Virus record (IMG/VR): IMGVR_UViG_2623620505_000005
Reading direction: 5' to 3' (one strand)
DNA from: a virus
Lineage: Duplodnaviria; Heunggongvirae; Uroviricota; Caudoviricetes
DNA length: 46,276 bases
The translations under genes were made by a program, and so were the position numbers. Below, one piece after another: positions 1-46,276 of this stretch. How positions within the stretch are numbered: the first letter of the stretch is position 1; each line of letters opens with the position of its first letter. Below the pieces are notes generated by a model. That model made no database searches. It was not told the origin of the DNA and worked only from the letters and a program-made list of their open reading frames with translations.

Positions 1-90
1 TTGCCTCCCCCCCGTTGATGGGTAAAATAGCCGCAATTTTTCGTTTTCAACAAGCGCGGCGCGATGCCGCTTACTCAAGAAGAAAGAATT

Positions 91-165
91 ATGACGTTGT
101 CTCCTTATTTGCAAGAGGTGGCGAAGCGCCGCACTTTTGCCATTATTTCTCACCCCAATAATTAA
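91..165 (+). pseudogene. prfC: 5' fragment of prfC (peptide chain release factor 3), truncated at the prophage junction
   Basis: Translates [22 protein letters not shown], which matches my recollection of the E. coli PrfC N-terminus, then diverges (NN-stop) at about position 157. AT-rich phage DNA follows. Confidence 0.6.
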
Positions 166-319
166 GTCTAAATTAAAGCTCTTTTACTTTTTCAAAGTCC
201 TTTCAGTTAATTGATGTTTGGTTTTATAAGTCATTTGAATACAGTTAGTTATGTGGCTTCTTTAATTGAAAATTCTTTCATGTAACTTTAAATCGATCAG
301 GTTGCTTTCATCAAAAATC

Positions 320-376
320 TGTACATATGTTTGTACATAATGTACAAAGCAGCAGAGGTGTTTTGCGATTTGTACA
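320..376. promoter_or_regulatory. Cluster of four TGTACA palindromes directly upstream of int (candidate int promoter/operator or arm-type sites)
   Basis: TGTACA at 320-325, 332-337, 341-346 and 371-376, ending 10 bp before the int ATG at 386. Confidence 0.4.
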
Positions 377-385
377 AGGTGAGTA

Positions 386-1624
386 ATGGCGCTGTCTGAT
401 GCGTGGTTGCGTTCAGTCGTTGGAAAGGAACGTGATAAGGTTTTGGTTAAATCCGATCGTGATGGTCTGTCTGTCAGAGTATCACCGAAAGGTCGCGTAG
501 TGTTCCAATATCGTTATCAATGGGCAGGGAAAGGTGAGCGCCTTGATATCGGAACTTACCCGGCAACTGGATTAAAAGAGGCCAGAGAAGAAGTTATCCG
601 TCTCCGTGGTGAACTCGAGTCAAACCGCAATCCACGATTAGTCAAGCAGGCTGAAAAACGAAAAGCTACTGAAGCCATGACGGTAGAGTCTGTGATCCGT
701 GCCTGGTATGAAGCATATTGTGTAAAAAATAAAAAAGGTTCTGAACAGATACTCCGCTCGTTTGAGCTGCACCTGTTCTCTAAAATCGGGAATATCCCTC
801 ACGATGCAGCTACATTGCATGATTGGTTAGAAGTCCTAGAGCCTCTTAGCACCAAGACTCCAGCAATAGTAGACCGATTGCTAATTAACGCAAAGCAGGC
901 TCATGTCTGGGCGTATAAGAGAAAGCTCATTGAAACTCGCCCACTGTCGGATATCACGGGTAAAGATATGGATATCCGTAAAGGTCAGAAAAAACGGTTT
1001 CTGACACATGATGAAATTAGCATCCTTTATGCTGCGATCGATGGTTCTCGAATGGTTCCTAAATACCGAGCCTTCATTAAACTATTGCTGCATTTTGGTT
1101 GCCGTAGTTCAGAGCTAATTACTGCTAGGGTGGATGATTTTGATTTCATAAATAAGGTATGGACTGTACCACCAGAACGACATAAGACTGGGGACATAAC
1201 AGGCGAACCGCTAAAGCGGCCCATTATTGAACCGGTTGAAGAGCTTATAAAATACGTTATCTCTATGAACAACGGTTCCGATATGCTTTTTACTAAGGAA
1301 GGAAGCAGGGAGCCAGTTGGTCGGACATCATTGCAGTCGCTGCCTTACAATTTAATGCAGTTCGCATGGCGACGTTTGGGGTATCAATTTCCTCATTGGT
1401 CTCTTCATGATTTGAGACGAACAGCACGAACAAACTTTTCTGATCTTACTGCGCCTCATATTGCTGAAATAATGCTCGGTCATAAACTGCCAGGGGTATG
1501 GCAAGTTTATGATAAGAGCGATTATCTAGAAGAACAGCGTAAAGCCTATCAGGCATGGTGGGATAGGGTTGATTCGATTCTTACTTACACTAATTTAGGT
1601 TCCAACAGACAGCCTATTGAATAA
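386..1624 (+). CDS. int: Tyrosine site-specific integrase (P4-like)
   Basis: 412 aa; conserved catalytic-region motifs read in the translation (R in FGCRSSEL, HDLRRTARTN, Tyr in VYDKSDYLEE); sits at the prophage junction. Confidence 0.9.
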   Translation: MALSDAWLRSVVGKERDKVLVKSDRDGLSVRVSPKGRVVFQYRYQWAGKGERLDIGTYPATGLKEAREEVIRLRGELESNRNPRLVKQAEKRKATEAMTVESVIRAWYEAYCVKNKKGSEQILRSFELHLFSKIGNIPHDAATLHDWLEVLEPLSTKTPAIVDRLLINAKQAHVWAYKRKLIETRPLSDITGKDMDIRKGQKKRFLTHDEISILYAAIDGSRMVPKYRAFIKLLLHFGCRSSELITARVDDFDFINKVWTVPPERHKTGDITGEPLKRPIIEPVEELIKYVISMNNGSDMLFTKEGSREPVGRTSLQSLPYNLMQFAWRRLGYQFPHWSLHDLRRTARTNFSDLTAPHIAEIMLGHKLPGVWQVYDKSDYLEEQRKAYQAWWDRVDSILTYTNLGSNRQPIE

Positions 1625-1738
1625 TGAATAGACATACAGAGTAAGAAAATAGTAATGATTCTTGGATTATAATTAACTGATTGCTGATATTTCGATTTGC
1701 CGATTTATGAAGAGACGGTCATTATACTTATAAAAACA

Positions 1739-1770
1739 CCACTCCTTATCCTTACAGAAATAAGGAGTGG
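1739..1770 (-). terminator. Rho-independent terminator for the leftward avcD-like transcript
   Basis: 11-bp perfect inverted repeat CCACTCCTTAT / ATAAGGAGTGG with a 10-nt loop, 7 bp past the stop codon of the 1777..3372 gene; the minus-strand transcript continues UGUUUUUA. Confidence 0.5.
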
Positions 1771-1776
1771 AAACAG

Positions 1777-3372
1777 TTATGGCTGAGACTCTGGTTTAGC
1801 AATCTCGTTTATAAATTTCTTAGCTACAACAGTCTCATACTTTCTATAATCATCAAGATATTGAACATCTATATGATTTTTGTAGCGAGCATTAAATTTA
1901 TTTGCAGCCCCTGTTTTATCATCTTTACGTTCATCCGTTGGTCTGAAAAATTTATGGTAGCGGCGGGGTGATACCCCCTCAAAATCACAAAATATTACTT
2001 TGGAAGATTCTTCGTTCTTTGTTATTGCATCATTATGCAGATCAAGAGCAAGGCTTTTATCAAATGGCTCTATATATACTACTTTTTTTATTCCAGATGC
2101 GACAATATGCCTTGCACAGTTGTGGCAGGGATAGGTTGTCGTAAAAAGAATTTTATCTTTAGTATCGCCGTTTTGTTTTCTAGCCATTGATGTAATGACG
2201 TCCATTTCAGCATGAATTGATCTGGAGTACTCCATTACACTTGATATTTTGCTGTCTTTGTAAATGCCTTCTGCAATATTATCTAATTTGTTTAGAAGTC
2301 GTGTTATATTAATATCGGCAACAGTTTGTCCTGCGGAAATACCTAATACACTTCTTACTTCGGTTGATAATATGCTTTTTATACGGTCTTTAATTTTTAG
2401 CTTGTTTGCATCATTATAACACTTACCACTTTTGTGAACGCATCGATGATCGTTATCAAAATCATCACTGCTATACAACCCGCCACCAGCTTTAGGTACG
2501 TCGTTCTTACCCACGGCAAGCAAATTCCCTTCATCATCAAACAGTGCAGCCCCTACTTGACGTGATAAACAAGCTGATTGTAATGATGTTGAAAAGGCAG
2601 CATACATACCTTTCTCGTTAAAAGTTGGTGTTAAACCATTTTTGCCATGAATAAGACCGAAAAACCGATCAATCTTCTTCTTTAATTCACTTTTTTGGCT
2701 GAAGTTATTTTTAATAAAAAAATCTGAATCAAGAATGGTTTCCCCGGTTCTTTGTCCATACGGATCAGAGGATTTATTATCAATATTGATAATTAAATGA
2801 AGGTCGTCCTTTGCCGATTCGTCAGCAATGAGATTCGGAATTCGGTAATCTAAATCGCGCAAAACTCCTAACAAATAGAAATTATGCTGATATATAACTC
2901 TGAATAACTCTATTTCTTCCGGCCTTTTGAATTGATCAATGATGAAGACAGTACCTTTATATTCATCATTATTATAATCAATATTCTTTTTCGCTGCTGC
3001 GATTGCTGCAATAGCAGCTTCTGCAAGCAACTCATTTTTTTCGTAATGTTTACGAAGTTTATTGGCAATATCCTGGAGTTTTAAATGTCTATTAACTTGT
3101 GTGCTTTCGGATACCTTCAGTGCTGCGGGCTCAAAATATAATGGGTCTTCCATAAGCGCACTTATGCGGATGTGTACAACATTATACCCCCATTCTTTGG
3201 ATATCTCTTCGATAATTTTGTTTATCGTTCTCATGCCACATCCAACATATCCACACAATCCAAGATAAATATCTTTTGATTGTCGTGAATTCACAATCTC
3301 AAGTGATGATGCCGATGTTGAGCCTTTTTTTTCATTCAGCTTTTGTGGAGTTTTTTTTGCTGCTTCAGCCAT
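1777..3372 (-). CDS. avcD: P-loop NTPase / deoxycytidylate-deaminase fusion protein, AvcD/DCD-like anti-phage dCTP deaminase
   Basis: 531 aa. C-terminal half has the zinc-deaminase signature (SACLSRQVGAAL ... HAEMDVI ... PCHNCARHIVASGIKKVVY); N-terminus has a glycine-rich P-loop-like segment (GLCGYVGCGMRT). Size and architecture match the AvcD/DCD family; AT-rich relative to the phage backbone. Confidence 0.7.
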   Translation of the reverse strand: MAEAAKKTPQKLNEKKGSTSASSLEIVNSRQSKDIYLGLCGYVGCGMRTINKIIEEISKEWGYNVVHIRISALMEDPLYFEPAALKVSESTQVNRHLKLQDIANKLRKHYEKNELLAEAAIAAIAAAKKNIDYNNDEYKGTVFIIDQFKRPEEIELFRVIYQHNFYLLGVLRDLDYRIPNLIADESAKDDLHLIINIDNKSSDPYGQRTGETILDSDFFIKNNFSQKSELKKKIDRFFGLIHGKNGLTPTFNEKGMYAAFSTSLQSACLSRQVGAALFDDEGNLLAVGKNDVPKAGGGLYSSDDFDNDHRCVHKSGKCYNDANKLKIKDRIKSILSTEVRSVLGISAGQTVADINITRLLNKLDNIAEGIYKDSKISSVMEYSRSIHAEMDVITSMARKQNGDTKDKILFTTTYPCHNCARHIVASGIKKVVYIEPFDKSLALDLHNDAITKNEESSKVIFCDFEGVSPRRYHKFFRPTDERKDDKTGAANKFNARYKNHIDVQYLDDYRKYETVVAKKFINEIAKPESQP

Positions 3373-3382
3373 TGCTAATTAC

Positions 3383-3568
3383 CTAGTCGAAAACTATATC
3401 AGTATTTATTATTTCAAAAAATGCATCAAGAATTTCTTTATTTTTCTTTTTACTTTCAAATGAAATGACATTATCTTGATTAAATGTTGTTAATTCAATG
3501 CAGATAGAATCAACCTGATCATTGGCGGCGATGCTCGATTCTATTTCATTAAATGCTATTACATTCAT
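3383..3568 (-). CDS. Small ORF (61 aa) co-oriented immediately upstream of the avcD-like gene; may be non-coding and mark an AvcI-like antitoxin sRNA locus
   Basis: ORF ends 10 bp before the avcD-like start codon; no recognisable domain. AvcD systems are known to carry their sRNA antitoxin directly 5' of avcD. Confidence 0.25.
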   Translation of the reverse strand: MNVIAFNEIESSIAANDQVDSICIELTTFNQDNVISFESKKKNKEILDAFFEIINTDIVFD

Positions 3569-3665
3569 TTATCTTATCCAAACATAATAAAAAACCATAT
3601 GGCCTTTAGTGTACAACAAAACCATACTCTTTCCCCTCATTTTAGAGGGGGAAGTGTGGTCCACA

Positions 3666-3932
3666 TCATGTTTTTTCCCACCCATGAAAATGTTCACCTA
3701 GGCTGGTGAGGCATTTTATGTACATCAACTCTTTGAGTTGAATCATTATTTTAGTATTTTTTCTATCATTGTGTAAATGTCTTCGTTTCAATACATCATG
3801 CTTGGGGAGCGGTCCCCGTTTCCTGATAATTAATGCTTGTGGATAGCAACGTCCGTGCCTGTATCGCTCAGACAGACGCTTACCGTGCCATAGACGTGTC
3901 TGTTCACATACGTCATTCAATAACTCCTGCAA
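3666..3932 (-). CDS. Hypothetical protein (Arg/His-rich), overlaps the excisionase-like gene in another frame
   Basis: 88-aa ORF with no recognisable domain; its start overlaps the 3' end of the 3913..4107 ORF. Confidence 0.3.
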   Translation of the reverse strand: MQELLNDVCEQTRLWHGKRLSERYRHGRCYPQALIIRKRGPLPKHDVLKRRHLHNDRKNTKIMIQLKELMYIKCLTSLGEHFHGWEKT

Positions 3933-4107
3933 ACCTGTAAATCTTGCGTGAAGCCCATTTATTTGGGCATGATTTAATATCAGGATCTGGAAAATCAGGC
4001 CTGTACTTCTGGCCAGTTCTCCGGTTTACGCTGTTCCAGCGAAGAACTGTCGATACTGAAACGCCACAGAAGTCGGCGACTTGTTTAGTTGTCATTAAGT
4101 TGTTCAT
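3913..4107 (-). CDS. Excisionase-like helix-turn-helix DNA-binding protein
   Basis: 64 aa; N-terminal TTKQVADFCGVSVSTVLRW is a typical excisionase/MerR-type HTH; located in the int-proximal early-left operon. Confidence 0.5.
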   Translation of the reverse strand: MNNLMTTKQVADFCGVSVSTVLRWNSVNRRTGQKYRPDFPDPDIKSCPNKWASRKIYRFAGVIE

Positions 4108-4727
4108 TACTTCACCTCCTGCGGCGGTTCCGGTAGCGGCATCCAGTGGGTTACTTTCGATGCCGGTTCTTCTCCATTGTCAGTAACTGCCCACCATTTG
4201 TTTCTCGAACAATCATAATACCCTTCGAAGGTATCGCACTCAGTCCAGCCGTAAGACTTACCCCAACACCAAACATACTGTTTATCGTTCGGCATTCGCT
4301 CACTACAGCTTATCCAACCATCCGGAGTTACCGGAGAGTTGCCCGACAGCTTGTTCAACTTGTAAGTCTGGCTTACAGGTTTGGCACCATGAAGCATGGT
4401 GGCGCGGCAGGCGTTCCAGCCTTCATCAAAACCGACTATGCCATTATTTAAAGACGGACGAGCATCTGGCACCACCAGTACTGGCTTGGCTATATATAGC
4501 GGCTGAACATACCAGCCCTTTGATAACCAACTGTCAGCAATGTTTTTGCTCCTGGTTATTGCCGGAATACCTAAGCCATTGTCTGAATGCAGCCATGCCA
4601 CCGGCTCCTCTTCTAGCGATGCCAGAGCAATTTCATAAGCACGGCGCTCAATATCGTCTCGAACCTCTAGGCTGCTGATTCGTTCTTTGATTTCTTTAAT
4701 CAGTTCTTTATTGGTAAATGTGGTCAT
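4107..4727 (-). CDS. DUF551 domain phage protein
   Basis: 206 aa; C-terminal Trp-rich segment ending THWMPLPEPP is typical of DUF551 proteins of lambdoid early-left regions. Confidence 0.65.
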   Translation of the reverse strand: MTTFTNKELIKEIKERISSLEVRDDIERRAYEIALASLEEEPVAWLHSDNGLGIPAITRSKNIADSWLSKGWYVQPLYIAKPVLVVPDARPSLNNGIVGFDEGWNACRATMLHGAKPVSQTYKLNKLSGNSPVTPDGWISCSERMPNDKQYVWCWGKSYGWTECDTFEGYYDCSRNKWWAVTDNGEEPASKVTHWMPLPEPPQEVK

Positions 4728-5089
4728 TATGCTCCAGCCTCCGGCGCTTTGGGTATTACTGCCCAGTGAGTGATATTGAAGTTTTCAAGGTCCCCGACCT
4801 GAAATGTCCACTGCCATTCTCCGGTTTCTTTTTGTCCCCAGGTGTACCAGAGAGAACGCCAGCCAATCAGCCAGCCTTCTCCATTAGCATCAAATAACAG
4901 AACACTTTCATTTGCTGGTGGCAGTTCAGCTGACACTGGTATTATTTTGTTTTCCAGTGCCGCACATTTAGCTTCAAGCGCGTCGAATTTACGTACCAGG
5001 TACTCAGCATTTGTTTCGTTCACTTTCAGATCTCGCGGTACACATTTCCCGCGAAGAAACCCTTCCATTTCGAAAATATTCATGCGCAT
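4727..5089 (-). CDS. DUF551-like phage protein (YfdS-like)
   Basis: 120 aa; C-terminal THWAVIPKAPE resembles the DUF551 tail; start overlaps the upstream gene's stop. Confidence 0.55.
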   Translation of the reverse strand: MRMNIFEMEGFLRGKCVPRDLKVNETNAEYLVRKFDALEAKCAALENKIIPVSAELPPANESVLLFDANGEGWLIGWRSLWYTWGQKETGEWQWTFQVGDLENFNITHWAVIPKAPEAGA

Positions 5090-5616
5090 TTGCGTAACTC
5101 CGATAAATCGTTAAAACGTTCCATAAACATCCCGTAGGCATGACCCGGTGCCAGTGGAATCACGTTGAACATCTCTGTTGCCCGGATGCCTTCCAGTACA
5201 GGCCAGAAAGAGCCATCATCAAGCCCGAGATCGCGGCGTTCGGTTGCCAGCATGATGAGATCGGCATATTTCACGGGCGTACTCATAACTGGGGGTAACC
5301 CGTATTTCTCACGGATTACGGCGTCTATTTTTTCTTCCATCCGTTTATAGTCAGGAAGAAGTCGTTTCAGTGGTGCGGGGATGTCCTGGCAATATGCTTC
5401 TGTTGCATCATGCATTAACGCTTCAAAAGCAAATTCCTGCGGTACCAGCTGGCTGCAAAGCACCGCATGTTGGGCGACGCTGTAGAAGTGTGAAAGATGC
5501 CCTGCAAAGCGACAGATATTTGAAAGGGAAACCGCGATATCGTTAATAACGATGTCGTCTTTATTTATCTTGTCATAATAAAAATGCTTCCCGGAAAAAG
5601 TTTTAATAAATGACAT
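5080..5616 (-). CDS. HD-domain phosphohydrolase (YfdR-like 5'-deoxynucleotidase)
   Basis: HD motif in LMHDATEAYCQDIP. Start chosen at the ATG at 5614-5616 (MSFIKTF), which has a GGAGA Shine-Dalgarno 7 nt upstream; gives 178 aa. The track ORF extends further to 5679. Confidence 0.7.
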   Translation of the reverse strand: MSFIKTFSGKHFYYDKINKDDIVINDIAVSLSNICRFAGHLSHFYSVAQHAVLCSQLVPQEFAFEALMHDATEAYCQDIPAPLKRLLPDYKRMEEKIDAVIREKYGLPPVMSTPVKYADLIMLATERRDLGLDDGSFWPVLEGIRATEMFNVIPLAPGHAYGMFMERFNDLSELRKCA

Positions 5617-5744
5617 TTTGTTCTCCACGTTATGTGCGCTGCACCGCACTGAATTTTGGTAAAAAGAAGCCCTTACCATCCGGCGATTATTGAGTTAATT
5701 ACGTTTCCATAAATGCCCCCGCAGGGGCATTTGCAGTAATGAAA

Positions 5745-6569
5745 TCAGGCGGTGAAAGTACCAATAAAGGTTTCTACTTTGCTGTCTTTGAATTTCTCAA
5801 CAAGCAGATCACGAAATTCGTTAGCCATTTCTTCCTGCACCGCTTCCAGCTGAATAATGCGCAGAACCAGTACAGGACGATCGCCAGTGATAATGCTGAG
5901 ACGTAATTTAAACGGACGTTCTTTCAAGCTTTCAAACGGAACGCATTTAAATTCAAATGCCACTGGCATAATGTCTTTGGTCTTCGCTTCGACAGACTCC
6001 ATCAGGGAGCGTTTGCCGCTGAAGTCATTATCTTCAAAATCAGCGGTTTGGTTCGCTTCAATTGTGATTTTACGGATCGCCGCAGCCGCTTTGGTTGCCT
6101 GAATGGTGTCACCATTAGCATCAAAGCCCACAAGGTAGTCGGCCCAGTCTTCAATCCATTCTGCCAGTGACTTCTGGGAGTTACGCTCGCCATTAACAGA
6201 CAACAGAGCAGAGAACGGTGCTGTCTTTTTCAGTTTGAGAGTGGCAGTGTTATCTGCGTGACCTGGCTCATCAATAGTACCCAGGTTAAGCACACTGACG
6301 GCACGCATATTATCGGCATCGATAAAGCAGCGGGTGCCTTCATCTGCAAGATCTTTAGAATAACGGGTAAAGTCATCGATGCTGGCAGTGGAAAGCGCAC
6401 CACGGAAACGGAAACGATTTAAATTAAATTTTTCCAGATCATGAATGCGGAAATTCTCAGGCAATGCCACAGCATCGGCACCAATCTTACTGATGATTTC
6501 ATTAACACCCTGAGCAGAAATAAGGGCATGGATTTGATTAATTGCGGTTGCGTCTAAGTTATGAGACAT
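5745..6569 (-). CDS. YfdQ-like (DUF2303) phage protein
   Basis: 274 aa; length and position (next to an HD hydrolase and a 120-aa protein) match my recollection of the yfdP-yfdQ-yfdR-yfdS block of the E. coli CPS-53 prophage. Confidence 0.55.
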
Positions 6570-6634
6570 AATCAGTCCTCACTATATAAAGATATTCAGT
6601 GATGAGATAAATAATCAGTTTATTAAGTATGATA

Positions 6635-6997
6635 TTAACGACCTGCTGCGCGGAGTTTTCCGTCAGGTTCACCGGCAAGAGTCAGTAATTGTCCCTGGTC
6701 TTCCTGCAGAATAGTCAGGCGACCACCGCGATTGACATACATCGGCGTTTCGGTGGTGTCTTCTTCGGAAATTTTCCCGCGGTTAGTCGGGCGAACATAT
6801 GAGAGTTTGTGTTTGATTTTCACACGGTTCTCATCAAATGGTTCGATTTCCAGGTTGAGTGAGACCTTACCTTTGGTTTTCGTGTTCATCACACCGGAAG
6901 CGACTTCACTGAGAACTGCGCCGATTTTTGTTTCAAATACGCCGCCGTCCAGCTCCCCGATAAATGCCTGCACATCAGTACTGCGTTCGCTAGCCAT
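6635..6997 (-). CDS. Hypothetical early-left protein (YfdP-like); first gene of the leftward early operon
   Basis: Start set at the ATG at 6995-6997 (MASERS...), preceded by GAGGAG with a 7-nt spacer; 120 aa. The track ORF begins 62 codons further upstream with no ribosome-binding site. Confidence 0.5.
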   Translation of the reverse strand: MASERSTDVQAFIGELDGGVFETKIGAVLSEVASGVMNTKTKGKVSLNLEIEPFDENRVKIKHKLSYVRPTNRGKISEEDTTETPMYVNRGGRLTILQEDQGQLLTLAGEPDGKLRAAGR

Positions 6998-7611
6998 TTT
7001 GTTGCTCCTCATCATATCGACCCTGCAAGGCCGATTAGTTTCTCCACAAAACAGAGAAGAACACCTGCGGTGGCAGCCGCCCGGATGGATTGGGTTATGA
7101 GCCCGTCGTCCGGTGATGCTCTTCTCTGTTTTGTAAAAAGAGCGGTACCAGCCGGAAGCAAGTGTACAAACTGGTACCGCCAAAGCAGTGGCTGTTGTGG
7201 TGACCGGTGCTGATCTCCGGCTTGCGGTTATTTCAGACTCTCACGGGCGTTTAATTGCCCCGCCGAACAGCTCTTTTCCGCAATAGCTGCAATGTCTTTC
7301 GCGCATCAGCCTGCGCATTCACCACAACGCTGAGAGCACTTAGCCAGTTACGGCACCACACTTTGTCGCGGTTCCATAAATGCCCTCATCGTTGCACCCT
7401 GGTCTCTTCCCAGGCGTCAAACCGAATCGCCACGCTGGTTAGGCGTCTTATCAGCATCATCATTGACTTGCACATTCCGGCTACCTGGTTTGTTTGCCCG
7501 AGCAAGGAGTGGATTGTCCCCTTTAACGTCACCAGACCGCTAACGACGCATGTGCCATACGCCGTGTTACAACCAAATTTTGTTAGTACCTTGTTTGTTG
7601 GTCTGGAAAGA

Positions 7612-7640
7612 AAGATAAAATGAAGTTGCGCATTATGCAA
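7612..7640 (-). promoter_or_regulatory. Candidate pL promoter (leftward), overlapping the OL operator
   Basis: On the minus strand: TTGCAT (-35), 17-nt spacer, TATCTT (-10); the -35 lies inside an operator repeat. Confidence 0.3.
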
Positions 7641-7664
7641 GTGTTTTTATTGCGAGATATGCAA
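7626..7664. promoter_or_regulatory. OL operator: two 15-bp dyad sites of the repressor motif TTGCG-N5-TGCAA
   Basis: TTGCGCATTATGCAA (7626-7640) and TTGCGAGATATGCAA (7650-7664), centres 24 bp apart; same motif as the sites between cI and cro. Confidence 0.5.
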
Positions 7665-7681
7665 TTTTGTGGGTAATGAAA

Positions 7682-7699
7682 AGCCACCTTCGGGTGGCT
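7682..7699 (-). terminator. Hairpin downstream of cI (weak terminator)
   Basis: AGCCACC-TTCG-GGTGGCT stem-loop 21 bp past the cI stop codon, followed on the minus strand by only UUUC. Confidence 0.35.
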
Positions 7700-7719
7700 A
7701 ATTGATGAGGAGGTAAGGG

Positions 7720-8412
7720 TTAATTGTGTCGCTTAAGGGTTTGTGACTGGCTGATTAAGACCTTTCCAAAGACCATAAACCGGTGTTCATTTTCGCTGGT
7801 AATTCCCCATTCACGGTAAATCTGGTTATCAGAAATCACCAGTAGTTTGTCAGGTATCATTTGCAGTCGTTTGACATAAATTTTATCATCAAAACCAAAT
7901 ACATAGATACCATCTCCATCAAACTGATTGATACTGACATCAACGAAGATGAGATCTCCTGGCTCAATGGTTGGACACATACTGTCCCCACGAACGTTGA
8001 TAACTTTAATGTGATTGGCTGGTCGTCCGCCAAACATCGATACAGCATTATCAGTTCGGTATTCAATGGCATGAATCACATCAATGACATCACCGCCCTG
8101 GATAAGGCCATTTCCCGCACTGGCACTGACATCCAGCATTTCAATACGGAATACATCCTTCACCTGCGCAACATCCTCACTAATACTGTTTTTACATACA
8201 GTATTACTTTTGAAGTCTGAGGTAAAGAGATCAGCAATATCAACACCTAAGCTCCTGGCAATATTACTCAGGGCTTGTTCAGTGAATTGTTTCTGCTTAC
8301 CTGTTTCCAGGCGTGAGATATTCGCCGCATCCACTCCTATTGCTTCAGCGAGATCGGCGATTTTCATGTTCTTCGCCTGGCGAAGTTGTCTGACTCGATT
8401 TCCTATGTTCAT
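7720..8412 (-). CDS. cI: CI-type prophage repressor (HTH plus S24 LexA-like autopeptidase domain)
   Basis: 230 aa; N-terminal HTH (KIADLAEAIGVDAANISRLETGK) and C-terminal S24 peptidase signature (GDSMCPTIEPGDLIFVD); divergent from a Cro-like gene; no Shine-Dalgarno, start 20 bp from the first operator. Confidence 0.9.
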   Translation of the reverse strand: MNIGNRVRQLRQAKNMKIADLAEAIGVDAANISRLETGKQKQFTEQALSNIARSLGVDIADLFTSDFKSNTVCKNSISEDVAQVKDVFRIEMLDVSASAGNGLIQGGDVIDVIHAIEYRTDNAVSMFGGRPANHIKVINVRGDSMCPTIEPGDLIFVDVSINQFDGDGIYVFGFDDKIYVKRLQMIPDKLLVISDNQIYREWGITSENEHRFMVFGKVLISQSQTLKRHN

Positions 8413-8432
8413 GCGTTTATTACATTTCTTTA

Positions 8433-8495
8433 TTGCGCGTTAAGCAAATCAACTTGCGCAAAATATTTGCGTGAAATAATATGCTTATCACGCAA
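8433..8495. promoter_or_regulatory. OR operator region: three dyad sites related to TTGCG-N5-(A/T)GCAA between cI and cro
   Basis: TTGCGCGTTAAGCAA (8433-8447), TTGCGCAAAATATTTGCG (8454-8471), ATGCTTATCACGCAA (8481-8495); centres about 23-25 bp apart. Confidence 0.55.
8454..8482 (+). promoter_or_regulatory. Candidate pR promoter
   Basis: TTGCGC (-35, 8454-8459), 17-nt spacer, TAATAT (-10, 8477-8482), then GGAGG and the cro ATG at 8510. Confidence 0.4.
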
Positions 8496-8509
8496 TATGT
8501 GGAGGTTAT

Positions 8510-8770
8510 ATGCAATCACCATTACGGAATGTGCGTAAAGCGCACGGATTTACTTTGCAGCATGTTGCTGCGGGCGTTCAGGTCAATCCAGCGACGCTGA
8601 GTCGTATTGAAAGACTGGAACAAATTCCATCTATCGACCTTGCAGAACGTCTGGCCAATTTTTTTAAGGGTGAAATCAGCGAAATGCAGATTCTTTATCC
8701 GGCACGTTTTCAATCTAGCCAAAACCAGAATGGGTTTAAACCACAGGAACAGGAGGTAAGCCGTGGGTAA
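8510..8770 (+). CDS. cro: Cro-like HTH regulator
   Basis: 86 aa; HTH (FTLQHVAAGVQVNPATLSRIER); first gene of the rightward operon, divergent from cI. Confidence 0.7.
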   Translation: MQSPLRNVRKAHGFTLQHVAAGVQVNPATLSRIERLEQIPSIDLAERLANFFKGEISEMQILYPARFQSSQNQNGFKPQEQEVSRG

Positions 8771-9314
8771 GCATCACTGGAAAGTGGAAAAACAACCTGA
8801 CTGGTACGTGAAAGCTGTCAGAAAAACTATCGCGGCATTGCCAGGTGGTTACGCTGAAGCTGCTGACTGGCTGGATGTAACAGAGAACGCATTATTTAAT
8901 CGCCTTCGTGCCGATGGTGATCAGTTTTTTCCGTTGGGATGGGCAATGGTTTTACAGCGTGCGGCTAGTACTCATCACATTGCGGATGCTGTTGCACAGT
9001 CTGCTGGTGGGATGTTTGTATCGCTTCCTGAAATTGAGGAAGTAGAGAACGCCGATATAAACCAGCGCCTGCTGGAAGTCATCGAACAGATCGGGAGTTA
9101 CTCAAAGCAGATTCGTTCGGCAATCGAAGATGGGGTCGTGGAGCCACACGAGCAGACAGCAATTAATGATGAGTTGTATCTGTCAATTTCGAAGCTCCAG
9201 GAGCATGCAGCACTGGTCTACAAAATCTTTTGCGCTCCAGAAAAGAGTGACGCCCGCGAGTGTGCAGCTCCGGGCGTCGTGGCGTTTTGTGTCTGTGGAG
9301 AAACTAACGCATGA
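8763..9314 (+). CDS. Early regulatory protein (CII-like / YdaT-like), function uncertain
   Basis: 183 aa; directly follows cro with overlap, the position cII occupies in lambda; no motif I can assign with confidence. Confidence 0.4.
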   Translation: MGKHHWKVEKQPDWYVKAVRKTIAALPGGYAEAADWLDVTENALFNRLRADGDQFFPLGWAMVLQRAASTHHIADAVAQSAGGMFVSLPEIEEVENADINQRLLEVIEQIGSYSKQIRSAIEDGVVEPHEQTAINDELYLSISKLQEHAALVYKIFCAPEKSDARECAAPGVVAFCVCGETNA

Positions 9315-10462
9315 ACAGTTTAACGGCAAATAACCGTTTGTCGCAACAGCTGGTGGTCAGTGTCGCTGAACACCGGTTGTTATGGCATGAATGCAGATTA
9401 CCAAATCACCTGGCTGTAAGTAACCACAGAGAACTTTACCTGACTGTGGGGGGCGAGTTGTGCAGGAACTTAACCGCTGGTTTCGTGACGGAAGAGGACT
9501 TTATGTTCATGTTATTCGTTGGGAGCCAGAAACACAGCGCGTTATCTATCTTCGCAAAGACTACCCGCATGAGTGCTTTAGTCCTTTGTGGAAATTCAGG
9601 CGTGATTTTGTTGAGTGTGAAGGACCACCAGCACATTGATTCTGCCATTCCGGGACGTTACACTGTTCAGGCACCTTATAAAACGGGTGCCGGGCGTGGA
9701 AACCCGGAATTCACCAAAGCGCACAACCGCGCTCTTGCGGTTTTTTTGTGTCATGAGCAGCATTACGCCCAAATTATGGTGGGGCGTGCAGGGCCAACTT
9801 CGGTTGGGCCGGGTTCTTTGGTGACCGGTATTTCCACCCCTGTACGTCTCACCACCAATAAGGTCGTGGAAAGCCTTGGTGGTGAGTTATTAAAAATCAC
9901 CAAAGAGGCTGCCATCATGGCTACGATCCCAACCCTCACTCAACCTGAAATTGCCATCGTTGATGGTCAGGCTGTTACTTCATCCTTGGCTGTTGCCAAC
10001 TTCTTCTCCAAACGTCATGACGATGTACTGAAAAAGATCCGCACGCTTGAATGCTCAGCATCATTCACTGCCCGCAATTTTTCGGTGAGTGATTACACTG
10101 ATTGCACAGGTCGCAAACTTCCTTGCTACCAAATCACACGCGACGGTTTTGCGTTTCTTGCTATGGGTTTCACGGGTAAACGTGCTGCCCAGTTCAAGGA
10201 GGCATACATCAATGCCTTTAACCAGATGGAGAAACAGCTTTCAAAGCCCTCTGTACCGAGCGACGTTGCACATAACGCCAGCGTTCTCTGTTCCTACATT
10301 TCATCAATTCATCAGGTCTGGCTGCAGCAGCTTTATCCTATGTTGGCAAAAGCCGAATCTCCGCTGGCTGTTAGCTTGTATGACTATATTAATGATGCTT
10401 CGGCACTGGCCTGCCTCATAAATTTGTCGCTGAACCCTTCAGAGGTATGGGGGCGCAAATGA
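9311..10462 (+). CDS. Rha-family phage regulatory protein with a long N-terminal extension
   Basis: The C-terminal 181 aa (from the ATG at 9917, which has an AAGAGG ribosome-binding site) resemble Rha regulatory proteins; the upstream 202 codons are in frame with no stop and no recognised domain. Confidence 0.55.
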   Translation: MNSLTANNRLSQQLVVSVAEHRLLWHECRLPNHLAVSNHRELYLTVGGELCRNLTAGFVTEEDFMFMLFVGSQKHSALSIFAKTTRMSALVLCGNSGVILLSVKDHQHIDSAIPGRYTVQAPYKTGAGRGNPEFTKAHNRALAVFLCHEQHYAQIMVGRAGPTSVGPGSLVTGISTPVRLTTNKVVESLGGELLKITKEAAIMATIPTLTQPEIAIVDGQAVTSSLAVANFFSKRHDDVLKKIRTLECSASFTARNFSVSDYTDCTGRKLPCYQITRDGFAFLAMGFTGKRAAQFKEAYINAFNQMEKQLSKPSVPSDVAHNASVLCSYISSIHQVWLQQLYPMLAKAESPLAVSLYDYINDASALACLINLSLNPSEVWGRK

Positions 10463-10679
10463 TCCGGAATATTTTCAAACGGTTTACCAATCAGACTTTC
10501 CGTTGTCCTCGCCCCGGTCAGTGGTACACCACGCCTGCAGGGCATGTTCTACGTGTCAGCCTGGTTGACCGTGAATGTCAGAAGGTGATTTGTGAACCGC
10601 TGGGCCGTAATTATCGCGTCAGTATGCCGCTTATAGCCTTTCGCTCCGGAAAAAACATGAAGCATCTCGGAGGTGCAGC

Positions 10680-11486
10680 ATGAGTATGGAGCTGATGGTT
10701 AAAGCGATGAAAATTCGAGTGGGAAATCCATTGCGAAAACTGGTTCTGATTAAGCTGGCTGATAATGCCAGCGATCAGGGGGAGTGCTGGCCCAGCTACC
10801 AGCATATTGCTGACCAGTGCGAGATTAGCAAACGTTCTGTGATGAATCATATTGCGGCCCTTTGTGAGTCCGGGCTGGTAAAAAAAGTCACCCGGAAAGG
10901 TGAAAAAGGTAACTCAAGTAATATCTATCTCCTTCATCTGGATGGTGCAGGAGATTCACTAGGGGGTAGTGCAAATAATTCACTATCTGGTGCAGCAAAT
11001 TCACCAGGTAGTGCAGGAGTTGCACCAGGGGGTAGTGCAGGAGATTCACCCAGAACCAGTCACTCTTTTGAACCAGTCAAAGAACCAATAGCTGTTGGTG
11101 CATCAGTTGATGAGTCCGTGCGAGTTCGTTCAAACCGACCGGAATACTCTCCGGAGTTTGAGCAGGCATGGCTGGCATATCCCAAACGTGCTGGTGGCAA
11201 TTCAAAATCTGCAGCCTTCAAAGCCTGGAAAGCCCGTTTGAATGAGGGAGTAAACCCCGAAACCATGCTGGAAGGTGTGAAACGCTACGCGGGCTGGGTA
11301 TCTGCGATGGGTAACAGCGGCACACAATTTGTGAAACAGGCTGTCACGTTCTTTGGTCCGGATCGTCATTTCGAAGAATTCTGGGAAGTTCCTGCGGTAT
11401 CTGCAGCCAGACGCGAGGACCCGTACTTCAAAGCCAGTTACGACAACGTGGACTACAGCCAGATCCCGGCAGGATTCAGGGGGTGA
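10680..11486 (+). CDS. Replication initiator (lambda O-like: N-terminal HTH, internal iteron-encoded linker)
   Basis: 268 aa; N-terminal winged-helix-like segment; a Gly/Ser/Ala-rich linker is encoded by a tandem iteron array, as ori-lambda sits inside O. Confidence 0.6.
   Translation: MSMELMVKAMKIRVGNPLRKLVLIKLADNASDQGECWPSYQHIADQCEISKRSVMNHIAALCESGLVKKVTRKGEKGNSSNIYLLHLDGAGDSLGGSANNSLSGAANSPGSAGVAPGGSAGDSPRTSHSFEPVKEPIAVGASVDESVRVRSNRPEYSPEFEQAWLAYPKRAGGNSKSAAFKAWKARLNEGVNPETMLEGVKRYAGWVSAMGNSGTQFVKQAVTFFGPDRHFEEFWEVPAVSAARREDPYFKASYDNVDYSQIPAGFRG
10944..11050. repeat. Iteron array (five ~22-bp direct repeats) inside the O-like gene; candidate phage origin
   Basis: Repeats begin at 10944, 10967, 10989, 11009 and 11033; consensus about (G/T)RGTGCARNARNTTCAC(C/T); the first and last are identical over GTGCAGGAGATTCAC. 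Confidence 0.5.
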
Positions 11487-11977
11487 TCATGAGTCTTTTG
11501 AATGAAGTTCAGAAATTCATTGAAGCCCATCCGGGGTGTACTTCCGGAGACATTGCGGATGCTTTTGCAGGTTACTCACGGCAGCGCGTTCTGCAGTCAG
11601 CAAGCAAGTTACGTCAGAGTGGGCGTGTGGCTCACCGTTGTGAAGGAGATACACGCAGACATTTCCCACGCCTGACTGAGAGAGCGCAGGAGCCGGAACC
11701 ACAACCAGTTCGTGAAACCAGACCTGTGCGCAATTTCTATGTCGGCACTAACGATCCCCGGGTGATTTTGTGCCTGACCCGCCAGGCGGAAGAACTGGAG
11801 TCTAGGGGCTTATACCGTCGTGCTGCAACGGTGTGGATGGCGGCATTCCGTGAAAGCCACTCCCAGCCAGAACGAAACAATTTTCTGGCGCGTCGTGAGC
11901 GGTGCTTACGGAAAAGCAGCAAGCGCGCTGCATCAGGTGAAGAGTGGTATCTGTCAGGGAATTACGTGGGGGCTTAA
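11483..11977 (+). CDS. Hypothetical protein; possibly a PerC/ANR-like small regulator (weak)
   Basis: 164 aa; segment EELESRGLYRRAATVWMAAF is reminiscent of PerC-family proteins. This is a weak recollection, not verified. Confidence 0.45.
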   Translation: MIMSLLNEVQKFIEAHPGCTSGDIADAFAGYSRQRVLQSASKLRQSGRVAHRCEGDTRRHFPRLTERAQEPEPQPVRETRPVRNFYVGTNDPRVILCLTRQAEELESRGLYRRAATVWMAAFRESHSQPERNNFLARRERCLRKSSKRAASGEEWYLSGNYVGA

Positions 11978-12630
11978 TGAGTAATAAATATTGCCAGGCG
12001 CTGGTGGAGCTGCGGAACAAACCAGCCCATGAACTGAAGGAAGTGGGCGATCAGTGGCGCACGCCGGATAACATTTTCTGGGGAATTAACACCCTGTTTG
12101 GCCCGTTTGTTCTGGATCTGTTCACTGACGGTGATAACGCCAAATGTGCCGCGTATTACACGGCGGAAGACAACGCGCTGGCGCATGACTGGTCAGAACG
12201 TCTTGCGGAGCTTAAAGGTGCTGCCTTTGGTAATCCCCCATACAGCCGCGCCAGTCAGCATGAGGGGCAATACATCACCGGCATGCGTTACATCATGAAG
12301 CATGCCAGTGCCATGCGTGATAAAGGCGGGCGCTATGTTTTCCTGATCAAAGCTGCCACCAGCGAAGTGTGGTGGCCGGAAGACGCAGACCATATTGCTT
12401 TTATTCGCGGGCGTATTGGTTTTGAACTTCCTGCCTGGTTTATCCCGAAGGATGAGAAGCAGGTGCCGACAGGCGCTTTCTTCGCTGGTGCTATTGCTGT
12501 TTTCGACAAGACCTGGAAGGGACCGACAATCAGCTACATCGGGCGCGATGAACTTGAGGCATGTGGTGAGGCGTTTCTGGCGCAGGTTCGCCAGCAGGCA
12601 GAAAAACTTGTCAGGGAGATGGCGGCATGA
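11977..12630 (+). CDS. Phage Dam-like N6-adenine DNA methyltransferase
   Basis: NPPY catalytic motif (FGNPPYSRAS). Start at the ATG at 11977, overlapping the upstream stop (TAATG) with a G-rich ribosome-binding site; the track ORF starts at a GTG 33 nt earlier. Confidence 0.8.
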   Translation: MSNKYCQALVELRNKPAHELKEVGDQWRTPDNIFWGINTLFGPFVLDLFTDGDNAKCAAYYTAEDNALAHDWSERLAELKGAAFGNPPYSRASQHEGQYITGMRYIMKHASAMRDKGGRYVFLIKAATSEVWWPEDADHIAFIRGRIGFELPAWFIPKDEKQVPTGAFFAGAIAVFDKTWKGPTISYIGRDELEACGEAFLAQVRQQAEKLVREMAA

Positions 12631-12953
12631 CGACGTTAACCCAATGCCAGCAGCAGGTGCTGGATATGCTGATTTCTTACCAGCAAGAGCGTGGCTTTCC
12701 GCCAACCAATCAGGAGGTGGCAACCATGCTGGGATACCGTTCAGTGAATGCAGCGGTGGAGCATCTTCGCGCACTGGAGAAAAAAGGCGTCATCACGATA
12801 AAGCGTGGCGTGGCCCGGGGGATAACGCTTCATACCGCGGTGAAGGACGACGACAGCGAGGCGGTCGGGATTATCCGCGCACTGCTTGCCGGTGAGGAAA
12901 ACGCCAGGCTGCGTGCAGCTCACTGGTTACATGAGAGGGAACTGAAAGTATGA
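12627..12953 (+). CDS. LexA-type DNA-binding domain protein
   Basis: 108 aa; N-terminal LTQCQQQVLDMLISYQQERGFPPTNQEVATMLGY resembles the LexA winged-helix DNA-binding domain; no peptidase domain. Confidence 0.55.
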   Translation: MTTLTQCQQQVLDMLISYQQERGFPPTNQEVATMLGYRSVNAAVEHLRALEKKGVITIKRGVARGITLHTAVKDDDSEAVGIIRALLAGEENARLRAAHWLHERELKV

Positions 12954-13339
12954 AGCTGATTCTGCCTTTTCCGCCCAGCGTGAACACGTACTGGCGACAC
13001 CCCAACAAAGGGGCGTTTGCAGGTAAGAGCCTGATAAGCGCGGCGGGGCGAAAATTCCAGAGCGCGGTGTGTGCAGCAATAGTTGAGCAGTTACGTCGTC
13101 TGCCAAAACCAACGTCGGCACCTGCTTCAGTGGAGATCGTGTTGTTTCCTCCAGATAACCGGATCCGCGATCTGGACAACTATAACAAGGCGCTGTTTGA
13201 CGCCCTGACCCACGCTGGTGTGTGGGAAGACGACAGTCAGGTGAAAAGAATGCTGGTGGAGTGGGGACCGGTTATCCCGGAAGGGAAGGTCGAGATCACT
13301 ATCAGTAAGTACGAGAAAACGGCGGGTGCAGCCGCCTGA
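12950..13339 (+). CDS. rusA: RusA Holliday-junction resolvase
   Basis: 129 aa; sequence and length match the RusA family (ILPFPPSVNTYW ... DLDNYNKALFDAL). Confidence 0.85.
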   Translation: MKLILPFPPSVNTYWRHPNKGAFAGKSLISAAGRKFQSAVCAAIVEQLRRLPKPTSAPASVEIVLFPPDNRIRDLDNYNKALFDALTHAGVWEDDSQVKRMLVEWGPVIPEGKVEITISKYEKTAGAAA

Positions 13340-13358
13340 TTAAGAGGAGAAACGAAGT

Positions 13359-14168
13359 ATGAATAATCTGATGGTTATTGATGGTATTGAAGTTCGTCGT
13401 GATGCTTATGGACGTTACAGCCTGAACGATCTGCATCGCGCAGCAGTAGCATCTGGTGCAAATGCCAGAACCAAGGAGCCAGGAAAGTTTCTTTCCAGCC
13501 AACAAACTGTTGAGCTTGTTCATGAATTGACCAACACCCAGAATTTGGGTGTTGACCCGGTGAGTGTGATTCATGGGGGAAATGAACGGGGAACGTATGT
13601 CTGTAAGGAACTGGTGTATGCCTATGCAATGTGGATCAGCCCGTCATTCCATCTGAAGGTGATCCGTACTTTCGATATGGTAACCAGCGCGCCGGAAAAG
13701 TTATCCGGACAGGCTGCTGACAAGATGCAGGCTGGCGTGATCCTGCTGGACTTTATGCGCCGGGAGTTAAATCTGTCTAACTCTTCAGTGCTTGGTGCCT
13801 GTCAGAAACTCCAGGAGGCTGTTGGCTTACCGAATCTGGCACCGCGCTATGCCATTGATGCTCCTGCTGACGCGCCTGATGGCTCAAGCCGCCCCACGCT
13901 GTCACTGAGTGCACTGCTGAAGCAGTATGGTATCCGCCTGACAGCTAATCAGGCATATCACCAGATGGTGAAGCTGGGGATCGTCGAGCAGCGCGAACGA
14001 TACAGCCGTACCGCGATTAACAACATCAAAAAATTCTGGTCGCTGACAGCGAAAGGCTGCATGTTCGGCAAGAACATCACCAGTCCCGCAAATCCGCGCG
14101 AGACGCAGCCGCACTTTTTCGAATCCCGATTCCCTGAGCTGTTAAAGCTGCTCGATACCGTTCATTGA
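13359..14168 (+). CDS. KilA-N domain protein
   Basis: 269 aa; N-terminal KilA-N-like region (IDGIEVRRDAYGRYSLNDLHRAAV). Confidence 0.7.
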   Translation: MNNLMVIDGIEVRRDAYGRYSLNDLHRAAVASGANARTKEPGKFLSSQQTVELVHELTNTQNLGVDPVSVIHGGNERGTYVCKELVYAYAMWISPSFHLKVIRTFDMVTSAPEKLSGQAADKMQAGVILLDFMRRELNLSNSSVLGACQKLQEAVGLPNLAPRYAIDAPADAPDGSSRPTLSLSALLKQYGIRLTANQAYHQMVKLGIVEQRERYSRTAINNIKKFWSLTAKGCMFGKNITSPANPRETQPHFFESRFPELLKLLDTVH

Positions 14169-14169
14169 G

Positions 14170-15165
14170 GTGACCGTGAGAGCACTACTGACCCCTGAAA
14201 TTGCCCCGCGTATGGGGATCGTATTGTTCAGACCCGGTTCAGAGCTGATGCCCCTGTTTATGCAGGGGCGTGTCCTGCTGGAGCCTGAGCCGGAACGTTA
14301 TTCATCTTTTGCCAGTGGTGCCGTTCCGGCGGCATCACAACCGCTGGCGGATGATCCTGCCGTTCGGGCCGTGTTCCGCAATGAGGCAGTGATCCGTCGT
14401 GCTGGTGGAGTGGAATGTCTTGAAAGCTGGTTACTTCGTGAAAAAGGCTGCCAATGGCCTCATTCCGACTGGCACAGCGAGAACATGACCACAATGCGAC
14501 ACGCGCCGGGCGCAATCCGTCTGTGCTGGCACTGCGATAACCAGCTGCGCGATCAGTTCACGGAACGGCTGGAATCAATGGCAACGGATAACTGTGCCCG
14601 CTGGGTGTTGTCTGTCGTGCGTCGGGATCTCGGTTTTGATGATAGTCACGTTGTGACAATGCCGGAACTGTGCTGGTGGCTGGTTCGTAATGACCTGGCG
14701 GATGCCTTACCGGAAAGTGCAGCCCGTAAGGCACTGAGATTACCGAAGCCTGTTGTGCCGTCTGTCACCCGGGAAAGTGACCTTGTGCCTTCGGTTCCTG
14801 CCACCAGCATCATCCAGGATAAAGCGAAAAAGGTGCTGGCGCTGAAAGTGGATCCGGAGTCGCCGGAGTCTTTTATGTTACGCCCAAAACGTCGCCGCTG
14901 GGTTAACGAAAAGTACACGCGCTGGGTTAAGACGCAGCCGTGTGCATGTTGTGGAAAGCCTGCTGATGATCCCCACCACCTGATAGGCCACGGTCAGGGC
15001 GGGATGGGTACAAAAGCGCATGACCTCTTTGTGTTGCCTTTGTGCAGAAAGCATCACGACGAGCTGCATGCGGATACCGTGGCATTTGAAGAGAAGTATG
15101 GCTCCCAGCTGGAGCTGATATTTCGTTTTATCGATCGTGCGCTGGCAATAGGCGTACTGGCGTAA
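14170..15165 (+). CDS. DUF968 domain protein (YdfU-like)
   Basis: 331 aa; Cys/His-rich C-terminus (CACCGKPADDPHHLIGHG ... CRKHHDELH); sits immediately upstream of Q as ydfU does in the Qin prophage; GTG start. Confidence 0.7.
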   Translation: MTVRALLTPEIAPRMGIVLFRPGSELMPLFMQGRVLLEPEPERYSSFASGAVPAASQPLADDPAVRAVFRNEAVIRRAGGVECLESWLLREKGCQWPHSDWHSENMTTMRHAPGAIRLCWHCDNQLRDQFTERLESMATDNCARWVLSVVRRDLGFDDSHVVTMPELCWWLVRNDLADALPESAARKALRLPKPVVPSVTRESDLVPSVPATSIIQDKAKKVLALKVDPESPESFMLRPKRRRWVNEKYTRWVKTQPCACCGKPADDPHHLIGHGQGGMGTKAHDLFVLPLCRKHHDELHADTVAFEEKYGSQLELIFRFIDRALAIGVLA

Positions 15166-15178
15166 GTGGAGAACGAGC

Positions 15179-15931
15179 ATGAACCTTGAATCCTTACCGA
15201 AATATTACTCCCCAAAATCTCCAAAATTGAGCGATGACGCACCGGCGACAGGCTCGGGTGGTTTAACAATTACGGATGTAATGGCTGCGCAGGGGATGGT
15301 GCAGTCGAAAGCACCGCTTGGGTTTGCCTTATTCCTGGCAAAAGTTGGTGTTCAGGATCCTCAGTTTGCGATTGAAGGTCTGCTCAATTACGCGATGGCA
15401 CTGGATAACCCGACATTGAACAAATTGAGTGAAGAAACCCGGTTACAGATCATCCCTTACCTTGTGAATTTTGCCTTTGCTGATTATTCCAGGTCTGCGG
15501 CAAGTAAGGCTCGCTGTGAGCATTGTGCTGGTACTGGATTTCATAATGTATTGCGCGAAGTGGTGAAACACTCCAGAAGCGGGGAATCTGTTATCAAGGA
15601 AGAGTGGGTGAAGGAACTGTGTCAGCATTGTCATGGTAAGGGAGAAGTCAGCACAGCGTGCAGAGGGTGTAAGGGTAAAGGTATTGTCCTGGATGAAAAA
15701 AGAACCCGGCTTCATGGCACGCCTGTTTATAAGGTTTGTGGGCGTTGCAATGGAAACCGGTTTAGCCGTTTACCAACCACACTGGCGCGGCTTCATGTCC
15801 AGAAGCTGGTACCAGACCTGACGGATTATCAGTGGTACAAAGGATATGCAGATGTCATTGATAAACTGGTTACAAAGTGCTGGCAGGAAGAAGCATATGC
15901 AGAGATACAATTGAGAAAGGTGACAAGATAA
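15179..15931 (+). CDS. Q: Late-gene antiterminator Q (250-aa zinc-binding type, QuuQ-like)
   Basis: 250 aa with CxxC clusters (CEHCAGTG, CQHCHGKGE, CRGCKGKG, CGRCNG); followed by a terminator and then the lysis genes. Confidence 0.75.
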   Translation: MNLESLPKYYSPKSPKLSDDAPATGSGGLTITDVMAAQGMVQSKAPLGFALFLAKVGVQDPQFAIEGLLNYAMALDNPTLNKLSEETRLQIIPYLVNFAFADYSRSAASKARCEHCAGTGFHNVLREVVKHSRSGESVIKEEWVKELCQHCHGKGEVSTACRGCKGKGIVLDEKRTRLHGTPVYKVCGRCNGNRFSRLPTTLARLHVQKLVPDLTDYQWYKGYADVIDKLVTKCWQEEAYAEIQLRKVTR

Positions 15932-16038
15932 ATGGTTTTCGCCGAAGATGACGACATGATGCTTGCGTTTTTCAAAAAATATGGATAAGATTTTCACAAC
16001 GATGGGCTTTGTATGTCTACCGTTGATAAGATTTAAGA

Positions 16039-16062
16039 ACCCGCCACTGAGCGGGTTTTTTT
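16039..16062 (+). terminator. Rho-independent terminator downstream of Q (tR'-like)
   Basis: ACCCGC-CACTGA-GCGGGT stem-loop followed by seven T residues, about 110 nt after the Q stop codon. Confidence 0.6.
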
Positions 16063-16160
16063 GTACCTGTAAACTTGGTGCAATACAGTAAACACGCTGG
16101 TGGTCGTGAATACTGACTTTTTATCTTGCTGGCTTTTTAGACAAGAGTTATTGGTATGTC

Positions 16161-16388
16161 ATGTTAACCAGAAGGGAAAAAGACATGCTAAAACAGCAAG
16201 ATATGACAGAAACCGCCGCCGCAGTCCTTCATTTCTTACCTGCTGACAAGTGGGTAACGCCACGCATGATGACGAGAACTACCGGAGTAAGCGAAGCCCG
16301 GTGCCAGTTAATACTGACTCAGTTAGTTCTGGCGGGGCTGGCGAAGGATAACGGCGGGTACGGGAATAAATTCAGACGCTGCCAGTAA
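16161..16388 (+). CDS. Small hypothetical protein in the Q-to-S moron site
   Basis: 75-aa ORF with no recognised domain, lying between the tR'-like terminator and the methyltransferase. Confidence 0.35.
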   Translation: MLTRREKDMLKQQDMTETAAAVLHFLPADKWVTPRMMTRTTGVSEARCQLILTQLVLAGLAKDNGGYGNKFRRCQ

Positions 16389-16538
16389 TGGCGGTTTCCT
16401 GCTGTGAAAATGGGCGGCTGGTGGGTGTTGGTAGCACCTGCCAGCCATTCGCTCATGCTTACTGGTCACAAGCGAACCACGGCCCACTGCTTTAGCGCAA
16501 AAGCAGAGTGAGCCTACCAGAGTTACGCTTACTGATCC

Positions 16539-17591
16539 ATGAAAAATACTGTAAAAATAAACAGTGTTGATTTAATCAACGCTGATTGCCTGCATTTTAT
16601 TCAGTCCCTGCCTGATGATTCCATTGACCTGATTGTTACCGATCCGCCGTACTTCAAGGTGAAACCCAACGGCTGGGACAATCAGTGGAAAGGGGACGAA
16701 GATTACCTTAAGTGGCTGGACCACTGTCTGGCCCAGTTCTGGCGGGTGTTAAAACCTGCCGGAAGCCTTTACCTGTTCTGTGGGCATCGCCTGGCATCTG
16801 ATATTGAGATCATGATGCGTGAACGTTTCAACGTGCTTAACCATATCATCTGGGCGAAGCCGTCCGGACGTTGGAATGGGTGTAATAAAGAAAGTCTGCG
16901 CGCATATTTTCCTGCCACAGAGCGCGTTCTGTTTGCTGAACATTACCAGGGGCCATATCGCGGCAAAAGTGACGGCTATGCGGAAAAAGAAAGGGAACTC
17001 AAACAGCGCATAATGGCACCGCTGATATCGTATTTCAGGGATGCTCGTGCCGAACTGGGTATAACGGCAAAACAGATTGCCGAAGCCACAGGTAAGAAAA
17101 ATATGGTTTCCCACTGGTTTGGTGCCAGTCAGTGGCAGTTGCCGAATGAGGCTGACTATCGGAAGTTACAGGCACTGTTTTCCCGTATAGCGGCAGAGAA
17201 GTTTCAGGAACAACAACTGGAACAACCACACCACCAGCTGGTGGCATCTTATGATTCACTGAATCGCAAATATTCTGAATTGCTGGATGAGTTTAAATCT
17301 CTCCGGCGCTATTTCTCCGTATCAGTCTCCGTGCCTTATACCGATGTCTGGATGCATAAACCCGTTCAGTTCTACCCGGGTAAACATCCGTGTGAGAAAC
17401 CGGCGGATATGCTCAGGCAAATAATCAATGCCAGTAGTCGACCAGGTGATCTGGTTGCTGATTTTTTTATGGGATCCGGTTCCACAATAAAAGCAGCAAT
17501 GGCGTTGGGGCGTCGGGCCTTAGGTGTTGAGCTTGAGTCAGAGCGGTTTAACCAGACAGTGAAAGAGATAAACGAGCTGGTGGGGAAATAA
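16539..17591 (+). CDS. DNA methyltransferase (beta-class N6-adenine/N4-cytosine), orphan
   Basis: 350 aa; DPPY motif near the N-terminus (LIVTDPPYF) and a SAM-binding FxGxG motif at the C-terminus (DFFMGSGST); no adjacent restriction endonuclease gene. Confidence 0.85.
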
Positions 17592-17597
17592 TCTGGT

Positions 17598-17619
17598 GGC
17601 CACGTCAGGTGGCCTTTTT
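17598..17619 (+). terminator. Rho-independent terminator between the methyltransferase and the holin
   Basis: GGCCAC-GTCAG-GTGGCC stem-loop followed by TTTTT. Confidence 0.55.
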
Positions 17620-17658
17620 ATTTCCATTACACAGCACCCGCATCTGCGAGGTGGGGTT

Positions 17659-17874
17659 ATGAAATCCATGGATAAGTTAACAACGGGTGTCGCCTATGGC
17701 ACCTCAGCAGGTAGTGCCGGGTACTGGTTTTTACAGTTGCTCGATAAAGTCACGCCCTCACAGTGGGCGGCAATAGGTGTGCTGGGTAGTCTGGTATTTG
17801 GCTTGCTGACGTATCTGACAAACCTTTATTTCAAGATTAAAGAAGATAAGCGTAAGGCTGCGAGAGGTGAATAA
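17659..17874 (+). CDS. S: Pinholin (phage 21 S21-type) with dual-start motif
   Basis: 71 aa from the ATG at 17659; begins MKSMDK (two starts, Met1 and Met4) and matches my recollection of S21 nearly residue for residue. The track ORF starts 21 codons earlier. Confidence 0.85.
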
Positions 17875-18371
17875 TGTCGCCATCATTACGCAAGGCTGTT
17901 GCTGCTGCTATTGGTGGTGGGGCTGTTGCCATAGCGTCTGTGCTCATTACTGGTCCGAGTGGTGACGATGGCCTGGAAGGTGTCAGCTACATACCATACA
18001 AAGATATCGTTGGTGTATGGACTGTATGTCACGGGCATACAGGAAAAGACATCATGCTCGGTAAAACGTATACCAAAGCAGAATGCAAAGCACTCTTGAA
18101 TAAAGACCTTGCCACTGTCGCCAGACAAATTAACCCGTACATCAAAGTCGATATACCGGAAACAACGCGCGGCGCTCTTTACTCGTTCGTCTACAACGTG
18201 GGTGCTGGCAATTTCAGAACATCGACGCTTCTTCGCAAAATAAACCAGGGCGATATCAAAGGCGCATGTGACCAGCTACGTCGCTGGATATACGCTGGCG
18301 GTAAGCAATGGAAAGGCCTGATGACTCGTCGTGAGATTGAGCGTGAAGTCTGTTTGTGGGGGCAACAATGA
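17874..18371 (+). CDS. R: SAR endolysin (phage 21 R21-type lysozyme)
   Basis: 165 aa; N-terminal Gly/Ala-rich signal-anchor-release segment ([18 protein letters not shown]); closely matches my recollection of R21. Confidence 0.9.
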
Positions 18372-18805
18372 GCAGAGTAACCGCGATTATCTCCGCTCTG
18401 GTTATCTGCATCATCGTCTGCCTGTCATGGGCTGTTAATCATTACCGTGATAATGCCATTACCTATAAAGAACAGCGCGATAAAGCCACGTACATCATCG
18501 CTGACATGCAGAAGCGTCAACGTGATGTAGCAGAACTCGACGCCAGATACACAAAGGAGCTTGCTGATGCTAACGCGACTATCGAAAGTCTACGTGCTGA
18601 TGTTTCTGTTGGGCGTAAGCGCCTGCAAGTCGCCGCCACCTGTGCAAAGTCAACGACCGGAGCCAGCGGCATGGGCAATGGAGAAAGCCCAGGACTTACA
18701 GCAGATGCTGAACTCAATTATTACCGTCTCCGAAGTGGAATCGACAAGATAACCGCGCAGGTTAACTACTTGCAGGAGTACATCAGGACGCAGTGCTTAA
18801 AATAA
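18368..18805 (+). CDS. Rz: Rz i-spanin
   Basis: N-terminal transmembrane segment followed by a coiled-coil region; ATG overlaps the endolysin stop (ATGA); contains an embedded +1-frame Rz1. Confidence 0.8.
18561..18752 (+). CDS. Rz1: Rz1 o-spanin (lipoprotein embedded within Rz)
   Basis: 63 aa entirely within Rz in another frame; lipobox LLGVSAC followed by a Pro-rich segment. Confidence 0.75.
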
Positions 18806-18850
18806 TTTTAATTTCACTGAAATTTAACAAGTGAAGTGACTTTCAGGAAA

Positions 18851-18876
18851 ATGCCTCGCAGATGCGGGGCATTTTT
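18851..18876 (+). terminator. Rho-independent terminator after Rz
   Basis: 9-bp stem ATGCCTCGC / GCGGGGCAT with loop AGAT, followed by TTTT. Confidence 0.6.
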
Positions 18877-19168
18877 GTACAGGTATTTCACCGCGCACCG
18901 CAGCGCACTCAACCACGTCGAACCAAACCCTTTGGAATGAGCCTTTGAGTAGTCAGTTAGTGCTGGTGAGCCTTGACGGGCTGATCTCCTATGCAGCAAA
19001 GGTTCATCTCAAAGTAAGGCGAACGCTATGACAAACCAAGATTCTATAGACCTATCTGATCTTCGTGGAATGGTCAGTTTTCCAGACAAAAGGTAATCAC
19101 CATAGTCGTATGGCTATGAATCTTGTTGCTGCAGATAAGCATTTTGTGATTGAAGTGGTCAAATCTCT

Positions 19169-19199
19169 CAAATGCAGTAAAATGCAGTGCGCTATAATT
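19169..19199 (+). promoter_or_regulatory. Candidate promoter of the PD-(D/E)xK-like gene
   Basis: Perfect TATAAT at 19194-19199, preceded by a direct repeat AATGCAGT(A/G) x2; AAGGAG Shine-Dalgarno at 19216-19221; ATG at 19227. Confidence 0.3.
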
Positions 19200-19226
19200 C
19201 AGTAACGGAGGGAGTAAGGAGAAGTC

Positions 19227-19847
19227 ATGAAAGATCAAGATGTTAGGTTCGCGGTGCATCATAAGCTTTTGAAAGAATCGCATTTAGATCCTGACTGCCT
19301 TGTGGTCGATGAATTTTCCATATCCCTTGGCGCCAGTAGAGCAGACATTGCTGTAATAAATGGTGTTATACACGGGTACGAGCTCAAAAGTGAATATGAC
19401 TCTTTGGAGCGTTTGCCTCTTCAAATCAAGCATTATTCTTCTGTAATGGACAAGGTTACTCTTGTCGTAGCTGAGAAACATCTTGAGGGAGCATTAAAGT
19501 TAATCCCAGGTTGGTGGGGCGTTAAAACGGTTTCTGTTGGGCCAAAAGGCGCCATTCTTATAAAGCACATGCGTGGAGAAAAGCTTAATCGAAACCATAA
19601 CTCATTGATGCTCGCTCAATTGCTTTGGAAAGATGAATGTATCGACGTACTTGAACGATGGGGCTATTCCAAAGGAATCAAAAGCAAGCCCCGATTTGAG
19701 TTATGGAATATTATTGCGGAAAATATTCCAATAGCGAATCTCAGGCTTGAAGTCAGAACAGCCTTAAAGAAACGCGTAGGCTGGAAAGTTAAGGCTTGGC
19801 AGGCTGAGTCTGCGCCAACCAATAAAGCTGTCTCACGACTAACGTAA
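19227..19847 (+). CDS. PD-(D/E)xK nuclease-like protein (possibly sce7726-family)
   Basis: 206 aa; N-terminal residues in the order expected for a restriction-endonuclease-like core (E in VVDEF, D in RADIAV, E-x-K in YELK); AT-rich; 3' end overlaps the convergent neighbour by 59 bp. Confidence 0.55.
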   Translation: MKDQDVRFAVHHKLLKESHLDPDCLVVDEFSISLGASRADIAVINGVIHGYELKSEYDSLERLPLQIKHYSSVMDKVTLVVAEKHLEGALKLIPGWWGVKTVSVGPKGAILIKHMRGEKLNRNHNSLMLAQLLWKDECIDVLERWGYSKGIKSKPRFELWNIIAENIPIANLRLEVRTALKKRVGWKVKAWQAESAPTNKAVSRLT

Positions 19848-20856
19848 TATGGTGCGTATGTGCAACTTTACGCCATTCTTTAGAGCCGCCAGATTTGTTA
19901 GCGCCTAATGATCTTTGGTAAATGTAATCATCCCCCCAACTAAATTTGGAGCCAAAGACTTGATACTCTGGCGAACTAACAAGGGTAGTACATAAGTTTT
20001 TAGTTTGGCCCCATCCATTTCCTTTAACTGCGGTACCTTTTACAAAGATCCATGAGGTATCGTTCGAATATCTCACTGAGACATACTGAGACATGAAGCG
20101 TGGGTCTACGCTCGTAATGGTAGAGCTAGCGGTGGGATAATCACTAAAACTTGGCGTTCTTCCATTGCTAAAATTCTGTACTACATACATCCAAAGATCG
20201 TATTCATGGCGCGGAATATGATGAACTTGATGTTGCGGTATCCCTGCCTGTGATGCAGGGTATGCGGTTGAAGATAAAATCAAGTTTCTCCACGGAGCTT
20301 GGCCTGATAATGTGTTGACCATGCTTAATGCTTGTTGTTTTAAACTATCAGTTGCGTTTTGAATATCTCCAAAATCAATGATTACATCAATTAAACTAGG
20401 ATGAATATTTAAGTGGTTAACCAGACTTGTGAATTGGTGCCATGTCTGGGGGGTGATAGATATAGCGAGCCCATTGATTAAGTTGCGTTGAACAGCATGT
20501 ATATAGTTTGTTGAATATGCGGGAGAGACAACAGGGATAATTTCCTTACCATTTACTCTAGCATCTTGGATACACATATCTAGAGGATGATGGCGGCTCG
20601 AACCATGTTTATCTAAATATTTAACATCCAGCAAAACAGGACGATTGGCTTTCCAGGATGCCGCAAGATTAATACCGAAGTCAGATAAGTAAGAACTCAA
20701 ACTCTTCTTGTAGCATTCGTTTTCATAATCCCAGTCTATGTCTGGAATGGTAATGATCGGAGTAAAACCAGAGAGCGTAGTTTGATCTAAAAGCATCAGA
20801 GATTCATATTCAGCAGGCTTCCATTTCAGCTGTGGGTAATATTGATGTTGACTCAT
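19789..20856 (-). CDS. P4 beta-family protein (Beta_protein / possibly sce7725-family)
   Basis: 355 aa; N-terminus YYPQLKWKPAEYESL resembles the start of the phage P4 beta-protein family as I recall it; strong AAGGAG Shine-Dalgarno; convergent with and overlapping the PD-(D/E)xK-like gene. Confidence 0.55.
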   Translation of the reverse strand: MSQHQYYPQLKWKPAEYESLMLLDQTTLSGFTPIITIPDIDWDYENECYKKSLSSYLSDFGINLAASWKANRPVLLDVKYLDKHGSSRHHPLDMCIQDARVNGKEIIPVVSPAYSTNYIHAVQRNLINGLAISITPQTWHQFTSLVNHLNIHPSLIDVIIDFGDIQNATDSLKQQALSMVNTLSGQAPWRNLILSSTAYPASQAGIPQHQVHHIPRHEYDLWMYVVQNFSNGRTPSFSDYPTASSTITSVDPRFMSQYVSVRYSNDTSWIFVKGTAVKGNGWGQTKNLCTTLVSSPEYQVFGSKFSWGDDYIYQRSLGANKSGGSKEWRKVAHTHHITLVVRQLYWLAQTQPAKP

Positions 20857-21067
20857 TAAAACTCCTTAAAATCTTTACTTATCCTAAGTATAGTGTTATG
20901 GCGTAACGCCAATTGTTTTTATACACTTGAAAACATTGGGAAAAGTTGAGCTATATCTAAATTTACAAAATTGGATGTTATAGAAATCGAGGTTTCAACT
21001 AGGCATGGAACTGCAAAATTTTTAATGCCTGCACGCGAAAGTCGTTGGCGGGTCCTTTCCGGCGATC

Positions 21068-21091
21068 CGACAGGTTACGGGGCGGCGACCT
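21068..21091. other. cos site: cosN with the lambda-type 12-nt cohesive end GGGCGGCGACCT
   Basis: CGACAGGTTACG followed by GGGCGGCGACCT (21080-21091), as at the junction of the lambda genome ends; repeat-rich cosB-like sequence lies between here and nu1. Confidence 0.7.
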
Positions 21092-21267
21092 CGCGGTTTT
21101 TCACTATTTATGAAAATTTTTCAGGGAAAATCGTGTCGGTACTTCTCGAATATAACTTTTTGTTTTTTTTAATATTTCATCCGTAAAGGTCCGACATGAA
21201 AGTGTCCGAAAATGCCTTTTTCTGGCGTTTTCATGTCGGGCCTTGTATTTGATAATGGGTTGTTTTC

Positions 21268-21816
21268 ATGAAGGTTAATAAAAAGAGGCTTGCCGAAATT
21301 TTCAACGTGGACCCGCGGACGATTGAACGCTGGCAGTCTCAGGGACTCCCTTGCGCCTCCAAAGGTAGTAAGGGCATTGAATCTGTATTTGATACTGCCA
21401 TGGCAATTCAGTGGTATGCGCAGAGGGAAACTGATATCGAAAACGAAAAGCTCCGCAAAGAACTGGACGATTTGCGTGCGGCAGCGGAGTCAGATTTACA
21501 ACCCGGCACCATTGACTATGAACGCTACAGGCTCACAAAAGCGCAGGCAGATGCGCAGGAACTGAAAAATGCCCGTGAAGACGGAGTAGTGCTGGAAACT
21601 GAACTGTTTACCTTCATTCTGCAACGTGTGGCACAGGAGATTTCGGGGATACTTGTGCGTGTGCCGTTGACATTACAGCGTAAATATCCGGACATTTCAC
21701 CATCACACCTTGATGTGGTGAAAACTGAAATCGCGAAAGCCTCCAATGTTGCAGCTAAGGCCGGTGAAAACGTGGGCGGGTGGATCGATGATTTCAGACG
21801 CGCAGAAGGCAGCTAA
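21268..21816 (+). CDS. nu1: Terminase small subunit Nu1
   Basis: 182 aa; closely matches lambda Nu1 as I recall it, including IENEKLR and DLQPGTI(D/E)YER. Confidence 0.9.
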
Positions 21817-23716
21817 TGCAGCCGGTGCGATAGCTACAGGGCTTTTATCTCTCATTATTCCTGTTCCACTGACGACAGTTCAGTGGGCCAATAAACATTA
21901 TTACCTTCCTAAAGAGTCGTCTTATACCCCGGGGCGGTGGGAAACACTGCCGTTTCAGGTTGGCATCATGAACTGTATGGGCAACGATCTGATTCGCACG
22001 GTTAACCTGATTAAATCTGCCCGTGTTGGTTATACAAAGATGTTGCTGGGAGTGGAGGCTTATTTTATTGAGCATAAATCACGCAACAGCCTTCTTTTTC
22101 AGCCCACGGACTCAGCTGCTGAAGATTTTATGAAATCTCATGTTGAGCCAACGATAAGGGATGTTCCTGCATTGCTGGAGCTGGCTCCATGGTTCGGAAG
22201 AAAACACCGCGATAATACGCTCACCCTGAAGCGTTTTTCCTCCGGTGTGGGGTTCTGGTGTCTGGGTGGTGCGGCAGCAAAAAACTACCGTGAAAAATCC
22301 GTGGATGTGGTCTGTTATGACGAGCTTTCCTCGTTCGAACCGGATGTTGAAAAAGAGGGTTCGCCAACCCTGCTGGGGGATAAACGTATTGAGGGCTCTG
22401 TATGGCCAAAATCCATTCGCGGCTCGACGCCTAAAATCAAAGGCTCCTGCCAGATCGAAAAAGCCGCTAACGAGTCGGCACACTTCATGCGTTTTTATGT
22501 GCCCTGTCCGCACTGTGGGGAGGAGCAGTATCTGAAATTTGGCGATGATGCCTCGCCTTTCGGTCTTAAGTGGGAGAAGAATAAGCCAGAAAGTGTTTTC
22601 TACCTTTGTGAGCATCATGGCTGTGTGATCCATCAGTCTGAGCTTGACCAGAGTAACGGGCGGTGGATCTGTGAAAACACGGGCATGTGGACCCGTGACG
22701 GCCTGATGTTTTTCAGCGCCCGGGGTGATGAAATTCCGCCGCCGCGCTCCATCACTTTCCATATCTGGACGGCGTACAGTCCGTTCACCACATGGGTACA
22801 GATTGTCTATGACTGGCTGGATGCACTGAAAGATCCCAACGGCCTGAAAACCTTTGTGAACACCACGCTGGGCGAGACCTGGGAAGAGGCCGTGGGCGAA
22901 AAACTCGATCACCAGGTACTGATGGATAAGGTTGTGCGTTACACGGCGGCGGTGCCTGCCCGGGTGGTTTATCTGACGGCGGGCATTGACTCGCAGCGAA
23001 ACCGTTTTGAGATGTATGTCTGGGGATGGGCTCCGGGAGAGGAAGCCTTTCTGGTGGATAAAATCATCATTATGGGGCGTCCCGATGAGGAAGAGACGCT
23101 GTTACGTGTGGATGCGGCGATCAACAAAAAATACCGCCATGCAGACGGAACCGAAATGACTATTTCTCGTGTCTGCTGGGACATCGGGGGGATCGATGGC
23201 GAAATCGTTTATCAGAGGTCAAAAAAACATGGTGTTTTCCGGGTGCTGCCGATAAAAGGCGCATCTGTCTATGGCAAGCCGGTGATCACCATGCCAAAAA
23301 CCCGCAATCAGCGGGGCGTGTATCTGTGTGAAGTGGGGACGGACACCGCAAAAGAAATTCTCTATGCCCGTATGAAAGCCGATCCCACGCCTGTGGATGA
23401 AGCCACGTCGTATGCCATCCGTTTTCCTGATGATCCGGAGATTTTTTCGCAGACAGAGGCGCAGCAACTGGTCGCGGAAGAGCTTGTGGAGAAGTGGGAA
23501 AAAGGAAAGATGCGTCTGCTGTGGGATAACAAAAAGCGGCGTAACGAAGCGCTGGACTGCCTGGTGTATGCCTACGCGGCATTACGTGTGTCCGTGCAAC
23601 GCTGGCAGCTTGATCTGGCTGTACTGGCAAAATCCCGGGAAGAAGAGACGACCCGGCCAACCCTTAAAGAACTGGCAGCGAAGCTGTCCGGAGGAGTGAA
23701 TGGTTACAGTCGCTGA
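21788..23716 (+). CDS. A: Terminase large subunit A
   Basis: Lambda gpA-like throughout ([25 protein letters not shown]). Start chosen at the ATG at 21788, overlapping the end of nu1 as in lambda; the track ORF starts at 21746. Confidence 0.9.
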
Positions 23717-23906
23717 ACTGCAGGCGCTGCGTCAGGCGCGCCTTGATTTATTAACCGGTAAACGGGTGGTGTCTGTCCAGAAAGATGGTCGCAGAATTGA
23801 ATATACGGCGGCTTCTCTGGATGAGCTTAACCGGGCGATCAATGATGCGGAGTCGGTACTGGGGACAACCCGGCGTCGCCGTCGTCCGCTGGGAGTGAGG
23901 TTATGA
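23700..23906 (+). CDS. W: Head-tail joining protein W
   Basis: 68 aa; lambda gpW-like (TGKRVVSVQKDGRRIEYTA). Confidence 0.85.
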   Translation: MVTVAELQALRQARLDLLTGKRVVSVQKDGRRIEYTAASLDELNRAINDAESVLGTTRRRRRPLGVRL

Positions 23907-25495
23907 AACGAACGCCTGTCCTGATTGATGTGAACGGCGTTCCGCTTCGTGAGAGTCTCAGCTACAACGGGGGCGGTGCAGGATTTGGCGGGCAAATGGC
24001 TGAGTGGTTGCCACCGGCGCAGAGTGCCGATGCGGCCCTGCTGCCCGCGTTGCGTCTGGGGAATGCCCGGGCAGATGATCTGGTGCGCAATAACGGAATA
24101 GCGGCTAATGCGGTGGCTCTGCATAAGGATCACATTGTCGGGCATATGTTTCTGATCAGCTACCGTCCGAACTGGCGCTGGCTGGGGATGCGGGAGACCG
24201 CAGCAAAAAGCTTTGTCGATGAGGTGGAGGCGGCCTGGTCGGAATACGCCGAAGGGATGTTTGGCGAGATCGACGTGGAAGGAAAACGCACGTTCACGGA
24301 ATTTATCCGTGAAGGTGTGGGCGTTCATGCGTTTAACGGCGAAATCTTTGTGCAGCCGGTCTGGGATACGGAAACCACGCAGTTATTCCGTACGCGTTTT
24401 AAAGCCGTGAGTCCGAAACGGGTGGACACGCCTGGACACGGTATGGGGAACCGTTTTCTGCGGGCCGGTGTGGAGGTCGATCGATATGGCCGTGCCGTCG
24501 CGTACCATATCTGTGAGGATGATTTTCCGTTCTCTGGTAGTGGACGATGGGAACGGATCCCGCGTGAACTTCCCACCGGGCGTCCGGCCATGCTGCATAT
24601 TTTCGAGCCGGTGGAGGACGGGCAGACCCGTGGGGCTAATCAGTTTTACAGCGTCATGGAACGGCTGAAGATGCTCGATTCCCTGCAGGCAACACAGCTT
24701 CAGTCGGCCATAGTGAAGGCGATGTATGCAGCGACGATTGAAAGTGAACTTGATACCGAAAAGGCCTTTGAATATATCGCCGGCGCGCCACAGGAGCAGA
24801 AGGATAATCCGCTTATTAATATTCTGGAGAAGTTCTCCAGCTGGTATGACACGAATAACGTGACACTGGGCGGTGTCAAAATTCCGCACCTTTTCCCTGG
24901 TGATGATCTGAAACTACAGACTGCGCAGGATTCAGACAATGGATTTTCTGCGCTTGAACAGGCGCTGCTGCGGTATATCGCCGCCGGTCTTGGCGTTTCC
25001 TACGAACAGTTGTCCCGTGATTACTCGAAGGTCAGTTACTCAAGTGCCCGCGCCTCCGCCAATGAGTCGTGGCGCTATTTTATGGGGCGGCGAAAATTTA
25101 TTGCGGCCCGGCTGGCCACGCAGATGTTTTCCTGCTGGCTGGAAGAGGCACTTCTTCGGGGGATTATTCGTCCGCCACGGGCACGTTTTGATTTTTATCA
25201 GGCGCGATCAGCCTGGTCACGGGCAGAGTGGATTGGTGCCGGAAGAATGGCCATTGACGGGCTCAAGGAAGTCCAGGAATCAGTGATGCGCATTGAGGCC
25301 GGACTGAGCACGTATGAGAAAGAGCTGGCGCTGATGGGCGAGGATTATCAGGACATTTTCCGCCAGCAGGTCAGGGAATCTGCTGAGCGGCAAAAAGCCG
25401 GACTCTCACGTCCGGTGTGGATAGCGCAGGCGTATCAGCAGCAGATAGCGGAGAGTCGCAGGCCGGAAGAGGAGACAACACCACGTGAGACGTAA
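23903..25495 (+). CDS. B: Portal protein B
   Basis: 530 aa; lambda gpB-like, in the lambda position. Confidence 0.9.
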   Translation: MKRTPVLIDVNGVPLRESLSYNGGGAGFGGQMAEWLPPAQSADAALLPALRLGNARADDLVRNNGIAANAVALHKDHIVGHMFLISYRPNWRWLGMRETAAKSFVDEVEAAWSEYAEGMFGEIDVEGKRTFTEFIREGVGVHAFNGEIFVQPVWDTETTQLFRTRFKAVSPKRVDTPGHGMGNRFLRAGVEVDRYGRAVAYHICEDDFPFSGSGRWERIPRELPTGRPAMLHIFEPVEDGQTRGANQFYSVMERLKMLDSLQATQLQSAIVKAMYAATIESELDTEKAFEYIAGAPQEQKDNPLINILEKFSSWYDTNNVTLGGVKIPHLFPGDDLKLQTAQDSDNGFSALEQALLRYIAAGLGVSYEQLSRDYSKVSYSSARASANESWRYFMGRRKFIAARLATQMFSCWLEEALLRGIIRPPRARFDFYQARSAWSRAEWIGAGRMAIDGLKEVQESVMRIEAGLSTYEKELALMGEDYQDIFRQQVRESAERQKAGLSRPVWIAQAYQQQIAESRRPEEETTPRET

Positions 25496-26990
25496 TCTTT
25501 CACACATTATTGCCGCAGCATTCAATGAACCGCTGCTTCTGGAGCCCGCCTATGCGCGGGTTTTCTTTTGCGCGCTCGGGCGCGAGATGGGGGCAGCAAG
25601 TCTTTCGGTACCACAACAGCAGGTACAGTTTGATGCTCCCGGAATGCTGGCTGAAACGGACGAGTACATGGCCGGAGGTAAACGACCTGCCCGTGTTTAC
25701 AGGGTGGTGAACGGTATTGCTGTACTGCCGGTGACCGGCACGCTGGTGCACCGGCTGGGTGGTATGCGGCCATTTTCCGGAATGACAGGCTATGACGGTA
25801 TTGTCGCCTGTCTTCAGCAGGCAATGGCGGATAGCCAGGTGCGGGGCGTACTGCTGGACATTGACAGTCCGGGCGGGCAGGCCGCCGGCGCGTTTGACTG
25901 CGCTGACATGATTTACCGCCTCCGTCAGCAGAAGCCGGTCTGGGCACTGTGCAATGACACGGCCTGTTCTGCAGCCATGCTGCTGGCGTCGGCCTGCTCC
26001 CGACGGCTGGTTACCCAGACATCCCGTATCGGTTCCATTGGCGTGATGATGAGCCATGTCAGCTATGCCGGTCATCTGGCGCAGGCCGGTGTGGATATCA
26101 CGCTGATTTACTCAGGGGCGCACAAGGTGGATGGCAATCAGTTTGAAGCGTTGCCGGCAGAGGTTCGCCAGGACATGCAGCAGCGGATTGATGCGGCGCG
26201 CCGGATGTTTGCCGAAAAAGTGGCGATGTTTACCGGTCTGTCTGTTGATGCAGTCACGGGAACAGAGGCCGCCGTTTTTGAAGGTCAGTCCGGCATTGAG
26301 GCCGGGCTGGCGGATGAATTAATCAATGCGTCGGATGCCATCAGTGTGATGGCCACGGCGCTGAACAGTAATGTCAGAGGAGGCACTATGCCGCAATTAA
26401 CTGCAACGGAAGCCGCCGCGCAGGAGAACCAGCGAGTGATGGGGATCCTGACATGCCAGGAAGCGAAAGGACGTGAACAGCTTGCCACGATGCTGGCAGG
26501 ACAACAGGGCATGAGCGTTGAACAGGCCCGGGCGATTCTGGCCGCGGCGGCACCGCAGCAGCCGGTGGCATCCACGCAGAGTGAAGCCGATCGCATTATG
26601 GCGTGTGAAGAAGCGAACGGTCGTGAACAACTGGCGGCAACACTGGCGGCGATGCCGGAGATGACGGTGGAAAAAGCCCGCCCGATCCTGGCTGCTTCAC
26701 CGCAGGCGGATGCCGGACCATCACTCCGTGATCAGATCATGGCACTGGATGAGGCAAAAGGGGCTGAGGTGCAGGCTGAACAGCTGGCTGCCTGCCCGGG
26801 AATGACTGTGGAGAGCGCCCGGGCTGTGCTGGCTGCGGGATCAGGTAAGGCAGAACCGGTCTCTGCATCCACAACCGCCATGTTTGAACATTTCATGGCG
26901 AACCATTCACCGGCAGCGGTACAGGGTGGCGTGCCACAGACGTCAGCAGATGGTGATGCGGACGTGAAAATGCTCATGGCCATGCCATGA
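25485..26990 (+). CDS. C: Head maturation protease C with nested scaffold (Nu3-like) region
   Basis: 501 aa; lambda gpC-like N-terminus (AFNEPLLLEPAYARVFFCAL) and S49/ClpP-like core; C-terminal part has three tandem ~38-aa repeats. Confidence 0.85.
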   Translation: MRRNLSHIIAAAFNEPLLLEPAYARVFFCALGREMGAASLSVPQQQVQFDAPGMLAETDEYMAGGKRPARVYRVVNGIAVLPVTGTLVHRLGGMRPFSGMTGYDGIVACLQQAMADSQVRGVLLDIDSPGGQAAGAFDCADMIYRLRQQKPVWALCNDTACSAAMLLASACSRRLVTQTSRIGSIGVMMSHVSYAGHLAQAGVDITLIYSGAHKVDGNQFEALPAEVRQDMQQRIDAARRMFAEKVAMFTGLSVDAVTGTEAAVFEGQSGIEAGLADELINASDAISVMATALNSNVRGGTMPQLTATEAAAQENQRVMGILTCQEAKGREQLATMLAGQQGMSVEQARAILAAAAPQQPVASTQSEADRIMACEEANGREQLAATLAAMPEMTVEKARPILAASPQADAGPSLRDQIMALDEAKGAEVQAEQLAACPGMTVESARAVLAAGSGKAEPVSASTTAMFEHFMANHSPAAVQGGVPQTSADGDADVKMLMAMP

Positions 26991-27026
26991 AGCCAGTGCT
27001 GACCATCAATAGGAGGTTTTTACAAT

Positions 27027-27374
27027 ATGGTGACGAAAACCATCACTGAACAGCGTGCGGAAGTACGTATTTTTGCCGGTAATGATCCGGCTCATACCGC
27101 CACAGGCAGCAGCGGGATTTCCTCGCCAACACCGGCACTGACGCCCCTGATGCTGGATGAAGCCACCGGGAAACTGGTGGTCTGGGACGGACAGAAAGCC
27201 GGTAGTGCGGTTGGCATACTGGTACTGCCGCTTGACGGCACAGAGACGGCGCTGACGTATTACAAGTCGGGAACCTTTGCGACGGAGGCAATCCACTGGC
27301 CTGAAAGTGTGGATGAACACAAAAAGGCCAACGCCTTTGCTGGCAGTGCCCTGAGTCACGCGGCGCTGCCGTAA
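27027..27374 (+). CDS. D: Head decoration protein D
   Basis: 115 aa; lambda gpD-like (DPAHTAT, TPLMLD, YKSGTF); AGGAGG ribosome-binding site. Confidence 0.85.
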   Translation: MVTKTITEQRAEVRIFAGNDPAHTATGSSGISSPTPALTPLMLDEATGKLVVWDGQKAGSAVGILVLPLDGTETALTYYKSGTFATEAIHWPESVDEHKKANAFAGSALSHAALP

Positions 27375-27431
27375 CACGTTATCAGGCCACCGCGGTGGCC
27401 TGACTGATTTCTGAATGAAAGGAACTGATTT

Positions 27432-28460
27432 ATGGGATTGTTTACGACCCGCCAGTTACTCGGTTATACCGAACAAAAAGTTAAATTTCGTGCGCTATTT
27501 CTGGAGCTGTTTTTCCGCCGTACGGTGAATTTCCATACCGAAGAGGTGATGCTGGACAAAATTACCGGAAAAACGCCGGTGGCGGCCTATGTCTCCCCGG
27601 TTGTTGAAGGAAAAGTGCTGCGTCATCGTGGTGGTGAAACCCGCGTGTTGCGTCCGGGCTACGTCAAGCCGAAACACGAATTTAATTACCAGCAGGCGGT
27701 TGAGCGCCTTCCTGGTGAAGATCCATCTCAACTGAATGATCCGGCTTACCGCCGTCTGCGTATCATTACCGATAACCTCAAACAGGAAGAGCACGCGATT
27801 GTCCAGGTGGAAGAAATGCAGGCGGTAAATGCTGTGTTGTATGGCAAATACACCATGGAAGGAGACCAGTTCGAGAAAATTGAGGTCGATTTTGGCAGGT
27901 CGACGAAGAATAACATCACTCAGGGTGGTGGTAAGGAGTGGTCAAAACAGGATCGTGACACGTTCGATCCTACACATGATATTGACCTCTACTGCGACCA
28001 GGCCAGCGGTCTTGTGAATATTGCCATTATGGACGGTACCGTCTGGCGTCTTCTGAATGGTTTTAAGCTGTTCCGCGAAAAACTGGATACCCGTCGCGGT
28101 TCAAATTCTCAACTCGAAACGGCAGTGAAAGATCTGGGCGCAGTGGTGTCCTTCAAGGGGTATTACGGCGATCTGGCCATTGTGGTGGCGAAAACGTCTT
28201 ATATAGCAGAAGACGGTATCGAAAAACGTTATCTTCCAGATGGCATGCTGGTTCTGGGGAATACTGCTGCAGATGGGATCCGTTGTTACGGTGCCATTCA
28301 GGATGCTCAGGCGTTGTCCGAAGGTGTGGTGGCCTCTTCCCGTTATCCGAAACACTGGCTGACGGTAGGGGATCCCGCCCGTGAATTTACCATGACGCAG
28401 TCCGCGCCGCTGATGGTGTTGCCGGACCCGGATGAGTTTGTGGTGGTACAGGTGAAATAA
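27432..28460 (+). CDS. E: Major capsid protein E
   Basis: 342 aa; lambda gpE-like along its length (TGDPAREFTM, LPDPDEFV). Confidence 0.9.
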   Translation: MGLFTTRQLLGYTEQKVKFRALFLELFFRRTVNFHTEEVMLDKITGKTPVAAYVSPVVEGKVLRHRGGETRVLRPGYVKPKHEFNYQQAVERLPGEDPSQLNDPAYRRLRIITDNLKQEEHAIVQVEEMQAVNAVLYGKYTMEGDQFEKIEVDFGRSTKNNITQGGGKEWSKQDRDTFDPTHDIDLYCDQASGLVNIAIMDGTVWRLLNGFKLFREKLDTRRGSNSQLETAVKDLGAVVSFKGYYGDLAIVVAKTSYIAEDGIEKRYLPDGMLVLGNTAADGIRCYGAIQDAQALSEGVVASSRYPKHWLTVGDPAREFTMTQSAPLMVLPDPDEFVVVQVK

Positions 28461-28468
28461 TCCGTGAG

Positions 28469-28498
28469 CGGGGGCGAAATGCCCCCGTGTCTTTTTTC
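28469..28498 (+). terminator. Terminator-like hairpin immediately after E
   Basis: CGGGGGC-GAAAT-GCCCCCG stem-loop followed by TGTCTTTTTT, 9 bp after the E stop codon. Confidence 0.4.
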
Positions 28499-28511
28499 AC
28501 AGGGGGCTGAT

Positions 28512-28886
28512 ATGGCAACGAAAGAGCAAAATCTGAAACGGCTTGATGAACTGGCCCTGATTCTGGGGCGTGAGCCGGATATATCCGGGAGTGCCGCAGA
28601 GATAGCGCAGCGGGTGGCAGAATGGGAAGAGGAAATGCAGTCATCCGGCGATGATGTACAGGTTATGAATATGGATATCCGGGAGCGGGAAACCGCGGCT
28701 CATGATGTTCGTGAGGAAACATCCGGCGCGTTAACGCGCATCAGAGTTCTGACCTGCCTCCATCTCTGTGGCGTTGATGGTGAAACGGGGGAATCCGTTG
28801 AGCTTGCGGATGTTGGTCGGGTGATTCTGATTATGTCCTCAGATGCAAAAACACACGTTGATGGTGGAATGGCTGTTTATGCGTGA
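28512..28886 (+). CDS. FI: DNA packaging protein FI-like
   Basis: Occupies the FI position between E and FII; start at the ATG at 28512 with an AGGGGG ribosome-binding site after the hairpin; acidic protein; sequence differs from lambda FI. Confidence 0.55.
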   Translation: MATKEQNLKRLDELALILGREPDISGSAAEIAQRVAEWEEEMQSSGDDVQVMNMDIRERETAAHDVREETSGALTRIRVLTCLHLCGVDGETGESVELADVGRVILIMSSDAKTHVDGGMAVYA

Positions 28887-29232
28887 TTTTCAGAATGCCT
28901 TTGATGCCGCCCTTGCCGGGGTGGACAGTACGATTGTTGAAGTGATGGGCATCAGTGCGCAGTTCACCTCCGGTGCACAGCGTGGCGGCGAGGTTCATGG
29001 CGTTTTTGACGATCCGGAGTCGCTGGGTTTTGCCAGTAGTGGGATCCGTATTGAAGGAAGTAACCCGTCATTATTTGTGCTTACGGATACGGTTTGTGCT
29101 GTACGGCGTGGTGACACGCTGACCATTAACGGCGAGATGTTCTGGGTGGACCGTGTTTCTCCGGATGACGGAGGGAGTTGTTATCTCTGGCTCAACCGGG
29201 GGCAACCACCTGCCGCCAGCCGTCGTCGCTGA
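28879..29232 (+). CDS. FII: Head-tail connector protein FII
   Basis: 117 aa from the ATG at 28879; lambda FII-like (VDRVSPDDGGSC, LWLNRG). Confidence 0.8.
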   Translation: MRDFQNAFDAALAGVDSTIVEVMGISAQFTSGAQRGGEVHGVFDDPESLGFASSGIRIEGSNPSLFVLTDTVCAVRRGDTLTINGEMFWVDRVSPDDGGSCYLWLNRGQPPAASRRR

Positions 29233-29243
29233 AAGGGGGATGT

Positions 29244-29822
29244 ATGGCCATACAGGGTCTTGAGCAGGCCGTTGAAAACCTCAGCCGTATCAGCAGAACG
29301 GCGGTGCCCGGTGCCGCCGCAATGGCCATTAACCGCGTTGCTTCATCCGCGATATCGCAGTCGGCGTCACAGGTTGCCCGTGAGACAAAGGTACGCCGGA
29401 AACTGGTAAAGGAAAGGGCCAGGCTGAAAAGGGCCACGGTCAAAAATCCGCAGGCCAGAATCAAGGTTAACCGGGGGGATTTGCCCGTAATCAAGCTGGG
29501 TAACGCGCGGATTGTCCTGTCCCGACGCAGGCGTCGTAAAAAGGGGCAGCGTTCAGCCCTGAAAGGTGGCGGCAGCGTGCTTGTGGTGGGAAACCGTCGT
29601 ATTCCCGGCGTGTTTATTCAGCAACTGAAAAATGGCCGGTGGCATGTCATGCAGCGTGTGGCCGGGAAAAACCGTTACCCCATTGATGTGGTGAAAATCC
29701 CGATGGCGGTGCCGCTGACCACGGCGTTTAAACAAAATATTGAGCGGATCCGGCGTGAACGTCTTCCGAAAGAGCTGGGCTATGCGCTGCAGCATCAACT
29801 GAGGATGGTAATAAAGCGATGA
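29244..29822 (+). CDS. Z: Tail completion protein Z
   Basis: 192 aa from the ATG at 29244; essentially the lambda gpZ sequence as I recall it. Confidence 0.85.
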   Translation: MAIQGLEQAVENLSRISRTAVPGAAAMAINRVASSAISQSASQVARETKVRRKLVKERARLKRATVKNPQARIKVNRGDLPVIKLGNARIVLSRRRRRKKGQRSALKGGGSVLVVGNRRIPGVFIQQLKNGRWHVMQRVAGKNRYPIDVVKIPMAVPLTTAFKQNIERIRRERLPKELGYALQHQLRMVIKR

Positions 29823-30214
29823 AACATACTGAACTCCGTGCAGCCGTACTGGATGCACTGGAGAAGCATGACACCGGGGCGACGTTTTTTGATGGTCGCC
29901 CCGCTGTTTTTGATGAGGCGGATTTTCCGGCAGTTGCCGTTTATCTCACCGGCGCTGAATACACGGGCGAAGAGCTGGACAGCGATACCTGGCAGGCGGA
30001 GCTGCATATCGAAGTTTTCCTGCCTGCTCAGGTACCGGATTCAGAGCTGGATTCGTGGATGGAGTCCCGGATTTATCCGGTGATGAGCGATATCCCGGCA
30101 CTGTCAGATTTGCTCACCAGTATGGTGGCCAGTGGCTATGACTACCGGCGCGACGATGATGCGGGCCTGTGGAGTTCTGCCGATCTGACTTATGTCATTA
30201 CCTATGAAATGTGA
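29819..30214 (+). CDS. U: Tail terminator protein U
   Basis: 131 aa; matches lambda gpU. Confidence 0.9.
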
Positions 30215-30221
30215 GGACGAT

Positions 30222-30962
30222 ATGCCTGTACCAAATCCAGCAATACCGGTGAAAGGTGCCGGGACCACCCTGTGGGTTTATAACGGGAGCGGCGACCCTT
30301 ATGCGAACCCGCTTTCAGACGTTGACTGGTCGCGTCTGGCTAAAGTTAAAGACCTGACGCCCGGCGAACTGACCGCTGAGTCCTATGACGACAGTTATCT
30401 CGATGATGAAGATGCGGACTGGACCGCGACCGGGCAGGGGCAGAAATCCGCCGGAGATACCAGCTTCACGCTGGCGTGGATGCCCGGAGAGCAGGGGCAG
30501 CAGGCGCTGCTGGCGTGGTTTAATGAAGGTGATACCCGTGCCTATAAAATCCGCTTCCCGAACGGCACGGTCGATGTGTTCCGTGGCTGGGTCAGCAGTA
30601 TCGGTAAGGCGGTGACGGCGAAGGAAGTGATCACCCGTACGGTGAAGGTCACCAATGTGGGCCGTCCGTCAATGGCAGAAGATCGCAGTACGGTGACGGC
30701 GGCAACCGGTATGACTGTGACGCCTGCCAGCTCCTCGGTGGTGAAAGGGCAGAGCACCACGCTGACCGTGGCATTCCAGCCGGAGGGCGCAACTGACAAG
30801 AGCTTCCGTGCGGTGTCAGCGGATAAAACAAAAGCCACCGTGTCGGTCAGTGGTATGACCATCACCGTGAAAGGCGTTGCTGCAGGTAAGGTCAACATTC
30901 CGGTTGTATCCGGTAATGGTGAACTTGCTGCGGTTGCAGAAATCACTGTCACCGACAGTTAA
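30222..30962 (+). CDS. V: Major tail tube protein V
   Basis: 246 aa from the ATG at 30222 (MPVPNP...); matches lambda gpV. Confidence 0.9.
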
Positions 30963-30977
30963 TCCGGAGAGTCAGCG

Positions 30978-31400
30978 ATGTTCCTGAAAACCGAATCATT
31001 TGAACATAACGGCGTGACCGTCACGCTTTCTGAACTGTCAGCCCTGCAGCGTATTGAGCATCTCGCCCTGATGAAACGGCAGGCAGAACAGGCGGAGTCA
31101 GACAGCAACCGGAAGTTTACTGTGGAAGACGCCATCAGAACCGGCGCGTTTCTGGTGGCGATGTCCCTGTGGCATAACCATCCGCAGAAGACGCAGATGC
31201 CGTCCATGAATGAAGCCGTTAAACAGATTGAGCAGGAAGTGCTTACCACCTGGCCTACAGAGGCAATTTCTCATGCTGAAAACGTGGTGTACCGGCTGTC
31301 TGGTATGTATGAGTTTGTTGTGAATAATGCCTCTGAACAGACAGAGGACGCCGGGCCCGCAGAGCCTGTTTCTGCGGGAAAGTGTTCGACGGTGAGCTGA
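30978..31400 (+). CDS. G: Tail assembly chaperone G
   Basis: 140 aa; matches lambda gpG. Confidence 0.9.
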   Translation: MFLKTESFEHNGVTVTLSELSALQRIEHLALMKRQAEQAESDSNRKFTVEDAIRTGAFLVAMSLWHNHPQKTQMPSMNEAVKQIEQEVLTTWPTEAISHAENVVYRLSGMYEFVVNNASEQTEDAGPAEPVSAGKCSTVS

Positions 31401-31816
31401 GTTTTGCCCTGAAACTGGCGCGTGAGATGGGGCGACCCGACTGGCGTGCCATGCTTGCCGGGATGTCATCCACGGAGTATGCCGACTGGCACCGCTTTTA
31501 CAGTACCCATTATTTTCATGATGTTCTGCTGGATATGCACTTTTCCGGGCTGACGTACACCGTGCTCAGCCTGTTTTTCAGCGATCCGGATATGCATCCG
31601 CTGGATTTCAGTCTGCTGAACCGGCGTGAGGCTGACGAAGAGCCTGAAGATGATGTGCTGATGCAGAAAGCGGCAGGGCTTGCCGGAGGTGTCCGCTTTG
31701 GCCCGGACGGGAATGAAGTTATCCCTACTTCCCCGGATGTGGCGGACATGACGGAGGATGACGTAATGCTGATGACAGTATCAGAAGGGATCGCAGGAGG
31801 AGTCCGGTATGGCTGA
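30978..31816 (+). CDS. T: Tail assembly chaperone G-T fusion made by a programmed -1 ribosomal frameshift
   Basis: Slippery heptamer G GGA AAG at 31376-31382 near the end of G; the -1 frame continues as the T ORF (31382..31816) with no start codon of its own. Confidence 0.75.
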
Positions 31817-34370
31817 ACCGGTAGGCGATCTGGTCGTTGATTTGAGTCTGGATGCGGCCAGATTTGACGAGCAGATGGCCAGAGTCAGGCGTCATTTTTC
31901 CGGTACGGAAAGTGATGCGAAAAAAACAGCGGCAGTCGTTGAACAGTCGCTGAGCCGACAGGCGCTGGCTGCACAGAAAGCGGGGATTTCCGTCGGGCAG
32001 TATAAAGCCGCCATGCGTATGCTGCCTGCACAGTTCACCGACGTGGCCACGCAGCTTGCAGGCGGGCAAAGTCCGTGGCTGATCCTGCTGCAACAGGGGG
32101 GGCAGGTGAAGGACTCCTTCGGCGGGATGATCCCCATGTTCAGGGGGCTTGCCGGTGCGATCACCCTGCCGATGGTGGGGGCCACCTCGCTGGCGGTGGC
32201 GACCGGTGCGCTGGCGTATGCCTGGTATCAGGGCAACTCAACCCTGTCCGATTTCAACAAAACGCTGGTCCTTTCCGGCAATCAGGCGGGACTGACGGCA
32301 GATCGTATGCTGGTCCTGTCCAGAGCCGGGCAGGCGGCAGGGCTGACGTTTAACCAGACCAGCGAGTCACTCAGCGCACTGGTTAAGGCGGGGGTAAGCG
32401 GTGAGGCTCAGATTGCGTCCATCAGCCAGAGTGTGGCGCGTTTCTCCTCTGCATCCGGCGTGGAGGTGGACAAGGTCGCTGAAGCCTTCGGGAAGCTGAC
32501 CACAGACCCGACGTCGGGGCTGACGGCGATGGCACGCCAGTTCCATAACGTGACGGCGGAGCAGATTGCGTATGTTGCTCAGTTGCAGCGTTCCGGCGAT
32601 GAAGCCGGGGCATTGCAGGCGGCGAACGAGGCCGCAACGAAAGGGTTTGATGACCAGACCCGCCGCCTGAAAGAGAACATGGGCACGCTGGAGACCTGGG
32701 CAGACAGGACAGCGCGGGCATTCAAATCCATGTGGGATGCGGTGCTGGATATTGGTCGTCCTGATACCGCGCAGGAGATGCTGATTAAGGCAGAGGCTGC
32801 GTTTAAGAAAGCAGACGACATCTGGAATCTGCGCAAGGATGATTATTTTGTTAACGATGAAGCGCGGGCGCGTTACTGGGATGATCGTGAAAAGGCCCGT
32901 CTTGCGCTTGAAGCCGCCCGAAAGAAGGCTGAGCAGCAGACTCAACAGGACAAAAATGCGCAGCAGCAGAGCGATACCGAAGCGTCACGGCTGAAATATA
33001 CCGAAGAGGCGCAGAAGGCTTACGAACGCCTGCAGACGCCGCTGGAGAAATATACCGCCCGTCAGGAAGAACTGAACAAGGCACTGAAAGACGGGAAAAT
33101 CCTGCAGGCAGATTACAACACGCTGATGGCGGCGGCGAAAAAGGATTATGAAGCGACGCTGAAAAAGCCGAAACAGTCCGGCGTGAAGGTGTCTGCGGGC
33201 GATCGTCAGGAAGACAGTGCTCATGCTGCCCTGCTGACGCTTCAGGCTGAACTCCGGACGCTGGAGAAGCATGCCGGAGCAAATGAGAAAATCAGCCAGC
33301 AGCGCCGGGATTTGTGGAAGGCGGAGAGTCAGTTCGCGGTACTGGAGGAGGCGGCGCAACGTCGCCAGCTGTCTGCACAGGAGAAATCCCTGCTGGCGCA
33401 TAAAGATGAGACGCTGGAGTACAAACGCCAGCTGGCTGCACTTGGCGACAAGGTTACGTATCAGGAGCGCCTGAACGCGCTGGCGCAGCAGGCGGATAAA
33501 TTCGCACAGCAGCAACGGGCAAAACGGGCCGCTATTGATGCGAAAAGCCGGGGGCTGACTGACCGGCAGGCAGAACGGGAAGCCATGGAACAGCGCCTGA
33601 AGGAACAGTATGGCGATAATCCTCTGGCGCTGAATAACGTCATGTCAGAGCAGAAAAAGACCTGGGCGGCTGAAGACCTGCTTCGCGGGAGCTGGATGGC
33701 AGGCCTCAAGTCCGGCTGGAGCGAGTGGAAAGAGAGCGCCACGGACAGTATGTCGCAGGTTAAAAGTGCTGCCACGCAGACCTTTGATGGTATTGCACAG
33801 AATATGGCGGCGATGCTGACCGGCAGTGAACAGAACTGGCGCAGCTTCACCCGTTCCGTGCTGTCCATGATGACAGAAATTCTGCTTAAGCAGGCAATGG
33901 TGGGGATTGTCGGGAGTATCGGCAGCGCCATTGGCGGGGCTGTTGGTGGCGGCGCATCCGCGTCAGGCGGTACAGCCATTCAGGCCGCTGCGGCGAAATT
34001 CCATTTTGCAACCGGAGGATTCACAGGAACCGGCGGCAAATATGAGCCAGCGGGGATTGTTCACCGTGGTGAATTTGTCTTCACGAAGGAGGCAACCAGC
34101 CGGATTGGTGTCGGCAACCTGTACCGCCTGATGCGGGGCTATGCGGAAGGTGGTTATGTGGGCGGTGCCGGAAGTCCGGCGCAGATGCGGCGGGCTGAAG
34201 GCATTAATTTTAATCAGAACAATCACGTGGTGATTCAGAACGACGGTACGAATGGTCTGCCAGGTCCACAGATGATGAAGGCAGTGTATGACATGGCCCG
34301 CAAGGGTGCCCGTGATGAAATTCAGACACAGATGCGTGATGGTGGCCTGTTCTCCGGAGGTGGACGATGA
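31809..34370 (+). CDS. H: Tail tape measure protein H
   Basis: 853 aa; same length as lambda gpH and near-identical to it as I recall it. Confidence 0.9.
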   Translation: MAEPVGDLVVDLSLDAARFDEQMARVRRHFSGTESDAKKTAAVVEQSLSRQALAAQKAGISVGQYKAAMRMLPAQFTDVATQLAGGQSPWLILLQQGGQVKDSFGGMIPMFRGLAGAITLPMVGATSLAVATGALAYAWYQGNSTLSDFNKTLVLSGNQAGLTADRMLVLSRAGQAAGLTFNQTSESLSALVKAGVSGEAQIASISQSVARFSSASGVEVDKVAEAFGKLTTDPTSGLTAMARQFHNVTAEQIAYVAQLQRSGDEAGALQAANEAATKGFDDQTRRLKENMGTLETWADRTARAFKSMWDAVLDIGRPDTAQEMLIKAEAAFKKADDIWNLRKDDYFVNDEARARYWDDREKARLALEAARKKAEQQTQQDKNAQQQSDTEASRLKYTEEAQKAYERLQTPLEKYTARQEELNKALKDGKILQADYNTLMAAAKKDYEATLKKPKQSGVKVSAGDRQEDSAHAALLTLQAELRTLEKHAGANEKISQQRRDLWKAESQFAVLEEAAQRRQLSAQEKSLLAHKDETLEYKRQLAALGDKVTYQERLNALAQQADKFAQQQRAKRAAIDAKSRGLTDRQAEREAMEQRLKEQYGDNPLALNNVMSEQKKTWAAEDLLRGSWMAGLKSGWSEWKESATDSMSQVKSAATQTFDGIAQNMAAMLTGSEQNWRSFTRSVLSMMTEILLKQAMVGIVGSIGSAIGGAVGGGASASGGTAIQAAAAKFHFATGGFTGTGGKYEPAGIVHRGEFVFTKEATSRIGVGNLYRLMRGYAEGGYVGGAGSPAQMRRAEGINFNQNNHVVIQNDGTNGLPGPQMMKAVYDMARKGARDEIQTQMRDGGLFSGGGR

Positions 34371-34696
34371 AAACCTTCCGCTGGAAAGTGAAACCCGGTA
34401 TGGATGTGGCTTCGGCCCCATCTGTAAGAAAGGTGCGCTTTGGTGATGGCTATTCCCAGCGAGCGCCTGCCGGGCTGAATGCCAACCTGAAAACGTACAG
34501 CGTGACGCTTTCTGTCCCCCGTGAGGAGGCCACGGTACTGGAGTCGTTTCTGGAAGAGCACGGGGGCTGGAAATCCTTTCTGTGGACGCCGCCTTATGAG
34601 TGGCGGCAGATAAAGGTGACCTGCGCAAAATGGTCGTCGCGGGTCAGTATGCTGCGTGTTGAGTTCAGCGCAGAGTTTGAACAGGTGGTGAACTGA
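34367..34696 (+). CDS. M: Tail tip protein M
   Basis: 109 aa; matches lambda gpM. Confidence 0.9.
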   Translation: MKTFRWKVKPGMDVASAPSVRKVRFGDGYSQRAPAGLNANLKTYSVTLSVPREEATVLESFLEEHGGWKSFLWTPPYEWRQIKVTCAKWSSRVSMLRVEFSAEFEQVVN

Positions 34697-35394
34697 TGCA
34701 GGATATCCGGCAGGAAACACTGAATGAATGCACCCGTGCGGAGCAGTCGGCCAGCGTGGTGCTCTGGGAAATCGATCTGACAGAGGTCGGTGGAGAACGT
34801 TATTTTTTCTGTAATGAGCAGAACGAAAAAGGTGAGCCGGTCACCTGGCAGGGGCGACAGTATCAGCCGTATCCCATTCAGGGGAGTGGTTTTGAACTGA
34901 ATGGCAAAGGCACCAGTACGCGCCCCACGCTGACGGTTTCTAACCTGTACGGTATGGTCACCGGGATGGCGGAAGATCTGCAGAGTCTGGTCGGCGGAAC
35001 GGTGGTCCGGCGTAAGGTTTACGCCCGTTTTCTGGATGCGGTGAACTTCGTCAACGGGAACAGTGACGCCGATCCGGAGCAGGAGGTGATCAGCCGCTGG
35101 CGCATTGAGCAGTGCAGCGAACTGAGCGCGGTGAGTGCCTCTTTTGTACTGTCCACGCCGACGGAAACGGACGGTGCCGTTTTTCCGGGACGTATCATGC
35201 TGGCCAACACCTGCACCTGGACCTATCGCGGTGATGAGTGCGGTTATCACGGTCCGGCGGTCGCGGATGAATATGATCAGCCGACGTCCGATATCACGAA
35301 GGATAAATGCAGCAAATGCCTGAGCGGCTGTAAGTTTCGCAATAACGTCGGCAACTTTGGCGGCTTCCTTTCCATTAACAAACTTTCGCAGTAA
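34696..35394 (+). CDS. L: Tail tip protein L
   Basis: 232 aa; matches lambda gpL. Confidence 0.9.
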   Translation: MQDIRQETLNECTRAEQSASVVLWEIDLTEVGGERYFFCNEQNEKGEPVTWQGRQYQPYPIQGSGFELNGKGTSTRPTLTVSNLYGMVTGMAEDLQSLVGGTVVRRKVYARFLDAVNFVNGNSDADPEQEVISRWRIEQCSELSAVSASFVLSTPTETDGAVFPGRIMLANTCTWTYRGDECGYHGPAVADEYDQPTSDITKDKCSKCLSGCKFRNNVGNFGGFLSINKLSQ

Positions 35395-35399
35395 ATCCC

Positions 35400-36143
35400 A
35401 TGACACAGACAGAATCAGCGATTCTGGCGCACGCCCGGCGATGTGCGCCAGCGGAGTCGTGCGGCTTCGTGGTGAGAACACCGGAGGGGGAAAGATATTT
35501 TCCCTGCGTGAATATCTCCGGTGAGCCGGAGGAGTATTTCCGGATGTCGCCGGAGGACTGGCTGCGGGCAGAGATGCAGGGTGAGATTGTGGCGCTGGTC
35601 CACAGCCACCCCGGTGGTCTGCCCTGGCTGAGTGAGGCTGACCGGCGGCTGCAGGTGCAGAGTGATTTGCCGTGGTTGCTGGTCTGCCGGGGGGCGATTC
35701 ATAAGTTCCGCTGTGTGCCGCATCTCACCGGGCGGCGCTTTGAGCACGGGGTGACGGACTGTTACACGCTGTTCCGGGATGCTTATCATCTGGCGGGGAT
35801 TGAGATGCCGGATTTTCATCGCGGGGATGACTGGTGGCGTCACGGTCAGAATCTCTATCTGGATAATCTGGAGGCCACAGGGCTGTATCAGGTGCCGTTG
35901 TCATCAGCACAACCGGGCGATGTGCTGCTGTGCTGTTTTGGTTCATCGGTGCCGAATCATGCCGCCATTTACTGTGGTGATGGCGAGCTGCTGCACCATA
36001 TTCCTGAACAACTGAGCAAACGAGAGAGGTATACCGACAAATGGCAGCGACGCACACACTCCCTCTGGCGTCACCGGTCATGGCGCGCATCTGCCTTTAC
36101 GGGGATTTGCAACGATTTGGCCGCCGCATCGACCTTCGTGTGA
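35400..36143 (+). CDS. K: Tail tip assembly protein K (JAB/MPN plus NlpC/P60-like)
   Basis: Matches lambda gpK; the long form includes the conserved N-terminal ESCGFVV and HSHPGG; an internal Met at 35544 would give the 199-aa form. Confidence 0.85.
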   Translation: MTQTESAILAHARRCAPAESCGFVVRTPEGERYFPCVNISGEPEEYFRMSPEDWLRAEMQGEIVALVHSHPGGLPWLSEADRRLQVQSDLPWLLVCRGAIHKFRCVPHLTGRRFEHGVTDCYTLFRDAYHLAGIEMPDFHRGDDWWRHGQNLYLDNLEATGLYQVPLSSAQPGDVLLCCFGSSVPNHAAIYCGDGELLHHIPEQLSKRERYTDKWQRRTHSLWRHRSWRASAFTGICNDLAAASTFV

Positions 36144-36712
36144 AAACGGGGGCTGAAGCCATCCGCGCACTGGCCACACAGCTCCCGGCGTTTCGTCAGA
36201 AACTGAGCGACGGCTGGTATCAGGTACGGATTGCCGGGCGGGACGTCAGCACGTCCGGGTTAACGGCGCAGTTACATGAGACTCTGCCTGACGGCGCTGT
36301 GATTCATATTGTTCCCAGAGTCGCCGGGGCCAAGTCAGGTGGCGTATTCCAGATTGTCCTGGGGGCTGCCGCCATTGCCGGATCATTCTTTACCGCCGGA
36401 GCCACCCTTGCAGCATGGGGGGCAGCCATTGGGGCCGGTGGTATGACCGGCATCCTGTTTTCTCTCGGTGCCAGTATGGTGCTCGGTGGTGTGGCGCAGA
36501 TGCTGGCACCGAAAGCCAGAACTCCCCGTACACAGACAACGGATAACGGTAAGCAGAACACCTATTTCTCCTCACTGGATAACATGGTTGCCCAGGGCAA
36601 TGTTCTGCCTGTTCTGTACGGGGAAATGCGCGTGGGGTCGCGGGTGGTTTCTCAGGAGATCAGCACGGCAGACGAAGGGGACGGTGGTCAGGTTGTGGTG
36701 ATTGGTCGCTGA
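36041..36712 (+). CDS. I: Tail tip assembly protein I
   Basis: 223 aa; matches lambda gpI; overlaps the 3' end of K as in lambda. Confidence 0.85.
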   Translation: MAATHTLPLASPVMARICLYGDLQRFGRRIDLRVKTGAEAIRALATQLPAFRQKLSDGWYQVRIAGRDVSTSGLTAQLHETLPDGAVIHIVPRVAGAKSGGVFQIVLGAAAIAGSFFTAGATLAAWGAAIGAGGMTGILFSLGASMVLGGVAQMLAPKARTPRTQTTDNGKQNTYFSSLDNMVAQGNVLPVLYGEMRVGSRVVSQEISTADEGDGGQVVVIGR

Positions 36713-36772
36713 TGCAAAATGTTTTATGTGAAACCGCCTGCGGGCGGTTTTGTCGTTTATGGAGCGTGAGGA

Positions 36773-39700
36773 ATGGGTAAAGGCAGCAGTAAGGGGCATA
36801 CCCCGCGCGAAGCGAAGGACAACCTGAAGTCCACGCAACTGCTGAGTGTGATCGATGCCATCAGCGAAGGGCCGGTTGAAGGTCCGGTGGATGGATTAAA
36901 AAGCGTGCTGCTGAACAGTACGCCGGTGCTGGACAGTGAGGGGAATACCAATATATCCGGCGTCACGGTGGTGTTCCGGGCCGGTGAGCAGGAGCAGACA
37001 CCGCCGGAGGGATTTGAATCCTCCGGCTCCGAGACGGTGCTCGGTACAGAAGTGAAATATGACACGCCGATCACCCGGACCATCACGTCGGCAAACATTG
37101 ACCGTCTGCGTTTTACTTTCGGCGTGCAGGCACTGGTGGAAACCACCTCAAAGGGGGACCGGAATCCGTCGGAAGTCCGCCTGCTGGTTCAGATACAACG
37201 TAACGGTGGCTGGGTGACGGAAAAAGACATCACCATTAAGGGAAAAACCACCTCACAGTATCTGGCCTCGGTGGTGGTGGATAACCTGCCGCCGCGCCCG
37301 TTCAATATCCGGATGCGCAGGATGACACCGGACAGCACCACAGACCGGTTGCAGAACAAAACGCTCTGGTCGTCATACACCGAAATCATCGATGTGAAAC
37401 AGGGCTACCCGAACACGGCACTGGTCGGCGTAAAGGTGGATTCGGAGCAGTTCGGCAGCCAGCAGGTGAGTCGTAATTATCATCTTCGCGGGCGCATTCT
37501 GCAGGTGCCGTCGAACTATAACCCGCAGACGTGGCAATACAGCGGTATCTGGGACGGAACGTTTAAGCCGGCATACAGCAACAACCCGGCCTGGTGTCTG
37601 TGGGATATGCTGACCCACCCGCGCTACGGCATGGGGAAACGTCTTGGTGCGGCGGATGTGGATAAATGGGCGCTGTATGTCATCGGCCAGTACTGCGACC
37701 AGTCAGTGCCGGACGGTTTTGGCGGCACGGAGCCGCGCATCACCTGTAATGCCTGGCTGACCACGCAGCGTAAGGCGTGGGATGTGCTCAGTGATTTCTG
37801 CTCGGCGATGCGCTGTATGCCGGTATGGAACGGGCAGACGCTGACGTTCGTGCAGGACCGACCATCAGATAAGGTGTGGACCTATAACCGCAGTAATGTG
37901 GTGATGCCGGATGATGGCGCGCCGTTCCGCTACAGCTTCAGCGCCCTGAAGGACCGCCATAATGCCGTTGAGGTGAACTGGATTGACCCGAACAACGGCT
38001 GGGAGACGGCGACAGAGCTTGTTGAAGATACGCAGGCCATTGCCCGTTACGGTCGTAATGTCACGAAGATGGATGCCTTTGGCTGTACCAGCCGGGGGCA
38101 GGCACACCGCGCCGGGCTGTGGCTGATTAAAACTGAACTGCTGGAGACGCAGACCGTGGATTTCAGCGTGGGTGCTGAAGGGCTTCGCCATGTACCGGGC
38201 GATGTCATTGAAATCTGCGATGATGACTATGCCGGTATCAGCACCGGTGGTCGCGTGCTGGCGGTGAACAGCCAGACCCGGACGCTGACGCTCGACCGTG
38301 AAATCACGCTGCCATCCTCCGGTACCACGCTGATAAGCCTGGTTGACGGAAGTGGTAATCCGGTCAGCGTGGAGGTTCAGTCCGTCACCGACGGACTTAA
38401 GGTGAAAGTGAACCGGGTTCCTGACGGCGTTGCAGAATACAGTGTGTGGGGGCTGAAGTTGCCGACGTTGCGTCAGCGCCTGTTCCGCTGTGTGAGTATC
38501 CGTGAGAACGATGACGGCACGTATGCCATCACTGCCGTGCAGCATGTACCGGAAAAAGAAGCCATCGTGGATAACGGGGCGCACTTTGACGGCGACCAGA
38601 GCAGCACGGTGAATGGTGTCACGCCGCCAGCGGTACAGCACCTGACCGCCGAAGTCACCGCAGACAGCGGGGAATATCAGGTGCTGGCGCGCTGGGACAC
38701 GCCGAAGGTGGTGAAGGGCGTGAGCTTCCTGCTCCGTCTGACCGTAACAGCGGATGACGGCAGTGAGCGGCTGGTCAGCACGGCCCGGACGACGGAAACC
38801 ACATACCGCTTCACGCAACTGGCGCCAGGAAACTACAGGCTGACAGTCCGGGCGGTAAATGCGTGGGGACAGCAGGGCGATCCGGCATCGGTATCGTTCC
38901 GGATTGCCGCACCGGCAGCACCGTCGAGGATTGAGCTGACGCCGGGGTATTTTCAGATAACCGCCACGCCGCATCTTGCGGTTTATGACCCGACGGTACA
39001 GTTTGAGTTCTGGTTCTCGGAAAAGCGGATTACCGATATCAGGCAGGTTGAAACCACAGCCCGCTATCTTGGTACGGCGCTGTACTGGATAGCCGCCAGT
39101 ATCAATATCAAACCGGGCCATGATTATTACTTTTATATCCGCAGTGTGAACACCGTTGGCAAATCGGCATTCGTGGAGGCCGTCGGTCGGGCGAGCGATG
39201 ATGCGGAAGGTTACCTGGATTTTTTCAAAGGCAAGATAACCGAATCCCATCTCGGTAAAGAGCTGCTGGAAAAAGTTGATTTGACGGAGGATAACGCCAG
39301 CAGACTGGATGAGTTTTCGAAAGAGTGGAAGGACGCTAACGATAAGTGGAATGCCATGTGGGGCGTCAAAATTGAGCAGACCAAAGACGGCAAACATTAT
39401 GTCGCGGGTATTGGCCTCAGCATGGAGGACACGGAGGAAGGCAAGCTGAGCCAGTTTCTGGTTGCCGCTAACCGTATCGCGTTTATTGACCCGGCAAACG
39501 GGAATGAAACGCCGATGTTTGTGGCGCAGGGCAACCAGATATTCATGAACGACGTGTTCCTGAAGCGCCTGACGGCCCCCACCATTACCAGCGGTGGAAA
39601 TCCGCCGGTATTTTCCCTGACACCGGACGGGCGGCTGACGGCGAAAAATGCGGATATCAGTGGCAGTGTGAATGCGAACGCCGGGACGCTCAACAATGTC

Positions 39701-40168
39701 ACGATTAACGAGAACTGTCGGGTTCTGGGAAAACTGTCCGCGAACCAGATTGAAGGCGATATTGTTAAAACAGTGGGCAAAGCTTTCCCCCGGGACTCCC
39801 GTGCACCGGAGCGGTGGCCGTCAGGAACCATTACCGTCAGGGTTTATGACGATCAGCCTTTTGACCGGCAAATTGTTATTCCGGCGGTGGCATTCAGCGG
39901 TGCTAAACATGAGCGGGAACATAACGATATTTATTCGTCATGCCGTCTGATAGTGCGGAAAAACGGTGCTGAAATTTATAACTGTACCGCGCGGGATAAT
40001 ACGCTGATTTATACAGGTGTTATTGATATGCCTGCTGGTCGCGGCCACATGACGCTGGAGTTTTCGGTGTCAGCATGGCTGGTAAATGACTGGTATCCCA
40101 CAGCAAGTATCAGTGATTTGCTGGTTGTGGTGATGAAGAAATCCACTGCAGGCATCACGATTAGCTGA
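36773..40168 (+). CDS. J: Central tail fibre / host specificity protein J
   Basis: 1131 aa; lambda gpJ-like from N-terminus to C-terminus. Confidence 0.9.
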
Positions 40169-40187
40169 ATTTTATCACCCAGATACG

Positions 40188-40211
40188 GGCGCCAGAAATG
40201 GCGCCTTTTTT
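40188..40211 (+). terminator. Rho-independent terminator after J
   Basis: GGCGCC-AGAAAT-GGCGCC stem-loop followed by TTTTTT. Confidence 0.6.
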
Positions 40212-40235
40212 ATTGCAGAAAAGCGAGAGGTAATT

Positions 40236-40835
40236 ATGCGTAAAGTTTGTGCAGCCATTTTATCCGCAGCCATCTGTCTGGCCGTATCCGGTGCGCCTGC
40301 ATGGGCGTCTGAGCAGCAGGCCACGCTGAGCGCGGGGTATCTTCATGCCCGGACGAACGCTGTCGGTAGTGATGATCTGAACGGGATTAACGTGAAATAC
40401 CGTTATGAGTTTACGGACACGCTGGGGCTGGTGACGTCATTCAGTTATGTCAATGCCAAAGATGAGCAAAAAACGCATTACAGCGATACCCGCTGGCATG
40501 AAGATTCCGTGCGTAACCGCTGGTTCAGCGTGATGGCGGGGCCGTCTGTGCGCGTGAATGAATGGTTCAGCGCGTATGCGATGGCGGGTGTGGCTTACAG
40601 CCGTGTGTCGACTTTTTCCGGGGATTATATCCGCGTAACTGACAATAAGGGGAAAACGCACGATGTGCTGACCGGAAGTGATGACGGTCGCCACAGCAAC
40701 ACGTCTCTGGCGTGGGGGGCTGGCGTGCAGTTTAACCCGACCGAGTCCGTGGCCATTGATGTCGCTTATGAAGGTTCCGGCAGTGGCGACTGGCGCACTG
40801 ACGGTTTCATCGTGGGTGTCGGTTATAAATTCTGA
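40236..40835 (+). CDS. lom: Lom outer-membrane protein (Ail/OmpX family virulence-associated moron)
   Basis: 199 aa; signal peptide and beta-barrel sequence nearly identical to lambda Lom as I recall it; flanked by its own terminators. Confidence 0.85.
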   Translation: MRKVCAAILSAAICLAVSGAPAWASEQQATLSAGYLHARTNAVGSDDLNGINVKYRYEFTDTLGLVTSFSYVNAKDEQKTHYSDTRWHEDSVRNRWFSVMAGPSVRVNEWFSAYAMAGVAYSRVSTFSGDYIRVTDNKGKTHDVLTGSDDGRHSNTSLAWGAGVQFNPTESVAIDVAYEGSGSGDWRTDGFIVGVGYKF

Positions 40836-40861
40836 TTAGCCAGGTAACACAGTGTTATGAC

Positions 40862-40888
40862 AGCCCGCCGGTTCAGGCGGGCTTTTTT
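40862..40888 (+). terminator. Rho-independent terminator after lom
   Basis: AGCCCGCC-GGTTCA-GGCGGGCT stem-loop followed by TTTTT. Confidence 0.6.
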
Positions 40889-40899
40889 GTGGGGTGAAT

Positions 40900-43197
40900 A
40901 TGGCAGTAAAGATTTCAGGTGTACTGAAAGACGGCACAGGAAAACCGGTACAGAACTGCACAATCCAGCTGAAAGCAAAACGTAACAGTACCACGGTGGT
41001 GGTGAACACGCTGGCCTCAGAAAATCCGGATGAAGCCGGGCGTTACAGCATGGACGTTGAGTACGGTCAGTACAGCGTTATTCTGTTGGTGGAAGGATTC
41101 CCGCCGTCACATGCCGGGACCATCACCGTGTATGAAGATTCCCGACCCGGTACGCTGAATGATTTTCTCGGTGCCATGACGGAGGATGATGTCCGTCCGG
41201 AGGCACTGCGCCGTTTTGAACTGATGGTGGAAGAGGTGGCGCGTAACGCGTCCGCGGTGGCACAGAACACGGCAGCCGCGAAGAAGTCAGCCGGCGATGC
41301 CAGCACATCAGCCCGTGAGGCGGCAACCCATGCGACTGATGCTGCAGACTCAGCACGCGCAGCCAGCACGTCAGCCGGGCAGGCCGCGTCGTCGGCACAG
41401 GAAGCGTCTTCCGGTGCAGAAACGGCATCAGTAAAGGCCACTGAGGCATCAAAAAGTGCAGCCGCTGCAGAGTCCTCGAAAAGCGCGGCGGCCACCAGTG
41501 CTGTTGCCGCGAAAACGTCAGAAACGAATGCGGCAGCGTCACAACAATCAGCCGCCACCTCAGCATCCACCGCGACCGCGAAAGCGTCAGAAGCTGCCAC
41601 CTCAGCCCGTGAGGCGGAGGCCTCAAAAGAGGCAGCAAAATCATCAGAAACGAACGCATCATCAAGCGCCAGTGGTGCAGCCTCCTCGGCAACGGCGGCA
41701 GAAAATGCCGCGAAGGAGGCAAAAACATCCGAGATGAACGCCAGGTCTTCTGAAACGGCAGCAGCACAGAGCGCATCCGCTGCGGCGGGCTCTGAAAAAG
41801 CAGCTGCATCATTGGCCGGCGAGGCATCCGGTAAGGCGGAAGAGGCTGCAGGGAGCGCAGCGGTGGCAGCGCAGAGCAAAAGTTCTGCTGAGTCTGCAGC
41901 AACACGTGCAGAGAATGCGGCCAGACGGGCAGAGGAGATTGCATCTGCTGTGAGCCTGGAGGATGCCAGTACGACCACAAAGGGGGTTGTCAGGCTCAGT
42001 AACCGTACTGACAGTACTTCACAGACAGAGGCCGCCACATCCCTGGCAGTCAGTAACGTCATGAATGAGGTGAAGACAAAAGCGTCACTGGATAGTCCGG
42101 TCTTCACCGGTACCCCTATGACACCGACACCACCGGACGATGCTTCAGGTCTGGAAACAGTGAATGCGGCGTTTGTCCGCAAACTGCTTGCTGCTCTTGT
42201 GGGTTCATCTCCTGAAACCCTGGACACGCTGAACGAACTGGCGGAGGCGCTGGGTAATGACCCGGCGTTTTCCGTAACGATAATGAAGATGCTGGCCGGA
42301 AAACAGCCTTTAAATCCCGTTCTGACTGCGTTAGGCAGTCTTCCATCCGGTGAAGATGGGTTTCCCAGTTTTAGCGGTAACGGGCAGTGTTCTCTGGCTC
42401 CTGTTTCTGAAAAAGGGAAACAGCTGTTGTCACAATCCACAGCCGAAGAGATGTGTGACGTTCTGGGTATCAATGGAAATAGTGGAAACTCAGCAGCAGG
42501 CGGAAATTATGGGCTTCAGTCAGGCATTTATGACAGAACGCAGGGGCGGGCCGCTGTTGCAGGAAGTCTGGGATTCGGGCATATCTTCACAAAAGGTGAC
42601 GTTCTCAGCTTTTCGTCGAAGGAAGTGCTTCTTGACTGGATCTCAAATGCCACACCGGGGCGGTATACGGTCAGCGCTGACTGCGAAATTATACCGGAAG
42701 TACAGTTTACAGGTGTGATTGATTTATTTTTCGCTGATGAGATGCGGAATAACCTTACTGTCCCGCTGATGCTGAAGATGGCTGTTTTTTACGGGATGAA
42801 CGGTGAACTGTATCGGGCAACATACGATGCCATACATGGCCCTTCACTGAGTGAATGGGTGAAAATAAATATTGACCTGTATGATATTGCCAAAATCCTG
42901 AGCATGACCACAAACGATAATTATGGTGATCCGTATGCTGGAAGCATAACACTGGCAGCCTTTAATAGCCGTGGCAGCACTAAAACAGCTAGCGTCGTAC
43001 GAGGGCAATATTACCCGGGCTCCGTCCTTACTCCCGTGGTATTCAGTGTTCCGGAGGGGGCATTATCGTCGCCGAAGATTGGGCTTTCTGGTACAGAGAA
43101 GCACACATTGCCGGGTGTTTACCGTGCATTATCCGGAACCCCGGATTACACCGGAGAAGGTGAGTTTATTATTGCTGCTTTTATAAGGACGATGTGA
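40900..43197 (+). CDS. stf: Side tail fibre protein Stf (lambda-type N-terminus, different C-terminal receptor-binding region)
   Basis: Start at the ATG at 40900 (MAVKISGVLKDG, as in lambda Stf); central Ala/Ser-rich tract; the C-terminal ~300 aa do not match lambda Stf as I recall it. Confidence 0.8.
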   Translation: MAVKISGVLKDGTGKPVQNCTIQLKAKRNSTTVVVNTLASENPDEAGRYSMDVEYGQYSVILLVEGFPPSHAGTITVYEDSRPGTLNDFLGAMTEDDVRPEALRRFELMVEEVARNASAVAQNTAAAKKSAGDASTSAREAATHATDAADSARAASTSAGQAASSAQEASSGAETASVKATEASKSAAAAESSKSAAATSAVAAKTSETNAAASQQSAATSASTATAKASEAATSAREAEASKEAAKSSETNASSSASGAASSATAAENAAKEAKTSEMNARSSETAAAQSASAAAGSEKAAASLAGEASGKAEEAAGSAAVAAQSKSSAESAATRAENAARRAEEIASAVSLEDASTTTKGVVRLSNRTDSTSQTEAATSLAVSNVMNEVKTKASLDSPVFTGTPMTPTPPDDASGLETVNAAFVRKLLAALVGSSPETLDTLNELAEALGNDPAFSVTIMKMLAGKQPLNPVLTALGSLPSGEDGFPSFSGNGQCSLAPVSEKGKQLLSQSTAEEMCDVLGINGNSGNSAAGGNYGLQSGIYDRTQGRAAVAGSLGFGHIFTKGDVLSFSSKEVLLDWISNATPGRYTVSADCEIIPEVQFTGVIDLFFADEMRNNLTVPLMLKMAVFYGMNGELYRATYDAIHGPSLSEWVKINIDLYDIAKILSMTTNDNYGDPYAGSITLAAFNSRGSTKTASVVRGQYYPGSVLTPVVFSVPEGALSSPKIGLSGTEKHTLPGVYRALSGTPDYTGEGEFIIAAFIRTM

Positions 43198-43763
43198 TGA
43201 AAATAAAAAAAATCAGCGAACAAAGGTATCTTGAAACCGGAGATGTTGACTGCATGGTCGAGTTTTCAGGTATGGAAATGCCACTTCCATACACAGCTTC
43301 GGCAAATGATACAGCAGAAACTGGCCGGCAAATCTGGCAGGAACTGCAGAGTGGCAGATGGGGTGAAATCGCCCCGTTCACAGTCACGCCTGAAGTTATT
43401 GCCGCAGCCAGAGATGCCAAAAAGTGGGAAATCGAAGCCTGGCGCACAGAACAGGAAGCGCAGCCGTTCACATTCGAATGGAACGGACACACCTGGAATG
43501 GCGGCCCCGACTCGCTGGCCCGCCTTTACCCGGTGGTAATGGCTGCAGGGGCTGACTCAGGGCAGTGGGACGTTATGACATGGAGTGATGCTGATAATCA
43601 GCAGGTGAAACTGTCGATGACGGAACTGGAGGAGCTGGCTGCAGCTATGGCGCAGGCGCAGGTTGATCGCAATAATGAGATTTATCGTCATCAGCGTGAA
43701 ATGAAAGAGGAACTGAGCAATCTCCTGGATTTGAAGCAGGTTAGGGAGTTCAGTCCAGAATAA
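43194..43763 (+). CDS. Putative tail fibre assembly chaperone cognate to the Stf C-terminal module
   Basis: 189 aa; ATGA overlap with the stf stop (translational coupling); Trp-rich; no lambda Tfa signature. Confidence 0.45.
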   Translation: MMKIKKISEQRYLETGDVDCMVEFSGMEMPLPYTASANDTAETGRQIWQELQSGRWGEIAPFTVTPEVIAAARDAKKWEIEAWRTEQEAQPFTFEWNGHTWNGGPDSLARLYPVVMAAGADSGQWDVMTWSDADNQQVKLSMTELEELAAAMAQAQVDRNNEIYRHQREMKEELSNLLDLKQVREFSPE

Positions 43764-43856
43764 GAAAAAACGTAGTACATCGTATTCAAGAGGATCTATG
43801 CTGGCATCGTAGCTGTTTTTAAACAGTAAGTAGCCGTTGAAGGTCACAGGGGAAAA

Positions 43857-44219
43857 ATGCTCTTTGACTTGGCTTCCGGGGACGCACTATTTATCTCTGA
43901 ACCAGGCCCATTAGCGGAAAATGTCACCTGGTTGTCGCCGGAAGGGGAATATCAGAAGTGGAACGGTACAGCCTGGGTGAAAGATGCAGAAGCAGAAAAA
44001 CTATTCCGGATCCGGGAGGCGGAAGAAACAAAAAACAGCCTGATGCAGGTAGCCAGTGAGCATATAGCGCCGCTTCAGGATGCTGTAGATCTGGAGATCG
44101 CAACGGAGGAAGAAAATTCGTTGCTGGAAGCCTGGAAAAAGTATCGGGTGTTGCTGAACCGTGTTGATACATCAACTGCACCTGATATTGAGTGGCCGGA
44201 AGAACCAGACACAATGTAA
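43857..44219 (+). CDS. tfa: Tail fibre assembly protein Tfa, lambda-type, N-terminally truncated remnant
   Basis: 120 aa corresponding to roughly residues 75-194 of lambda Tfa (GDALFISE ... [20 protein letters not shown]); the N-terminal ~74 residues are missing. Confidence 0.6.
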
Positions 44220-44220
44220 G

Positions 44221-44269
44221 CAAAAAAGAAAAACCGCAGACACGACGTATGCAGGACGTGCTGCGGTTT
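44221..44269 (-). terminator. Terminator for the leftward two-gene operon at the right end (also lies after tfa)
   Basis: 9-bp stem AAACCGCAG / CTGCGGTTT; on the minus strand the stem is followed by UUCUUUUUUG. Confidence 0.55.
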
Positions 44270-44384
44270 GGCTAGTAAACTTTTGATAGTGCGAGTATTG
44301 AATGATTTCCAGCCATTACTCATTTTACGCATTTCACGCGCAAGAGAAATTGAATTTTATTCCTCTGTCACCACATGACGGGGA

Positions 44385-45143
44385 TTAATATTCTGGATTT
44401 TTTATTTCTAAATCAGATAAAGCATTAATTCTTATTTTTTCTAAGGCTTTATCCATGGCCCCCTTGATTCTGTATCCATAATCATCCGGTTCTTCATATT
44501 CCTGTGGGGACGGATTTGTACCAATATTCTCAATTAATTCATTTAAAATAACAGTTACTTCTTTATTAAGAAGGACTGCTTTAGTTAACATCATCTCTGT
44601 TAATGCTGTGAAGGCTAGGCTAAGTTTCTGTTGTAGCTCTTTATTTTTTAATTTAAGGTCTTCATCGTTTAGTGCTTTATCACGGTCTTCGTGAGCCTGT
44701 TGTACTTCATCCCAAAACTGCTTTTCTTGTTCTTGATTAAAATATCCTTGATAACTATTGGCTACATATGTTGGCATCATGTGAATCTCAATAATTTCAA
44801 ATTCATTATCAGCCCATTTTTTTATACTAAGTAACTGAGTGTAAATGTACTCATACATATCGTACTTTTTTTGCCAGATTTGTTGAGAAATCCACAACTC
44901 AGAAGTAATCTTTTTTTCTATATCTTTGATAGTTGTTGTATTTAATGCTAACTGCTTTCTGAGTATTTCATAGTTAGCGTTGGTAGCAGAAATTTTTGCT
45001 TTTTCAGTTATAAAAGAAACAATAAAGTTCACTATGAGAGCTGCAATAATAATAGCGAAGCTCAACCCTAAAATCTCTGTGGTTGAGAAATTAGATGACT
45101 GTAATGCTTTGATAAGTTCAAAAAACTGTTTTTCTGTGAGCAT
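44385..45143 (-). CDS. Hypothetical membrane-anchored protein, downstream gene of a right-arm accessory operon
   Basis: 252 aa; one N-terminal hydrophobic helix (ILGLSFAIIIAALIVNFIVSFI) then a Lys/Glu-rich, probably coiled-coil region; AT-rich; no recognised domain. Confidence 0.6.
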   Translation of the reverse strand: MLTEKQFFELIKALQSSNFSTTEILGLSFAIIIAALIVNFIVSFITEKAKISATNANYEILRKQLALNTTTIKDIEKKITSELWISQQIWQKKYDMYEYIYTQLLSIKKWADNEFEIIEIHMMPTYVANSYQGYFNQEQEKQFWDEVQQAHEDRDKALNDEDLKLKNKELQQKLSLAFTALTEMMLTKAVLLNKEVTVILNELIENIGTNPSPQEYEEPDDYGYRIKGAMDKALEKIRINALSDLEIKNPEY

Positions 45144-45241
45144 GGTGCCTTACCAAAAATTAAGACTGTTATCTATATAAAAATGTTACCCAAGAGGGAT
45201 TGTAATGAAATAACAAACCGGCACATTGGCCGGTTTGAAGT

Positions 45242-46276
45242 TCAAGGGGGTGAGATTGTAGAGGCGTTACCTTGTTCTATCACACCAGACCTAATCTTAT
45301 AACTACCAAGGATGTTGACCGTTTTATTATTTTTCATCGCGTCAAAAATTAAGCCTATTTCATCAGGATCATTGATAAAACTGGTATCAACATAGATCGG
45401 GAATGAATCATCACCTGTTGGCTCATGGCAGCTTAACGTTAGCTTATCGGCTGAGCGTTTTATACTATCAATGACAACTTCCAATGTTTGCTGCTCTGAC
45501 TTAGCCTTTTCAATTGGGTTCTTGATGATTTCTTGAACCTGACCTTGCGAAAGCTCAATATTGCTGGCCCCGCGGATCGTCACTTTGTCTGCATCAGATG
45601 CACCTTTAAGAACTCCAGTGTATGCCTTAGCTGTGTGCTCTTGGATACCTTCGGCGCGCTCTATCGTATCAATACCTTCATGTGCTTTTATTGCAGACAG
45701 CATACCATCGCGTAGAATTGTCATCCGCTCGGATTCTGCTCGCTGTTTTGCTTCTTCCAGTTGTAACTCAATAGTTTTGGTTTCGACTTGTGTCTGATGA
45801 TCTAAGTAGGACGTACCGACCCATGCGCCGCCTAAAACTAAGACAGCAAACAGGAAACACATTGTTTTCTGTCTTGGGCTCATACCTTGTGTTACCTTCT
45901 CAAATGCGTTACCAAAGGAATCAATAAGTTCTTTAACTGAGGTGATAATTTCTGTGCAGCCAGGATTGATAGTAAAAACCAACTCTGCAGCTTCTCGATC
46001 CTCAGCAGTGAGCTTCTGTAAGTTAGAGGTTTTGTACTTGATTAGAGTAAAAACCTTGTACATCTCAGTTTGAAATTCACAGATACCCTGTGCCAAACTT
46101 GCAGGCAGAGTACCATTATACTTATCTTCATCACCAAAAAATTTGAAATCAATACTTTCTAAGAAGTTTAACTTCAAATTTTCAATGTGGATTTCTTCGC
46201 CTGAAATAACTCGTCCGAAAATATTTTCTATATCATCAATATCATTGATTTCATAGGCCTGAATTGCATCTTCCAT
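45242..46276 (-). CDS. Hypothetical protein with a central transmembrane segment, upstream gene of the right-arm accessory operon
   Basis: 344 aa; central hydrophobic helix (MCFLFAVLVLGGAWVGTSYL) followed by a coiled-coil-like region; the start codon is at the last base of the window, so the 5' end may be incomplete. Confidence 0.55.
   Translation of the reverse strand: MEDAIQAYEINDIDDIENIFGRVISGEEIHIENLKLNFLESIDFKFFGDEDKYNGTLPASLAQGICEFQTEMYKVFTLIKYKTSNLQKLTAEDREAAELVFTINPGCTEIITSVKELIDSFGNAFEKVTQGMSPRQKTMCFLFAVLVLGGAWVGTSYLDHQTQVETKTIELQLEEAKQRAESERMTILRDGMLSAIKAHEGIDTIERAEGIQEHTAKAYTGVLKGASDADKVTIRGASNIELSQGQVQEIIKNPIEKAKSEQQTLEVVIDSIKRSADKLTLSCHEPTGDDSFPIYVDTSFINDPDEIGLIFDAMKNNKTVNILGSYKIRSGVIEQGNASTISPP

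Follow-up and report, generated by a model that had tools for sequence, protein, structure and literature searches.

The question raised by this locus is what becomes of prfC, the gene encoding release factor 3 (RF3), when a prophage inserts itself within its first codons. The window, by which we mean the whole analysed stretch of 46,276 nucleotides, begins with the 5' end of prfC and then runs into phage DNA and an integrase gene, and it had been predicted that integration split prfC, with the rest of the gene lying past the right prophage end behind a phage-supplied start. Based on comparisons with an uninterrupted prfC locus, with related lysogens and with free phages, we propose that positions 1-385 are the left attachment site (attL) of a ~47-kb, lambda-like prophage of the cdtI / Stx1a-Stx2c "prfC" type; we put the probability of this explanation as a whole at about 0.9.

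Positions 1-155 of the window align without a single mismatch to Escherichia coli K-12 MG1655 (locus L003, 2325-2479), from the first base after the yjjG stop codon to prfC codon 22, while the alignment of the window with K-12 from base 156 onward shows no similarity. In K-12 MG1655 the order of the locus is yjjG, a 90-bp spacer and prfC. Positions 1-90 (+) of the window are this native yjjG-prfC intergenic region, identical to 2325-2414 of the same K-12 locus, and contain TTGCCT-16-TAAAAT (1-28), which is the sole consensus-like sigma-70 site on the + strand of window 1-500. The truncated prfC stub (91-165, +) consists of host prfC codons 1-22 (91-156; 22 residues in translation) and of AAT AAT TAA (157-165), the Asn-Asn-stop that closes the stub and is phage DNA, so that the mismatch-free alignment bears out the prediction that 91-165 encodes the first 22 residues of RF3 and then a stop. 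The host part of the left 1700 bases of the window is matched in 5424 of the 5426 complete E. coli genomes, and 91-165 is therefore not a chance open reading frame. In the closest genome, that of E. coli ARS-C101, RefSeq annotates the stub as a partial CDS of 23 codons without a C-terminus. To the right of the junction, the AT-rich phage P' arm (156-385, +) is conserved in the attP of phages cdtI and Ayreon, and a terminator scan detected no terminator-like site between the prfC stub and the integrase gene (int). That integration splits prfC is thus confirmed at the left end, where attL holds the native spacer, its promoter-like site and 22 codons. Because the phage does bear a prfC-like start of its own, each lysogen contains two similar pieces, and the stub might be taken for a phage-borne copy, with the phage inserted beside an untouched host gene. 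However, positions 1-155 match the native K-12 spacer and gene at every base and directly follow yjjG, whereas the phage copy lies at the opposite end of the prophage, behind another upstream region and with other codons 2-8. The identity with the native spacer in these alignments rules this reading out for practical purposes, its probability being close to nil.

Alignment to the uninterrupted locus had been suggested as a means of defining the attachment sites, and it defined attL and a 14-bp core, ATTATTTCTCACCC, which occupies prfC codons 18-22 (window 142-155, +); attR was defined from relatives. The core was delimited by a four-way comparison of attB, attP, attL and attR. In attB of K-12 it is preceded by ACTTTTGCC and followed by GGACGCC, and in attL of the window it is preceded by ACTTTTGCC and followed by CAATAATTAAG; in attR of ARS-C101 the flanks are ACCTTTGCA and GGATGCC, and in attP of phage cdtI they are ACCTTTGCA and CAATAATTAAG. 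This pattern of core and flanks points to a simple reciprocal exchange inside the 14-bp identity. The switch from host to phage lies somewhere within the core, position 141 being the last sure host base and position 156 the first sure phage base, and the record of a Stx2c phage (LC727876) labels the identical 14 bp "duplication due to insertion". The integrase recombined phage attP with the host attB in prfC codons 18-22 (I-I-S-H-P), immediately ahead of the GTP-binding P-loop. The left product of this exchange is the native promoter region and 22 codons joined to phage DNA, giving only a 24-codon stub that points into int. Separately, the attP of Ayreon (locus L005, alignment A2 column 332) has a host-type C just left of the core, and its identity with E. 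coli attB extends over 20 nt rather than 14; cdtI and the prophage attR have an A there.

Since the window breaks off at a cargo gene's start codon and misses attR, the right prophage end, by ~0.95 kb, the right junction was read in relatives, of which ARS-C101 is the closest (its prophage is 99.1-99.6% identical to the window; best match 99.1%). The order in ARS-C101 is yjjG, the partial stub, int, the prophage body, a dinI-like gene (-) and a 1587-nt prfC without a pseudogene flag. At the right end of this prophage, a phage-borne ATG and 16 codons are followed by the core and then by an intact prfC of 528 amino acids, the chimeric product beginning with 21 residues that lead into DAGK. In two more genomes sampled from the junction carriers, prfC is likewise 1587 nt long and carries no pseudogene flag. 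Among the 5426 complete E. coli genomes, int stands beside a prfC stub (attL type) in 698, and a phage-type upstream region is joined to prfC (attR type) in 698. In the free phages cdtI and Ayreon, from whose deposited genomes the attP sequence was taken, attP is contiguous and comprises the upstream region, the ATG and 16 codons, the core, the P' arm and int, and this contiguity indicates that the prfC-like start belongs to attP and is not made in the host; an exact-pattern scan of IMG/VR viral contigs for the uninterrupted attP junction returned no match. The prediction that the remaining prfC lies past the right end with a phage 5' end is hence borne out in ARS-C101, in the 698 attR-type genomes and in the attP of free phages. 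Judged from these relatives, the P arm would supply the right product with an upstream region, a ribosome-binding context, an ATG and 16 codons, and the phage codons would be joined in frame to prfC from codon 18 onward to yield a full-length chimeric RF3 in which residues 2-8 alone differ and which is one residue shorter. Beyond position 46276 of the window we accordingly predict a dinI-like gene (-), a spacer of ~220 bp, ATGACAAGCCTTTTGGCC...GCAATTATTTCTCACCC, GGAYGCCGGTAAGACT and an open prfC of 528 codons. ARS-C101 also carries, past the point that corresponds to the right end of the window (locus L002, 6250-6305), two CTGT-N8-ACAG palindromes resembling LexA boxes; they lie on either side of the promoter-like site of the dinI-like gene and 160-200 bp upstream of where chimeric prfC starts.

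The gene next to attL encodes a tyrosine integrase of 412 amino acids (386-1624, +) and is transcribed away from attL. Its product matches PF13356 (Arm-DNA-bind_3, E 2.1e-16), PF22022 (Phage_int_M, E 1.5e-06) and PF00589 (Phage_integrase, E 1.1e-16), all above the gathering scores, and is 38% identical over its full length (E 5e-89) to the integrase of SXT, as found in the SXT/R391 element of E. coli XH1815; GCRSSE, HDLRRT and GH...VY (Arg, His-x-x-Arg and His...Tyr), as read from the alignment, align with the catalytic positions of IntSXT. The integrase of phage cdtI has been classified in the IntSXT subgroup, which also includes P4 (PMC8138268), and the identity of 38% fits this published clustering of cdtI with IntSXT. 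The earlier designation of a P4-type integrase is loosely right, to the extent that the domains, the resemblance to IntSXT and the shared subgroup of P4 and the cdtI integrase (PMC8138268) agree with it. Four TGTACA motifs (at 320, 332, 341 and 371; 320-377) cluster just upstream of int, and thus 4 of the 10 distinct TGTACAW positions in 46 kb lie within 58 bp. Three more TGTACA motifs are found in the P arm, 68-115 bp left of the core and just upstream of the chimeric prfC start. In attP of cdtI, every repeat found centres on TGTACA, among them a 22-nt unit, TGTACATATGNTTGTACATAAT, shared by the two arms, and in SXT TGTACAAA is likewise clustered in both arms. Because of the clustering and of the parallel with the SXT module, the TGTACA clusters are most likely the arm-type sites of the PF13356 domain, and we regard them as candidates for this role by analogy. 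A 64-aa helix-turn-helix open reading frame at 3913-4107 (-), which is unannotated in ARS-C101 and whose HTH_17 and MerR matches are below the Pfam thresholds, is a weak candidate for the excisionase.

The statement that prfC is a known site for lambdoid phages, including Stx phages, holds, with cdtI, the CC119 Stx1a/Stx2c phages and the O103 Stx1 phage as examples. The int DNA is 95-98% identical to that of cdtI, Ayreon, PhiR63_1 and the Stx1a/Stx2c phages, and window 142-1700 is matched in 33 phage records with 95.4-98.4% nucleotide identity over 93-94% of its length. Phages cdtI (NC_009514 / AB285204) and Ayreon (MF807953) resemble the window in int and the P' arm (95.8% identical DNA) and have the 14-bp core and the P-arm prfC-like start of this prophage type; a dinI-like gene also adjoins attP in cdtI. 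They differ from the window in the last few integrase codons, and the cargo of cdtI is unlike that of the window, with cdtABC next to dinI where the window has AT-rich open reading frames. The prfC phages of Shiga toxin-producing E. coli CC119 (LC727876-LC727902), which carry Stx1a/Stx2c and are long-tailed and lambda-like (PMC10132054), share an integrase gene of 95.5% DNA identity and have the same 14-bp duplication annotated. An altered N-terminus of RF-3 was described for the Stx1 phage at prfC of O103 (Ogura 2007; PMC2323221). In contrast to these Stx phages, the closest relative of the window, the ARS-C101 prophage, has no annotated stx genes.

The lambdoid prophage body extends from position 156 to position 46276, with the window ending inside it. 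In the ARS-C101 prophage, RefSeq annotates a repressor region, the Q antiterminator, a lysis cassette, terminase, lambda-type head and tail genes, J, Lom, a tail fibre and cargo genes. No transfer genes are annotated there, only phage structural, lysis and regulatory genes, and with 99% identity this gene content identifies the element as a lambdoid prophage. An element of this kind could be a decayed and immobile remnant whose junction is a fossil, and in ARS-C101 both the tail fibre gene and the gene for tail fibre assembly are indeed pseudogenes. The window itself, however, has an intact tail fibre open reading frame of 767 amino acids, the integrase is not truncated and its catalytic positions align with those of IntSXT, the lambdoid gene set is complete, and cdtI, Ayreon and PhiR63_1, which share the same int/att module, were deposited as complete phage genomes. 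We therefore consider decay unlikely and retain the reading of 1-385 as attL of a lambda-like prophage. Window 36241-36454 (~210 bp, in the tail assembly / J region) fails to align with ARS-C101 (locus L059), and the two differ there by 29 bp in length.

Several genes of the prophage are of interest as cargo. A gene for an anti-phage dCTP deaminase (1777-3372, -) adjoins int; it matches the PADLOC dCTPase model (E 1.4e-163) and has a Pfam deaminase domain, and it is a defence gene borne at the prophage end. Between the lysis cassette and terminase, two convergent genes (19227-19847, + and 19789-20856, -) overlap by 59 nt and encode a sce7726-family protein and a "Beta protein" (PF14350), with matches to the PADLOC models "cll", "PD-Lambda-2_C" and "beta"; this pair (19227-20856) is possible defence cargo. 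Two AT-rich open reading frames without Pfam and PADLOC matches (44385-45143, - and 45242-46276, -) fill a slot (44385-46276) with the tail fibre assembly gene on one side and the dinI-like gene on the other. The slot beside dinI is filled by cdtABC in phage cdtI and by a reverse transcriptase and SLATT pair in ETEC6334, and it looks like an exchangeable cargo position. A direct repeat of ~100 nt, whose copies are 89% identical (window 44231-44329; ARS-C101 locus L059 46591-46689), brackets the right-end cargo open reading frames, and the copy at 44231-44329 contains the hairpin that immediately follows the tail fibre assembly gene.

The integration module may be compared with that of the SXT/R391 elements, whose right ends were located in 49 species genomes with a published primer, with a core-like motif in 33 loci. 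In these 33 SXT loci the element supplies the N-terminus (20 residues) with occasional synonymous base changes, and host variation starts at the wobble base of Ser20; the new prfC start of 22 residues supplied by SXT/R391 is found in >30 host genera. Seven E. coli genomes carry an SXT/R391 element. At attL of E. coli XH1815, host ATTATTTCTCACCC is followed by TGATGCC of the integrative and conjugative element (ICE), and at attR ATCATCTCCCACCC of the ICE is followed by host GGACGCC, which means that ICE and phage break prfC at identical codons. From the SXT junctions in E. coli the exchange can also be narrowed to CACCC, so that strand exchange probably takes place in this right part of the 14-bp core. 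The phage thus resembles SXT/R391 in targeting the same prfC codons, in supplying a new start, in its homologous integrase and in having TGTACA clusters in both arms. The two nevertheless differ in that SXT/R391 is a conjugative element rather than a phage; SXT int points towards attL beside xis, whereas phage int points away from attL; the match to E. coli is imperfect for the SXT core and perfect over 14 bp for the phage core; and the SXT P' arm continues the prfC-like reading (TGATGCC), whereas the phage P' arm does not. The SXT/R391 family is defined by integrases ~99% identical to IntSXT (PMC2791158), and the gene content and the integrase identity of 38% exclude that the element is an SXT-type ICE. 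Judged from these comparisons, the element works like SXT at prfC and is outside the SXT/R391 family. At five loci matched by the SXT primer (L015, L024, L033, L048 and L049), the normal prfC junction is absent after the primer match; L015 continues after the ICE-supplied start into a sequence that is not prfC-like (ATCATCTTCCATCCTGATGTGCG), and the other four continue into unrelated sequence. These five may be secondary sites or chance primer matches.

A key question is whether the chimeric prfC is expressed. It was also to be checked whether the reconstituted gene has an intact start codon and promoter: in the relatives the ATG is intact, and a consensus scan of the 220 bp upstream of chimeric prfC (the dinI-prfC spacer) found no consensus sigma-70 site on the + strand. 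A relaxed promoter scan upstream of the gene gave weak 8-of-12 candidates alone, such as TTTTCT-17-CATAAT, which ends 17 nt before the ATG. The junction could thus be as described and chimeric prfC nonetheless silent or non-functional, making the lysogen effectively a prfC mutant and the phage-borne start a by-product of the homology needed with attB. Consistent with such silence, a consensus promoter is absent, the native promoter and ribosome-binding site are removed by the insertion, prfC is non-essential (PMC2323221), and a survey of prophage sites counts prfC among the genes "disrupted" by prophages (PMC3603311). Against it, 6 codons with 8 base differences separate phage-supplied codons 9-22 from the native ones, and all 8 of these differences are synonymous, a synonymous-only divergence that indicates selection on the encoded RF3 segment and, probably, its translation. 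In the chimeric gene the frame and the ATG are also kept, as is a purine-rich stretch before AATTATG; the 528-codon open reading frame is intact in each of the three genomes examined out of the 698 junction carriers; and a working promoter has been reported for the homologous SXT module. For the dusA-specific IMEVchUSA3, expression was demonstrated experimentally with a lacZ fusion (PMC8409611), but that element differs from the one in the window in target gene, integrase lineage and element type. On balance a silent chimeric gene seems improbable, and prfC rebuilt at the right end is probably expressed, presumably from a phage-borne promoter.

A more speculative extension, to which we give little weight, is that integration may amount to a reciprocal promoter swap between int and prfC that links RF3 expression to the prophage state. 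As long as the phage is free, int is directly preceded, on its own strand, by the prfC-like upstream region with its 23-codon leader. After integration the phage upstream region would instead face chimeric prfC, while the host prfC promoter with the 24-codon stub would read into int, no terminator having been detected between them, and the TGTACA sites upstream of both int and chimeric prfC could make the two genes integrase-responsive.

The original prediction is correct in its substance, and all the essentials of what it describes are already known from publications or database records, including the use of the site by Stx and Cdt phages, the altered N-terminus, the 14-bp duplication and the precedent of SXT. 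Although prfC is listed as "disrupted" in the survey cited above, the junctions suggest that "rebuilt" is the better word for prfC in lysogens. For annotation, this means that the 24-codon stub is not a broken gene of an essential pathway and that prfC is not to be scored as "disrupted" in lysogens. Of the complete E. coli genomes, ~13% encode this chimeric RF3. The site also illustrates that one integration module can serve both a phage and a conjugative element; this module targets conserved codons near the P-loop in a housekeeping gene, which it restores on insertion. If true, the promoter swap would further tie the expression of release factor 3 to the state of the prophage.

What the first reader, a model, noticed from the sequence alone, without database searches (positions are those of the whole stretch)
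1739..3660. AvcD/DCD-like dCTP-deaminase defence gene next to int, with a co-oriented small upstream locus that may encode the antitoxin RNA
The 531-aa protein combines an N-terminal P-loop-like domain with a C-terminal zinc deaminase domain (HAE ... PCHNC ... VVYIEP), the architecture of the AvcD/DCD anti-phage dCTP deaminases. Those systems carry an sRNA antitoxin (AvcI) directly 5' of avcD in the same orientation. Here the corresponding 290 bp (3373-3660) contain a 61-aa ORF ending 10 bp before the avcD-like start, plus an 8-bp hairpin at 3631-3652, so the locus could encode an RNA rather than a protein. The module is AT-rich, ends in its own strong terminator (1739-1770) and sits between int and the excisionase-like gene, a typical accessory hotspot.
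Basis: partly seen in the sequence, partly recalled or inferred. Interest (0 to 1): 0.7.

Follow-up and report, generated by a model that had tools for sequence, protein, structure and literature searches.

The report
AvcID defence module; "non-coding" antitoxin is coding
This is a known type of anti-phage gene pair (a dCTP-destroying deaminase plus its small upstream inhibitor locus) carried by an E. coli prophage, but comparison with about 90 related loci shows that the inhibitor locus, published as a non-coding RNA, is a conserved small protein-coding gene.

Summary
Window 1777-3372 (-) encodes a 531-aa anti-phage dCTP deaminase (AvcD family): NCBIfam NF041025 scores 463 bits against a cutoff of 400, PADLOC gives 1e-163, and the HAE and PCxxC motifs are invariant. 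The AF2 model shows a kinase-like N-domain and a dCMP-deaminase C-domain. RefSeq already annotates the gene this way, so the deaminase is not new.

The 61-aa ORF (3383-3568, -) ends 10 nt before avcD. It is the counterpart of AvcI. It is homologous to the small ORF 5' of the tested ETEC H10407 p58 AvcD, and more distantly to the V. cholerae ORF, which is exactly the published 174-nt minimal AvcI.

The locus behaves as a protein-coding gene, which was not expected:
- pN/pS is 0.34 in the ORF frame (p=2e-16) and 1.06 and 2.35 in the other two frames.
- A Shine-Dalgarno core precedes 30 of 42 starts, against an 11% background.
- Peptide motifs persist across loci of 34-65% GC, encoded by varied codons.
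- The ORF lies 5' or 3' of avcD depending on the clade.
- The ORF RNAs show no excess folding stability.

Published experiments still support an RNA inhibitor. My best reading is therefore a dual-function locus, with both an RNA and a peptide role. The system is of a known kind. The coding AvcI appears in no paper I could search.

The parts
1777..3372 (-). avcD: 531-aa anti-phage dCTP/dCMP deaminase, with an N-terminal P-loop-kinase-like domain and a C-terminal zinc dCMP-deaminase domain
   Evidence: NCBIfam NF041025 scores 463 bits against a cutoff of 400. PADLOC dCTPase gives 1.4e-163 and Pfam PF00383 gives 5e-15. The protein is 45% identical to V. cholerae AvcD and 62% to ETEC p58 AvcD. HAE and PCxxC are invariant. 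The AF2 model has pLDDT 85; Foldseek matches dCMP deaminases and nucleotide kinases.
3383..3568 (-). avcI-equivalent small gene: a 61-aa ORF, MNVIAFNEIESSIAANDQVDSICIELTTFNQDNVISFESKKKNKEILDAFFEIINTDIVFD
   Evidence: The ORF is always 61 aa and lies 10 nt before avcD in Enterobacterales, in different mobile elements. pN/pS within the clade is 0.30 (p=7e-5). It is homologous to the ETEC p58 small ORF. hhalign to the Vibrio-type family gives P=3.8e-5. It matches phrog_9966.
3373..3382 (-). 10-nt spacer. The TAG stop of the small ORF overlaps a conserved avcD Shine-Dalgarno-like TAGGT(A), suggesting translational coupling
   Evidence: The sequence GAC TAG GTAATTAGCA ATG is conserved in all 8 clade members. 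ETEC has GAT TAG GAAGCAGAGTAA ATG. Coupling itself is an inference.
3569..3741 (-). Conserved 5' leader upstream of the small ORF, including the hairpin CCCCTC-TAAAAT-GAGGGG (3631-3652). Its function is unknown
   Evidence: Nucleotide-level conservation across 8 clade members. The leader plus ORF folds with z=-3.2. The hairpin pairs are kept mostly unchanged or through one-sided changes.
3748..3777 (-). Candidate sigma-70 promoter TTTACA-18-TAAAAT for the avcI-avcD operon
   Evidence: 10 of 12 consensus matches. The hexamers are conserved in register in 5 of 8 clade members. The transcription start site has not been mapped, so the role is inferred.
1739..1770 (-). Intrinsic terminator of the module
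   Evidence: 13-bp stem, 6-nt loop and T-run, starting 6 nt after the avcD stop.
386..1624 (+). Context: prophage tyrosine integrase, convergent with avcD
   Evidence: Pfam Phage_integrase, Arm-DNA-bind_3 and Phage_int_M. The RefSeq annotation agrees.
3913..4107 (-). Context: 64-aa excisionase
   Evidence: phrog_1553 excisionase, E=7.7e-36. There is also a weak HTH_17 hit.

Best explanation
The region is a self-contained AvcID-type nucleotide-depletion defence cassette. It runs promoter, leader, small gene, avcD, terminator, and is carried as cargo in the int-xis slot of an E. coli prophage integrated beside yjjG.

By homology with tested systems, AvcD is made but kept inactive post-translationally by the product or products of the upstream 186-nt locus. 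When a phage shuts off host transcription, the short-lived inhibitor disappears. AvcD then deaminates dCTP and dCMP to dUTP and dUMP, which starves phage DNA replication of dC nucleotides.

This analysis adds that the upstream locus is a genuine translated small-protein gene belonging to a family associated with avcD across bacterial phyla. The family has an N-terminal M-[IV]-[IV]-x-F or QLxLxF strand motif, a central s-N-V-[IV]-x-F strand motif, and a C-terminal amphipathic helix ending L-x-W or, in this clade, I-x-F-D. The most likely reading is therefore a dual-function locus. Its mRNA is the labile AvcD-binding inhibitor described in the literature. Its peptide has a second, still unknown role in controlling or assembling AvcD.

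Shown here: the identity of the gene, the homology of the small ORF, and coding selection on it. Inferred: the activation mechanism, the RNA activity in this clade, and the peptide's role.
For: AvcD membership:
- HMM scores and conserved catalytic motifs.
- The AF2 model and Foldseek matches.
- RefSeq annotates the gene as an anti-phage dCTP deaminase.

Cassette behaviour:
- The same ORF-10 nt-avcD unit occurs in a P4-like element, in P2-like prophage hotspots and elsewhere.
- It is present in only 49 of 5426 complete E. coli genomes.
- Sister prophages carry other cargo in the same slot.

AvcI equivalence:
- The published AvcI lies immediately 5' of avcD, co-oriented and co-transcribed. [quoted passage not shown]
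- The ETEC p58 ORF aligns with the window ORF through the motifs ATND, NV..F and KIL..EIIxD*.
- The V. cholerae 174-nt minimal AvcI is exactly the 56-codon ORF.

Coding selection:
- Seven independent pairs give pN/pS 0.34 in frame (p=1.9e-16), against 1.06 and 2.35 in the other frames.
- Three independent pairs within the window clade give 0.30 (p=6.8e-5).
- Vibrio pairs give 0.13-0.40.
- A Shine-Dalgarno core precedes 30 of 42 starts, against 11.3% background (p=1e-19). A conserved Leu uses 5 codons and a conserved Ala uses 4. All three stop codons follow the invariant TGG.
- A family HMM hits 36 upstream-adjacent ORFs, 13 downstream-adjacent ORFs and none elsewhere among 5164 six-frame ORFs. 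Most of these hits were also in the alignment used to build the HMM.
- Downstream copies can overlap the avcD stop.

RNA role, from the literature:
- Start-to-stop and RBS-less constructs remain active.
- Rifampicin activates AvcD but spectinomycin does not, and an RNA-AvcD complex forms in vitro (PMC10511110).
Against: - No experiment exists for this clade's RNA or peptide. The neutralisation tests on the ETEC and P. mirabilis homologues did not separate RNA from protein.
- The window ORF has only a weak Shine-Dalgarno sequence (GGATAAG).
- One clade pair (Morganella-Proteus) has pN/pS 1.17.
- Within the clade, the codon-position contrast is weaker in the ORF (pi 0.098/0.091/0.151) than in avcD (0.064/0.038/0.23). 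Codons 1-10 show no synonymous variation. Some nucleotide-level constraint is therefore mixed in with the coding signal.
- The Vibrio genetics show that the peptide is dispensable for neutralisation when the RNA is overexpressed.
- The link between the window clade and the Vibrio-type peptides is only moderate on sequence alone (HMM E=0.037, hhalign probability 71%). It leans on synteny and on bridging sequences.
- The AF2 model of the peptide is of low confidence (pLDDT 50).
- The dCTP deaminase of E. coli AW1.7 (Tal et al.) was cloned with about 85 nt of upstream sequence, and the portion of the construct I could read showed no upstream small ORF. A small partner may therefore not be universal.
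Confidence: 0.8

Rival explanations
1. Pure type III reading, the current literature model. The upstream locus acts only as a non-coding RNA that binds and inhibits AvcD, and the 61-codon ORF is incidental and untranslated.
For: In V. cholerae, start-to-stop and RBS-less AvcI constructs still inhibit AvcD. Rifampicin activates AvcD but spectinomycin does not, and an AvcI RNA-AvcD complex forms in vitro. A 2025 review still describes AvcI as a non-coding RNA. PGAP does not call the ORF in E. coli 1303.
Against: - Purifying selection is specific to the ORF frame in every lineage tested, Vibrio included.
- Shine-Dalgarno enrichment has p=1e-19, and conserved residues use varied codons.
- Peptide motifs are conserved from 34% to 65% GC and across phyla.
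- Gene order swaps between clades, and some downstream copies overlap the avcD stop.
- The ORF RNAs show no excess folding stability (mean z=-0.10, n=31).
- There is essentially no covariation in the window clade.
Confidence: 0.1
2. Type II-like reading for this enterobacterial clade. The 61-aa protein itself is the antitoxin that binds AvcD, and the RNA is only its messenger.
For: The ORF is under coding selection. Its stop overlaps the avcD Shine-Dalgarno sequence 10 nt before the ATG, a layout typical of coupled antitoxin-toxin operons. The peptide is predicted to be small and partly disordered, with a C-terminal helix, as many antitoxins are. In the ETEC and P. mirabilis tests the whole ORF was expressed, and RNA and protein were not separated. 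Inhibition is cognate-specific.
Against: The homologous Vibrio locus works without translation, and AvcD is not activated when translation is blocked. Synonymous variation is suppressed in parts of the ORF, and the leader is strongly conserved, both of which point to RNA-level constraints as well. No DNA-binding or known antitoxin domain was detected.
Confidence: 0.2
3. The small ORF is an unrelated prophage 'moron', or a leader peptide that is needed only so that ribosomes reach avcD. Its amino-acid sequence would then be irrelevant.
For: The tight 10-nt spacing and the stop/Shine-Dalgarno overlap would fit a purely translational-coupling role.
Against: Coupling alone would keep the frame open but would not conserve amino acids. 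Yet pN/pS is 0.3, and the motifs are shared with loci where the ORF lies 20-130 nt upstream of avcD or downstream of it. The ORF travels with avcD through unrelated mobile elements, and the family HMM hits nothing elsewhere.
Confidence: 0.05

Closest known systems
AvcID (DcdV-DifV) of Vibrio cholerae VSP-1 and V. parahaemolyticus (Hsueh et al. 2022; preprint 10.1101/2021.03.31.437871; PMC10511110)
   Same: The toxin has the same two-domain architecture (45% and 44% identity) and the same catalytic motifs. A small co-oriented locus of about 170-190 nt lies immediately 5' of it, with no terminator between the two. The small ORFs share the NV[IV]xF motif and a C-terminal helix.
   Different: The window peptide ends in I-V-F-D rather than L-G-W. 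The gap to avcD is 10 nt, with a stop/Shine-Dalgarno overlap, against 77 nt in Vibrio. The module sits on an E. coli prophage rather than on VSP-1. The Vibrio AvcI is published as non-coding, whereas my analysis indicates that both it and the window locus are under coding selection.
AvcID of E. coli ETEC H10407, plasmid p58 (NC_017723; tested for toxicity, neutralisation, dC depletion and phage defence by Hsueh et al.)
   Same: This is the closest experimentally tested relative. The AvcD proteins are 62% identical. The upstream ORF is 61 aa in both and belongs to the same subfamily (ATND...NV..F...KIL..EII.D*). In both, the ORF stop is a TAG embedded in the avcD Shine-Dalgarno sequence.
   Different: The peptides are only about 22-25% identical. 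The ETEC module is on a 5.8-kb mobilisable plasmid with a strong Shine-Dalgarno sequence (AGGAG), while this one is on a prophage with a weak one. That the annotated hypothetical ORF is the tested 'AvcI' is my inference from the paper's description.
Anti-phage dCTP deaminase of E. coli AW1.7 and U09 (Tal et al. 2022; preprint 10.1101/2021.04.26.441389)
   Same: The same defence principle and the same kinase-plus-deaminase architecture. It is treated as a single-gene system by PADLOC and by NCBIfam NF041025.
   Different: The AW1.7 protein has a different N-terminus (MAEQKFISELF...). Its construct carried only about 85 nt of upstream sequence, and no upstream small ORF is visible in the stored, truncated sequence.
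Type III toxin-antitoxin systems (ToxIN, TenpIN, CptIN)
   Same: AvcID is classified with these systems because an RNA inhibits a protein toxin directly and decays after transcription shut-off.
   Different: The window has no tandem repeats in the antitoxin region. The toxin is not an endoribonuclease. The 'antitoxin' region is a conserved ORF.
Dual-function (coding) small RNAs such as SgrS/SgrT and VcdRP
   Same: One short transcript with both an RNA-level activity and a translated small protein. This is the model I favour for the window locus.
   Different: Those RNAs act by base-pairing with mRNAs, whereas AvcI RNA is reported to bind a protein. The dual function is inferred here, not shown.

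Membership tests
AvcD / anti-phage dCTP deaminase (NCBIfam NF041025; PADLOC dCTPase) | Full-length match to the curated family model above its cutoff | tested here: met
   NF041025 equivalog scores 463.3 bits against a cutoff of 400. PADLOC PDLC02373 gives E=1.4e-163.
AvcD / anti-phage dCTP deaminase (NCBIfam NF041025; PADLOC dCTPase) | C-terminal zinc-dependent CDA-fold deaminase with H-x-E and P-C-x-x-C ligands | tested here: met
   H387, E389, C416 and C419 are invariant in 80 homologues, including V. cholerae and V. parahaemolyticus AvcD. Foldseek matches T4, human and S. mutans dCMP deaminases at E about 1e-8.
AvcD / anti-phage dCTP deaminase (NCBIfam NF041025; PADLOC dCTPase) | N-terminal P-loop nucleotide-kinase-like domain required for activity | tested here: met
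   The Walker-A-like motif G38..G44.G46..T50 is present, and D146/Q147 are invariant. The N-terminal domain of the AF2 model matches adenylate, dephospho-CoA and UMP-CMP kinases. Whether the domain is required for activity was not tested.
AvcD / anti-phage dCTP deaminase (NCBIfam NF041025; PADLOC dCTPase) | Deaminates dCTP and dCMP, depletes dC pools on infection and protects against phage | not testable with these tools
   This requires enzymology, nucleotide measurements and plaque assays.
AvcID toxin-antitoxin module | A small co-oriented inhibitor locus immediately 5' of avcD, in one transcription unit | tested here: met
   The 186-nt ORF ends 10 nt before avcD. No terminator-like site lies between them. 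The arrangement is conserved in all clade members examined. Co-transcription itself was not tested.
AvcID toxin-antitoxin module | The inhibitor locus is homologous to an experimentally validated AvcI | tested here: met
   The window ORF aligns with the ETEC H10407 p58 upstream ORF. The profile-profile match to the Vibrio-type family has P=3.8e-5. Sequences from L008 and L091 bridge the two subfamilies.
AvcID toxin-antitoxin module | The inhibitor locus is non-coding, i.e. an sRNA gene without a functional ORF | tested here: not met
   The ORF-frame pN/pS is 0.30-0.34, against about 1 or more in the other frames. Start sites show Shine-Dalgarno enrichment and conserved residues use varied codons. 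The peptide family is specific to avcD neighbourhoods. This result applies to the archetypal Vibrio loci too, so it questions the definition of the family rather than the membership of this locus.
AvcID toxin-antitoxin module | The RNA of the locus binds and inhibits AvcD and is lost after transcription shut-off | not testable with these tools
   Only indirect evidence is available. The ORF RNA has z=-1.0 and the leader plus ORF has z=-3.2. There is no Rfam family.
Classical type III TA (ToxIN-like) | The antitoxin is an array of tandem RNA repeats processed by an endoribonuclease toxin | tested here: not met
   There are no tandem repeats in 3300-3950. The toxin is a deaminase.
Type II TA (protein antitoxin) | A small protein antitoxin with a recognisable DNA-binding or antitoxin fold that neutralises the toxin by binding it | tested here: inconclusive
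   A small conserved protein is encoded. It has no Pfam, NCBIfam or PADLOC domain, and its AF2 model has pLDDT 50. Binding was not tested.

The most novel reading that the evidence does not exclude
AvcI, the textbook 'non-coding RNA antitoxin' of the AvcID dCTP-deaminase defence system, is a translated, conserved small-protein gene of 50-80 aa. It lies 5' or 3' of avcD across Proteobacteria, Bacteroidota, Bacillota, Chlamydiota and CPR bacteria. Its peptide takes part in controlling AvcD. AvcID would then be a hybrid RNA-plus-protein antitoxin system, or in some clades a protein-antitoxin system, rather than a pure type III TA. The window's 61-aa ORF is the enterobacterial prophage version of this protein.
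Probability: 0.55. Interest if true: 0.75.

Novelty: new member of a known kind. Interest (0 to 1): 0.6.

Why it matters
The locus itself is an ordinary, already annotated defence gene in a prophage cargo slot. It matters because of what it revealed about the AvcID family.

AvcID is widely cited as a type III toxin-antitoxin defence system whose trigger is the decay of a non-coding RNA after phage-induced transcription shut-off. If the 'non-coding' partner is in fact a conserved small protein-coding gene, several things change:
- The classification of the system and the model of how infection is sensed (RNA decay, against peptide turnover or translation status) need re-testing.
- The reported failure to purify active AvcD, and the 'unknown cofactor' invoked to explain it, may have an explanation.
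- Annotation pipelines and defence-finders (PGAP, PADLOC, DefenseFinder) treat the system as a single gene and often miss the small ORF. They are therefore omitting a component.
- AvcI would be a candidate dual-function RNA in phage defence.

The question can be tested directly with recoded and frameshifted alleles.

Tried and rejected
- Rfam scans of 1-6000 at E<=10 and of the whole window at gathering thresholds found no family for the upstream region, only chance-level hits.
- RNAalifold on 8 clade sequences gave a covariation term of -0.59 kcal/mol, with 4 of 91 pairs showing double changes. This is no real support for a conserved fold, and sequence diversity is low.
- Folding z-scores of 31 small-ORF RNAs averaged -0.10, the same as avcD coding controls.
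- No tandem repeats of the ToxI type were found.
- A PDB sequence search found no solved AvcD, only dCMP deaminases.
- AF2 of the 61-aa peptide alone gave pLDDT 50 and is uninformative beyond secondary structure. Complex prediction was not possible with the tools.
- An exhaustive profile search of 1.84 billion proteins returned only 7 hits at E<=1e-3. The peptide is too short for database-wide significance. The k-mer-seeded profile search added only 5 distant members.
- The phage collection holds no copy of the module.
- I could not find the accessions WP_096882215.1 (ETEC) and WP_108717204.1 (P. mirabilis AR_379) in the cluster listings. ETEC was instead located through plasmid p58. Whether AR_379 carries this exact clade remains unverified, although another P. 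mirabilis genome does.
- The final Nature Microbiology paper (PMC9830645) is not held, so I relied on its preprint and on the 2023 follow-up.
- Tal et al. Table S5 is truncated, so I could not check whether their U09 construct contains a small ORF.
- I considered a promoter directly upstream of the ORF (TATTAT at 3589-3584) but found no acceptable -35 hexamer. The 88-aa TTG ORF at 3666-3932 has no homologues in PHROGs and overlaps the leader, so I treat it as spurious.
Full report
**1. What is in the window**

The window is 100% identical to the E. coli 1303 chromosome, in a prophage integrated next to yjjG.

- On the minus strand, ORF 1777-3372 encodes a 531-aa protein.
- It is preceded by a 61-aa ORF (3383-3568) whose TAG stop lies 10 nt before the ATG of the large gene.
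- It is followed 6 nt after its stop by a 13-bp-stem intrinsic terminator with a T-run (1770-1739).
- The cassette is AT-rich: 29-39% GC, against 42-50% in the flanks.
- It lies between a tyrosine integrase (386-1624, +) and a 64-aa excisionase (3913-4107, -; phrog_1553, E=8e-36).
It has 6 perfect pairs, extendable to 9 of 10, and lies in the 5' leader, 63-84 nt upstream of the small ORF.

**2. The large gene is an AvcD-type anti-phage dCTP deaminase**

- It passes the curated NCBIfam equivalog NF041025 (463 bits, cutoff 400).
- It matches the PADLOC dCTPase model at 1.4e-163 and Pfam PF00383.
- It is 45% identical to V. cholerae AvcD, 44% to V. parahaemolyticus AvcD and 62% to the AvcD on plasmid p58 of ETEC H10407.
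- In an 80-sequence alignment the zinc and catalytic residues H387, E389, C416 and C419 are invariant, as is the N-terminal glycine-rich loop.
- An AF2 model (pLDDT 85, pTM 0.82) has a C-terminal domain matching T4, human, S. mutans and cyanophage dCMP deaminases. Its N-terminal domain matches adenylate, dephospho-CoA and UMP-CMP kinases.
- No AvcD structure is in the PDB.

RefSeq already names the gene 'anti-phage dCTP deaminase'. This part of the finding is correct but already known. The housekeeping E. coli Dcd enzyme belongs to a different fold and is not the relevant comparison; that statement rests on my own knowledge.

**3. The cassette is mobile and the slot is a hotspot**

- The unit 'small ORF, 10 nt, avcD' occurs in full or nearly so in only 49 of 5426 complete E. 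coli genomes.
- In other Enterobacterales it sits in unrelated mobile contexts:
  - next to a P4-type primase in Klebsiella;
  - in a P2 Ogr/Psu hotspot beside GAPS4 in Cronobacter;
  - near a P2 portal gene in Enterobacter;
  - elsewhere in Proteus.
- Sister prophages at the same yjjG site carry other cargo between xis and int. One carries a dGTPase-family gene, which is the other known nucleotide-depletion defence.

**4. The small ORF is the AvcI counterpart**

The Hsueh et al. preprint (10.1101/2021.03.31.437871) makes several relevant points:
- AvcI (there called DifV) is placed immediately 5' of avcD, in the same orientation and co-transcribed.
- The minimal active element is defined as a 174-nt ORF.
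- The small hypothetical ORFs 5' of the V. parahaemolyticus, P. mirabilis and ETEC H10407 homologues neutralise their cognate toxins.
- The authors saw no sequence similarity among the four small ORFs.

I fetched these loci and found the following:
- The V. cholerae 174-nt element is exactly the ORF MVIDYNEKKSKNDVKHLIDKDQSNKTKVIQFTEVKKKSASVQATRALLEQAKQLGW*.
- The ETEC p58 ORF is MSNQLTVIDGYAEREATNDNNAENLNISYICGNVVDFFVNFQEKETINSFDKILKKEIILD*. It belongs to the same subfamily as the window ORF MNVIAFNEIESSIAANDQVDSICIELTTFNQDNVISFESKKKNKEILDAFFEIINTDIVFD*.
- A P. mirabilis genome carries a 79%-identical 61-aa ORF next to its AvcD.

**5. The unexpected result: the AvcI locus behaves as a protein-coding gene**

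I examined the avcD neighbourhoods of 80 species-representative genomes, plus further loci fetched by other routes. In most of the closer relatives a same-strand ORF of 50-80 aa lies just upstream of avcD.

The peptides share three motifs:
- an N-terminal M-[IV]-[IV]-x-F;
- a central s-N-V-[IV]-x-F;
- a C-terminal amphipathic helix ending L-x-W*.

In clades that lack an upstream ORF, an ORF with the same motifs lies just downstream of avcD. There the N-terminal motif appears as QLxLxF. In a Peregrinibacteria locus and a Bacillota locus this ORF overlaps the avcD stop by 4 and 17 nt.

An HMM of the family was searched against all 5164 six-frame ORFs of 30 aa or more from 85 loci. At E<=0.01 it hit 36 upstream-adjacent ORFs, 13 downstream-adjacent ORFs and nothing elsewhere. 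Many of these hits were training sequences, but about 17 were not.

The window clade ends in I-x-F-D instead of L-x-W. It is linked to the rest of the family by three lines of evidence:
- an HMM hit at E=0.037;
- a profile-profile match at P=3.8e-5 over the NVIxF-basic region;
- bridging sequences, namely the Citrobacter/Dickeya ORF and the ORF on the 4.6-kb plasmid...HGNVYDLELELLRRKREEAIKRIIEDSKSLKW.

**6. Tests of coding against RNA constraint**

- *(a) Substitution pattern.* I used Nei-Gojobori counts.

| Comparison | ORF frame pN/pS | p | Other frames |
|---|---|---|---|
| Seven phylogenetically independent pairs | 0.34 | 1.9e-16 | 1.06 and 2.35 |
| Three independent pairs in the window clade | 0.30 | 6.8e-5 | 0.76 and 1.01 |
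| V. cholerae vs a harveyi-group Vibrio | 0.34 | 2e-4 | 0.92 and 1.19 |
| Two harveyi-group loci | 0.13 | 1.4e-6 | 1.77 and 1.10 |

  Every one of the seven pairs is individually significant in the ORF frame. In the window clade, one pair (Morganella-Proteus) stands at 1.17.
- *(b) Translation signals.* A Shine-Dalgarno core 4-mer lies at -17 to -4 of 30 of 42 starts, against 11.3% of all ATGs in the same loci (p=1e-19).
- *(c) Codon diversity.* The conserved Leu at position -3 uses 5 codons and the conserved Ala at -6 uses 4. The invariant Trp codon is followed by TAA (24 loci), TAG (11) or TGA (3), in loci ranging from 34% to 65% GC.
- *(d) RNA structure.*
  - The ORF RNAs are no more stable than dinucleotide shuffles (mean z=-0.10, n=31), the same as avcD coding controls.
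  - The window ORF alone has z=-1.0.
  - Covariation in the clade alignment is negligible.
  - There are no ToxI-like repeats and no Rfam family.

**7. Nucleotide-level constraints also exist in this clade**

- The 5' leader (about 3700-3569) is strongly conserved. Its hairpin is conserved too, and the last 27 nt before the ATG are the best-conserved stretch (mean pairwise difference 0.095).
- The leader plus ORF folds with z=-3.2.
- Synonymous variation is absent in codons 1-10 and low in codons 21-30. Third-position diversity in the ORF (0.151) is lower than in avcD (0.23).
- A candidate promoter, TTTACA-18-TAAAAT (3777-3748), is conserved in 5 of 8 members.

The transcript therefore probably carries functional RNA elements in addition to the coding information.

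**8. Reconciling this with the literature**

The published genetics and biochemistry support an RNA that can inhibit AvcD:
- V. cholerae constructs with the start codon changed to a stop, or without an RBS, are still active.
- Rifampicin activates AvcD but spectinomycin does not.
- An AvcI RNA-AvcD complex forms in vitro.

The two truncations that abolish activity (18 nt at the 5' end, 4 nt at the 3' end) remove the conserved N-terminal motif and the terminal Trp and stop codon. They therefore do not discriminate between an RNA and a peptide.

I conclude that the most likely state is a dual-function locus. The RNA is the labile inhibitor, and the peptide has a conserved additional role that is dispensable under overexpression. 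For the enterobacterial clade, RNA and protein have never been separated experimentally, so a protein antitoxin remains possible. I found no paper in the searchable library that reports a conserved AvcI peptide. A September 2025 review still calls AvcI a non-coding RNA.

**9. Verdict**

The finding as written describes a known system that public pipelines already annotate correctly. By that measure it is ordinary: a new member of a known kind, with its closest tested relative 62% identical.

Following it up gave a statistically strong and experimentally testable observation that goes against the accepted description of the family. That observation is the reason for the moderate-to-high interest score.

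Noticed in passing
L097 6066-7292 (E. coli 631) and L096 6138-6982 (E. coli TUM1886): Sister prophages at the same yjjG attachment site carry different cargo in the xis-int slot. One has a dGTP triphosphohydrolase-family gene, the other known nucleotide-depletion defence. The other has two hypothetical genes. The slot is an exchangeable defence hotspot.
   Followed up: partly
L074 4536-4730, L084 4508-4708, L036 4621-4818, L045 4630-4860 and 9 further loci: In Betaproteobacteria, Desulfobacteria, Bacteroidota, Bacillota and a Peregrinibacteria MAG, the AvcI-like small ORF lies 3' of avcD instead of 5'. In two loci it overlaps the avcD stop codon by 4 and 17 nt. These downstream versions start with a QLxLxF motif.
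   Followed up: partly
window 3569-3700 (-): The 5' leader of the small ORF is conserved at nucleotide level across Enterobacterales about as well as the ORF's third codon positions (mean pairwise difference 0.173 against 0.151). Conserved blocks include ATGATGTGGACCACACTT, the CCCCTC/GAGGGG hairpin and TTGTACACTAAA. Its function (operator, RNA element or processing site) is unknown.
   Followed up: partly
window 3383-3568 and 3913-4107 (annotation in NZ_CP009166): RefSeq/PGAP annotates neither the 61-aa ORF nor the 64-aa excisionase in E. coli 1303, although the same ORF is called 'hypothetical protein' in other genomes (for example WP_040091656.1 in GB089). PHROGs holds the small ORF as phrog_9966 and the deaminase as phrog_9198, both listed as 'unknown function'.
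   Followed up: yes
window 3476-3492 and 3545-3561: A 17-nt imperfect direct repeat inside the small ORF corresponds to the repeated peptide motifs (I-A-F-N-E and T-T-F-N-Q). Together with the central NVISF, this suggests an internal duplication of a short strand motif.
   Followed up: no
window 9671-9747 and 9772-9859 (+): Rfam gathering-level hits to the isrK Hfq-binding RNA and the C4 antisense RNA (the P1/P7-type immunity RNA) lie elsewhere in the prophage.
   Followed up: no
window 43978-44176 (+): An Rfam gathering-level hit to the IS009 RNA family (220 bits) lies near the far end of the window.
   Followed up: no
Tal et al. preprint Table S5: The experimentally used E. coli AW1.7 dCTP deaminase belongs to a different subfamily (N-terminus MAEQKFISELF...) and was cloned with only about 85 nt of upstream sequence. 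An upstream small ORF is apparently not required for that version. The stored sequence is truncated, so a downstream ORF could not be checked.
   Followed up: partly
P0220 (941 aa): The exhaustive profile search with the small-peptide alignment hit a 941-aa protein in 9 separate stretches (E=2e-11). This is probably a low-complexity or repetitive match.
   Followed up: no
window 3666-3932 (-): An 88-aa TTG-initiated ORF overlaps the leader and promoter region. It has no PHROGs hit and is probably not a gene.
   Followed up: partly

Follow-up and report, generated by a model that had tools for sequence, protein, structure and literature searches.

A candidate replication origin made of five iterons and a conserved 36-bp element inside the initiator gene of a lambdoid Escherichia coli prophage

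The window analyzed here, meaning the whole stretch of 46,276 nucleotides, is a lambdoid prophage of E. coli ARS-C101 (NZ_CP132979.1, 565298-611573, 100% identical). Its replication initiator gene contains five repeats that are very probably, as far as can be judged from sequence comparisons, the sites where the gene's own protein starts the copying of the phage. Our main reading, to which we give a probability of about 0.8, is that these iterons bind dimers of the N-terminal domain of the initiator and that, together with a conserved 36-bp element, they form the origin of the prophage inside the linker-coding part of the initiator gene. We regard this candidate as a new case of an origin within an initiator gene, of the kind described for lambda, P22 and phi80, in which the element and the loader-less arrangement stand out.

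Results

The replication module is widespread among E. coli prophages and Stx phages

Starting from the cI-like repressor gene (- strand), the gene order in the window is cro-like, CII (CP76), Rha/Ash, a 74-aa ORF of phrog_1153, the initiator and then a PerC-family regulator (Table 1), past which come genes for a Dam methylase, a LexA-like protein, RusA, KilA-N, DUF968 and Q. The mEp460 gp43 'replication protein' gene and the initiator gene share 97-98% DNA identity (97.8% for the module), and Stx2c, Stx2a and Stx2k phages bear the replication module at 97-98% identity. When complete E. coli genomes were considered, the 1.6-kb region was matched in 2727 of 5426. The 74-aa phrog_1153 ORF travels with the initiator in mEp460, SfV-type and PhiR63_1 phages.

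Table 1. Positions of the features of the replication module in the window
Feature	Position	Strand	Basis or remark
74-aa ORF, phrog_1153	10459-10683	+	E 1.6e-45; ATGA overlaps with the Rha stop and with the initiator start
Replication initiator gene, 268 aa	10680..11486	+	ORF, PGAP CDS, HTH_36, PHROG 270
N-terminal winged-helix DNA-binding domain (aa 1-88)	10680..10943	+
Recognition helix (about aa 51-64, ISKRSVMNHIAALC) and wing (aa 67-85)	within 10680..10943	+
Left flank of low duplex stability	10899..10940	.	33% GC; encodes the wing peptide KGNSSNIYLLHL
Iteron 1, GTGCAGGAGATTCAC	10945..10959	+
Iteron 2, GTGCAAATAATTCAC	10969..10983	+
Iteron 3, GTGCAGCAAATTCAC	10990..11004	+
Iteron 4, GTGCAGGAGTTGCAC	11011..11025	+	arms form a perfect dyad
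Iteron 5, GTGCAGGAGATTCAC	11035..11049	+	same as iteron 1
36-bp element, AGAACCAGTCACTCTTTTGAACCAGTCAAAGAACCA, candidate origin core	11052..11087	+	single-codon use, GC3, stability, IMG/VR
C-terminal helical domain (aa 154-240), presumed helicase/loader contact	11139..11399	+
PerC-family regulator, 164 aa	11483..11977		PF06069 E 7.8e-9; phrog_1324 'transcriptional activator' E 8e-79; PGAP agrees

Several other genes of the prophage can be recorded here. Two DNA methyltransferases are present, a Dam-like N6-adenine enzyme (11977-12630, +) and a 'DNA-methyltransferase' (16539-17591, +), and what PGAP annotates as an 'anti-phage dCTP deaminase' (1777-3372, -) adjoins the integrase; this defence gene is part of the cargo of the prophage. 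A 'sce7726 family' gene (19227-19847, +) and a 'beta family protein' gene (19789-20856, -) stand in convergent orientation between lysis cassette and terminase, and this pair resembles a moron or a defence insertion. For the tail fibre and its assembly, the annotation shows partial pseudogenes (40871-42022 and 43807-44190), because of which infectious particles may not come from the ARS-C101 prophage even with a working origin.

The initiator has an O-like design and lies outside the lambda O family

The protein encoded by the initiator gene is a 'replication protein' of the SfV/mEp460/ST64B type and a relative of yfdO. It matches Pfam HTH_36 at aa 17-67 (E 1.7e-11, 44.1 bits for a cut-off of 25) and PHROG 270 'replication initiation protein' over aa 3-267 (E 3.3e-88), while distinct PHROG families match its N-half (aa 1-145) and its C-half (aa 140-268). 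AlphaFold2 predicts a winged helix at aa 1-88 (pLDDT about 90), disorder at aa 91-153 (pLDDT 24-34) and a helical domain at aa 154-240 (pLDDT above 90). The Pfam match to DnaD_N is sub-threshold, all DnaD-type scores being below the family thresholds, and a PDB sequence search returned no solved relative of the initiator.

A preliminary description of this DNA had called the gene O-like and had proposed that it follows the logic of ori-lambda. The layout agrees with that proposal, but protein homology does not: Pfam gave no match of the initiator to the lambda O family (Phage_rep_O, PF04492), the best BLASTP alignment reached E 0.019 over 22 aa and hhalign probabilities were 2.6% and 7.2%. We therefore assign the protein, from these profile and alignment searches, to the HTH_36/PHROG 270 initiators, with an O-like design outside the O family.

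Five dyad-symmetric iterons lie in the linker-coding part of the initiator gene

The pattern GTGCANNNNNTKCAC is found on the + strand at 10945, 10969, 10990, 11011 and 11035 and also on the - strand at the palindromic 11011, with zero further matches elsewhere in the 46,276 bases. These 6 matches compare with 0.45 expected by chance, and 6 were reached in 0 of 100 dinucleotide shuffles. The five copies form an array (10945-11049) with spacings of 24, 21, 21 and 24 bp (mean 22.5), so that the pattern scan bears out the five direct repeats of about 22 bp with a shared core that had been described from the sequence, and all five copies do lie in the ORF of the 268-aa initiator (10680..11486). Each iteron is an imperfect dyad GTGMA-N5-TKCAC; within the array, the dyad GTGMA/TKCAC is constant, while the 5 bp in its center and the residues that are encoded vary. 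The Gly/Ser/Ala-rich linker that the repeats had been said to encode corresponds to aa 89-124 (GAGDSLGGSANNSLSGAANSPGSAGVAPGGSAGDSP) and is predicted by AlphaFold2 to be disordered.

Copy number varies among 98-100% identical E. coli alleles (P0001-P0043), which carry 1, 2, 4, 5, 6, 7, 8 or 9 iterons. Five copies are by far the commonest state (64 of the 71 IMG/VR loci, the loci L015-L094 being near-identical copies that are informative on copy number). The proteins encoded by these alleles measure 242-302 aa, and each allele has 2 to 5 of the GAACCAGTCA / 'EPV[KN]' units that make up the 36-bp element described below. The E. coli alleles with 1-2 repeats weigh against the iteron reading, unless a small number of sites is enough for function or the origin is defective in many prophages. 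The 2-iteron allele P0029, found on 64 contigs, may mark origin-defective prophages, comparable to the in-frame ori- deletions of lambda. Two other loci, L110 of Pseudomonas bharatica and L137 of Erwinia tracheiphila, have an initiator that is frameshifted within the iteron array (positions 3001-3400): their ORFs stop after 118-133 aa, and the iterons and the GAACCAGTCA element are intact as DNA.

Iteron sequence covaries with the recognition helix of the initiator

Our comparison set consisted of 13-14 phage loci found by tblastn and of 80 genome loci from a collection with one genome per species, the latter from Enterobacterales, Pseudomonas, Shewanella, Aeromonas, Marinomonas, Vibrionaceae and others. 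About 190 gammaproteobacterial relatives carry 3-7 dyad-symmetric repeats at the same spot, with a period of 21-24 bp. In every intact homologue among the phage and genome loci, the array comes directly after the wing and its last spacing is nearly always 24.

The class of the iterons covaries with the recognition helix, with at least seven classes. The helix S[KR]RSV[MI]NH is paired with GTGMA-N5-TKCAC, the helices SKRSVMRH and DKRTAMRH with GTGAC-N5-GTCAC, the helix DRSTVRKH with GTAGGC-type sites, the helix CSKSAVRxH with GCCA-N5-TGGC and the helix [SG]RSTVKxH with GGGGCAGGAGCTGCCCC. A single N-to-R change in 'MNH' tracks the change from GTGCA to GTGAC. The encoded peptides are wholly unlike between types (GAGDSL vs PVPPEST), whereas dyad symmetry, phasing and position are kept. 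We read this combination of dyad symmetry, phasing and covariation as the mark of sites that are bound by a winged-helix dimer and not of a peptide repeat. Constraint from the protein on the repeat region is weak, since the segment that it encodes is predicted to be disordered.

A 36-bp element next to the array appears to be conserved as DNA

The most conserved part of the locus is a 36-bp element that was absent from the preliminary description. It starts 2-3 bp 3' of the last iteron and contains GAACCAGTCA units at 11053 and 11070 (17 bp apart) and a partial third unit at 11082; within the window, such units occur only in this element. Whatever the iteron class, the type of C-domain or the type of loader, the element is found in 75 of 85 divergent loci.

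Codon use in the element is strikingly uniform. Over 68 dereplicated sequences, its codons 1-7, 10 and 11 are invariant (AGA, ACC, AGT, CAC, TCT, TTT, GAA, AAT and GAA) and its codons 8-9 are CCA and GTC in 93-97%; invariant residues of the N-domain, by contrast, use 2-6 codons each. The majority base at third positions accounts for 0.89 in the element compared with 0.54 in the N-domain. In high-GC hosts, GC3 is 0.30 in the element compared with 0.74 in the N-domain and 0.78 downstream, and the element of low-GC hosts has about the same GC3 (0.27) as that of high-GC hosts. The substitutions that do occur in the element are single transitions that change residues radically (F/S/L/P, P/S and T/I). 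The distance between the units is 15 bp in Shewanella variants, which puts the first unit in another reading frame (PEPVTLEPV), there are three units at 12-13 bp in Aliivibrio, and both units of locus L151 are altered in concert to GAATCTATCA. None of the loci without a DNA match to the element encodes its peptide by other codons, and the uniform codon use is therefore no artefact of selecting loci by their DNA match.

We also scanned IMG/VR with an exact degenerate pattern for the element and found that 110 of the 112 evaluable matches stand behind the same N-domain family, the remaining 2 being likely regex misses. Altogether, these comparisons argue that the 36-bp element is conserved at the DNA level, and it is probably the core of the origin, in the form of an unwinding, helicase-entry or factor-binding site. 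Natural recombinants (P0067 and P0072) swap N-domains exactly at the element.

An RNA or hairpin element was considered and rejected, as single-strand folding of 10935-11095 is no better than that of shuffles (z -1.06); the Rfam search gave only a chance match to mir-875 (22 bits for a gathering score of 84). The distant HTH_36 initiators of phiP27 (L013, 2234-2500) and of Vibrio phage 252E42.2 (L010, 2760-2900) have their own iterons and no GAACCAGTCA element. By eye, a short repeat apparently follows the iterons in both, KHDPQ twice in the peptide of phiP27 and CCTAACA twice in the DNA of 252E42.2, which hints at a general two-part origin layout.

Duplex stability has local minima on both sides of the array

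The least stable 30-mers of the region 10300-11700 are in the left flank of the array (dG -32.5 vs a window mean of -41.4, with a 99th percentile of -31.7). Relatives also have a stability minimum at -150..-130 from the element, where the DNA sequence is unconserved. The element itself is a local stability minimum (z +1.0 to +1.2 across all loci, rising to +1.7 at most in those of high GC); in the window, where it has 42% GC, it is only mildly unstable (about 1 sd below average). Minima are then found on both sides of the array and neither is a classical AT-rich tract. As for other origin signals, the DnaA box TTWTNCACA gave two 1-mismatch matches only in 10000-12000, neither of them beside the array, and the strict DnaA box gave none in the same region at up to 2 mismatches. 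Neither an IHF consensus nor a GATC cluster was found near the array. The modest instability of the element and the lack of these signals count against an origin at this place.

The host DnaB-DnaC complex is the probable client of the initiator

Neither the PGAP annotation of the prophage nor the complete genome record of the free phage mEp460 includes a helicase, a loader or a primase, an arrangement that we call 'initiator-solo', so that the lack of a loader gene, which had been remarked on for the vicinity of the initiator, extends to the whole prophage as annotated by PGAP. The 164-aa product encoded just downstream had been put forward as a possible loader, a suggestion that we abandon: it is a PerC-type transcription activator instead and matches only PerC and PHROG 1324.

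Relatives of this initiator have different neighbors. In the 76 relatives with a scannable downstream ORF, it encodes a DnaC/IstB-like ATPase in 27 and a lambda-P-like protein in 19, and these genes confirm that the context is a replication module; the lambda-P neighbors are confined to other members of the N-domain family. An uncharacterised phrog_6028 protein is encoded downstream in a Pseudomonas group of 20, and other relatives have a primase-helicase (S135, Stx2a_F451 and Min27). Using phmmer with the C-domain alone, we found that DnaC-like and DnaB genes come after a C-domain of the window type in Aeromonas phage AsXd-1, in phiP27 and in Rahnella prophages; the AsXd-1 initiator is 67% identical to the window initiator over its full length. 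The simplest inference is that the C-domain contacts a complex of the DnaC/DnaB type, which in the solo phages would be the host's own. Given that there is no phage loader and that this C-domain has DnaC-like and DnaB genes as neighbors in relatives, the initiator probably recruits the DnaB-DnaC complex of the host; this role of the C-domain, to which no fold could be assigned, is deduced from gene neighborhood alone.

The early-left operon of the prophage has homologues of the CPS-53 yfdQ/yfdR cluster, namely yfdR (5080-5616, -), a YfdQ family gene (5745-6569, -) and yfdP (6635-6997, -). K-12 YfdR was shown to bind DnaA and to weaken DnaA-DnaB and DnaA-DiaA contacts (PMC4776307), and we speculate that the YfdR homologue could free host helicase for the phage.

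Discussion

The closest parallel to the arrangement described here is ori-lambda, where four dyad iterons are found inside O at 20-24 bp spacing with an A-rich tract to their right. Common to both are repeats inside the initiator gene that are about two helical turns apart and downstream of the region for the DNA-binding domain, a segment of lower stability to the right of the repeats (only a mild local minimum here), the position of the gene in the rightward early operon, a type-specific N-terminal domain and a C-terminal domain that contacts the loading machinery (as is presumed here). Unlike lambda, the window has no P gene and no O homology. Its iterons are 15-19 bp GTGMA-N5-TKCAC sites whereas those of lambda are the 18-bp ATCCCTCAAAACGAGGGA, and the segment to their right is a sequence-conserved GAACCAGTCA element of 42% GC where lambda has a 40-bp AT-rich tract.

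Relatives that do bear a loader or a helicase are AsXd-1, phiP27, Salmonella phage S135, Stx2a_F451/Min27 and Pseudomonas, Shewanella and Rahnella prophages. They share the N-domain family, the iteron position and the phasing of the window and, save for phiP27, also the element, while AsXd-1, phiP27 and Rahnella additionally share the C-domain. Beside their initiator, AsXd-1 and phiP27 have a DnaC/IstB-like ATPase and DnaB, whereas the window has a PerC-type regulator and no loader.

Replisome organizers such as DnaD and SPP1 G38P belong to Firmicutes, whereas the hosts of the window's relatives are Gammaproteobacteria, which are not known to have the DnaD/DnaB(Bsu)/DnaI pathway. Iteron plasmids (pSC101 RepA, R6K pi, RK2 TrfA and pPS10 RepA) use one winged-helix Rep, a direct-repeat array and the host DnaB-DnaC. 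Their origins are outside the rep gene and include DnaA boxes and AT-rich 13-mers, and the same sites are also used for copy-number control. In the window, by contrast, the sites are inside coding sequence and no DnaA box accompanies them; Pfam and PDB sequence searches detected no Rep WH1/WH2 homology of the initiator. Single-Rep iteron plasmids have been reviewed (PMC4980987).

Eru6/Eru7-type 'non-lambdoid' Stx phage regions have the same order after cI, namely cro, cII-like, Rha/Ash and an HTH_36 protein. The Eru classification is by gene content only and leaves iterons and origin unmentioned (Llarena 2021, PMC8044961; 2022 follow-up, PMC8951638), and its authors wrote that nothing is known on the replication proteins of such phages (PMC8951638). 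The searchable literature on SfV, ST64B, mEp460, yfdO and Eru phages returned no iterons or origin, which may differ for subscription journals or for Weigel and Seitz 2006, and the literal strings of the element or of the peptide returned nothing relevant in the searchable literature.

Two alternative explanations concern the repeats themselves. They might be the mere DNA footprint of a low-complexity Gly/Ser/Ala linker that was expanded by slippage and that has no function as DNA sites. The segment does encode a disordered linker, and a copy number of 1 to 9 among near-identical E. coli alleles is what slippage predicts, but the dyad GTGMA/TKCAC is conserved within and between arrays when the peptide is not, lineages with different peptides keep 15-19-bp dyads, a 21-24 bp period and a fixed distance to the element, and the repeat sequence co-varies with the recognition helix, as would not be expected for a neutral linker. 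We consider this explanation highly improbable. It is also improbable that the repeats serve as operators or titration sites (for autoregulation, exclusion or incompatibility) with the true origin elsewhere: sites located at least 265 bp into a coding region are not at a promoter, the protein family is annotated as replication initiator, the C-domain is common to proteins that precede DnaC/DnaB or lambda-P genes, and the prophage annotation shows no further repeat cluster or replication gene. These points outweigh, in our view, the fact that HTH_36 is a generic DNA-binding domain, that the sites of iteron plasmids double as copy-number control and that no canonical AT-rich tract or DnaA box adjoins the array.

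The 36-bp stretch raises a separate question, which is whether it belongs to the origin at all. It could instead encode a short linear peptide motif (RTSHSFEPVKEP) for a conserved host protein, considering that EPV is kept in all variants, or it could be a crossover patch for module exchange, considering that natural recombinants (P0067 and P0072) switch N-domain exactly there and that the C-domain and the loader type vary behind a constant element. Against these possibilities, the element uses single codons where invariant N-domain residues use 2-6, its GC3 is 0.30 where that of flanking codons is 0.74-0.78, and the single transitions that are observed change residues radically. The first unit of Shewanella is in the other frame and the units of L151 changed in concert, and second-order selection for crossovers is unlikely to fix 36 bp across phages of Pseudomonas, Vibrio, Shewanella and E. 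coli. A role of the stretch outside the origin thus appears unlikely to us.

Returning to the reading in which iterons and element together form the origin, initiation could proceed as follows. Once repression is lifted, the initiator would be made from the rightward early transcript (cro, cII-like, rha, small orf and initiator), as the gene order suggests. N-domains would then fill the five sites, about two helical turns apart, and would oligomerize into an O-some-like nucleoprotein complex, which we infer from the phasing, the dyad symmetry and the co-variation between sites and recognition helix. This complex would destabilize an adjacent weaker segment, with the conserved element as the most likely candidate, since its place 3' of the iterons corresponds to the AT-rich side of ori-lambda. 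Finally, the C-terminal helical domain would bring the replicative helicase, with the host DnaB-DnaC as its probable client.

A more tentative proposal, which we hold to be possible but rather doubtful, is that the GAACCAGTCA element is a sequence-specific core common to a whole family of gammaproteobacterial phage origins with differing iterons, where it would mark helicase entry. It would be recognised either by the N-terminal 48 residues of the initiator, which are nearly invariant, or by a replisome protein of the host that is universally conserved. Recognition by the first 48 residues might perhaps take place on ssDNA after melting, by analogy with Rep-DUE or DnaA-trio contacts.

The module is very common in E. 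coli and it is present in Stx phages, whose replication controls toxin dose. A concrete candidate origin, a predicted binding code between helix and half-site and a candidate entry element make it a directly testable system. The 36-bp element also offers a clear case from nature of selection acting on DNA within coding sequence, and it could reveal how a phage initiator recruits the host helicase without a loader of its own. If it is indeed a core that marks helicase entry, 'initiator-solo' phages would capture the host DnaB-DnaC without any phage loader, and the early-left YfdR homologue may help them by blocking DnaA-DnaB contacts at oriC.

Follow-up and report, generated by a model that had tools for sequence, protein, structure and literature searches.

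The window analysed in this work is a whole stretch of DNA of 46,276 nucleotides where a DNA methyltransferase gene is located between the antiterminator gene Q and the lysis genes. The locus raises the question of when this gene is expressed and what its product does for the phage. An earlier reading made from the DNA alone (the sequence-only reading) had described a self-contained moron that is bracketed by terminators. The account favoured here is different: the interval is probably where the late operon of a lambdoid E. coli prophage begins, with a non-specific adenine methyltransferase cassette that is kept under mom-like control in several layers. Q, the tR'-like terminator, the small ORF, the methyltransferase, the second terminator and the pinholin that had been listed earlier are all present, with coordinates that are exact or a few bases off. 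The features of the interval are as follows.

15179..15931, + strand: antiterminator Q, a relative of Q-lambda with an inserted CxxCxGxG zinc module (Pfam PF03589, Antiterm, 177 bits)
15963..16006, + strand: late promoter pR', from the alignment with lambda pR' (L008 752-796); -35 TTGCGT at 15963-15968, 17-nt spacer, -10 TAAGAT at 15986-15991, start near 15998
15998-16006, + strand: sigma70-dependent pause element AACGATGGG
16037..16066, + strand: tR' intrinsic terminator; hairpin GAACCCGC/GCGGGTTT at 16037-16058, 7 T to 16062
16185..16388, + strand: small winged-helix protein of 67 aa, SfV orf47 family, phrog_331
16379..16394, + strand: hairpin CUGCCA-GUAA-UGGCGG, with the stop codon of the small ORF within the loop
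16404..16541, + strand: structured RNA leader of about 135 nt, ending at the methyltransferase AUG
16539..17591, + strand: M.EcoGII-family beta-class N6-adenine DNA methyltransferase of 350 aa (PF01555, N6_N4_Mtase)
17598..17622, + strand: second intrinsic terminator; GGCCAC/GTGGCC at 17598-17614 and T5, between the methyltransferase stop (17589-17591) and the holin
17659..17874, + strand: S21-type pinholin with MKSM dual start (ATG at 17659 and 17668; P21-holin PF04971, 121 bits)
17874-18371, + strand: SAR-type lysozyme (PF00959)
18356-18805, + strand: Rz (PF03245)
18561-18752, + strand: Rz1-like ORF embedded in Rz

Late promoter, antiterminator and terminators

The gene of a Q-lambda family protein is located immediately 5' of the late promoter, which is the arrangement of a lambda-type Q antitermination unit. 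The best solved relative of the protein is Q-lambda (PDB 7ubm, E 5.6e-38), and its zinc module is matched by the DnaJ_CXXCXGXG model of Pfam (31 bits). The element AACGATGGG is responsible for sigma70-dependent pausing in lambda. The copy in the window is identical to that of lambda and lies at an equal distance from the -10 hexamer (6-nt gap), where the hexamer spacing is also equal. The window differs from lambda in the spacer between the pR' hexamers, and its Q has a different DNA-binding context.

The pause element is followed about 40 nt downstream by tR', which consists of an 8-bp stem and U7 and folds at -14 kcal/mol (z = -3.4). This terminator was absent from one consensus terminator scan and was listed by a second scan under identical rules. 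The annotations of SfV and Ayreon already list it as a terminator. It is duplicated in Ayreon and in Stx2c phages, where the two copies flank a 676-bp insert that the window, unlike Ayreon, does not have. The search of Rfam 15 over 15800-17800 (E <= 1) returned only two sub-threshold attenuator-like (Trp/Leu-leader) matches, both on tR'. The constitutive transcript from pR' would be stopped at tR' after about 65 nt when Q is absent.

This arrangement resembles that of lambda 6S RNA and StxS, where a constitutive late promoter and an immediate terminator yield a short RNA in the lysogen, and Q-dependent read-through leads to the late genes in lambda and Stx phages (PMC7547250). The likeness to StxS is one of arrangement: the short transcript of the window is a prediction, and no sequence similarity was detected between its pR'-tR' interval and that of the 933W-type Stx phages that make StxS. 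The second terminator folds at -15.6 kcal/mol (z = -3.75) and is annotated in SfV and Ayreon too. Of 74 related loci, 43 have a terminator-like site no more than 90 nt downstream of the methyltransferase stop codon. An excess of terminator-like sites was observed in this stretch (11 found vs 4.2 +/- 2.1 expected).

The methyltransferase and its expression

The methyltransferase is intact and is matched by PF01555 at 146 bits, where the cut-off is 26.7. The DPPY motif is located at residues 35-38 and FMGSGS at residues 310-315, which is the motif order of the beta class and agrees with the earlier description of a 350-aa beta-class enzyme with DPPY and FxGxG motifs. The enzyme has 80% identity and 90% similarity to M.EcoGII over 349 aa with 2 gaps, and 89% identity to the reconstructed ancestor Anc291, where comparison sequences of this kind were taken from a machine-converted PDF table with some errors. 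The homology to the M.EcoGII clade covers the full length and includes the target-recognition region (about residues 160-237), which is gap-free and highly identical to both M.EcoGII and Anc291. The two identities place the methyltransferase in the family of non-specific adenine methyltransferases, and its own non-specificity is predicted from this sequence relationship.

The enzyme is similar to M.EcoGII/M.EcoGI of E. coli O104:H4 C227-11 in family, length and motif order, and in being a prophage orphan (Fang 2012; Murray 2018, PMC5778455). The window copy is a different allele that is nearer to Anc291, and its activity is predicted. The Stx2a phage WGPS2 has a closer relative of M.EcoGII (93%) and exhibits the same layout of small ORF, leader and methyltransferase as the window. 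The small ORF and the methyltransferase are the only ORFs from Q to the holin, and neither a cognate endonuclease gene nor a nuclease domain was found there, which confirms that the methyltransferase is an orphan and not part of a Type II restriction-modification system.

Two rival explanations concern the expression and the specificity of this enzyme. A true moron would have a promoter of its own that is active in the lysogen and drives the methyltransferase, alone or together with the small ORF, to protect or epigenetically reprogram the host chromosome. The terminators on both sides of an orphan methyltransferase are in its favour, as is the presence or absence of the cassette among related phages, where lambda is without it and the 933W-type phages retain only a 3' remnant of the gene; a downstream terminator and such polymorphism are what is looked for in a moron. 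A weak promoter-like match inside the small ORF (16243-16270, 9 of 12 consensus positions) also points that way. However, the promoter-like sites are no commoner than in shuffled sequence (5 found vs 5.7 expected, in a consensus scan that weak or non-sigma70 promoters may escape), and the methyltransferase gene reads as a Q-dependent late gene because no separate promoter stands out. The 5' terminator is the tR' of a lambda-type pR'/Q switch rather than a moron boundary. The place of the methyltransferase family just 5' of the lysis genes is held across lambdoid, N15-like and VHML-like phages, including Serratia OS31, the N15-like YDC107_1 and Vibrio MAR, where the gene is directly 5' of holin/endolysin. 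The close homologs argue against the moron as well. M.EcoGII is unexpressed in the lysogen, and efforts to express it constitutively were harmful to the cell (PMC5778455). On the basis of RT-PCR, M.EcoMV was regarded as inactive in E. coli EC958 (PMC4659465), and no motif could be assigned to the homologs of O111 STEC (PMC6602927). The window enzyme would likewise be silent, the moron is thus very improbable, and the epigenetic role in the lysogen that had been suggested earlier is unlikely.

The other rival is a sequence-specific orphan methyltransferase with a defined site, as most type II enzymes of the beta class have, that would guard against a single cognate restriction system. The models matched in Pfam and PADLOC are generic ones for type II methyltransferases, the nearest solved relatives (RsrI, MboIIA, and CcrM) are site-specific, and 20% of the residues differ from M.EcoGII. 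These points are set against the gap-free target-recognition region and against the behaviour of the clade that brackets the window protein. The adenines methylated by M.EcoGII can lie in any sequence context (PMC5778455), Anc291 is an active enzyme that is for the most part not site-specific (PMC11551740), and SUPREM, like these two, exhibited no site specificity when tested (PMC5778455, PMC11551740). The nearest named site-specific relative, M.PflMI, falls outside the clade (PMC5778455, PMC11551740). A site-specific enzyme is therefore improbable. Since the methyltransferase belongs to the non-specific M.EcoGII family, the search for a single methylation motif in a lysogen that had been recommended earlier would mislead; by analogy with the family, a lysogen would be expected to yield neither a motif nor activity.

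The RNA leader and its candidate small protein partner

A conserved RNA leader at 16404-16541 was overlooked by the sequence-only reading. Its elements, all on the + strand, are as follows.

16410-15: AUGGGC
16416-27/16435-46: hairpin H1
16451-57: GCUCAUG
16464-74: box GGUCACAAGCG
16481-86: GGCCCA
16485-93/16500-10: hairpin H3, extended by J (16481-83/16512-14)
16510-19: GAGCCUAYCA
16526-37: CGCUUACUGAUC, which is predicted to pair with box GGUCACAAGCG (helix P3), just before the AUG

The leader was found by nhmmer in 60 of 86 loci, where its end is always the ATG. The nhmmer and covariance-model matches all end at the AUG of the methyltransferase or of a com-like ORF, and the covariance model has a single match within the window. 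In IMG/VR, the leader pattern has 80 matches, of which 73 are followed by the ATG of a methyltransferase at a distance of 53-55 nt. The other seven, which have no methyltransferase, were rejected by the covariance model and are thus regarded as chance matches of a loose pattern. All the 73 true matches precede methyltransferases of the window's family, and the leader is absent from the 933W-type phages that keep the methyltransferase remnant. The leader would occur in about one in five complete E. coli genomes, and likewise in many further phages of Enterobacterales and Vibrio; of 5426 complete E. coli genomes, at least 1157 have the methyltransferase gene itself.

The leader is a conserved structured 5' element that is non-coding and under purifying selection, with covariation in H1, H3 and J. 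Double changes are observed in 9 of 10 pairs of H1 and in 7 of 7 pairs of H3. J is 95.7% paired, and its outer pair is distributed as GC64/AU12/GU9. The same picture was obtained on a structure-blind MAFFT alignment. The leader is 45-88% identical where codon position 3 is 37-54% identical. A coding region was rejected as an explanation: the ORF from the invariant AUG spans from 3 to more than 43 codons among the sequences, the segments that separate the conserved blocks use all three frames, and the conservation is equal across codon phases.

Two mutually exclusive sets of helices, i/P3/J and A/ii, each acquired some covariation support, where helix A is uninformative because it is invariant. 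Helix A would join 16411-15 to 16482-86, and helix ii would join 16451-57 to 16467-73. Helices ii and P3 are only about 64% paired in the 94-sequence alignment, roughly double the value of any slid register, and alignment column 86 covaries with both of its rival partner columns; the support for these two helices could be partly phylogenetic. How stable the two forms are relative to each other depends on the lineage. The minimum-free-energy fold of the window leader is the closed form (-56.5 vs -56.9 kcal/mol), which is predicted to sequester the bases 5' of an AUG that has no Shine-Dalgarno sequence. Helix i and H1 together form a coaxial helix of about 18 bp with a 4-nt asymmetric bulge. RNAalifold on the MAFFT alignment recovered only H1 and a long-range UGGGC/GCCCA helix, and is of limited use here because the leader has alternative pairings.

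The ORF of 75 aa that had been reported upstream does exist (16161-16388). The start at 16185 is preferred, which shortens the protein to 67 aa, as it has AAGGGA 8 nt upstream and gives RefSeq WP_000917724 and the length of most homologs. The homologs (n=89) exhibit the invariant helix-3 motif RCQLILTQL..AG, and the recognition helix is invariant between alleles that are only about 51% identical overall. The AF2 model (pLDDT 87) has the topology H-H-H-beta-beta of a winged-helix fold. The top Foldseek matches are Zalpha (TM 0.82), TrmBL2, IclR and the SelB winged helix, where TM values of 0.6-0.8 are accompanied by E-values of only about 4e-3. No match above threshold was found in Pfam, NCBIfam or PADLOC, and the Pfam matches to MarR/TrmB are sub-threshold. 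The likeness to Zalpha is only at the level of the fold, is usual for minimal winged helices and is not taken as membership. Kinship with lambda orf-64, which has the equivalent position, was rejected, as the two have no similarity.

In 64 of 80 IMG/VR loci the winged-helix ORF immediately precedes the leader, and a remote homolog occupies the equivalent place in the N15-like phage YDC107_1 (hhalign 76%, E 2e-5). Serratia OS31 is among the relatives that have the leader and no adjoining winged-helix ORF. In another clade (relatives L215-L230, L356, and L364), a Com-like zinc-ribbon ORF (PF10122, 27.5 bits vs cut-off 22.9) starts at the leader AUG; the window has no such ORF in its Q-holin interval. 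The hairpin at 16379-16394 is followed by a weak U-run, and the window copy fails the terminator rule. Among 91 distinct related loci, 43 have a terminator-like hairpin at this position, where the background is 16 of 273.

The leader is tentatively proposed to be an undescribed bistable RNA class that gates the translation of the methyltransferase, where a winged-helix or Com-like protein or a small-molecule ligand serves as the operator. By analogy, the winged-helix protein is probably the best candidate partner for opening the leader, for which it may act as a binder of RNA rather than of DNA. The possibility that the small protein may control the expression of the methyltransferase is the most interesting lead at this locus. 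The predicted translational switch is the weakest part of the explanation.

Two other functions of the leader were weighed against this protein-operated translational gate. The leader might be a metabolite riboswitch, for example for SAM or SAH as the cofactor or product of the methyltransferase, where the invariant AUGGGCG, GGCCCA and GAGCCUAYCA would make up the pocket for the ligand, and the expression platform would consist of the alternative helices. In its favour, very highly conserved segments that are unpaired or alternatively paired lie beside freely covarying hairpins, the two exclusive helix sets each have some covariation support, and the leader is also found with no adjoining winged-helix ORF. 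The riboswitch is nevertheless judged unlikely: the search of Rfam 15 with 16370-16570 at E <= 10 returned only noise and no riboswitch similarity, ORFs for winged-helix or Com-like nucleic-acid-binding proteins are almost always attached to the leader, and the gene context hints at no ligand beyond the methyltransferase itself. The leader might instead act on RNA processing, RNA stability or transcription. The i+H1 helix would then be an RNase III-type site, as in the late and N-leader RNAs of T7 and lambda, or a put-like modifier of polymerase as in HK022. The length and the asymmetric internal loop of the coaxial helix fit this function, as does the location of the leader within a long polycistronic late transcript, often right after a terminator-like hairpin. 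It is quite unlikely, as the leader always ends exactly at the AUG without a Shine-Dalgarno sequence and is predicted to pair with the bases before it, and a put-like function leaves the strict tie to one gene family unexplained. Processing and translational activation are also mutually compatible.

Proposed course of expression and related phages

In the proposed mechanism, the pR' transcripts would end at tR' in the lysogen, and the methyltransferase would thus be silent. Upon induction, RNA polymerase modified by Q would pass both tR' and the second terminator, and the methyltransferase would be produced alongside the lysis proteins. The enzyme would then modify most adenines of the replicating and packaging phage DNA, such that the progeny would resist many type I, II, and III restriction systems in the next host. 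An anti-restriction role is the usual assumption for such methylation and is adopted here by analogy. A second layer of control at translation would be needed because indiscriminate methylation harms the cell. In this layer, the leader would close the start by pairing 16526-16537 with the conserved box at 16464-16474. The opening would probably need a partner such as the co-travelling winged-helix protein, by analogy with Com at the mom start site of phage Mu.

The com-mom operon of Mu is responsible for a late DNA adenine modification that is harmful if mis-expressed. The mom start is closed by an RNA structure and is opened by a small nucleic-acid-binding protein that is encoded just upstream. 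The clade with a Com-like zinc ribbon between leader and methyltransferase adds to the likeness. The differences are that Mom is not a SAM methyltransferase, that the proteins of Mu are unrelated to those of the window, and that the window has a winged-helix ORF instead of Com, located 5' of the leader rather than 3'. The inhibitory stem of Mu is far smaller than the leader, and the transcription of mom is under C and Dam/OxyR where the cassette of the window would be under Q.

The order of Q, terminator, small ORF, methyltransferase, terminator and holin in the window is shared with SfV (orf47-orf48, NC_003444), mEp460, cdtI and Ayreon. The methyltransferase of SfV is 98% identical to that of the window and its leader has the identical covariance-model score of 150.5 bits. 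However, the holin of SfV is of the lambda-S type, and its small ORF belongs to the other allele (51% identity).

No tRNA or tmRNA gene was found anywhere in the window and no stx gene is present in the interval, which agrees with the earlier statement that stx and tRNA genes are absent here. The earlier suggestion that the methyltransferase occupies the slot of the toxin genes holds in that Stx phages use this interval for tRNAs and stx, and fails in that one does not replace the other. The small ORF, the leader and the methyltransferase are found in Stx2c phages and in some Stx2a phages immediately 5' of the tRNA-stx cassette, which occupies the interval of the second terminator in Stx2c phages. 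The whole module is on the late transcript just 5' of tRNA-stx in these phages and could therefore influence the toxin mRNA, if the proposal is true.

M.EcoGII is a common laboratory enzyme whose natural regulation has so far been described just as a prophage gene that is not expressed. The location of its family in a Q-dependent late operon right before the lysis genes would explain the silence in lysogens. The papers on M.EcoGII treat the enzyme, without its place in the late operon, the leader or the small-ORF partner. The methylase cassette itself is well known, and the leader and its winged-helix partner look new; a literature search for a described methyltransferase-associated RNA motif returned nothing relevant. 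A structured RNA that is so common in E. coli genomes and absent from Rfam would be of interest to RNA biologists. The leader and its partner also frame how a phage keeps an indiscriminate methylase harmless until late in infection. The proposal predicts that the virions of many temperate coliphages, some Stx phages included, are methylated at most adenines, and a literature search for hypermethylated virion DNA of these phages found nothing. Such methylation would bear on host range, restriction, m6A-dependent defence and the reading of lysogen methylomes.

The Vibrio VHML ORF17-type methyltransferase of phage MAR (gp58), which is about 50% identical to that of the window, is also directly 5' of the lysis genes and is preceded by the leader (73 bits). 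Phage MAR has a myovirus background with no lambda-type Q, unlike the window. Its gp57, which is annotated as an ORF over the leader, is probably spurious.

The late-region methyltransferase cassette

The cassette between Q and the holin gene is real, already known and very common. Over the 3.3 kb around it, the window matches the E. coli ARS-C101 chromosome at 100% identity and many further E. coli genomes at 98-99%, and the phages Ayreon, mEp460, cdtI and SfV exhibit 96-99% identity to the window in the cassette region. In the E. coli genomes the cassette belongs to a lambdoid prophage with the gene order integrase ... Q, small ORF, DNA methyltransferase, EssD holin, RrrD lysozyme, Rz, terminase and head/tail. 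Both terminators, orf47 and orf48 were already annotated, in the order of the window, in the SfV record of the early 2000s, as were both terminators and the corresponding two ORFs in the Ayreon record. The elements listed by the sequence-only reading are all present at the cassette.

Features of the cassette
15179-15931 (+): Q; Pfam Antiterm match; best solved relative Q-lambda (7ubm)
16037-16058, then seven T (+): first hairpin, GAACCCGC-CACTGA-GCGGGTTT; fold -14 kcal/mol, z = -3.4
16161 start (75 aa) or 16185 start (67 aa) (+): small ORF
16539-17591 (+): methyltransferase, intact; PF01555 146 bits; DPPY before FxGxG
17598-17614 + T5 (+): second hairpin; fold -15.6 kcal/mol, z = -3.75
3' of the second hairpin (+): S21-type pinholin with MKSM dual start, then lysozyme and Rz; ORF and domain matches

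The small ORF had been read as 75 aa. This ORF is present, but the 16185 start is favoured by its ribosome-binding site, by RefSeq and by the commonest homolog length. The methyltransferase was rightly called an orphan, as no nuclease-like ORF was found between Q and the holin, and a search of the whole window found no tRNA gene, as had been stated.

Q aligns at both ends with Q-lambda but has an insertion of ~45 residues, a DnaJ-type CxxCxGxG zinc module. The sequence directly 3' of Q is TTGCGT-17 nt-TAAGAT-TTTCAC-AACGATGGG, compared with TTGACT-17 nt-TAAATT-TGACTC-AACGATGGG at lambda pR'. From the lambda-like hexamers, their spacing and the common AACGATGGG element, 15963-16006 is identified as pR'. 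In lambda, sigma70 RNA polymerase pauses at this -10-like element of the initially transcribed region, which lets Q load. The hairpin 40 nt beyond the pR' region is tR'. Without Q, a ~65-nt transcript from pR' would stop at tR', and this expected transcript would correspond to lambda 6S RNA and Stx-phage StxS (PMC7547250). No similarity was detected between the pR'-tR' interval and 933W-type phages.

Terminator-like sites are enriched (11 vs 4.2 +/- 2.1 in shuffled sequence), and promoter-like sites show no enrichment over shuffled sequence. Since tR' is part of the Q switch and promoter-like sites are not in excess, the methyltransferase is best read, judging from the sequence, as the first substantial gene of a Q-dependent late operon rather than as a self-contained moron.

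The methyltransferase exhibits 80% identity and 90% similarity to M.EcoGII over its full length (2 gaps) and 89% identity to Anc291, a reconstructed ancestor of the M.EcoGII clade; both reference sequences come from a machine-read supplementary table (PMC11551740), so that a small number of residues cannot be relied on. M.EcoGII methylates adenine in any DNA context and RNA more weakly; it is silent in the O104:H4 lysogen, and attempted constitutive expression damaged the cell (PMC5778455, PMC7544214). Anc291 and SUPREM show activity that is largely non-site-specific (PMC11551740). On the basis of RT-PCR, the homolog of the ST131 strain EC958 was considered inactive (PMC4659465), and the O111 STEC homologs had no assignable motif (PMC6602927).

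The window enzyme is predicted to be an M.EcoGII-type non-specific methylase under Q control. Given the published properties of this family, the enzyme would be expected to be inactive in the lysogen, to show no motif and, once expressed, to methylate adenines massively, which makes it misleading to search a lysogen for a motif or to take a missing motif as refutation, as had been suggested. The sequence-only reading was partly right in its interpretation but missed both the non-specificity and the Q control. Of 5426 complete E. coli genomes, at least 1157 contain 80% or more of the methyltransferase gene. A Dam-like phage N6-adenine methyltransferase is also present in the nin region (11977-12630, +), so the prophage has two adenine methylases.

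A conserved leader RNA

What this work adds is the leader and its small-protein partners, for which no description was found in Rfam 15 or in literature searches. The 150-nt interval from the small ORF to the methyltransferase ATG is conserved far outside E. coli. A leader profile from the window copy matched 60 of 86 related loci, each match ending at the methyltransferase ATG, in hosts from Salmonella to Providencia, Morganella, Yersinia, Ewingella, Serratia and Vibrio. In IMG/VR, a loose DNA pattern built on the conserved blocks of the leader placed the methyltransferase ATG 53-55 nt after the match in 73 of the 80 loci read; the other 7 were not recognised by the leader covariance model and were rejected as leaders. 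The covariance model finds a single copy in the window (16404-16544, 150 bits), recovers the leader 5' of methyltransferases retrieved by Vibrio and N15-like protein queries, and recognises none in the 933W-type remnant loci. A search of Rfam 15 to E <= 10 gave no family match, and RefSeq carries no annotation in the interval.

The leader was rejected as coding sequence: ORFs from its invariant AUG are 3 to more than 43 codons long, the inter-block frame takes all three values, and conservation by phase is 0.69, 0.70 and 0.68. Most copies are 58-88% identical to the window leader, and the copy of the N15-like phage is 45% identical, compared with 37-54% at third codon positions of adjacent genes, and the leader is judged to be under purifying selection. 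The 52-aa 'hypothetical protein' gp57 annotated over the conserved leader of Vibrio phage MAR (L011 3287-3445) is probably a spurious gene call. One IMG/VR contig (L168) has two leader copies ~3 kb apart (287-427 and 3272-3413, -). Xenorhabdus and Photorhabdus loci (L065-L091, about 2418-2506) have the winged-helix ORF and a shortened leader that keeps the 5' domain, has its 3' domain replaced and scores only 26-30 bits with the covariance model.

Helices of the leader (the covariance-model alignment holds 94 distinct sequences; it was fitted to H1 + H3, so their pair counts lean in favour of these helices)
H1, 16416-27/16435-46: double changes in 9/12 pairs (MAFFT, 52 sequences) and in 9/10 pairs, with 89% of cells paired (covariance-model alignment)
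H3, 16485-93/16500-10: double changes in 7/7 pairs counted (covariance-model alignment)
J, extension of H3, 16481-83/16512-14: 95.7% paired; outer pair GC 64, AU 12, GU 9 (covariance-model alignment)

The leader has a two-hairpin core, H1 and H3. Only these helices were included in the covariance model, to avoid favouring either of two rival helix sets. The near-invariant segments between the hairpins (AUGGGCG, GGCCCA and GAGCCUAYCA) allow two mutually exclusive pairings. The closed form consists of helix i (AUGGGC/GCUCAU, 89% paired, changes all wobble-compatible) and P3, which pairs the box GGUCACAAGCG with CGCUUACUGAUC abutting the AUG. The other form consists of helix A (UGGGC/GCCCA, 99% paired, invariant bar one double change in locus L033) and helix ii, which pairs GCUCAUG with the same box. 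Pairing reaches about 64% in both helix ii and P3, ~2x any slid register, and one box column covaries with both partners (CG 35 / UA 35 and AU 32 / GC 16). Whole structures are 82-84% paired compared with 27-45% for slid registers. The closed form of the window leader (-56.5 kcal/mol) is essentially equal to the minimum-free-energy fold (-56.9 kcal/mol) and the other form is less stable by 11 kcal/mol; across the family, folding favours neither form uniformly. We propose as a reasoned hypothesis that the leader may be a two-state switch. A Shine-Dalgarno sequence was found 5' of the leader's AUG in no clade.

Small-protein partners of the leader

The 67-aa protein has 89 detectable homologs of two allelic types, about 51% identical overall, and both types exhibit an invariant RCQLILTQL..AG stretch. 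The AlphaFold model is helix-helix-helix-beta-hairpin (pLDDT 87) with this stretch as helix 3. Its best structural matches are minimal winged helices, namely Zalpha (TM 0.82), TrmBL2, IclR and the RNA-binding SelB domain, with weak E-values as expected for only 65 residues. In 64 of 80 IMG/VR loci the small ORF directly precedes the leader, and a recognisable copy is present in the Xenorhabdus and Photorhabdus loci. The 75-aa ORF at this position in the N15-like phage is, by profile comparison, a remote homolog (hhalign 76%, E 2e-5; winged-helix Pfam matches sub-threshold).

In one clade of IMG/VR contigs (L215-L230, L356 and L364, about 430-560), the last AUG of the leader starts a 36-48-aa CxxC...CxxC ORF, and the methyltransferase lies ~130 nt further 3'. 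One member matches Pfam Zn_ribbon_Com, the Mu Com family, with 27.5 bits (cut-off 22.9); others score 16-20 bits. Late translation of mom, the harmful DNA-modification gene of Mu, becomes possible when Com opens an inhibitory RNA stem. This com-mom parallel suggests that the winged-helix protein may take a Com-like role at the leader. An invariant recognition helix and an almost invariant RNA would fit the putative binding of the two. In Serratia phage OS31 (L009 2236-2772), the place of the winged-helix ORF, between Q and the leader-methyltransferase, is taken by a SocA/Panacea antitoxin-like ORF and a 164-aa ORF of unknown function.

Cassette borders and the stx genes

Three other phage backgrounds have a relative of the methyltransferase directly 5' of holin/endolysin genes: in Serratia phage OS31, where it lies downstream of Q, the relative is 64% identical, in the N15-like YDC107_1 it is 56% identical, and in the VHML-like Vibrio phage MAR it is 50% identical. 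This conserved position fits late production together with the lysis proteins.

The interval had been described as the slot in which Stx phages carry the toxin genes. Stx phages do use it, but toxin genes and methyltransferase are not alternatives, as they co-occur in WGPS2 and in Stx2c phages. The Stx2a phage WGPS2 has the order small ORF, methyltransferase (93% to M.EcoGII), three tRNAs, stx2AB, nanS-p and holin. The Stx2c phages exhibit 98% nucleotide identity to the window in Q-pR'-tR' and 90% in the methyltransferase; the homology stops at 17537 and restarts in the holin 5.2 kb on, with tRNAs between. The 933W-type Stx2a phages (phage 86, L006 4962-5114; PA30, L007 4962-5114) have lost the small ORF and leader and retain only the last ~35 methyltransferase codons, adjoining the 5' side of the tRNA-stx2 cassette. 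These layouts place the toxin cassette at the second-terminator site, 3' of a pre-existing methyltransferase module, and suggest that stx was gained beside an ancestral module which decayed afterwards, leaving the 933W-type remnant.

Of 91 distinct loci, 43 have a terminator-like hairpin no more than 70 nt 5' of the leader, and of 74 loci, 43 have one no more than 90 nt 3' of the methyltransferase stop (background 16/273). The 5' hairpin of the window (16379-16394) contains the stop codon of the small ORF in its loop and lacks a good U-run, so the effective brackets are tR' and the 17598 terminator. In Ayreon (L002 2428-3145) and Stx2c (L004 6970-7616), a 676-bp insert with a 141-aa ORF (no Pfam match) lies between two copies of the tR' hairpin (window site 16038-16064), and this duplication suggests that tR' hairpins serve as module junctions.

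Three further loci were observed in the prophage. A dCTP deaminase of anti-phage type (1777-3372, -; PADLOC dCTPase 544 bits) lies at the prophage end next to the integrase (386-1624, +). An overlapping convergent pair between the Rz and terminase genes (19227-19847, +; 19789-20856, -), named 'sce7726 family' and 'beta family' in RefSeq (PADLOC cll 107 bits and PD-Lambda-2_C 110 bits), resembles a defence-type insertion into the late region. An ORF inside Rz in another frame (18561-18752, +), absent from the matching RefSeq annotation, has a lipobox-like LLGVSAC and is likely the Rz1 spanin.

What the first reader, a model, noticed from the sequence alone, without database searches (positions are those of the whole stretch)
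19141..20900. Convergent, 3'-overlapping gene pair (PD-(D/E)xK nuclease-like plus P4 beta-family protein) in the Rz-to-cos moron site
Between the lysis cassette and cos, where lambda carries bor, this prophage has an AT-rich two-gene insert with its own promoter-like elements. One gene (19227..19847, +) has the ordered E, D, E-x-K residues of a restriction-endonuclease-like core. The other (19789..20856, -) begins YYPQLKWKPAEYESL, which I recognise as the start of the phage P4 beta-protein family. A beta protein is a component of the P4 gop-beta-cll anti-phage system, but here the partner is different and no gop or cll is present. The two genes converge and overlap by 59 bp at their 3' ends, so the transcripts must be antisense to each other there, an arrangement that suggests mutual regulation as in some toxin/antitoxin and abortive-infection modules. 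I do not know of a characterised system with this exact architecture.
Basis: partly seen in the sequence, partly recalled or inferred. Interest (0 to 1): 0.85.

Follow-up and report, generated by a model that had tools for sequence, protein, structure and literature searches.

The report
Gop-less P4 beta/cII gene pair
A lambda-like prophage of E. coli carries, in place of bor, the two conserved core genes (a TIM-barrel "Beta" protein and a "cII" nuclease-fold protein) of the known P4 gop-beta-cII anti-phage system without its toxin gene, and the odd tail-to-tail overlap of the two genes turns out to be a hallmark of this gene pair across more than ten bacterial phyla.

Summary
ORFs 19227..19847(+) and 19789..20856(-) converge and overlap by 59 bp in an AT-rich ~2-kb insert between Rz and cos.

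- **Beta protein:** the 355-aa protein is a full-length Pfam Beta_protein, modelled as a TIM barrel.
- **Partner is cII:** the 206-aa protein has a PD-(D/E)xK fold with invariant E29/D40/E52/K54. It is not a "different partner" but the homologue of P4 cII (PADLOC cll 3e-31, NCBIfam sce7726 3e-54, 26% identity to P4 cII).
- **P4 layout:** P4 itself has beta and cII convergent next to cos. Only gop is missing here.
- **Existing annotation:** PGAP already names both genes, and 126 of 5426 complete E. coli genomes carry the insert.

The new finding is family-wide. In 77 of 78 informative loci from at least 12 phyla, a cII gene is followed by a convergent beta gene. Of 73 non-identical pairs, 71 overlap at their 3' ends, and 68 of those share one phase. 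About half are bare pairs. Others add HigB plus Xre-M78 (PD-lambda-2), DUF6932 or Gop upstream of beta.

The most likely reading is a minimal beta/cII defence module with a nuclease effector. No experiment has tested the bare pair.

The parts
19032..21041 (.). AT-rich ~2.0-kb insert (moron) between Rz and cos
   Evidence: Homology to other lambdoid or P22-like phages ends at query position 232 and resumes at 2243 of 18800-21270. GC is 0.35-0.43. The related phage PhiR57_1 has Bor and small ORFs here. 126 of 5426 complete E. coli genomes carry at least 80% of the region.
19227..19847 (+). cII / sce7726-family gene (206 aa), a PD-(D/E)xK nuclease-fold protein
19789..20856 (-). Beta-family gene (355 aa), a divergent TIM-barrel protein
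19789..19847 (.). 59-bp 3'-3' overlap, covering cII residues 188-206 and Beta residues 337-355
   Evidence: The cII part is a non-conserved tail with pLDDT below 50. The Beta part lies in the C-terminal helix H325-350. The overlap length is 2 mod 3, the same as in 68 of 71 overlapping pairs.
19797..19799 (+). TGG codon at the position of the ancestral cII stop (TAG in relatives)
   Evidence: DNA alignment with Klebsiella, Edwardsiella and Pectobacterium loci. It explains why the overlap is 59 bp here and 11 bp there.
19150..19198 (+). Conserved non-coding block upstream of cII, including the tandem AAATGCAGT repeat (19170-19178 and 19180-19188) and a perfect TATAAT (19193-19198)
   Evidence: Nearly invariant across four genera although synonymous sites are saturated. 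The consensus scan also places TGGTCA-16-TAAAAT at 19156-19183. The AAGGAG Shine-Dalgarno sequence is at 19216-19221.
20918..20960 (-). Conserved non-coding block upstream of beta (TTAGATnTAGCTCAAyTTTT at 20960-20941 and TATAAA at 20923-20918)
   Evidence: Cross-genus alignment. Sequence read. The AAGGAG Shine-Dalgarno sequence is at 20867-20862.
20899..20911 (+). Palindromic hairpin TGGCGTAACGCCA followed by a T-run on the + strand
   Evidence: Terminator-like site. It lies just beyond the 5' end of beta, so it could stop + strand (cII or late-operon) read-through. It is not conserved in the other genera. Its function is not shown.
18356..18805 (+). Rz spanin (Rz1 embedded), left boundary of the slot
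   Evidence: annotated 'lysis protein'.
21080..21091 (+). Lambda-type cohesive end sequence GGGCGGCGACCT (cos), right boundary; nu1 starts at 21268
   Evidence: Sequence. 98% identity to the phage 21 cos/terminase region. Terminase small subunit annotation.

Best explanation
The insert is a gop-less beta/cII module. It is the conserved two-gene core shared by two experimentally validated abortive-infection anti-phage systems, P4 gop-beta-cII and PD-lambda-2. It is carried as a moron in the Rz-cos slot of a lambdoid prophage of E. coli 1303.

Shown here:
- The two proteins are homologues of P4 Beta and P4 cII.
- cII has a PD-(D/E)xK nuclease fold with an intact, invariant catalytic E...D...ExK set.
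- Beta is a divergent TIM barrel with invariant acidic residues (E16, D161, D239).
- The two genes are almost always adjacent, convergent and overlapping at their 3' ends.
- Each gene has its own conserved upstream non-coding block.

Inferred:
- The pair protects the lysogen against other phages.
- cII is the nucleic-acid-cutting effector.
- Beta is its controller, acting as a sensor or antitoxin. This follows the P4 report that Beta neutralises Gop, and the PD-lambda-2 result that Beta is required for defence but not for toxin neutralisation.
- No terminator lies between the genes, so each transcript must run antisense into the other. That would couple their expression by transcriptional interference or RNA duplex formation and so set the Beta:cII ratio.
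For: - **Homology:**
- **P4 layout:** cos-gop-beta facing a convergent cII, with cII annotated as sce7726 family.
- **Folds and catalytic residues:**
- **Obligate pairing:** 77 of 78 informative cII-seeded loci from at least 12 phyla. 39 of 39 beta-seeded viral loci. At least 13 of 16 beta-seeded plasmid records list 'sce7726 family protein' under the beta match. PGAP coordinates give a 41-bp overlap in E. coli pSTEC1024_3 and 32 bp in Rhodococcus.
- **Overlap statistics:** 71 of 73 non-identical pairs overlap by 4-110 bp, and 68 of those 71 are 2 mod 3.
- **Bare pairs are common:** 41 of 78 loci have no co-directional neighbour within 150 bp of either gene.
- **Defence context:** PD-lambda-2-like four-gene loci sit beside type I R-M, Fic, SocA, NucS and NERD genes. 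The same prophage carries an anti-phage dCTP deaminase.
- **Published activity of relatives:** gop-beta-cII protects against lambda and P1 (PMC9122126) and is triggered by phage orf184 (bioRxiv 10.1101/2023.04.06.535777). PD-lambda-2 needs its Beta-like component C for defence against lambda-vir (PMC9519451).
- **Purifying selection on both genes:**
- **Conserved upstream blocks:**
- **No terminator or structure at the junction:**
Against: - No experiment has tested a bare beta/cII pair. In both validated systems the demonstrated toxin is another protein (Gop, or the Xre-M78 protein), which this insert lacks.
- The PD-lambda-2 construct extends only about 396 bp beyond the 3' end of beta. A convergent cII of about 600 bp, if ECOR42 has one, would be truncated there, yet the construct defends. 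That would argue against cII being the essential effector. This is an inference, because the ECOR42 sequence was not examined.
- The chemistry of Beta is unknown. It has only generic TIM-barrel matches and no solved relative by sequence.
- The conserved phase of the overlap can arise passively, since indels must be multiples of 3 once the ORFs abut. It therefore does not prove a regulatory role.
- The 59-bp overlap here is a recent read-through of a stop codon.
- cII is co-directional with the phage late operon and beta is antisense to it. This would also fit a role in the phage's own lytic cycle.
Confidence: 0.55

Rival explanations
1. Restriction-modification-like logic. Beta is a TIM-barrel enzyme that modifies host DNA or a nucleotide pool and so protects it. 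cII is a restriction-type nuclease that cuts unprotected incoming DNA. The convergent gene order would be the kind of arrangement seen in some type II R-M systems.
For: - cII's structural neighbours are largely restriction endonucleases (SdaI, PaqCI, BstEII, NgoMIV, BglII, BamHI).
- Beta is enzyme-like, with invariant acidic residues.
- Beta is reported to behave genetically as a protective 'antitoxin' in P4.
Against: - PD-lambda-2 was classed by its authors as abortive infection and TA-like, and gop-beta-cII causes cell death when triggered. Neither is R-M behaviour.
- In P4 the toxicity relieved by Beta is attributed to Gop, not cII.
Confidence: 0.12
2. A selfish addiction (toxin-antitoxin-like) cassette that stabilises the mobile element carrying it, with no direct anti-phage role. 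cII would be the toxin and Beta the antidote. The convergent overlap would ensure that neither gene is inherited or expressed alone.
For: - The pair occurs sporadically on prophages, plasmids, phage-plasmids and islands in many phyla.
- The linkage is extremely tight.
- Beta is described as an antitoxin in P4.
- An IS1 or IS5 element lies inside the matched region, with beta annotated in two pieces, in two of the E. coli genomes (H9, H10). This shows that loss of beta can be tolerated or selected.
Against: - Both characterised relatives do protect against phages.
- The pair lies in defence islands.
- If beta were an essential antidote, IS-disrupted beta copies next to an apparently intact cII should be lethal. 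The state of cII in those strains was not checked.
Confidence: 0.15
3. A phage-benefit function rather than host defence. cII lies in the same direction as the late operon (S-R-Rz to cos to nu1) and would be transcribed with it at induction, while beta would be silenced by antisense read-through. The nuclease would then act during lytic growth, for example on host or competitor DNA, or would influence lysogeny, as the P4 gene name 'cII' (clear-plaque) suggests.
For: - The orientation in the window.
- In three other loci, including Photorhabdus (L012), cII is likewise co-directional with the upstream Rz.
- In E. coli pSTEC1024_3, sce7726 is co-directional with the flanking phage operon.
Against: - Most loci are not in prophages at all, for example CPR, Bacillota and alpha-proteobacterial chromosomes and plasmids.
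- Each gene keeps its own conserved upstream block.
- The slot is otherwise occupied by lysogenic-conversion morons such as bor.
Confidence: 0.1

Closest known systems
P4 gop-beta-cII anti-phage system (PADLOC/DefenseFinder 'gop_beta_cll'; Ghisotti 1990; Rousset 2022, PMC9122126)
   Same: Both have a Beta_protein-family gene and a cII/sce7726-family gene. The two genes converge tail to tail. Both lie directly beside the element's cos site. Beta is 355 aa in both. The cII catalytic motif is intact in both.
   Different: There is no gop anywhere in the window, so the reported toxin is missing. Identity is only 22% for Beta and 26% for cII. cII here is 206 aa and lacks the roughly 70-aa C-terminal extension of P4 cII. 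The genes overlap by 59 bp here, whereas P4 has a 27-bp gap with an annotated cII terminator. The carrier is a lambdoid prophage rather than a P4 satellite.
PD-lambda-2 (Vassallo 2022, PMC9519451): HigB-like A, Xre-M78 peptidase B, Beta-like C
   Same: The window's Beta scores better against PADLOC PD-Lambda-2_C (4.4e-32) than against the P4 'beta' model (3.5e-10). Natural PD-lambda-2-like loci also end with a convergent, overlapping cII gene (50-bp overlap).
   Different: No HigB or Xre-M78 genes are present here. The PADLOC match covers only the C-terminal half of Beta. PD-lambda-2 was described as three genes, and the cII-like fourth gene seen in its relatives is not part of the published definition.
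NCBIfam sce7725/sce7726 families (named after Sorangium cellulosum genes)
   Same: The 206-aa protein is a clear sce7726 family member, at 183.7 bits against a cut-off of 70. PGAP already names it so.
   Different: The partner is not an sce7725 family protein. The window's Beta has no NF033831 hit, and only 1 of 66 partner proteins has a weak one at 1.5e-4. In these loci the partner is the Pfam Beta_protein family.
PD-(D/E)xK nucleases: the uncharacterized protein SPO1766 (3dnx), plus Can2, NucS and type II restriction endonucleases

Membership tests
gop-beta-cII (P4-type defence system) | Beta protein (Pfam PF14350 / PADLOC 'beta') | tested here: met
   Pfam 8.2e-56 over the full length. PADLOC beta 3.5e-10. 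22% identity to P4 Beta end to end.
gop-beta-cII (P4-type defence system) | cII protein (PADLOC 'cll' / Pfam PF26915 Phage_P4_cII / NCBIfam sce7726) | tested here: met
   PADLOC cll 3e-31. sce7726_fam 3.1e-54. 26% identity to P4 cII, E 4e-19. PF26915 is precomputed for all close homologues and is named Phage_P4_cII.
gop-beta-cII (P4-type defence system) | Gop (133-aa toxin gene directly upstream of beta, same strand) | tested here: not met
   tblastn of P4 Gop against the whole window gives a best E of 2.0. Only about 190 bp of non-coding DNA lie between the start of beta and cos.
gop-beta-cII (P4-type defence system) | beta and cII transcribed convergently | tested here: met
   P4: beta 651..1718(+), cII 1746..2540(-). 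Window: 19789..20856(-) and 19227..19847(+).
gop-beta-cII (P4-type defence system) | Protection against phages or abortive infection | not testable with these tools
   Needs cloning and phage challenge.
PD-lambda-2 | HigB-like component A | tested here: not met
   No such ORF lies next to beta. No HigB appears in the PGAP annotation of the stretch shown, which covers the prophage from its integrase to the tail-fibre genes.
PD-lambda-2 | Xre-HTH + M78 peptidase component B directly upstream of beta | tested here: not met
   Absent. Present in 17 of 77 other beta/cII loci.
PD-lambda-2 | Beta-like component C | tested here: inconclusive
   PADLOC PD-Lambda-2_C 4.4e-32, but only over residues 141-344.
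PD-(D/E)xK nuclease superfamily (for the 206-aa protein) | Alpha-beta-beta-beta-alpha-beta core fold | tested here: met
PD-(D/E)xK nuclease superfamily (for the 206-aa protein) | Catalytic E ... D ... (D/E)xK residues conserved | tested here: met
   E29, D40, E52 and K54 are invariant in 45 homologues of 40-84% identity and are present in P4 cII.
PD-(D/E)xK nuclease superfamily (for the 206-aa protein) | Metal-dependent nuclease activity | not testable with these tools
   Needs biochemistry.
NCBIfam sce7725/sce7726 cassette | sce7726 family member | tested here: met
   183.7 bits against a cut-off of 70.
NCBIfam sce7725/sce7726 cassette | Adjacent sce7725 family member | tested here: not met
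   No NF033831 hit for the window's Beta. 1 of 66 partner proteins hits at 1.5e-4.
Type II restriction-modification | DNA methyltransferase partner of the nuclease | tested here: not met
   The partner is a TIM barrel with no methyltransferase family match.

The most novel reading that the evidence does not exclude
Under this reading, the convergent, 3'-overlapping beta/cII pair is an ancient, autonomous two-gene immune (or addiction) module. Its tail-to-tail overlap would be a built-in antisense regulatory device that has been maintained continuously since before the divergence of more than ten bacterial phyla. Gop, HigB plus Xre-M78 and DUF6932 would be interchangeable accessory modules bolted onto beta. 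The published systems gop-beta-cII and PD-lambda-2 would then be two decorated versions of the same core. PD-lambda-2 would in nature be a four-gene system whose nuclease gene was left out of the tested construct.
Probability: 0.35. Interest if true: 0.7.

Novelty: new variant of a known kind. Interest (0 to 1): 0.5.

Why it matters
Two validated but mechanistically unexplained defence systems, gop-beta-cII and PD-lambda-2, share a core that nobody seems to have dissected. That core is a TIM-barrel protein and a PD-(D/E)xK nuclease, always encoded tail to tail with overlapping ends.

The E. coli prophage version is the minimal natural form, with two genes, no accessory toxin and native promoters. 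It is therefore the cleanest substrate for three questions:
- What does the core do?
- Which protein is the effector?
- Is the convergent overlap a regulatory device? Conservation of such an arrangement across phyla is, to my knowledge, very unusual for bacterial gene pairs.

The result also suggests that current detection rules in PADLOC and DefenseFinder, which to my knowledge expect gop for this system, miss the commonest form of the system. About half of the sampled loci are bare pairs.

Tried and rejected
- **gop remnant:** tblastn of P4 Gop against the whole window and blastn of P4 1-2700 found nothing.
- **Consensus promoter and terminator scan:** promoter-like sites are not enriched (5 against 5.7 expected), and there is no terminator in or near the overlap. 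Cross-genus conservation was more informative.
- **RNA structure at the junction:** MFE z-scores of 100-nt windows centred on the overlap, in 73 loci and on both strands, are no different from windows inside either gene (means -0.24 and +0.06 against -0.16 to -0.25). There is no conserved hairpin or embedded bidirectional terminator.
- **Rfam scan of 18700-21400:** nothing meaningful.
- **Secondary Pfam similarities:** searching all 66 Beta and 45 cII homologues gave none.
- **Broad Beta alignment (A3):** it was too divergent to seed a collection scan, so the beta-seeded tests used A2 in viral contigs and tblastn in plasmids.
- **Whether E. coli ECOR42 PD-lambda-2 has a cII neighbour:** only coordinates were obtainable. 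HigB-XreM78 hits in plasmids often lack beta/cII altogether, so the point stays an inference.
- **Ghisotti et al. 1990:** the paper is not held. I recall from memory that mutating the cII terminator in P4 gives a temperature-sensitive phenotype attributed to reduced beta expression. I could not verify this, and it is not used as evidence.
- **DNA-level search of the pair in plasmids:** no match.
- **Rejected idea, two unrelated morons that happen to abut:** refuted by the co-occurrence data.
- **Rejected idea, the 59-bp overlap length is itself meaningful:** refuted by the TAG-to-TGG read-through.
Full report
**1. The observation**

They converge and share 19789..19847, which is 59 bp. The region is AT-rich, with GC 0.35-0.43 against about 0.50 in the flanks. 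It lies between Rz/Rz1 (18356..18805) and the lambda-type cos end GGGCGGCGACCT (21080-21091) followed by nu1.

The window is 100% identical to a prophage of E. coli 1303 (NZ_CP009166.1). There, PGAP already names the genes 'sce7726 family protein' and 'beta family protein'. 126 of 5426 complete E. coli genomes carry at least 80% of 18800-21270.

Flank homology to other phages ends at about 19031 and resumes at about 21042. A phage with the same cos/Nu1 has Bor and small ORFs in the slot.

Both genes are under strong purifying selection. dN/dS against Klebsiella and Edwardsiella orthologues is 0.04-0.08 with synonymous sites near saturation. The cII value against Pectobacterium is also 0.05, and the beta value there could not be computed because synonymous sites are saturated.

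**2. What the proteins are**

The 355-aa protein is a full-length Pfam Beta_protein (8e-56) and is 22% identical to P4 Beta end to end.

The 206-aa protein matches three independent models:
- PADLOC's 'cll' model at 3e-31.
- NCBIfam sce7726_fam at 3e-54, or 183.7 bits against a cut-off of 70.
- P4 cII itself, at 26% identity over residues 1-195 with E 4e-19.

P4 cII is annotated 'sce7726 family protein'. The large protein database assigns the homologues to Pfam PF26915, which names Phage_P4_cII. Only gop is missing (tblastn best E = 2).

- The cII-like protein models at pLDDT 89.8, except for a disordered tail at residues 189-206.
- E29, D40, E52 and K54 are invariant in 45 homologues.

**3. 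The architecture is not peculiar to this prophage**

P4 itself reads cos - gop(+) - beta(+), then a convergent cII(-), with a 27-bp gap holding the cII terminator. The arrangement beside cos is the same as in the window, minus gop.

I fetched 80 loci seeded with the cII alignment from one genome per species. I searched all their ORFs with a Beta HMM.
- 77 loci have a Beta gene immediately downstream and convergent.
- Two of the remaining three end at a contig edge, and one (L007) truly lacks Beta.
- All 66 partner proteins tested match Pfam Beta_protein.

Across all the collections searched, the hosts span Pseudomonadota, Myxococcota, Bacillota, Bacteroidota, several CPR lineages, Elusimicrobiota, Gastranaerophilales, Gemmatimonadota, Chloroflexota, Spirochaetota, Omnitrophota, Desulfobacterota and Actinomycetota.

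Seeding from the other side gives the same picture:
- 39 of 39 informative beta-seeded viral contigs have the convergent cII.
- At least 13 of 16 beta-seeded plasmid records list 'sce7726 family protein' under the beta match itself.
- PGAP's own coordinates show a 41-bp overlap in an E. coli phage-plasmid and a 32-bp overlap in Rhodococcus.

The cII family is large, with 3711 representatives of 50%-identity clusters at E of 1e-3 or better.

**4. The overlap**

Of 73 non-identical pairs, 71 overlap at their 3' ends by 4-110 bp, typically 41-47 bp. Two have gaps of 14 and 39 bp. Of the 71 overlapping pairs, 68 are 2 mod 3, 3 are 1 mod 3 and none is 0 mod 3. In most loci the conserved C-terminal Trp of cII is encoded inside the Beta ORF.

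Stop codons alone define these ends, so the result does not depend on start-codon choice.

My reading is as follows. Once two convergent ORFs abut or overlap, every indel falls in at least one ORF and must be a multiple of three. The shared phase therefore indicates that the overlap has been held continuously since the common ancestor. It does not by itself prove a regulatory role.

In the window the overlap is 59 bp only because an ancestral TAG stop is TGG here (19797-19799). The Klebsiella, Edwardsiella and Pectobacterium orthologues stop there and overlap by 11 bp. The extra 16 residues are non-conserved and disordered.

I found no terminator and no excess RNA structure at the junction in 73 loci, and no Rfam match. 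Unless Rho intervenes, each transcript must run antisense into its partner.

Both genes keep strongly conserved non-coding blocks upstream across four genera:
- cII: a tandem AAATGCAGT repeat plus a perfect TATAAT at 19193-19198.
- beta: TTAGATnTAGCTCAAyTTTT ... TATAAA.

Both genes also have strong Shine-Dalgarno sequences. Separate, regulated promoters are therefore likely.

**5. Accessory genes**

| Arrangement | Count |
|---|---|
| Bare pair (no co-directional neighbour within 150 bp of either gene) | 41 of 78 loci, including the window |
| Xre-HTH + M78 peptidase (PADLOC PD-Lambda-2_B, 1e-139) directly upstream of Beta | 17 loci |
| ... of those, preceded by HigB (PD-Lambda-2_A) | 8 loci |
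| ... of those, preceded by DUF6932 | 6 loci |

Three further loci were sampled through the Xre-M78 protein alone. All read HigB - XreM78 - Beta, then a convergent PF26915 cII with a 50-bp overlap, and they sit among type I R-M, Fic, SocA, NucS and NERD genes.

The published three-gene PD-lambda-2 (PMC9519451) thus has natural relatives with four genes.

Its tested construct extends only about 396 bp past the end of Beta. That would truncate a convergent cII if ECOR42 has one. I could not check the ECOR42 sequence, so this is an inference.

HigB-XreM78 also occurs without Beta/cII, so it is a separable module.

NCBIfam's sce7725 model hits only 1 of 66 partners weakly. The partner here is therefore the Beta family, not sce7725 proper.

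**6. How it most likely works**

The established facts about relatives are these:
- gop-beta-cII protects against lambda and P1, and Gop is reported to be toxic without Beta (PMC9122126).
- Phage orf184 triggers gop-beta-cII cell death (bioRxiv 10.1101/2023.04.06.535777).
- In PD-lambda-2, component B is toxic, A neutralises it, and the Beta-like C is required for defence but not for neutralisation.

The role of cII has never been dissected. In the bare pair, the only candidate effector is the cII nuclease.

I therefore propose that this is a minimal beta/cII defence module. cII would cut nucleic acid. Beta would sense infection or restrain cII. Convergent, unterminated transcription would couple their levels.

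My confidence in this overall explanation is 0.55. It breaks down as follows: about 0.97 that the genes are a functionally linked pair homologous to P4 beta/cII, about 0.65 that the function is anti-phage, and about 0.4 for each of the effector/controller assignment and a regulatory role for the overlap.

The rivals are an R-M-like logic, a pure addiction cassette, and a role in the phage's own lytic cycle. The last is suggested because cII is co-directional with the late operon and beta is antisense to it.

**7. Novelty and verdict**

The genes are already annotated. The three-gene systems are known, and the convergent order exists in P4. The finding is therefore not a new kind of system.

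Three things appear undescribed in the papers I could search:
- The gop-less two-gene form is the commonest form.
- The same core underlies both gop-beta-cII and PD-lambda-2.
- The tail-to-tail overlap in a fixed phase is conserved across phyla.

I rate this as a new variant of a known kind, with interest 0.5.

Noticed in passing
window 1780-3372 (-): The same prophage carries an anti-phage dCTP deaminase gene next to its integrase (PGAP 'anti-phage dCTP deaminase'; PADLOC dCTPase 1.4e-163). It is a second defence moron at the other end of the prophage.
   Followed up: partly
window 16539-17591 (+) and 11977-12630 (+): Two DNA methyltransferase genes have no adjacent nuclease (PADLOC MTase_II 6e-152 and 3e-158). 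One lies between the Q antiterminator and the holin. They are likely orphan, anti-restriction-type phage methylases.
   Followed up: partly
L123 4681-7852; L125 4729-7912; L127 4704-7885: Loci resembling the published three-gene PD-lambda-2 system have a fourth gene. It is a convergent PF26915 (Phage_P4_cII) nuclease-fold gene overlapping the Beta gene by 50 bp. The published construct (ECOR42, 228989-232396) leaves only about 396 bp beyond Beta.
   Followed up: partly
L044, L070, L071, L072, L076, L082 (about 8876-9502 in most): In alpha-proteobacterial and related loci, the HigB position upstream of Xre-M78/Beta is taken by a DUF6932 protein (Pfam 5e-33; PADLOC PDC-M63A 5e-7). This is another accessory variant of the same core.
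   Followed up: partly
L007 6001-6900 (Xenorhabdus koppenhoeferi): This is the only informative locus where a cII/sce7726 gene has no Beta partner. The downstream sequence contains HRDLKPxN-like codons suggestive of a protein kinase.
   Followed up: no
E. coli genome hits H9 (NZ_CP042892.1) and H10 (NZ_CM128593.1): In two E. coli genomes the matched region contains an IS1 or IS5 element and beta is annotated in two pieces ('beta family protein (x2)'), while sce7726 is still annotated. If cII were a toxin held in check by Beta, this should be deleterious.
   Followed up: no
window 19170-19188 (+): A tandem direct repeat AAATGCAGT(A/G) with 10-bp spacing lies immediately upstream of a perfect TATAAT. 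It is conserved in Klebsiella, Edwardsiella and Pectobacterium loci and looks like a regulator binding site over the cII promoter.
   Followed up: partly
L131 4010-5645 (E. coli plasmid pSTEC1024_3, CP061267.1): A second, divergent bare beta/sce7726 pair in E. coli (41-bp overlap) sits in the early region of a phage-like plasmid, between a Hok toxin gene and the replisome organiser. The module therefore uses more than one phage slot.
   Followed up: no

Follow-up and report, generated by a model that had tools for sequence, protein, structure and literature searches.

A side tail fibre tip and chaperone gene of another fibre family beside a broken lambda-type tfa in a lambda-like E. coli prophage

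Introduction

Horizontal trade of tail-fibre tips along with their chaperones is a long-known theme, reportedly described by Haggard-Ljungquist in 1992. Among the systems closest to the locus studied here are the L56/L57 fibre genes of phage phiP27, with which Rac-SA53 tail3/tail4 and SerU-LTIIb stf/stf2 are grouped.

Phage lambda exchanges DNA by recombination with defective prophages over stf and tfa; for Rac, a third of the crossovers on the right-hand side lie in tfa (PMC3945230). Tfa is described, in a passage of PMC7882524 that cites North et al. 2019, as a variable fibre-binding N-domain joined to a conserved C-domain. Proteins with a DUF4376 domain serve other fibres. Experiments show that fibres need the protein of Alteromonas phage V22 (gp27) and that of a Campylobacter CJIE1-like prophage as chaperones (PMC7289586, PMC7882524), and PMC10579305 also reports DUF4376 proteins in this role. 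Homology between DUF4376 and Tfa is asserted in PMC7882524.

Here we analyse a stretch of DNA of 46,276 nucleotides (the window). It comes from a lambda-like E. coli prophage in which the tip of the side tail fibre and the chaperone gene belong to another fibre family and lie beside a broken lambda-type tfa. The segment in question lies at the right-hand end of the prophage late operon; the prophage is lambdoid and integrated beside prfC, and the window contains a full-length set of ORFs sized like lambdoid late genes.

Results

The ORF list and the PGAP annotation give the order J (36773-40168), lom (40236-40835), stf (40900-43197), as in lambda. The stf gene and its two parts are as follows.

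40900..43197, + strand: stf, chimeric side tail fibre gene; intact ORF of 765 aa from ATG 40900, with Pfam phage_tail_N, downstream of J and lom
40900..42483, + strand: lambda-type part of Stf (aa 1-528, by BLASTP), with N-terminal attachment domain, Ala/Ser-rich shaft and conserved pre-tip region
42484..43194, + strand: foreign receptor-binding tip (Stf aa ~529-765) of the phiP27 L56 / phrog_2636 family

The ORF list puts the start of stf at GTG 40894 (767 aa), whereas the lambda-equivalent start is ATG 40900 (765 aa). The prophage tail fibre N-terminal domain (PF08400, phage_tail_N) is matched over its whole profile (1-134 of 134, E=2.8e-72) by aa 3-136 of the GTG-started ORF. Residues 1-528 align with residues 1-528 of Ur-lambda Stf at 71% identity (BLASTP, E=3e-167), consistent with the claim of a preliminary description of this DNA that the N-terminus and the Ala/Ser-rich shaft follow lambda. 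Specifically, identity is 90% for aa 1-135, 79% for aa 136-366 and 44% for aa 367-528, and nucleotide similarity to lambda stops at 41999.

Beyond aa 528, BLASTP against Ur-lambda Stf gives no similarity; homology to lambda Stf 529-774, the mark of a lambda-type C-terminus, is absent. Neither Collar (PF07484) nor the Phage_fiber repeats, both present in lambda Stf, gave a Pfam match in the window Stf. The pairwise comparison thus excludes an alignment to lambda Stf along the whole length. Because the lambda match ends at aa 528, the foreign part is the last ~238 aa (nt ~42477/42484-43194). The preliminary description had correctly called the C-terminus unlike lambda Stf and had overestimated its length at ~300 aa.

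The phrog_2636 profile matches the tip at E=1.5e-43 (profile 327-567 of 568) and phiP27 L56 matches it at E=6e-20 with only 26-30% identity, which identifies the donor fibre family as phiP27 L56-type. In matches that span most of the query, the tip domain is placed at the extreme C-terminus of the protein. Deposited phage genomes contain no tip more than 31% identical to that of the window, and a PDB sequence search gave no match for the tip or for the chaperone described below. The tip is 100% conserved in three different prophages. AlphaFold modelled it with a pLDDT of 31.6 from the single sequence and of 85.2 with a 27-sequence alignment. The tip would set the surface receptor bound by the side fibres; lambda Stf uses OmpC.

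The end of stf overlaps the next gene.

43197..43763, + strand: DUF4376-family tail-fibre chaperone gene, 188 aa, start overlapping the stf stop (PF14301, phrog_1141, phiP27 L57)

The overlap reads GTGATG, with the stf stop TGA at 43195-97, the chaperone ATG at 43197 and AAGGA 7 nt upstream. GTG 43194 is an alternative start; ATG 43197 is favoured by PGAP and by the lengths of homologues. A gene overlapping the stf stop, as first described, is therefore present, with the sequence GTGATG in place of ATGA and 188 aa in place of 189. The PF14301 match (E=8.4e-17; 62 bits against a cutoff of 25) covers aa 72-176, the C-terminal half. The protein also matches phrog_1141 at E=1.7e-79, shares 76% identity with phiP27 L57, and has relatives in 1,791 clusters at E<=1e-3, mainly from E. 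coli. Because DUF4376 is common in E. coli and members elsewhere are proven tail-fibre chaperones, the chaperone is not "new", as it had been called. Its assignment as a coupled downstream chaperone is supported by the PF14301 match, by the GTGATG overlap and, by analogy, by the chaperones proven in other phages. By the same analogy, it would be an intermolecular chaperone that trimerises and folds the Stf tip. A DUF4376 gene lies 3' of all three divergent fibres with the same tip, adjoining in two and one gene off in the third.

The DUF4376-Tfa homology of PMC7882524 was not reproduced, because a profile-profile comparison of E. coli DUF4376 with Tfa found no similarity (probability 0.6%, with shallow alignments, Neff 1.5). 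PHROG families 1807 and 1795 are matched by both the DUF4376 protein and the Tfa-like ORF downstream, and natural Tfa/DUF4376 chimeras therefore exist. Among seven fibre/chaperone pairs, the chaperone N-terminus and the tip show no co-divergence (Spearman 0.15, p=0.51), so the idea of a "specificity N-domain" in the chaperone has physical linkage in close relatives as its sole basis.

The chaperone gene is followed by a remnant of tfa.

43764..43798, + strand: decayed copy of the terminator-like sequence found after phiP27 L57; blastn similarity to phiP27 runs past the chaperone stop to 43791
43799..44219, + strand: tfa relic running from lambda tfa codon ~51 to the stop codon; 12 nt are deleted and a TAA stands in frame at 43827-43829
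43857..44219, + strand: 120-aa ORF inside the relic, with the C-terminal domain Caudo_TAP only (PF02413)
44231..44329, + strand: hairpin and ~100-nt conserved "end of late operon" element

Against intact tfa alleles the alignment begins at 43799/43800, showing 78-80% identity and a gap of ~10-12 nt (MAFFT alignment and translation), and strong (90%) homology begins at 43835. Alignment to lambda stf and to intact tfa alleles thus places the breakpoints at about Stf aa 528 and at ~43799, lambda tfa codon ~51. The relic starts ~58 nt upstream of the 120-aa ORF; its codons ~51-66 in this interval are degenerate and include the TAA. The nearest intact allele is at most 93.5% identical to the relic. 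PGAP annotates 43836-44219 in strain A17 as a pseudogene, "tail fiber assembly protein, missing N-terminus".

The 120-aa ORF matches residues 76-191 of lambda Tfa at 89% identity (E=5e-75), which bears out the claim that it corresponds only to the C-terminal ~120 aa of that protein. Caudo_TAP is matched at E=4.7e-43 over profile positions 6-130 of 131 and occupies aa 72-191 in lambda Tfa; residues 52-118 of the ORF match residues 112-175 of TfaMu (5YVQ_B). The ORF starts at lambda Tfa residue 75 and has neither the full length of ~190-194 aa nor the N-terminal ~70 aa. Its closest relatives (91-93% identity) are proteins of 189-194 aa matched in their C-terminal part, and hence it does not represent a shorter Tfa family in full length. 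Exactly this 120-aa form is shared by 18 sequences in one cluster, amid many differently truncated or chimeric tfa ORFs.

Between stf and the 120-aa ORF lie the DUF4376 gene and 93 nt, and the ORF is not coupled to a cognate fibre gene. Its ATG stands where intact alleles encode Thr (a Thr-to-Met change) and is preceded by a Shine-Dalgarno-like AGGGGA. In the first 39 codons, 8 of the 21 codons changed from intact alleles are non-synonymous; codons 40-128 carry five synonymous substitutions and one non-synonymous. A terminator scan and RNA folding from the chaperone gene to the relic revealed no convincing terminator and no strong remaining hairpin, which leaves no argument from transcriptional isolation of the relic. 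Because the ORF is intact and has an ATG with AGGGGA, no terminator upstream and mostly synonymous changes past codon 39, its expression and some function are conceivable. It is most probably dispensable. Judged by their BLASTP and Pfam E-values, the matches of Stf, the DUF4376 gene and the 120-aa ORF all lie far above chance.

The element at 44231..44329 folds at -23 kcal/mol (z=-1.8), is homologous to phiP27 sequence 3' of L57, and has a second copy, 89% identical, immediately to the right of the window in strain A17. The two low-GC genes downstream of the relic gave no PADLOC match and no Pfam match. An origin of the tfa fragment as the remnant of an invertible segment (Mu G / P1 C type) was rejected: the relic has the orientation of stf and no large inverted fibre gene adjoins it (ORFs 38000-46276), and the missing Pfam matches of the two downstream genes are a second ground.

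Comparison with other prophages shows which blocks are shared.

42477..43363, + strand: recently shared cassette of the tip and the first ~56 chaperone codons; 2 mismatches to AREA_497 in 887 nt

The flanks of the cassette are ~87% (42093-42476) and ~86% (43364-43706) identical to AREA_497, a lambdoid prophage with the order J-lom-stf-DUF4376, an identical tip and no tfa. The tip/DUF4376 module therefore does not need tfa. In strain 2017.10.01CC, a sibling prophage at prfC encodes an intact Stf (1,007 aa) and a Tfa of 194 aa, and downstream its genes are those of the window. It differs from the window by 31 mismatches in 43843-44120 and by none in 44121-46276. This rise in identity from 92% to 100% at 44120/44121 places a crossover within tfa; either the window prophage or the sibling could be the recombinant.

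The junction of DUF4376 gene and tfa relic is found in 14 of 5,426 complete E. coli genomes, and the relic is cut to ~110 nt in 12 of the 14, the A17-type relic being the longest version known. In 12 genomes the junction sits in another, degraded prophage beside uspF/ompN, with one mismatch across 43793-43904. The preliminary description had proposed a recombination that swapped tip and chaperone and truncated tfa. The exchange and the loss of the tfa 5' end are borne out; the event is not confined to this prophage, given the 12 genomes with the junction at another locus.

In strain A17, PGAP annotates only the 5' 1,104 nt of stf, as a pseudogene "missing C-terminus", and leaves 42004-43196 unannotated. 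The 870-aa homologue in ZYB62 is annotated as intact. The pseudogene call is best explained by an evidence protein that does not reach the chimeric Stf C-terminus.

Discussion

We consider it very likely that the locus encodes a chimeric Stf with a phiP27-type tip and a DUF4376 chaperone, that this module has spread by homologous recombination, and that the adjacent tfa is a non-cognate relic. The module would move between prophages with a left crossover where Stf is conserved, in the shaft or the pre-tip region, and a right crossover either in the C-terminal half of the chaperone gene, also conserved, or, for a larger block, in the conserved tfa 3' half. An older illegitimate join would have brought tfa, from about codon 51 on, up against the terminator region that follows the DUF4376 gene, possibly at a GGCTGGC microhomology proposed from one alignment. 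The tfa fragment would now act mainly as a homology arm.

A simpler history, in which a single illegitimate recombination in the window prophage itself brought in tip and chaperone and beheaded the resident tfa in situ, agrees with the order of the elements, with the intact tfa followed by identical downstream genes in sibling prophages at prfC, and with the A17-type relic as the longest known version of the junction. We think this history rather unlikely, since 12 genomes carry the junction together with the 5' portion of the relic, with one mismatch in 43793-43904, in the other prophage beside uspF/ompN. In addition, the 31 differences from the sibling tfa that give way to 100% identity from 44121 point to a homologous crossover inside tfa, and intact alleles are at most 93.5% identical.

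Two further readings concern whether the genes work. The 120-aa ORF might be a working stand-alone Tfa C-domain protein, either a generic oligomerisation helper beside DUF4376 or a helper for another fibre; its complete Caudo_TAP domain, its ATG with AGGGGA and no terminator between, the mainly synonymous substitutions in codons 40-128 and the natural Tfa/DUF4376 chimeras (PHROG 1807, 1795) are consistent with this. It is nevertheless improbable. The ORF lacks the N-terminal ~70 residues, the fibre-binding domain according to the passage of PMC7882524 cited above, and has a stop codon just upstream and non-synonymous changes in 8 of the 21 changed codons among its first 39. Both AREA_497 and phiP27 have the module without tfa, the ORF is destroyed in 12 of the 14 junction-bearing genomes, and its exact form is one small cluster among the many truncated and fused tfa ORFs that decaying prophages typically carry. 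That the whole fibre locus is dead, with stf a pseudogene and the module decaying prophage DNA, is still more improbable. The PGAP "missing C-terminus" tag on the A17 stf with 42004-43196 unannotated, and the degraded state of most other prophages that carry the junction, speak for it; the uninterrupted 765-aa ORF, the intact ZYB62 homologue of 870 aa (PGAP), the tip conserved at 100% across three different prophages and the full-length set of late-gene-sized ORFs speak against it.

The prophage with its mobile module and tfa relic is a clean yet ordinary case of host-range module trading among phages. It confirms rather than extends known biology, because the exchange of tip and chaperone is long established (Haggard-Ljungquist 1992; De Paepe 2014). 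Its value is threefold. It documents a lambda-type Stf body on a phiP27-type tip with DUF4376 instead of Tfa as chaperone, a pairing undescribed in the searchable literature. The block edges, defined at nucleotide resolution, could guide fibre engineering: on the left the tip begins at Stf aa ~527, and on the right the block ends at chaperone codon ~56 or within the tfa 3' half. Finally, it exposes an annotation problem, an intact chimeric stf labelled a pseudogene by PGAP.

A broader generalisation would be that the exchange unit of this fibre family is the tip plus the first ~56 DUF4376 residues, that DUF4376 is two-part like Tfa, with an N-terminal adaptor linked to the tip and a C-terminal assembly domain that can be exchanged, and that the Tfa C-domain ORF might add a generic assembly activity. 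We regard it as unlikely; if true, the block edges found here would be a design rule to retarget lambda-type side fibres.

Compared with lambda stf-tfa, the locus has the same place after J and lom, 71% identity over Stf aa 1-528 and an ORF 89% identical to Tfa 76-191. Unlike lambda, it has a tip of unrelated sequence without Collar and Phage_fiber repeats, a DUF4376 protein instead of Tfa as chaperone, and a 5'-truncated relic as tfa. The second fibre set of phiP27 is similar in that L56 shares phage_tail_N and the tip family, L57 overlaps the end of L56 alike, and the sequence 3' of L57 is homologous to window sequence both after the chaperone gene and after tfa. In contrast, phiP27 is an Stx phage with a contractile tail, a short 490-aa fibre, a tip only 26-30% identical and no tfa relic after L57.

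The DUF4376 chaperones V22 gp27, phage A5 gp9 and the CJIE1-like protein share the domain in the C-terminal half, a size of ~190-240 aa and a gene directly 3' of the fibre gene, and experiments show that a functional fibre depends on them; their sequences are distant, and their hosts and fibre types differ. The recombination of lambda with Rac and Qin (De Paepe et al. 2014, PMC3945230) likewise swaps the fibre region through relaxed homologous recombination, its right-hand crossovers lying in tfa, and the step from 92% to 100% at 44120/44121 matches this; the block in the window differs in bearing another chaperone family and a pre-existing illegitimate junction.

Organisation of the late-operon end

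The window is a lambdoid prophage. Only two positions between 40000 and its right end differ from Escherichia coli A17, a strain (otter, Mexico) in which the prophage adjoins prfC. The exchange of a tail-fibre module in it is genuine and well delimited, comprising a lambda-type side tail fibre (Stf) body, a phiP27-type tip, a putative DUF4376 chaperone gene and a relic of tfa, the lambda tail fibre assembly gene. The features are as follows.

36773-40168: J, late-operon end
40236-40835: lom, late-operon end
40900-43197: stf, late-operon end
43197-43763: DUF4376 gene, 188/189 aa
43857-44219: 120-aa ORF of the tfa relic
44385-45143, minus strand: low-GC gene, 252 aa
45242-46276, minus strand: low-GC gene, 344 aa

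The two minus-strand genes, with a GC content of 31-45% against ~50-60% for the tail genes, look like moron-like cargo; sibling prfC prophages carry identical copies. Neither protein has a match in Pfam or PADLOC; the longer one (344 aa) hits phrog_6191, a family of unknown function (E = 2e-92). A ~100-nt direct repeat of 89% identity flanks both genes (window 44231-44329 and A17 locus L003 10322-10420, the latter about 345 nt past the right end of the window), and in phiP27 the same element lies 3' of L57, directly before attR. Insertion of the two-gene cassette seems to have duplicated this element, which resembles a conserved 'end of late operon' sequence.

A foreign tip on a lambda-type Stf body

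BLASTP aligns window Stf aa 1-528 with residues 1-528 of Ur-lambda Stf (KT232076; 71% identity, E = 3e-167) and finds no similarity between the two past aa 528. By segment, the attachment domain (aa 1-135) is 90% identical to lambda, the Ala/Ser-rich shaft (aa 136-366) 79% and aa 367-528 44%, and the lambda nucleotide similarity of stf ends at 41999. Beyond aa 528, lambda Stf carries the Collar and Phage_fiber domains, which are absent from window Stf. The foreign part is therefore the last ~238 aa. The preliminary description was right about the lambda-like N-terminus and shaft and the non-lambda C-terminus; its length of ~300 aa for the latter was too great. Window stf is a 765-aa ORF without interruption. 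In A17, RefSeq/PGAP annotates no tip and treats just the first 1,104 nt of stf (AOY70_RS03370) as a pseudogene ('missing C-terminus'), probably an annotation artefact of the chimeric C-terminus; the ZYB62 homologue is annotated as intact.

The tip matches the last 240 profile positions of PHROG family 2636 ('tail fiber protein'; E = 1.5e-43) and the C-terminal 250 aa of phiP27 fibre L56 (26.5% identity, E = 6e-20), which also shares the N-terminal phage_tail_N domain with window Stf. When 1.84 billion representative proteins were searched exhaustively with HMMER, 87 clusters matched. Matches covering most of the query place the domain at the extreme C-terminus of fibres of 250-1,030 aa, and a minority cover the first half only, at an internal position. 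Only 13 records in a set of 50,697 deposited phage genomes carry a homologue, with identity never above 31%. The AlphaFold model is confident (pLDDT 85.2, 27-sequence alignment), and we take the tip to be a receptor-binding head that has no close relative of solved structure. The first half of the tip (residues ~20-145 of window 42454-43194; Stf aa ~538-663) is also found alone inside larger fibres: representative proteins as long as 1,302 aa have it at an internal site such as 190-337, and the 1,324-aa Goslar fibre, from a jumbo phage, is a further example. Two separable subdomains thus seem to make up the tip.

The putative DUF4376 chaperone

The chaperone gene overlaps the stf stop as described, in a GTGATG rather than an ATGA arrangement (stf TGA at 43195-97, chaperone ATG at 43197, AAGGA 7 nt 5'). 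Its 188-aa product (189 aa if GTG 43194 is used) matches PF14301 (DUF4376; E = 8e-17, aa 72-176) and phrog_1141 (E = 1.7e-79) and is 76% identical to phiP27 L57, whose gene follows and overlaps L56 as the window gene does stf. The family is very large, with 1,791 clusters at E <= 1e-3, mostly from E. coli, with members of 187-193 aa. Downstream of all three distant tip homologues examined (33-37% identity, from unrelated contigs) there is a DUF4376 gene, adjacent in two and one gene away in the third. DUF4376 proteins of Alteromonas phage V22 (gp27) and of a Campylobacter CJIE1-like prophage are required intermolecular fibre chaperones (PMC7289586, PMC10579305, PMC7882524). The 188-aa protein is thus a putative fibre chaperone of a known, abundant family, coupled as previously suggested but not new.

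At the shallow depth of the alignments used, profile comparison of the DUF4376 and Tfa families shows no similarity. The profiles phrog_1807 and phrog_1795 are matched, in adjacent parts, by window 43197-43760 (DUF4376) and 43857-44216 (Tfa relic); in phrog_1807, Tfa aa 4-57 correspond to positions 77-129 and DUF4376 aa 69-185 to positions 125-232, which suggests natural chimeric chaperones joining Tfa-like and DUF4376 segments.

A damaged tfa relic

The 120-aa ORF corresponds to lambda Tfa residues 76-191 (89% identity, E = 5e-75), as had been proposed. It is not a full-length member of a shorter Tfa family, since its nearest relatives (91-93% identity) have 189-194 aa. Pfam Caudo_TAP spans aa 72-191 of lambda Tfa; the ORF aligns to positions 6-130 of the 131-position profile, with its residues 52-118 corresponding to TfaMu (5YVQ_B) 112-175. 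The ORF therefore keeps the conserved C-terminal domain without the N-terminal ~70 residues, the part reported to bind the fibre (North et al. 2019, as related in PMC7882524). In A17, PGAP labels this stretch a pseudogene of a tail fibre assembly protein, 'missing N-terminus'.

The remnant extends further, and is more damaged, than the ORF implied. In sensitive blastn, tfa homology begins at 43799/43800 (lambda codon ~51); this 5' stretch is 78-80% identical to intact alleles and has a ~12-nt deletion, TAA interrupts the tfa frame at 43827-29, and the restart ATG of the ORF is the product of a Thr-to-Met change. The stretch from the chaperone stop to 43798 is a decayed version of the terminator-like sequence found 3' of phiP27 L57; a better copy comes after tfa at 44231-44329. 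This decayed flank points to an old illegitimate join by which the DUF4376 gene, together with its 3' flank, would have become attached to tfa at about codon 51, perhaps through a short microhomology (GGCTGGC).

The exact 120-aa form constitutes one cluster of 18 sequences. The other matches include many truncations of 112-155 aa and many Nu1, gpA, Z or I fragments fused to the tfa C-terminal region, typical products of prophage decay. Among them are forms of 137-146 aa (P0213, P0214, P0219, P0235) and fusions with Minor_tail_Z, Nu1, tail protein I or terminase gpA (P0211, P0215, P0229, P0255, P0258), which are encoded in many E. coli genomes. Junctions recur around 'FVAVFNS' and 'KTVYDV' in Tfa; the relic of the window begins in the same 'AGFVAVF' area, and tfa may have a deletion or recombination hotspot here.

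History of the exchange

The DUF4376/tfa-relic junction is present in 14 of 5,426 complete E. coli genomes. Two carriers (A17, ARS-C101) have the 120-aa ORF; the other 12 have it in a degraded prophage close to uspF/ompN, with the relic recut near 43946 where it meets a YadA-like gene. Its occurrence in a degraded prophage elsewhere argues that the junction is older than the present arrangement and was transferred between prophages. The module exchange of the preliminary description thus stands, but the junction is shared with other prophages and was probably not made in place. No intact tfa allele exceeds 93.5% identity to the relic.

A function for the 120-aa ORF is improbable. The ORF is intact, an AGGGGA motif precedes its ATG, no terminator lies upstream of it, and changes in codons 40-128 are mostly synonymous (five, against one non-synonymous). 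However, the ORF lacks the N-terminal ~70 residues and has a stop codon and a deletion directly 5', 8 of the 21 changed codons among its first 39 are non-synonymous, the relic is lost in 12 of the 14 junction carriers, and the module exists without tfa in phiP27 and the lambdoid prophage AREA_497.

AREA_497 has the order J-lom-stf-DUF4376, without any tfa. It differs from the window by only two mismatches in 42477-43363, an 887-nt block containing the tip and the first ~56 chaperone codons, while identity on the two sides is ~87% and ~86%. On this alignment, the near-identical block in diverged flanks shows that a smaller cassette has spread recently; its left edge matches the start of the tip domain. 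The chaperone N-terminus as a tip-specific adaptor is not supported: in seven fibre/chaperone pairs it does not co-diverge with the tip (Spearman 0.15, p = 0.51); with one exception, pairs whose tips are 30-48% identical retain 46-67% identity in the chaperone N-terminus. The edge at codon 56 may thus reflect only where homology permitted crossover.

The sibling prophage at prfC in strain 2017.10.01CC has Stf (1,007 aa) and Tfa (194 aa) both intact and the identical two downstream genes. It differs from the window by 31 mismatches in 43843-44120 and by none in the remaining 2,156 nt of the window (from 44121), the pattern that a homologous crossover within the 3' half of tfa leaves. Either the window or the 2017.10.01CC prophage may be the recombinant lineage.

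Comparison with known systems

The core of the preliminary interpretation is upheld, with a known and abundant chaperone family, a shorter foreign segment, a longer and more damaged relic and a shared junction as corrections. The event is of a known kind; just such a crossover in tfa has been seen experimentally in lambda x Rac recombinants (De Paepe et al., PMC3945230).
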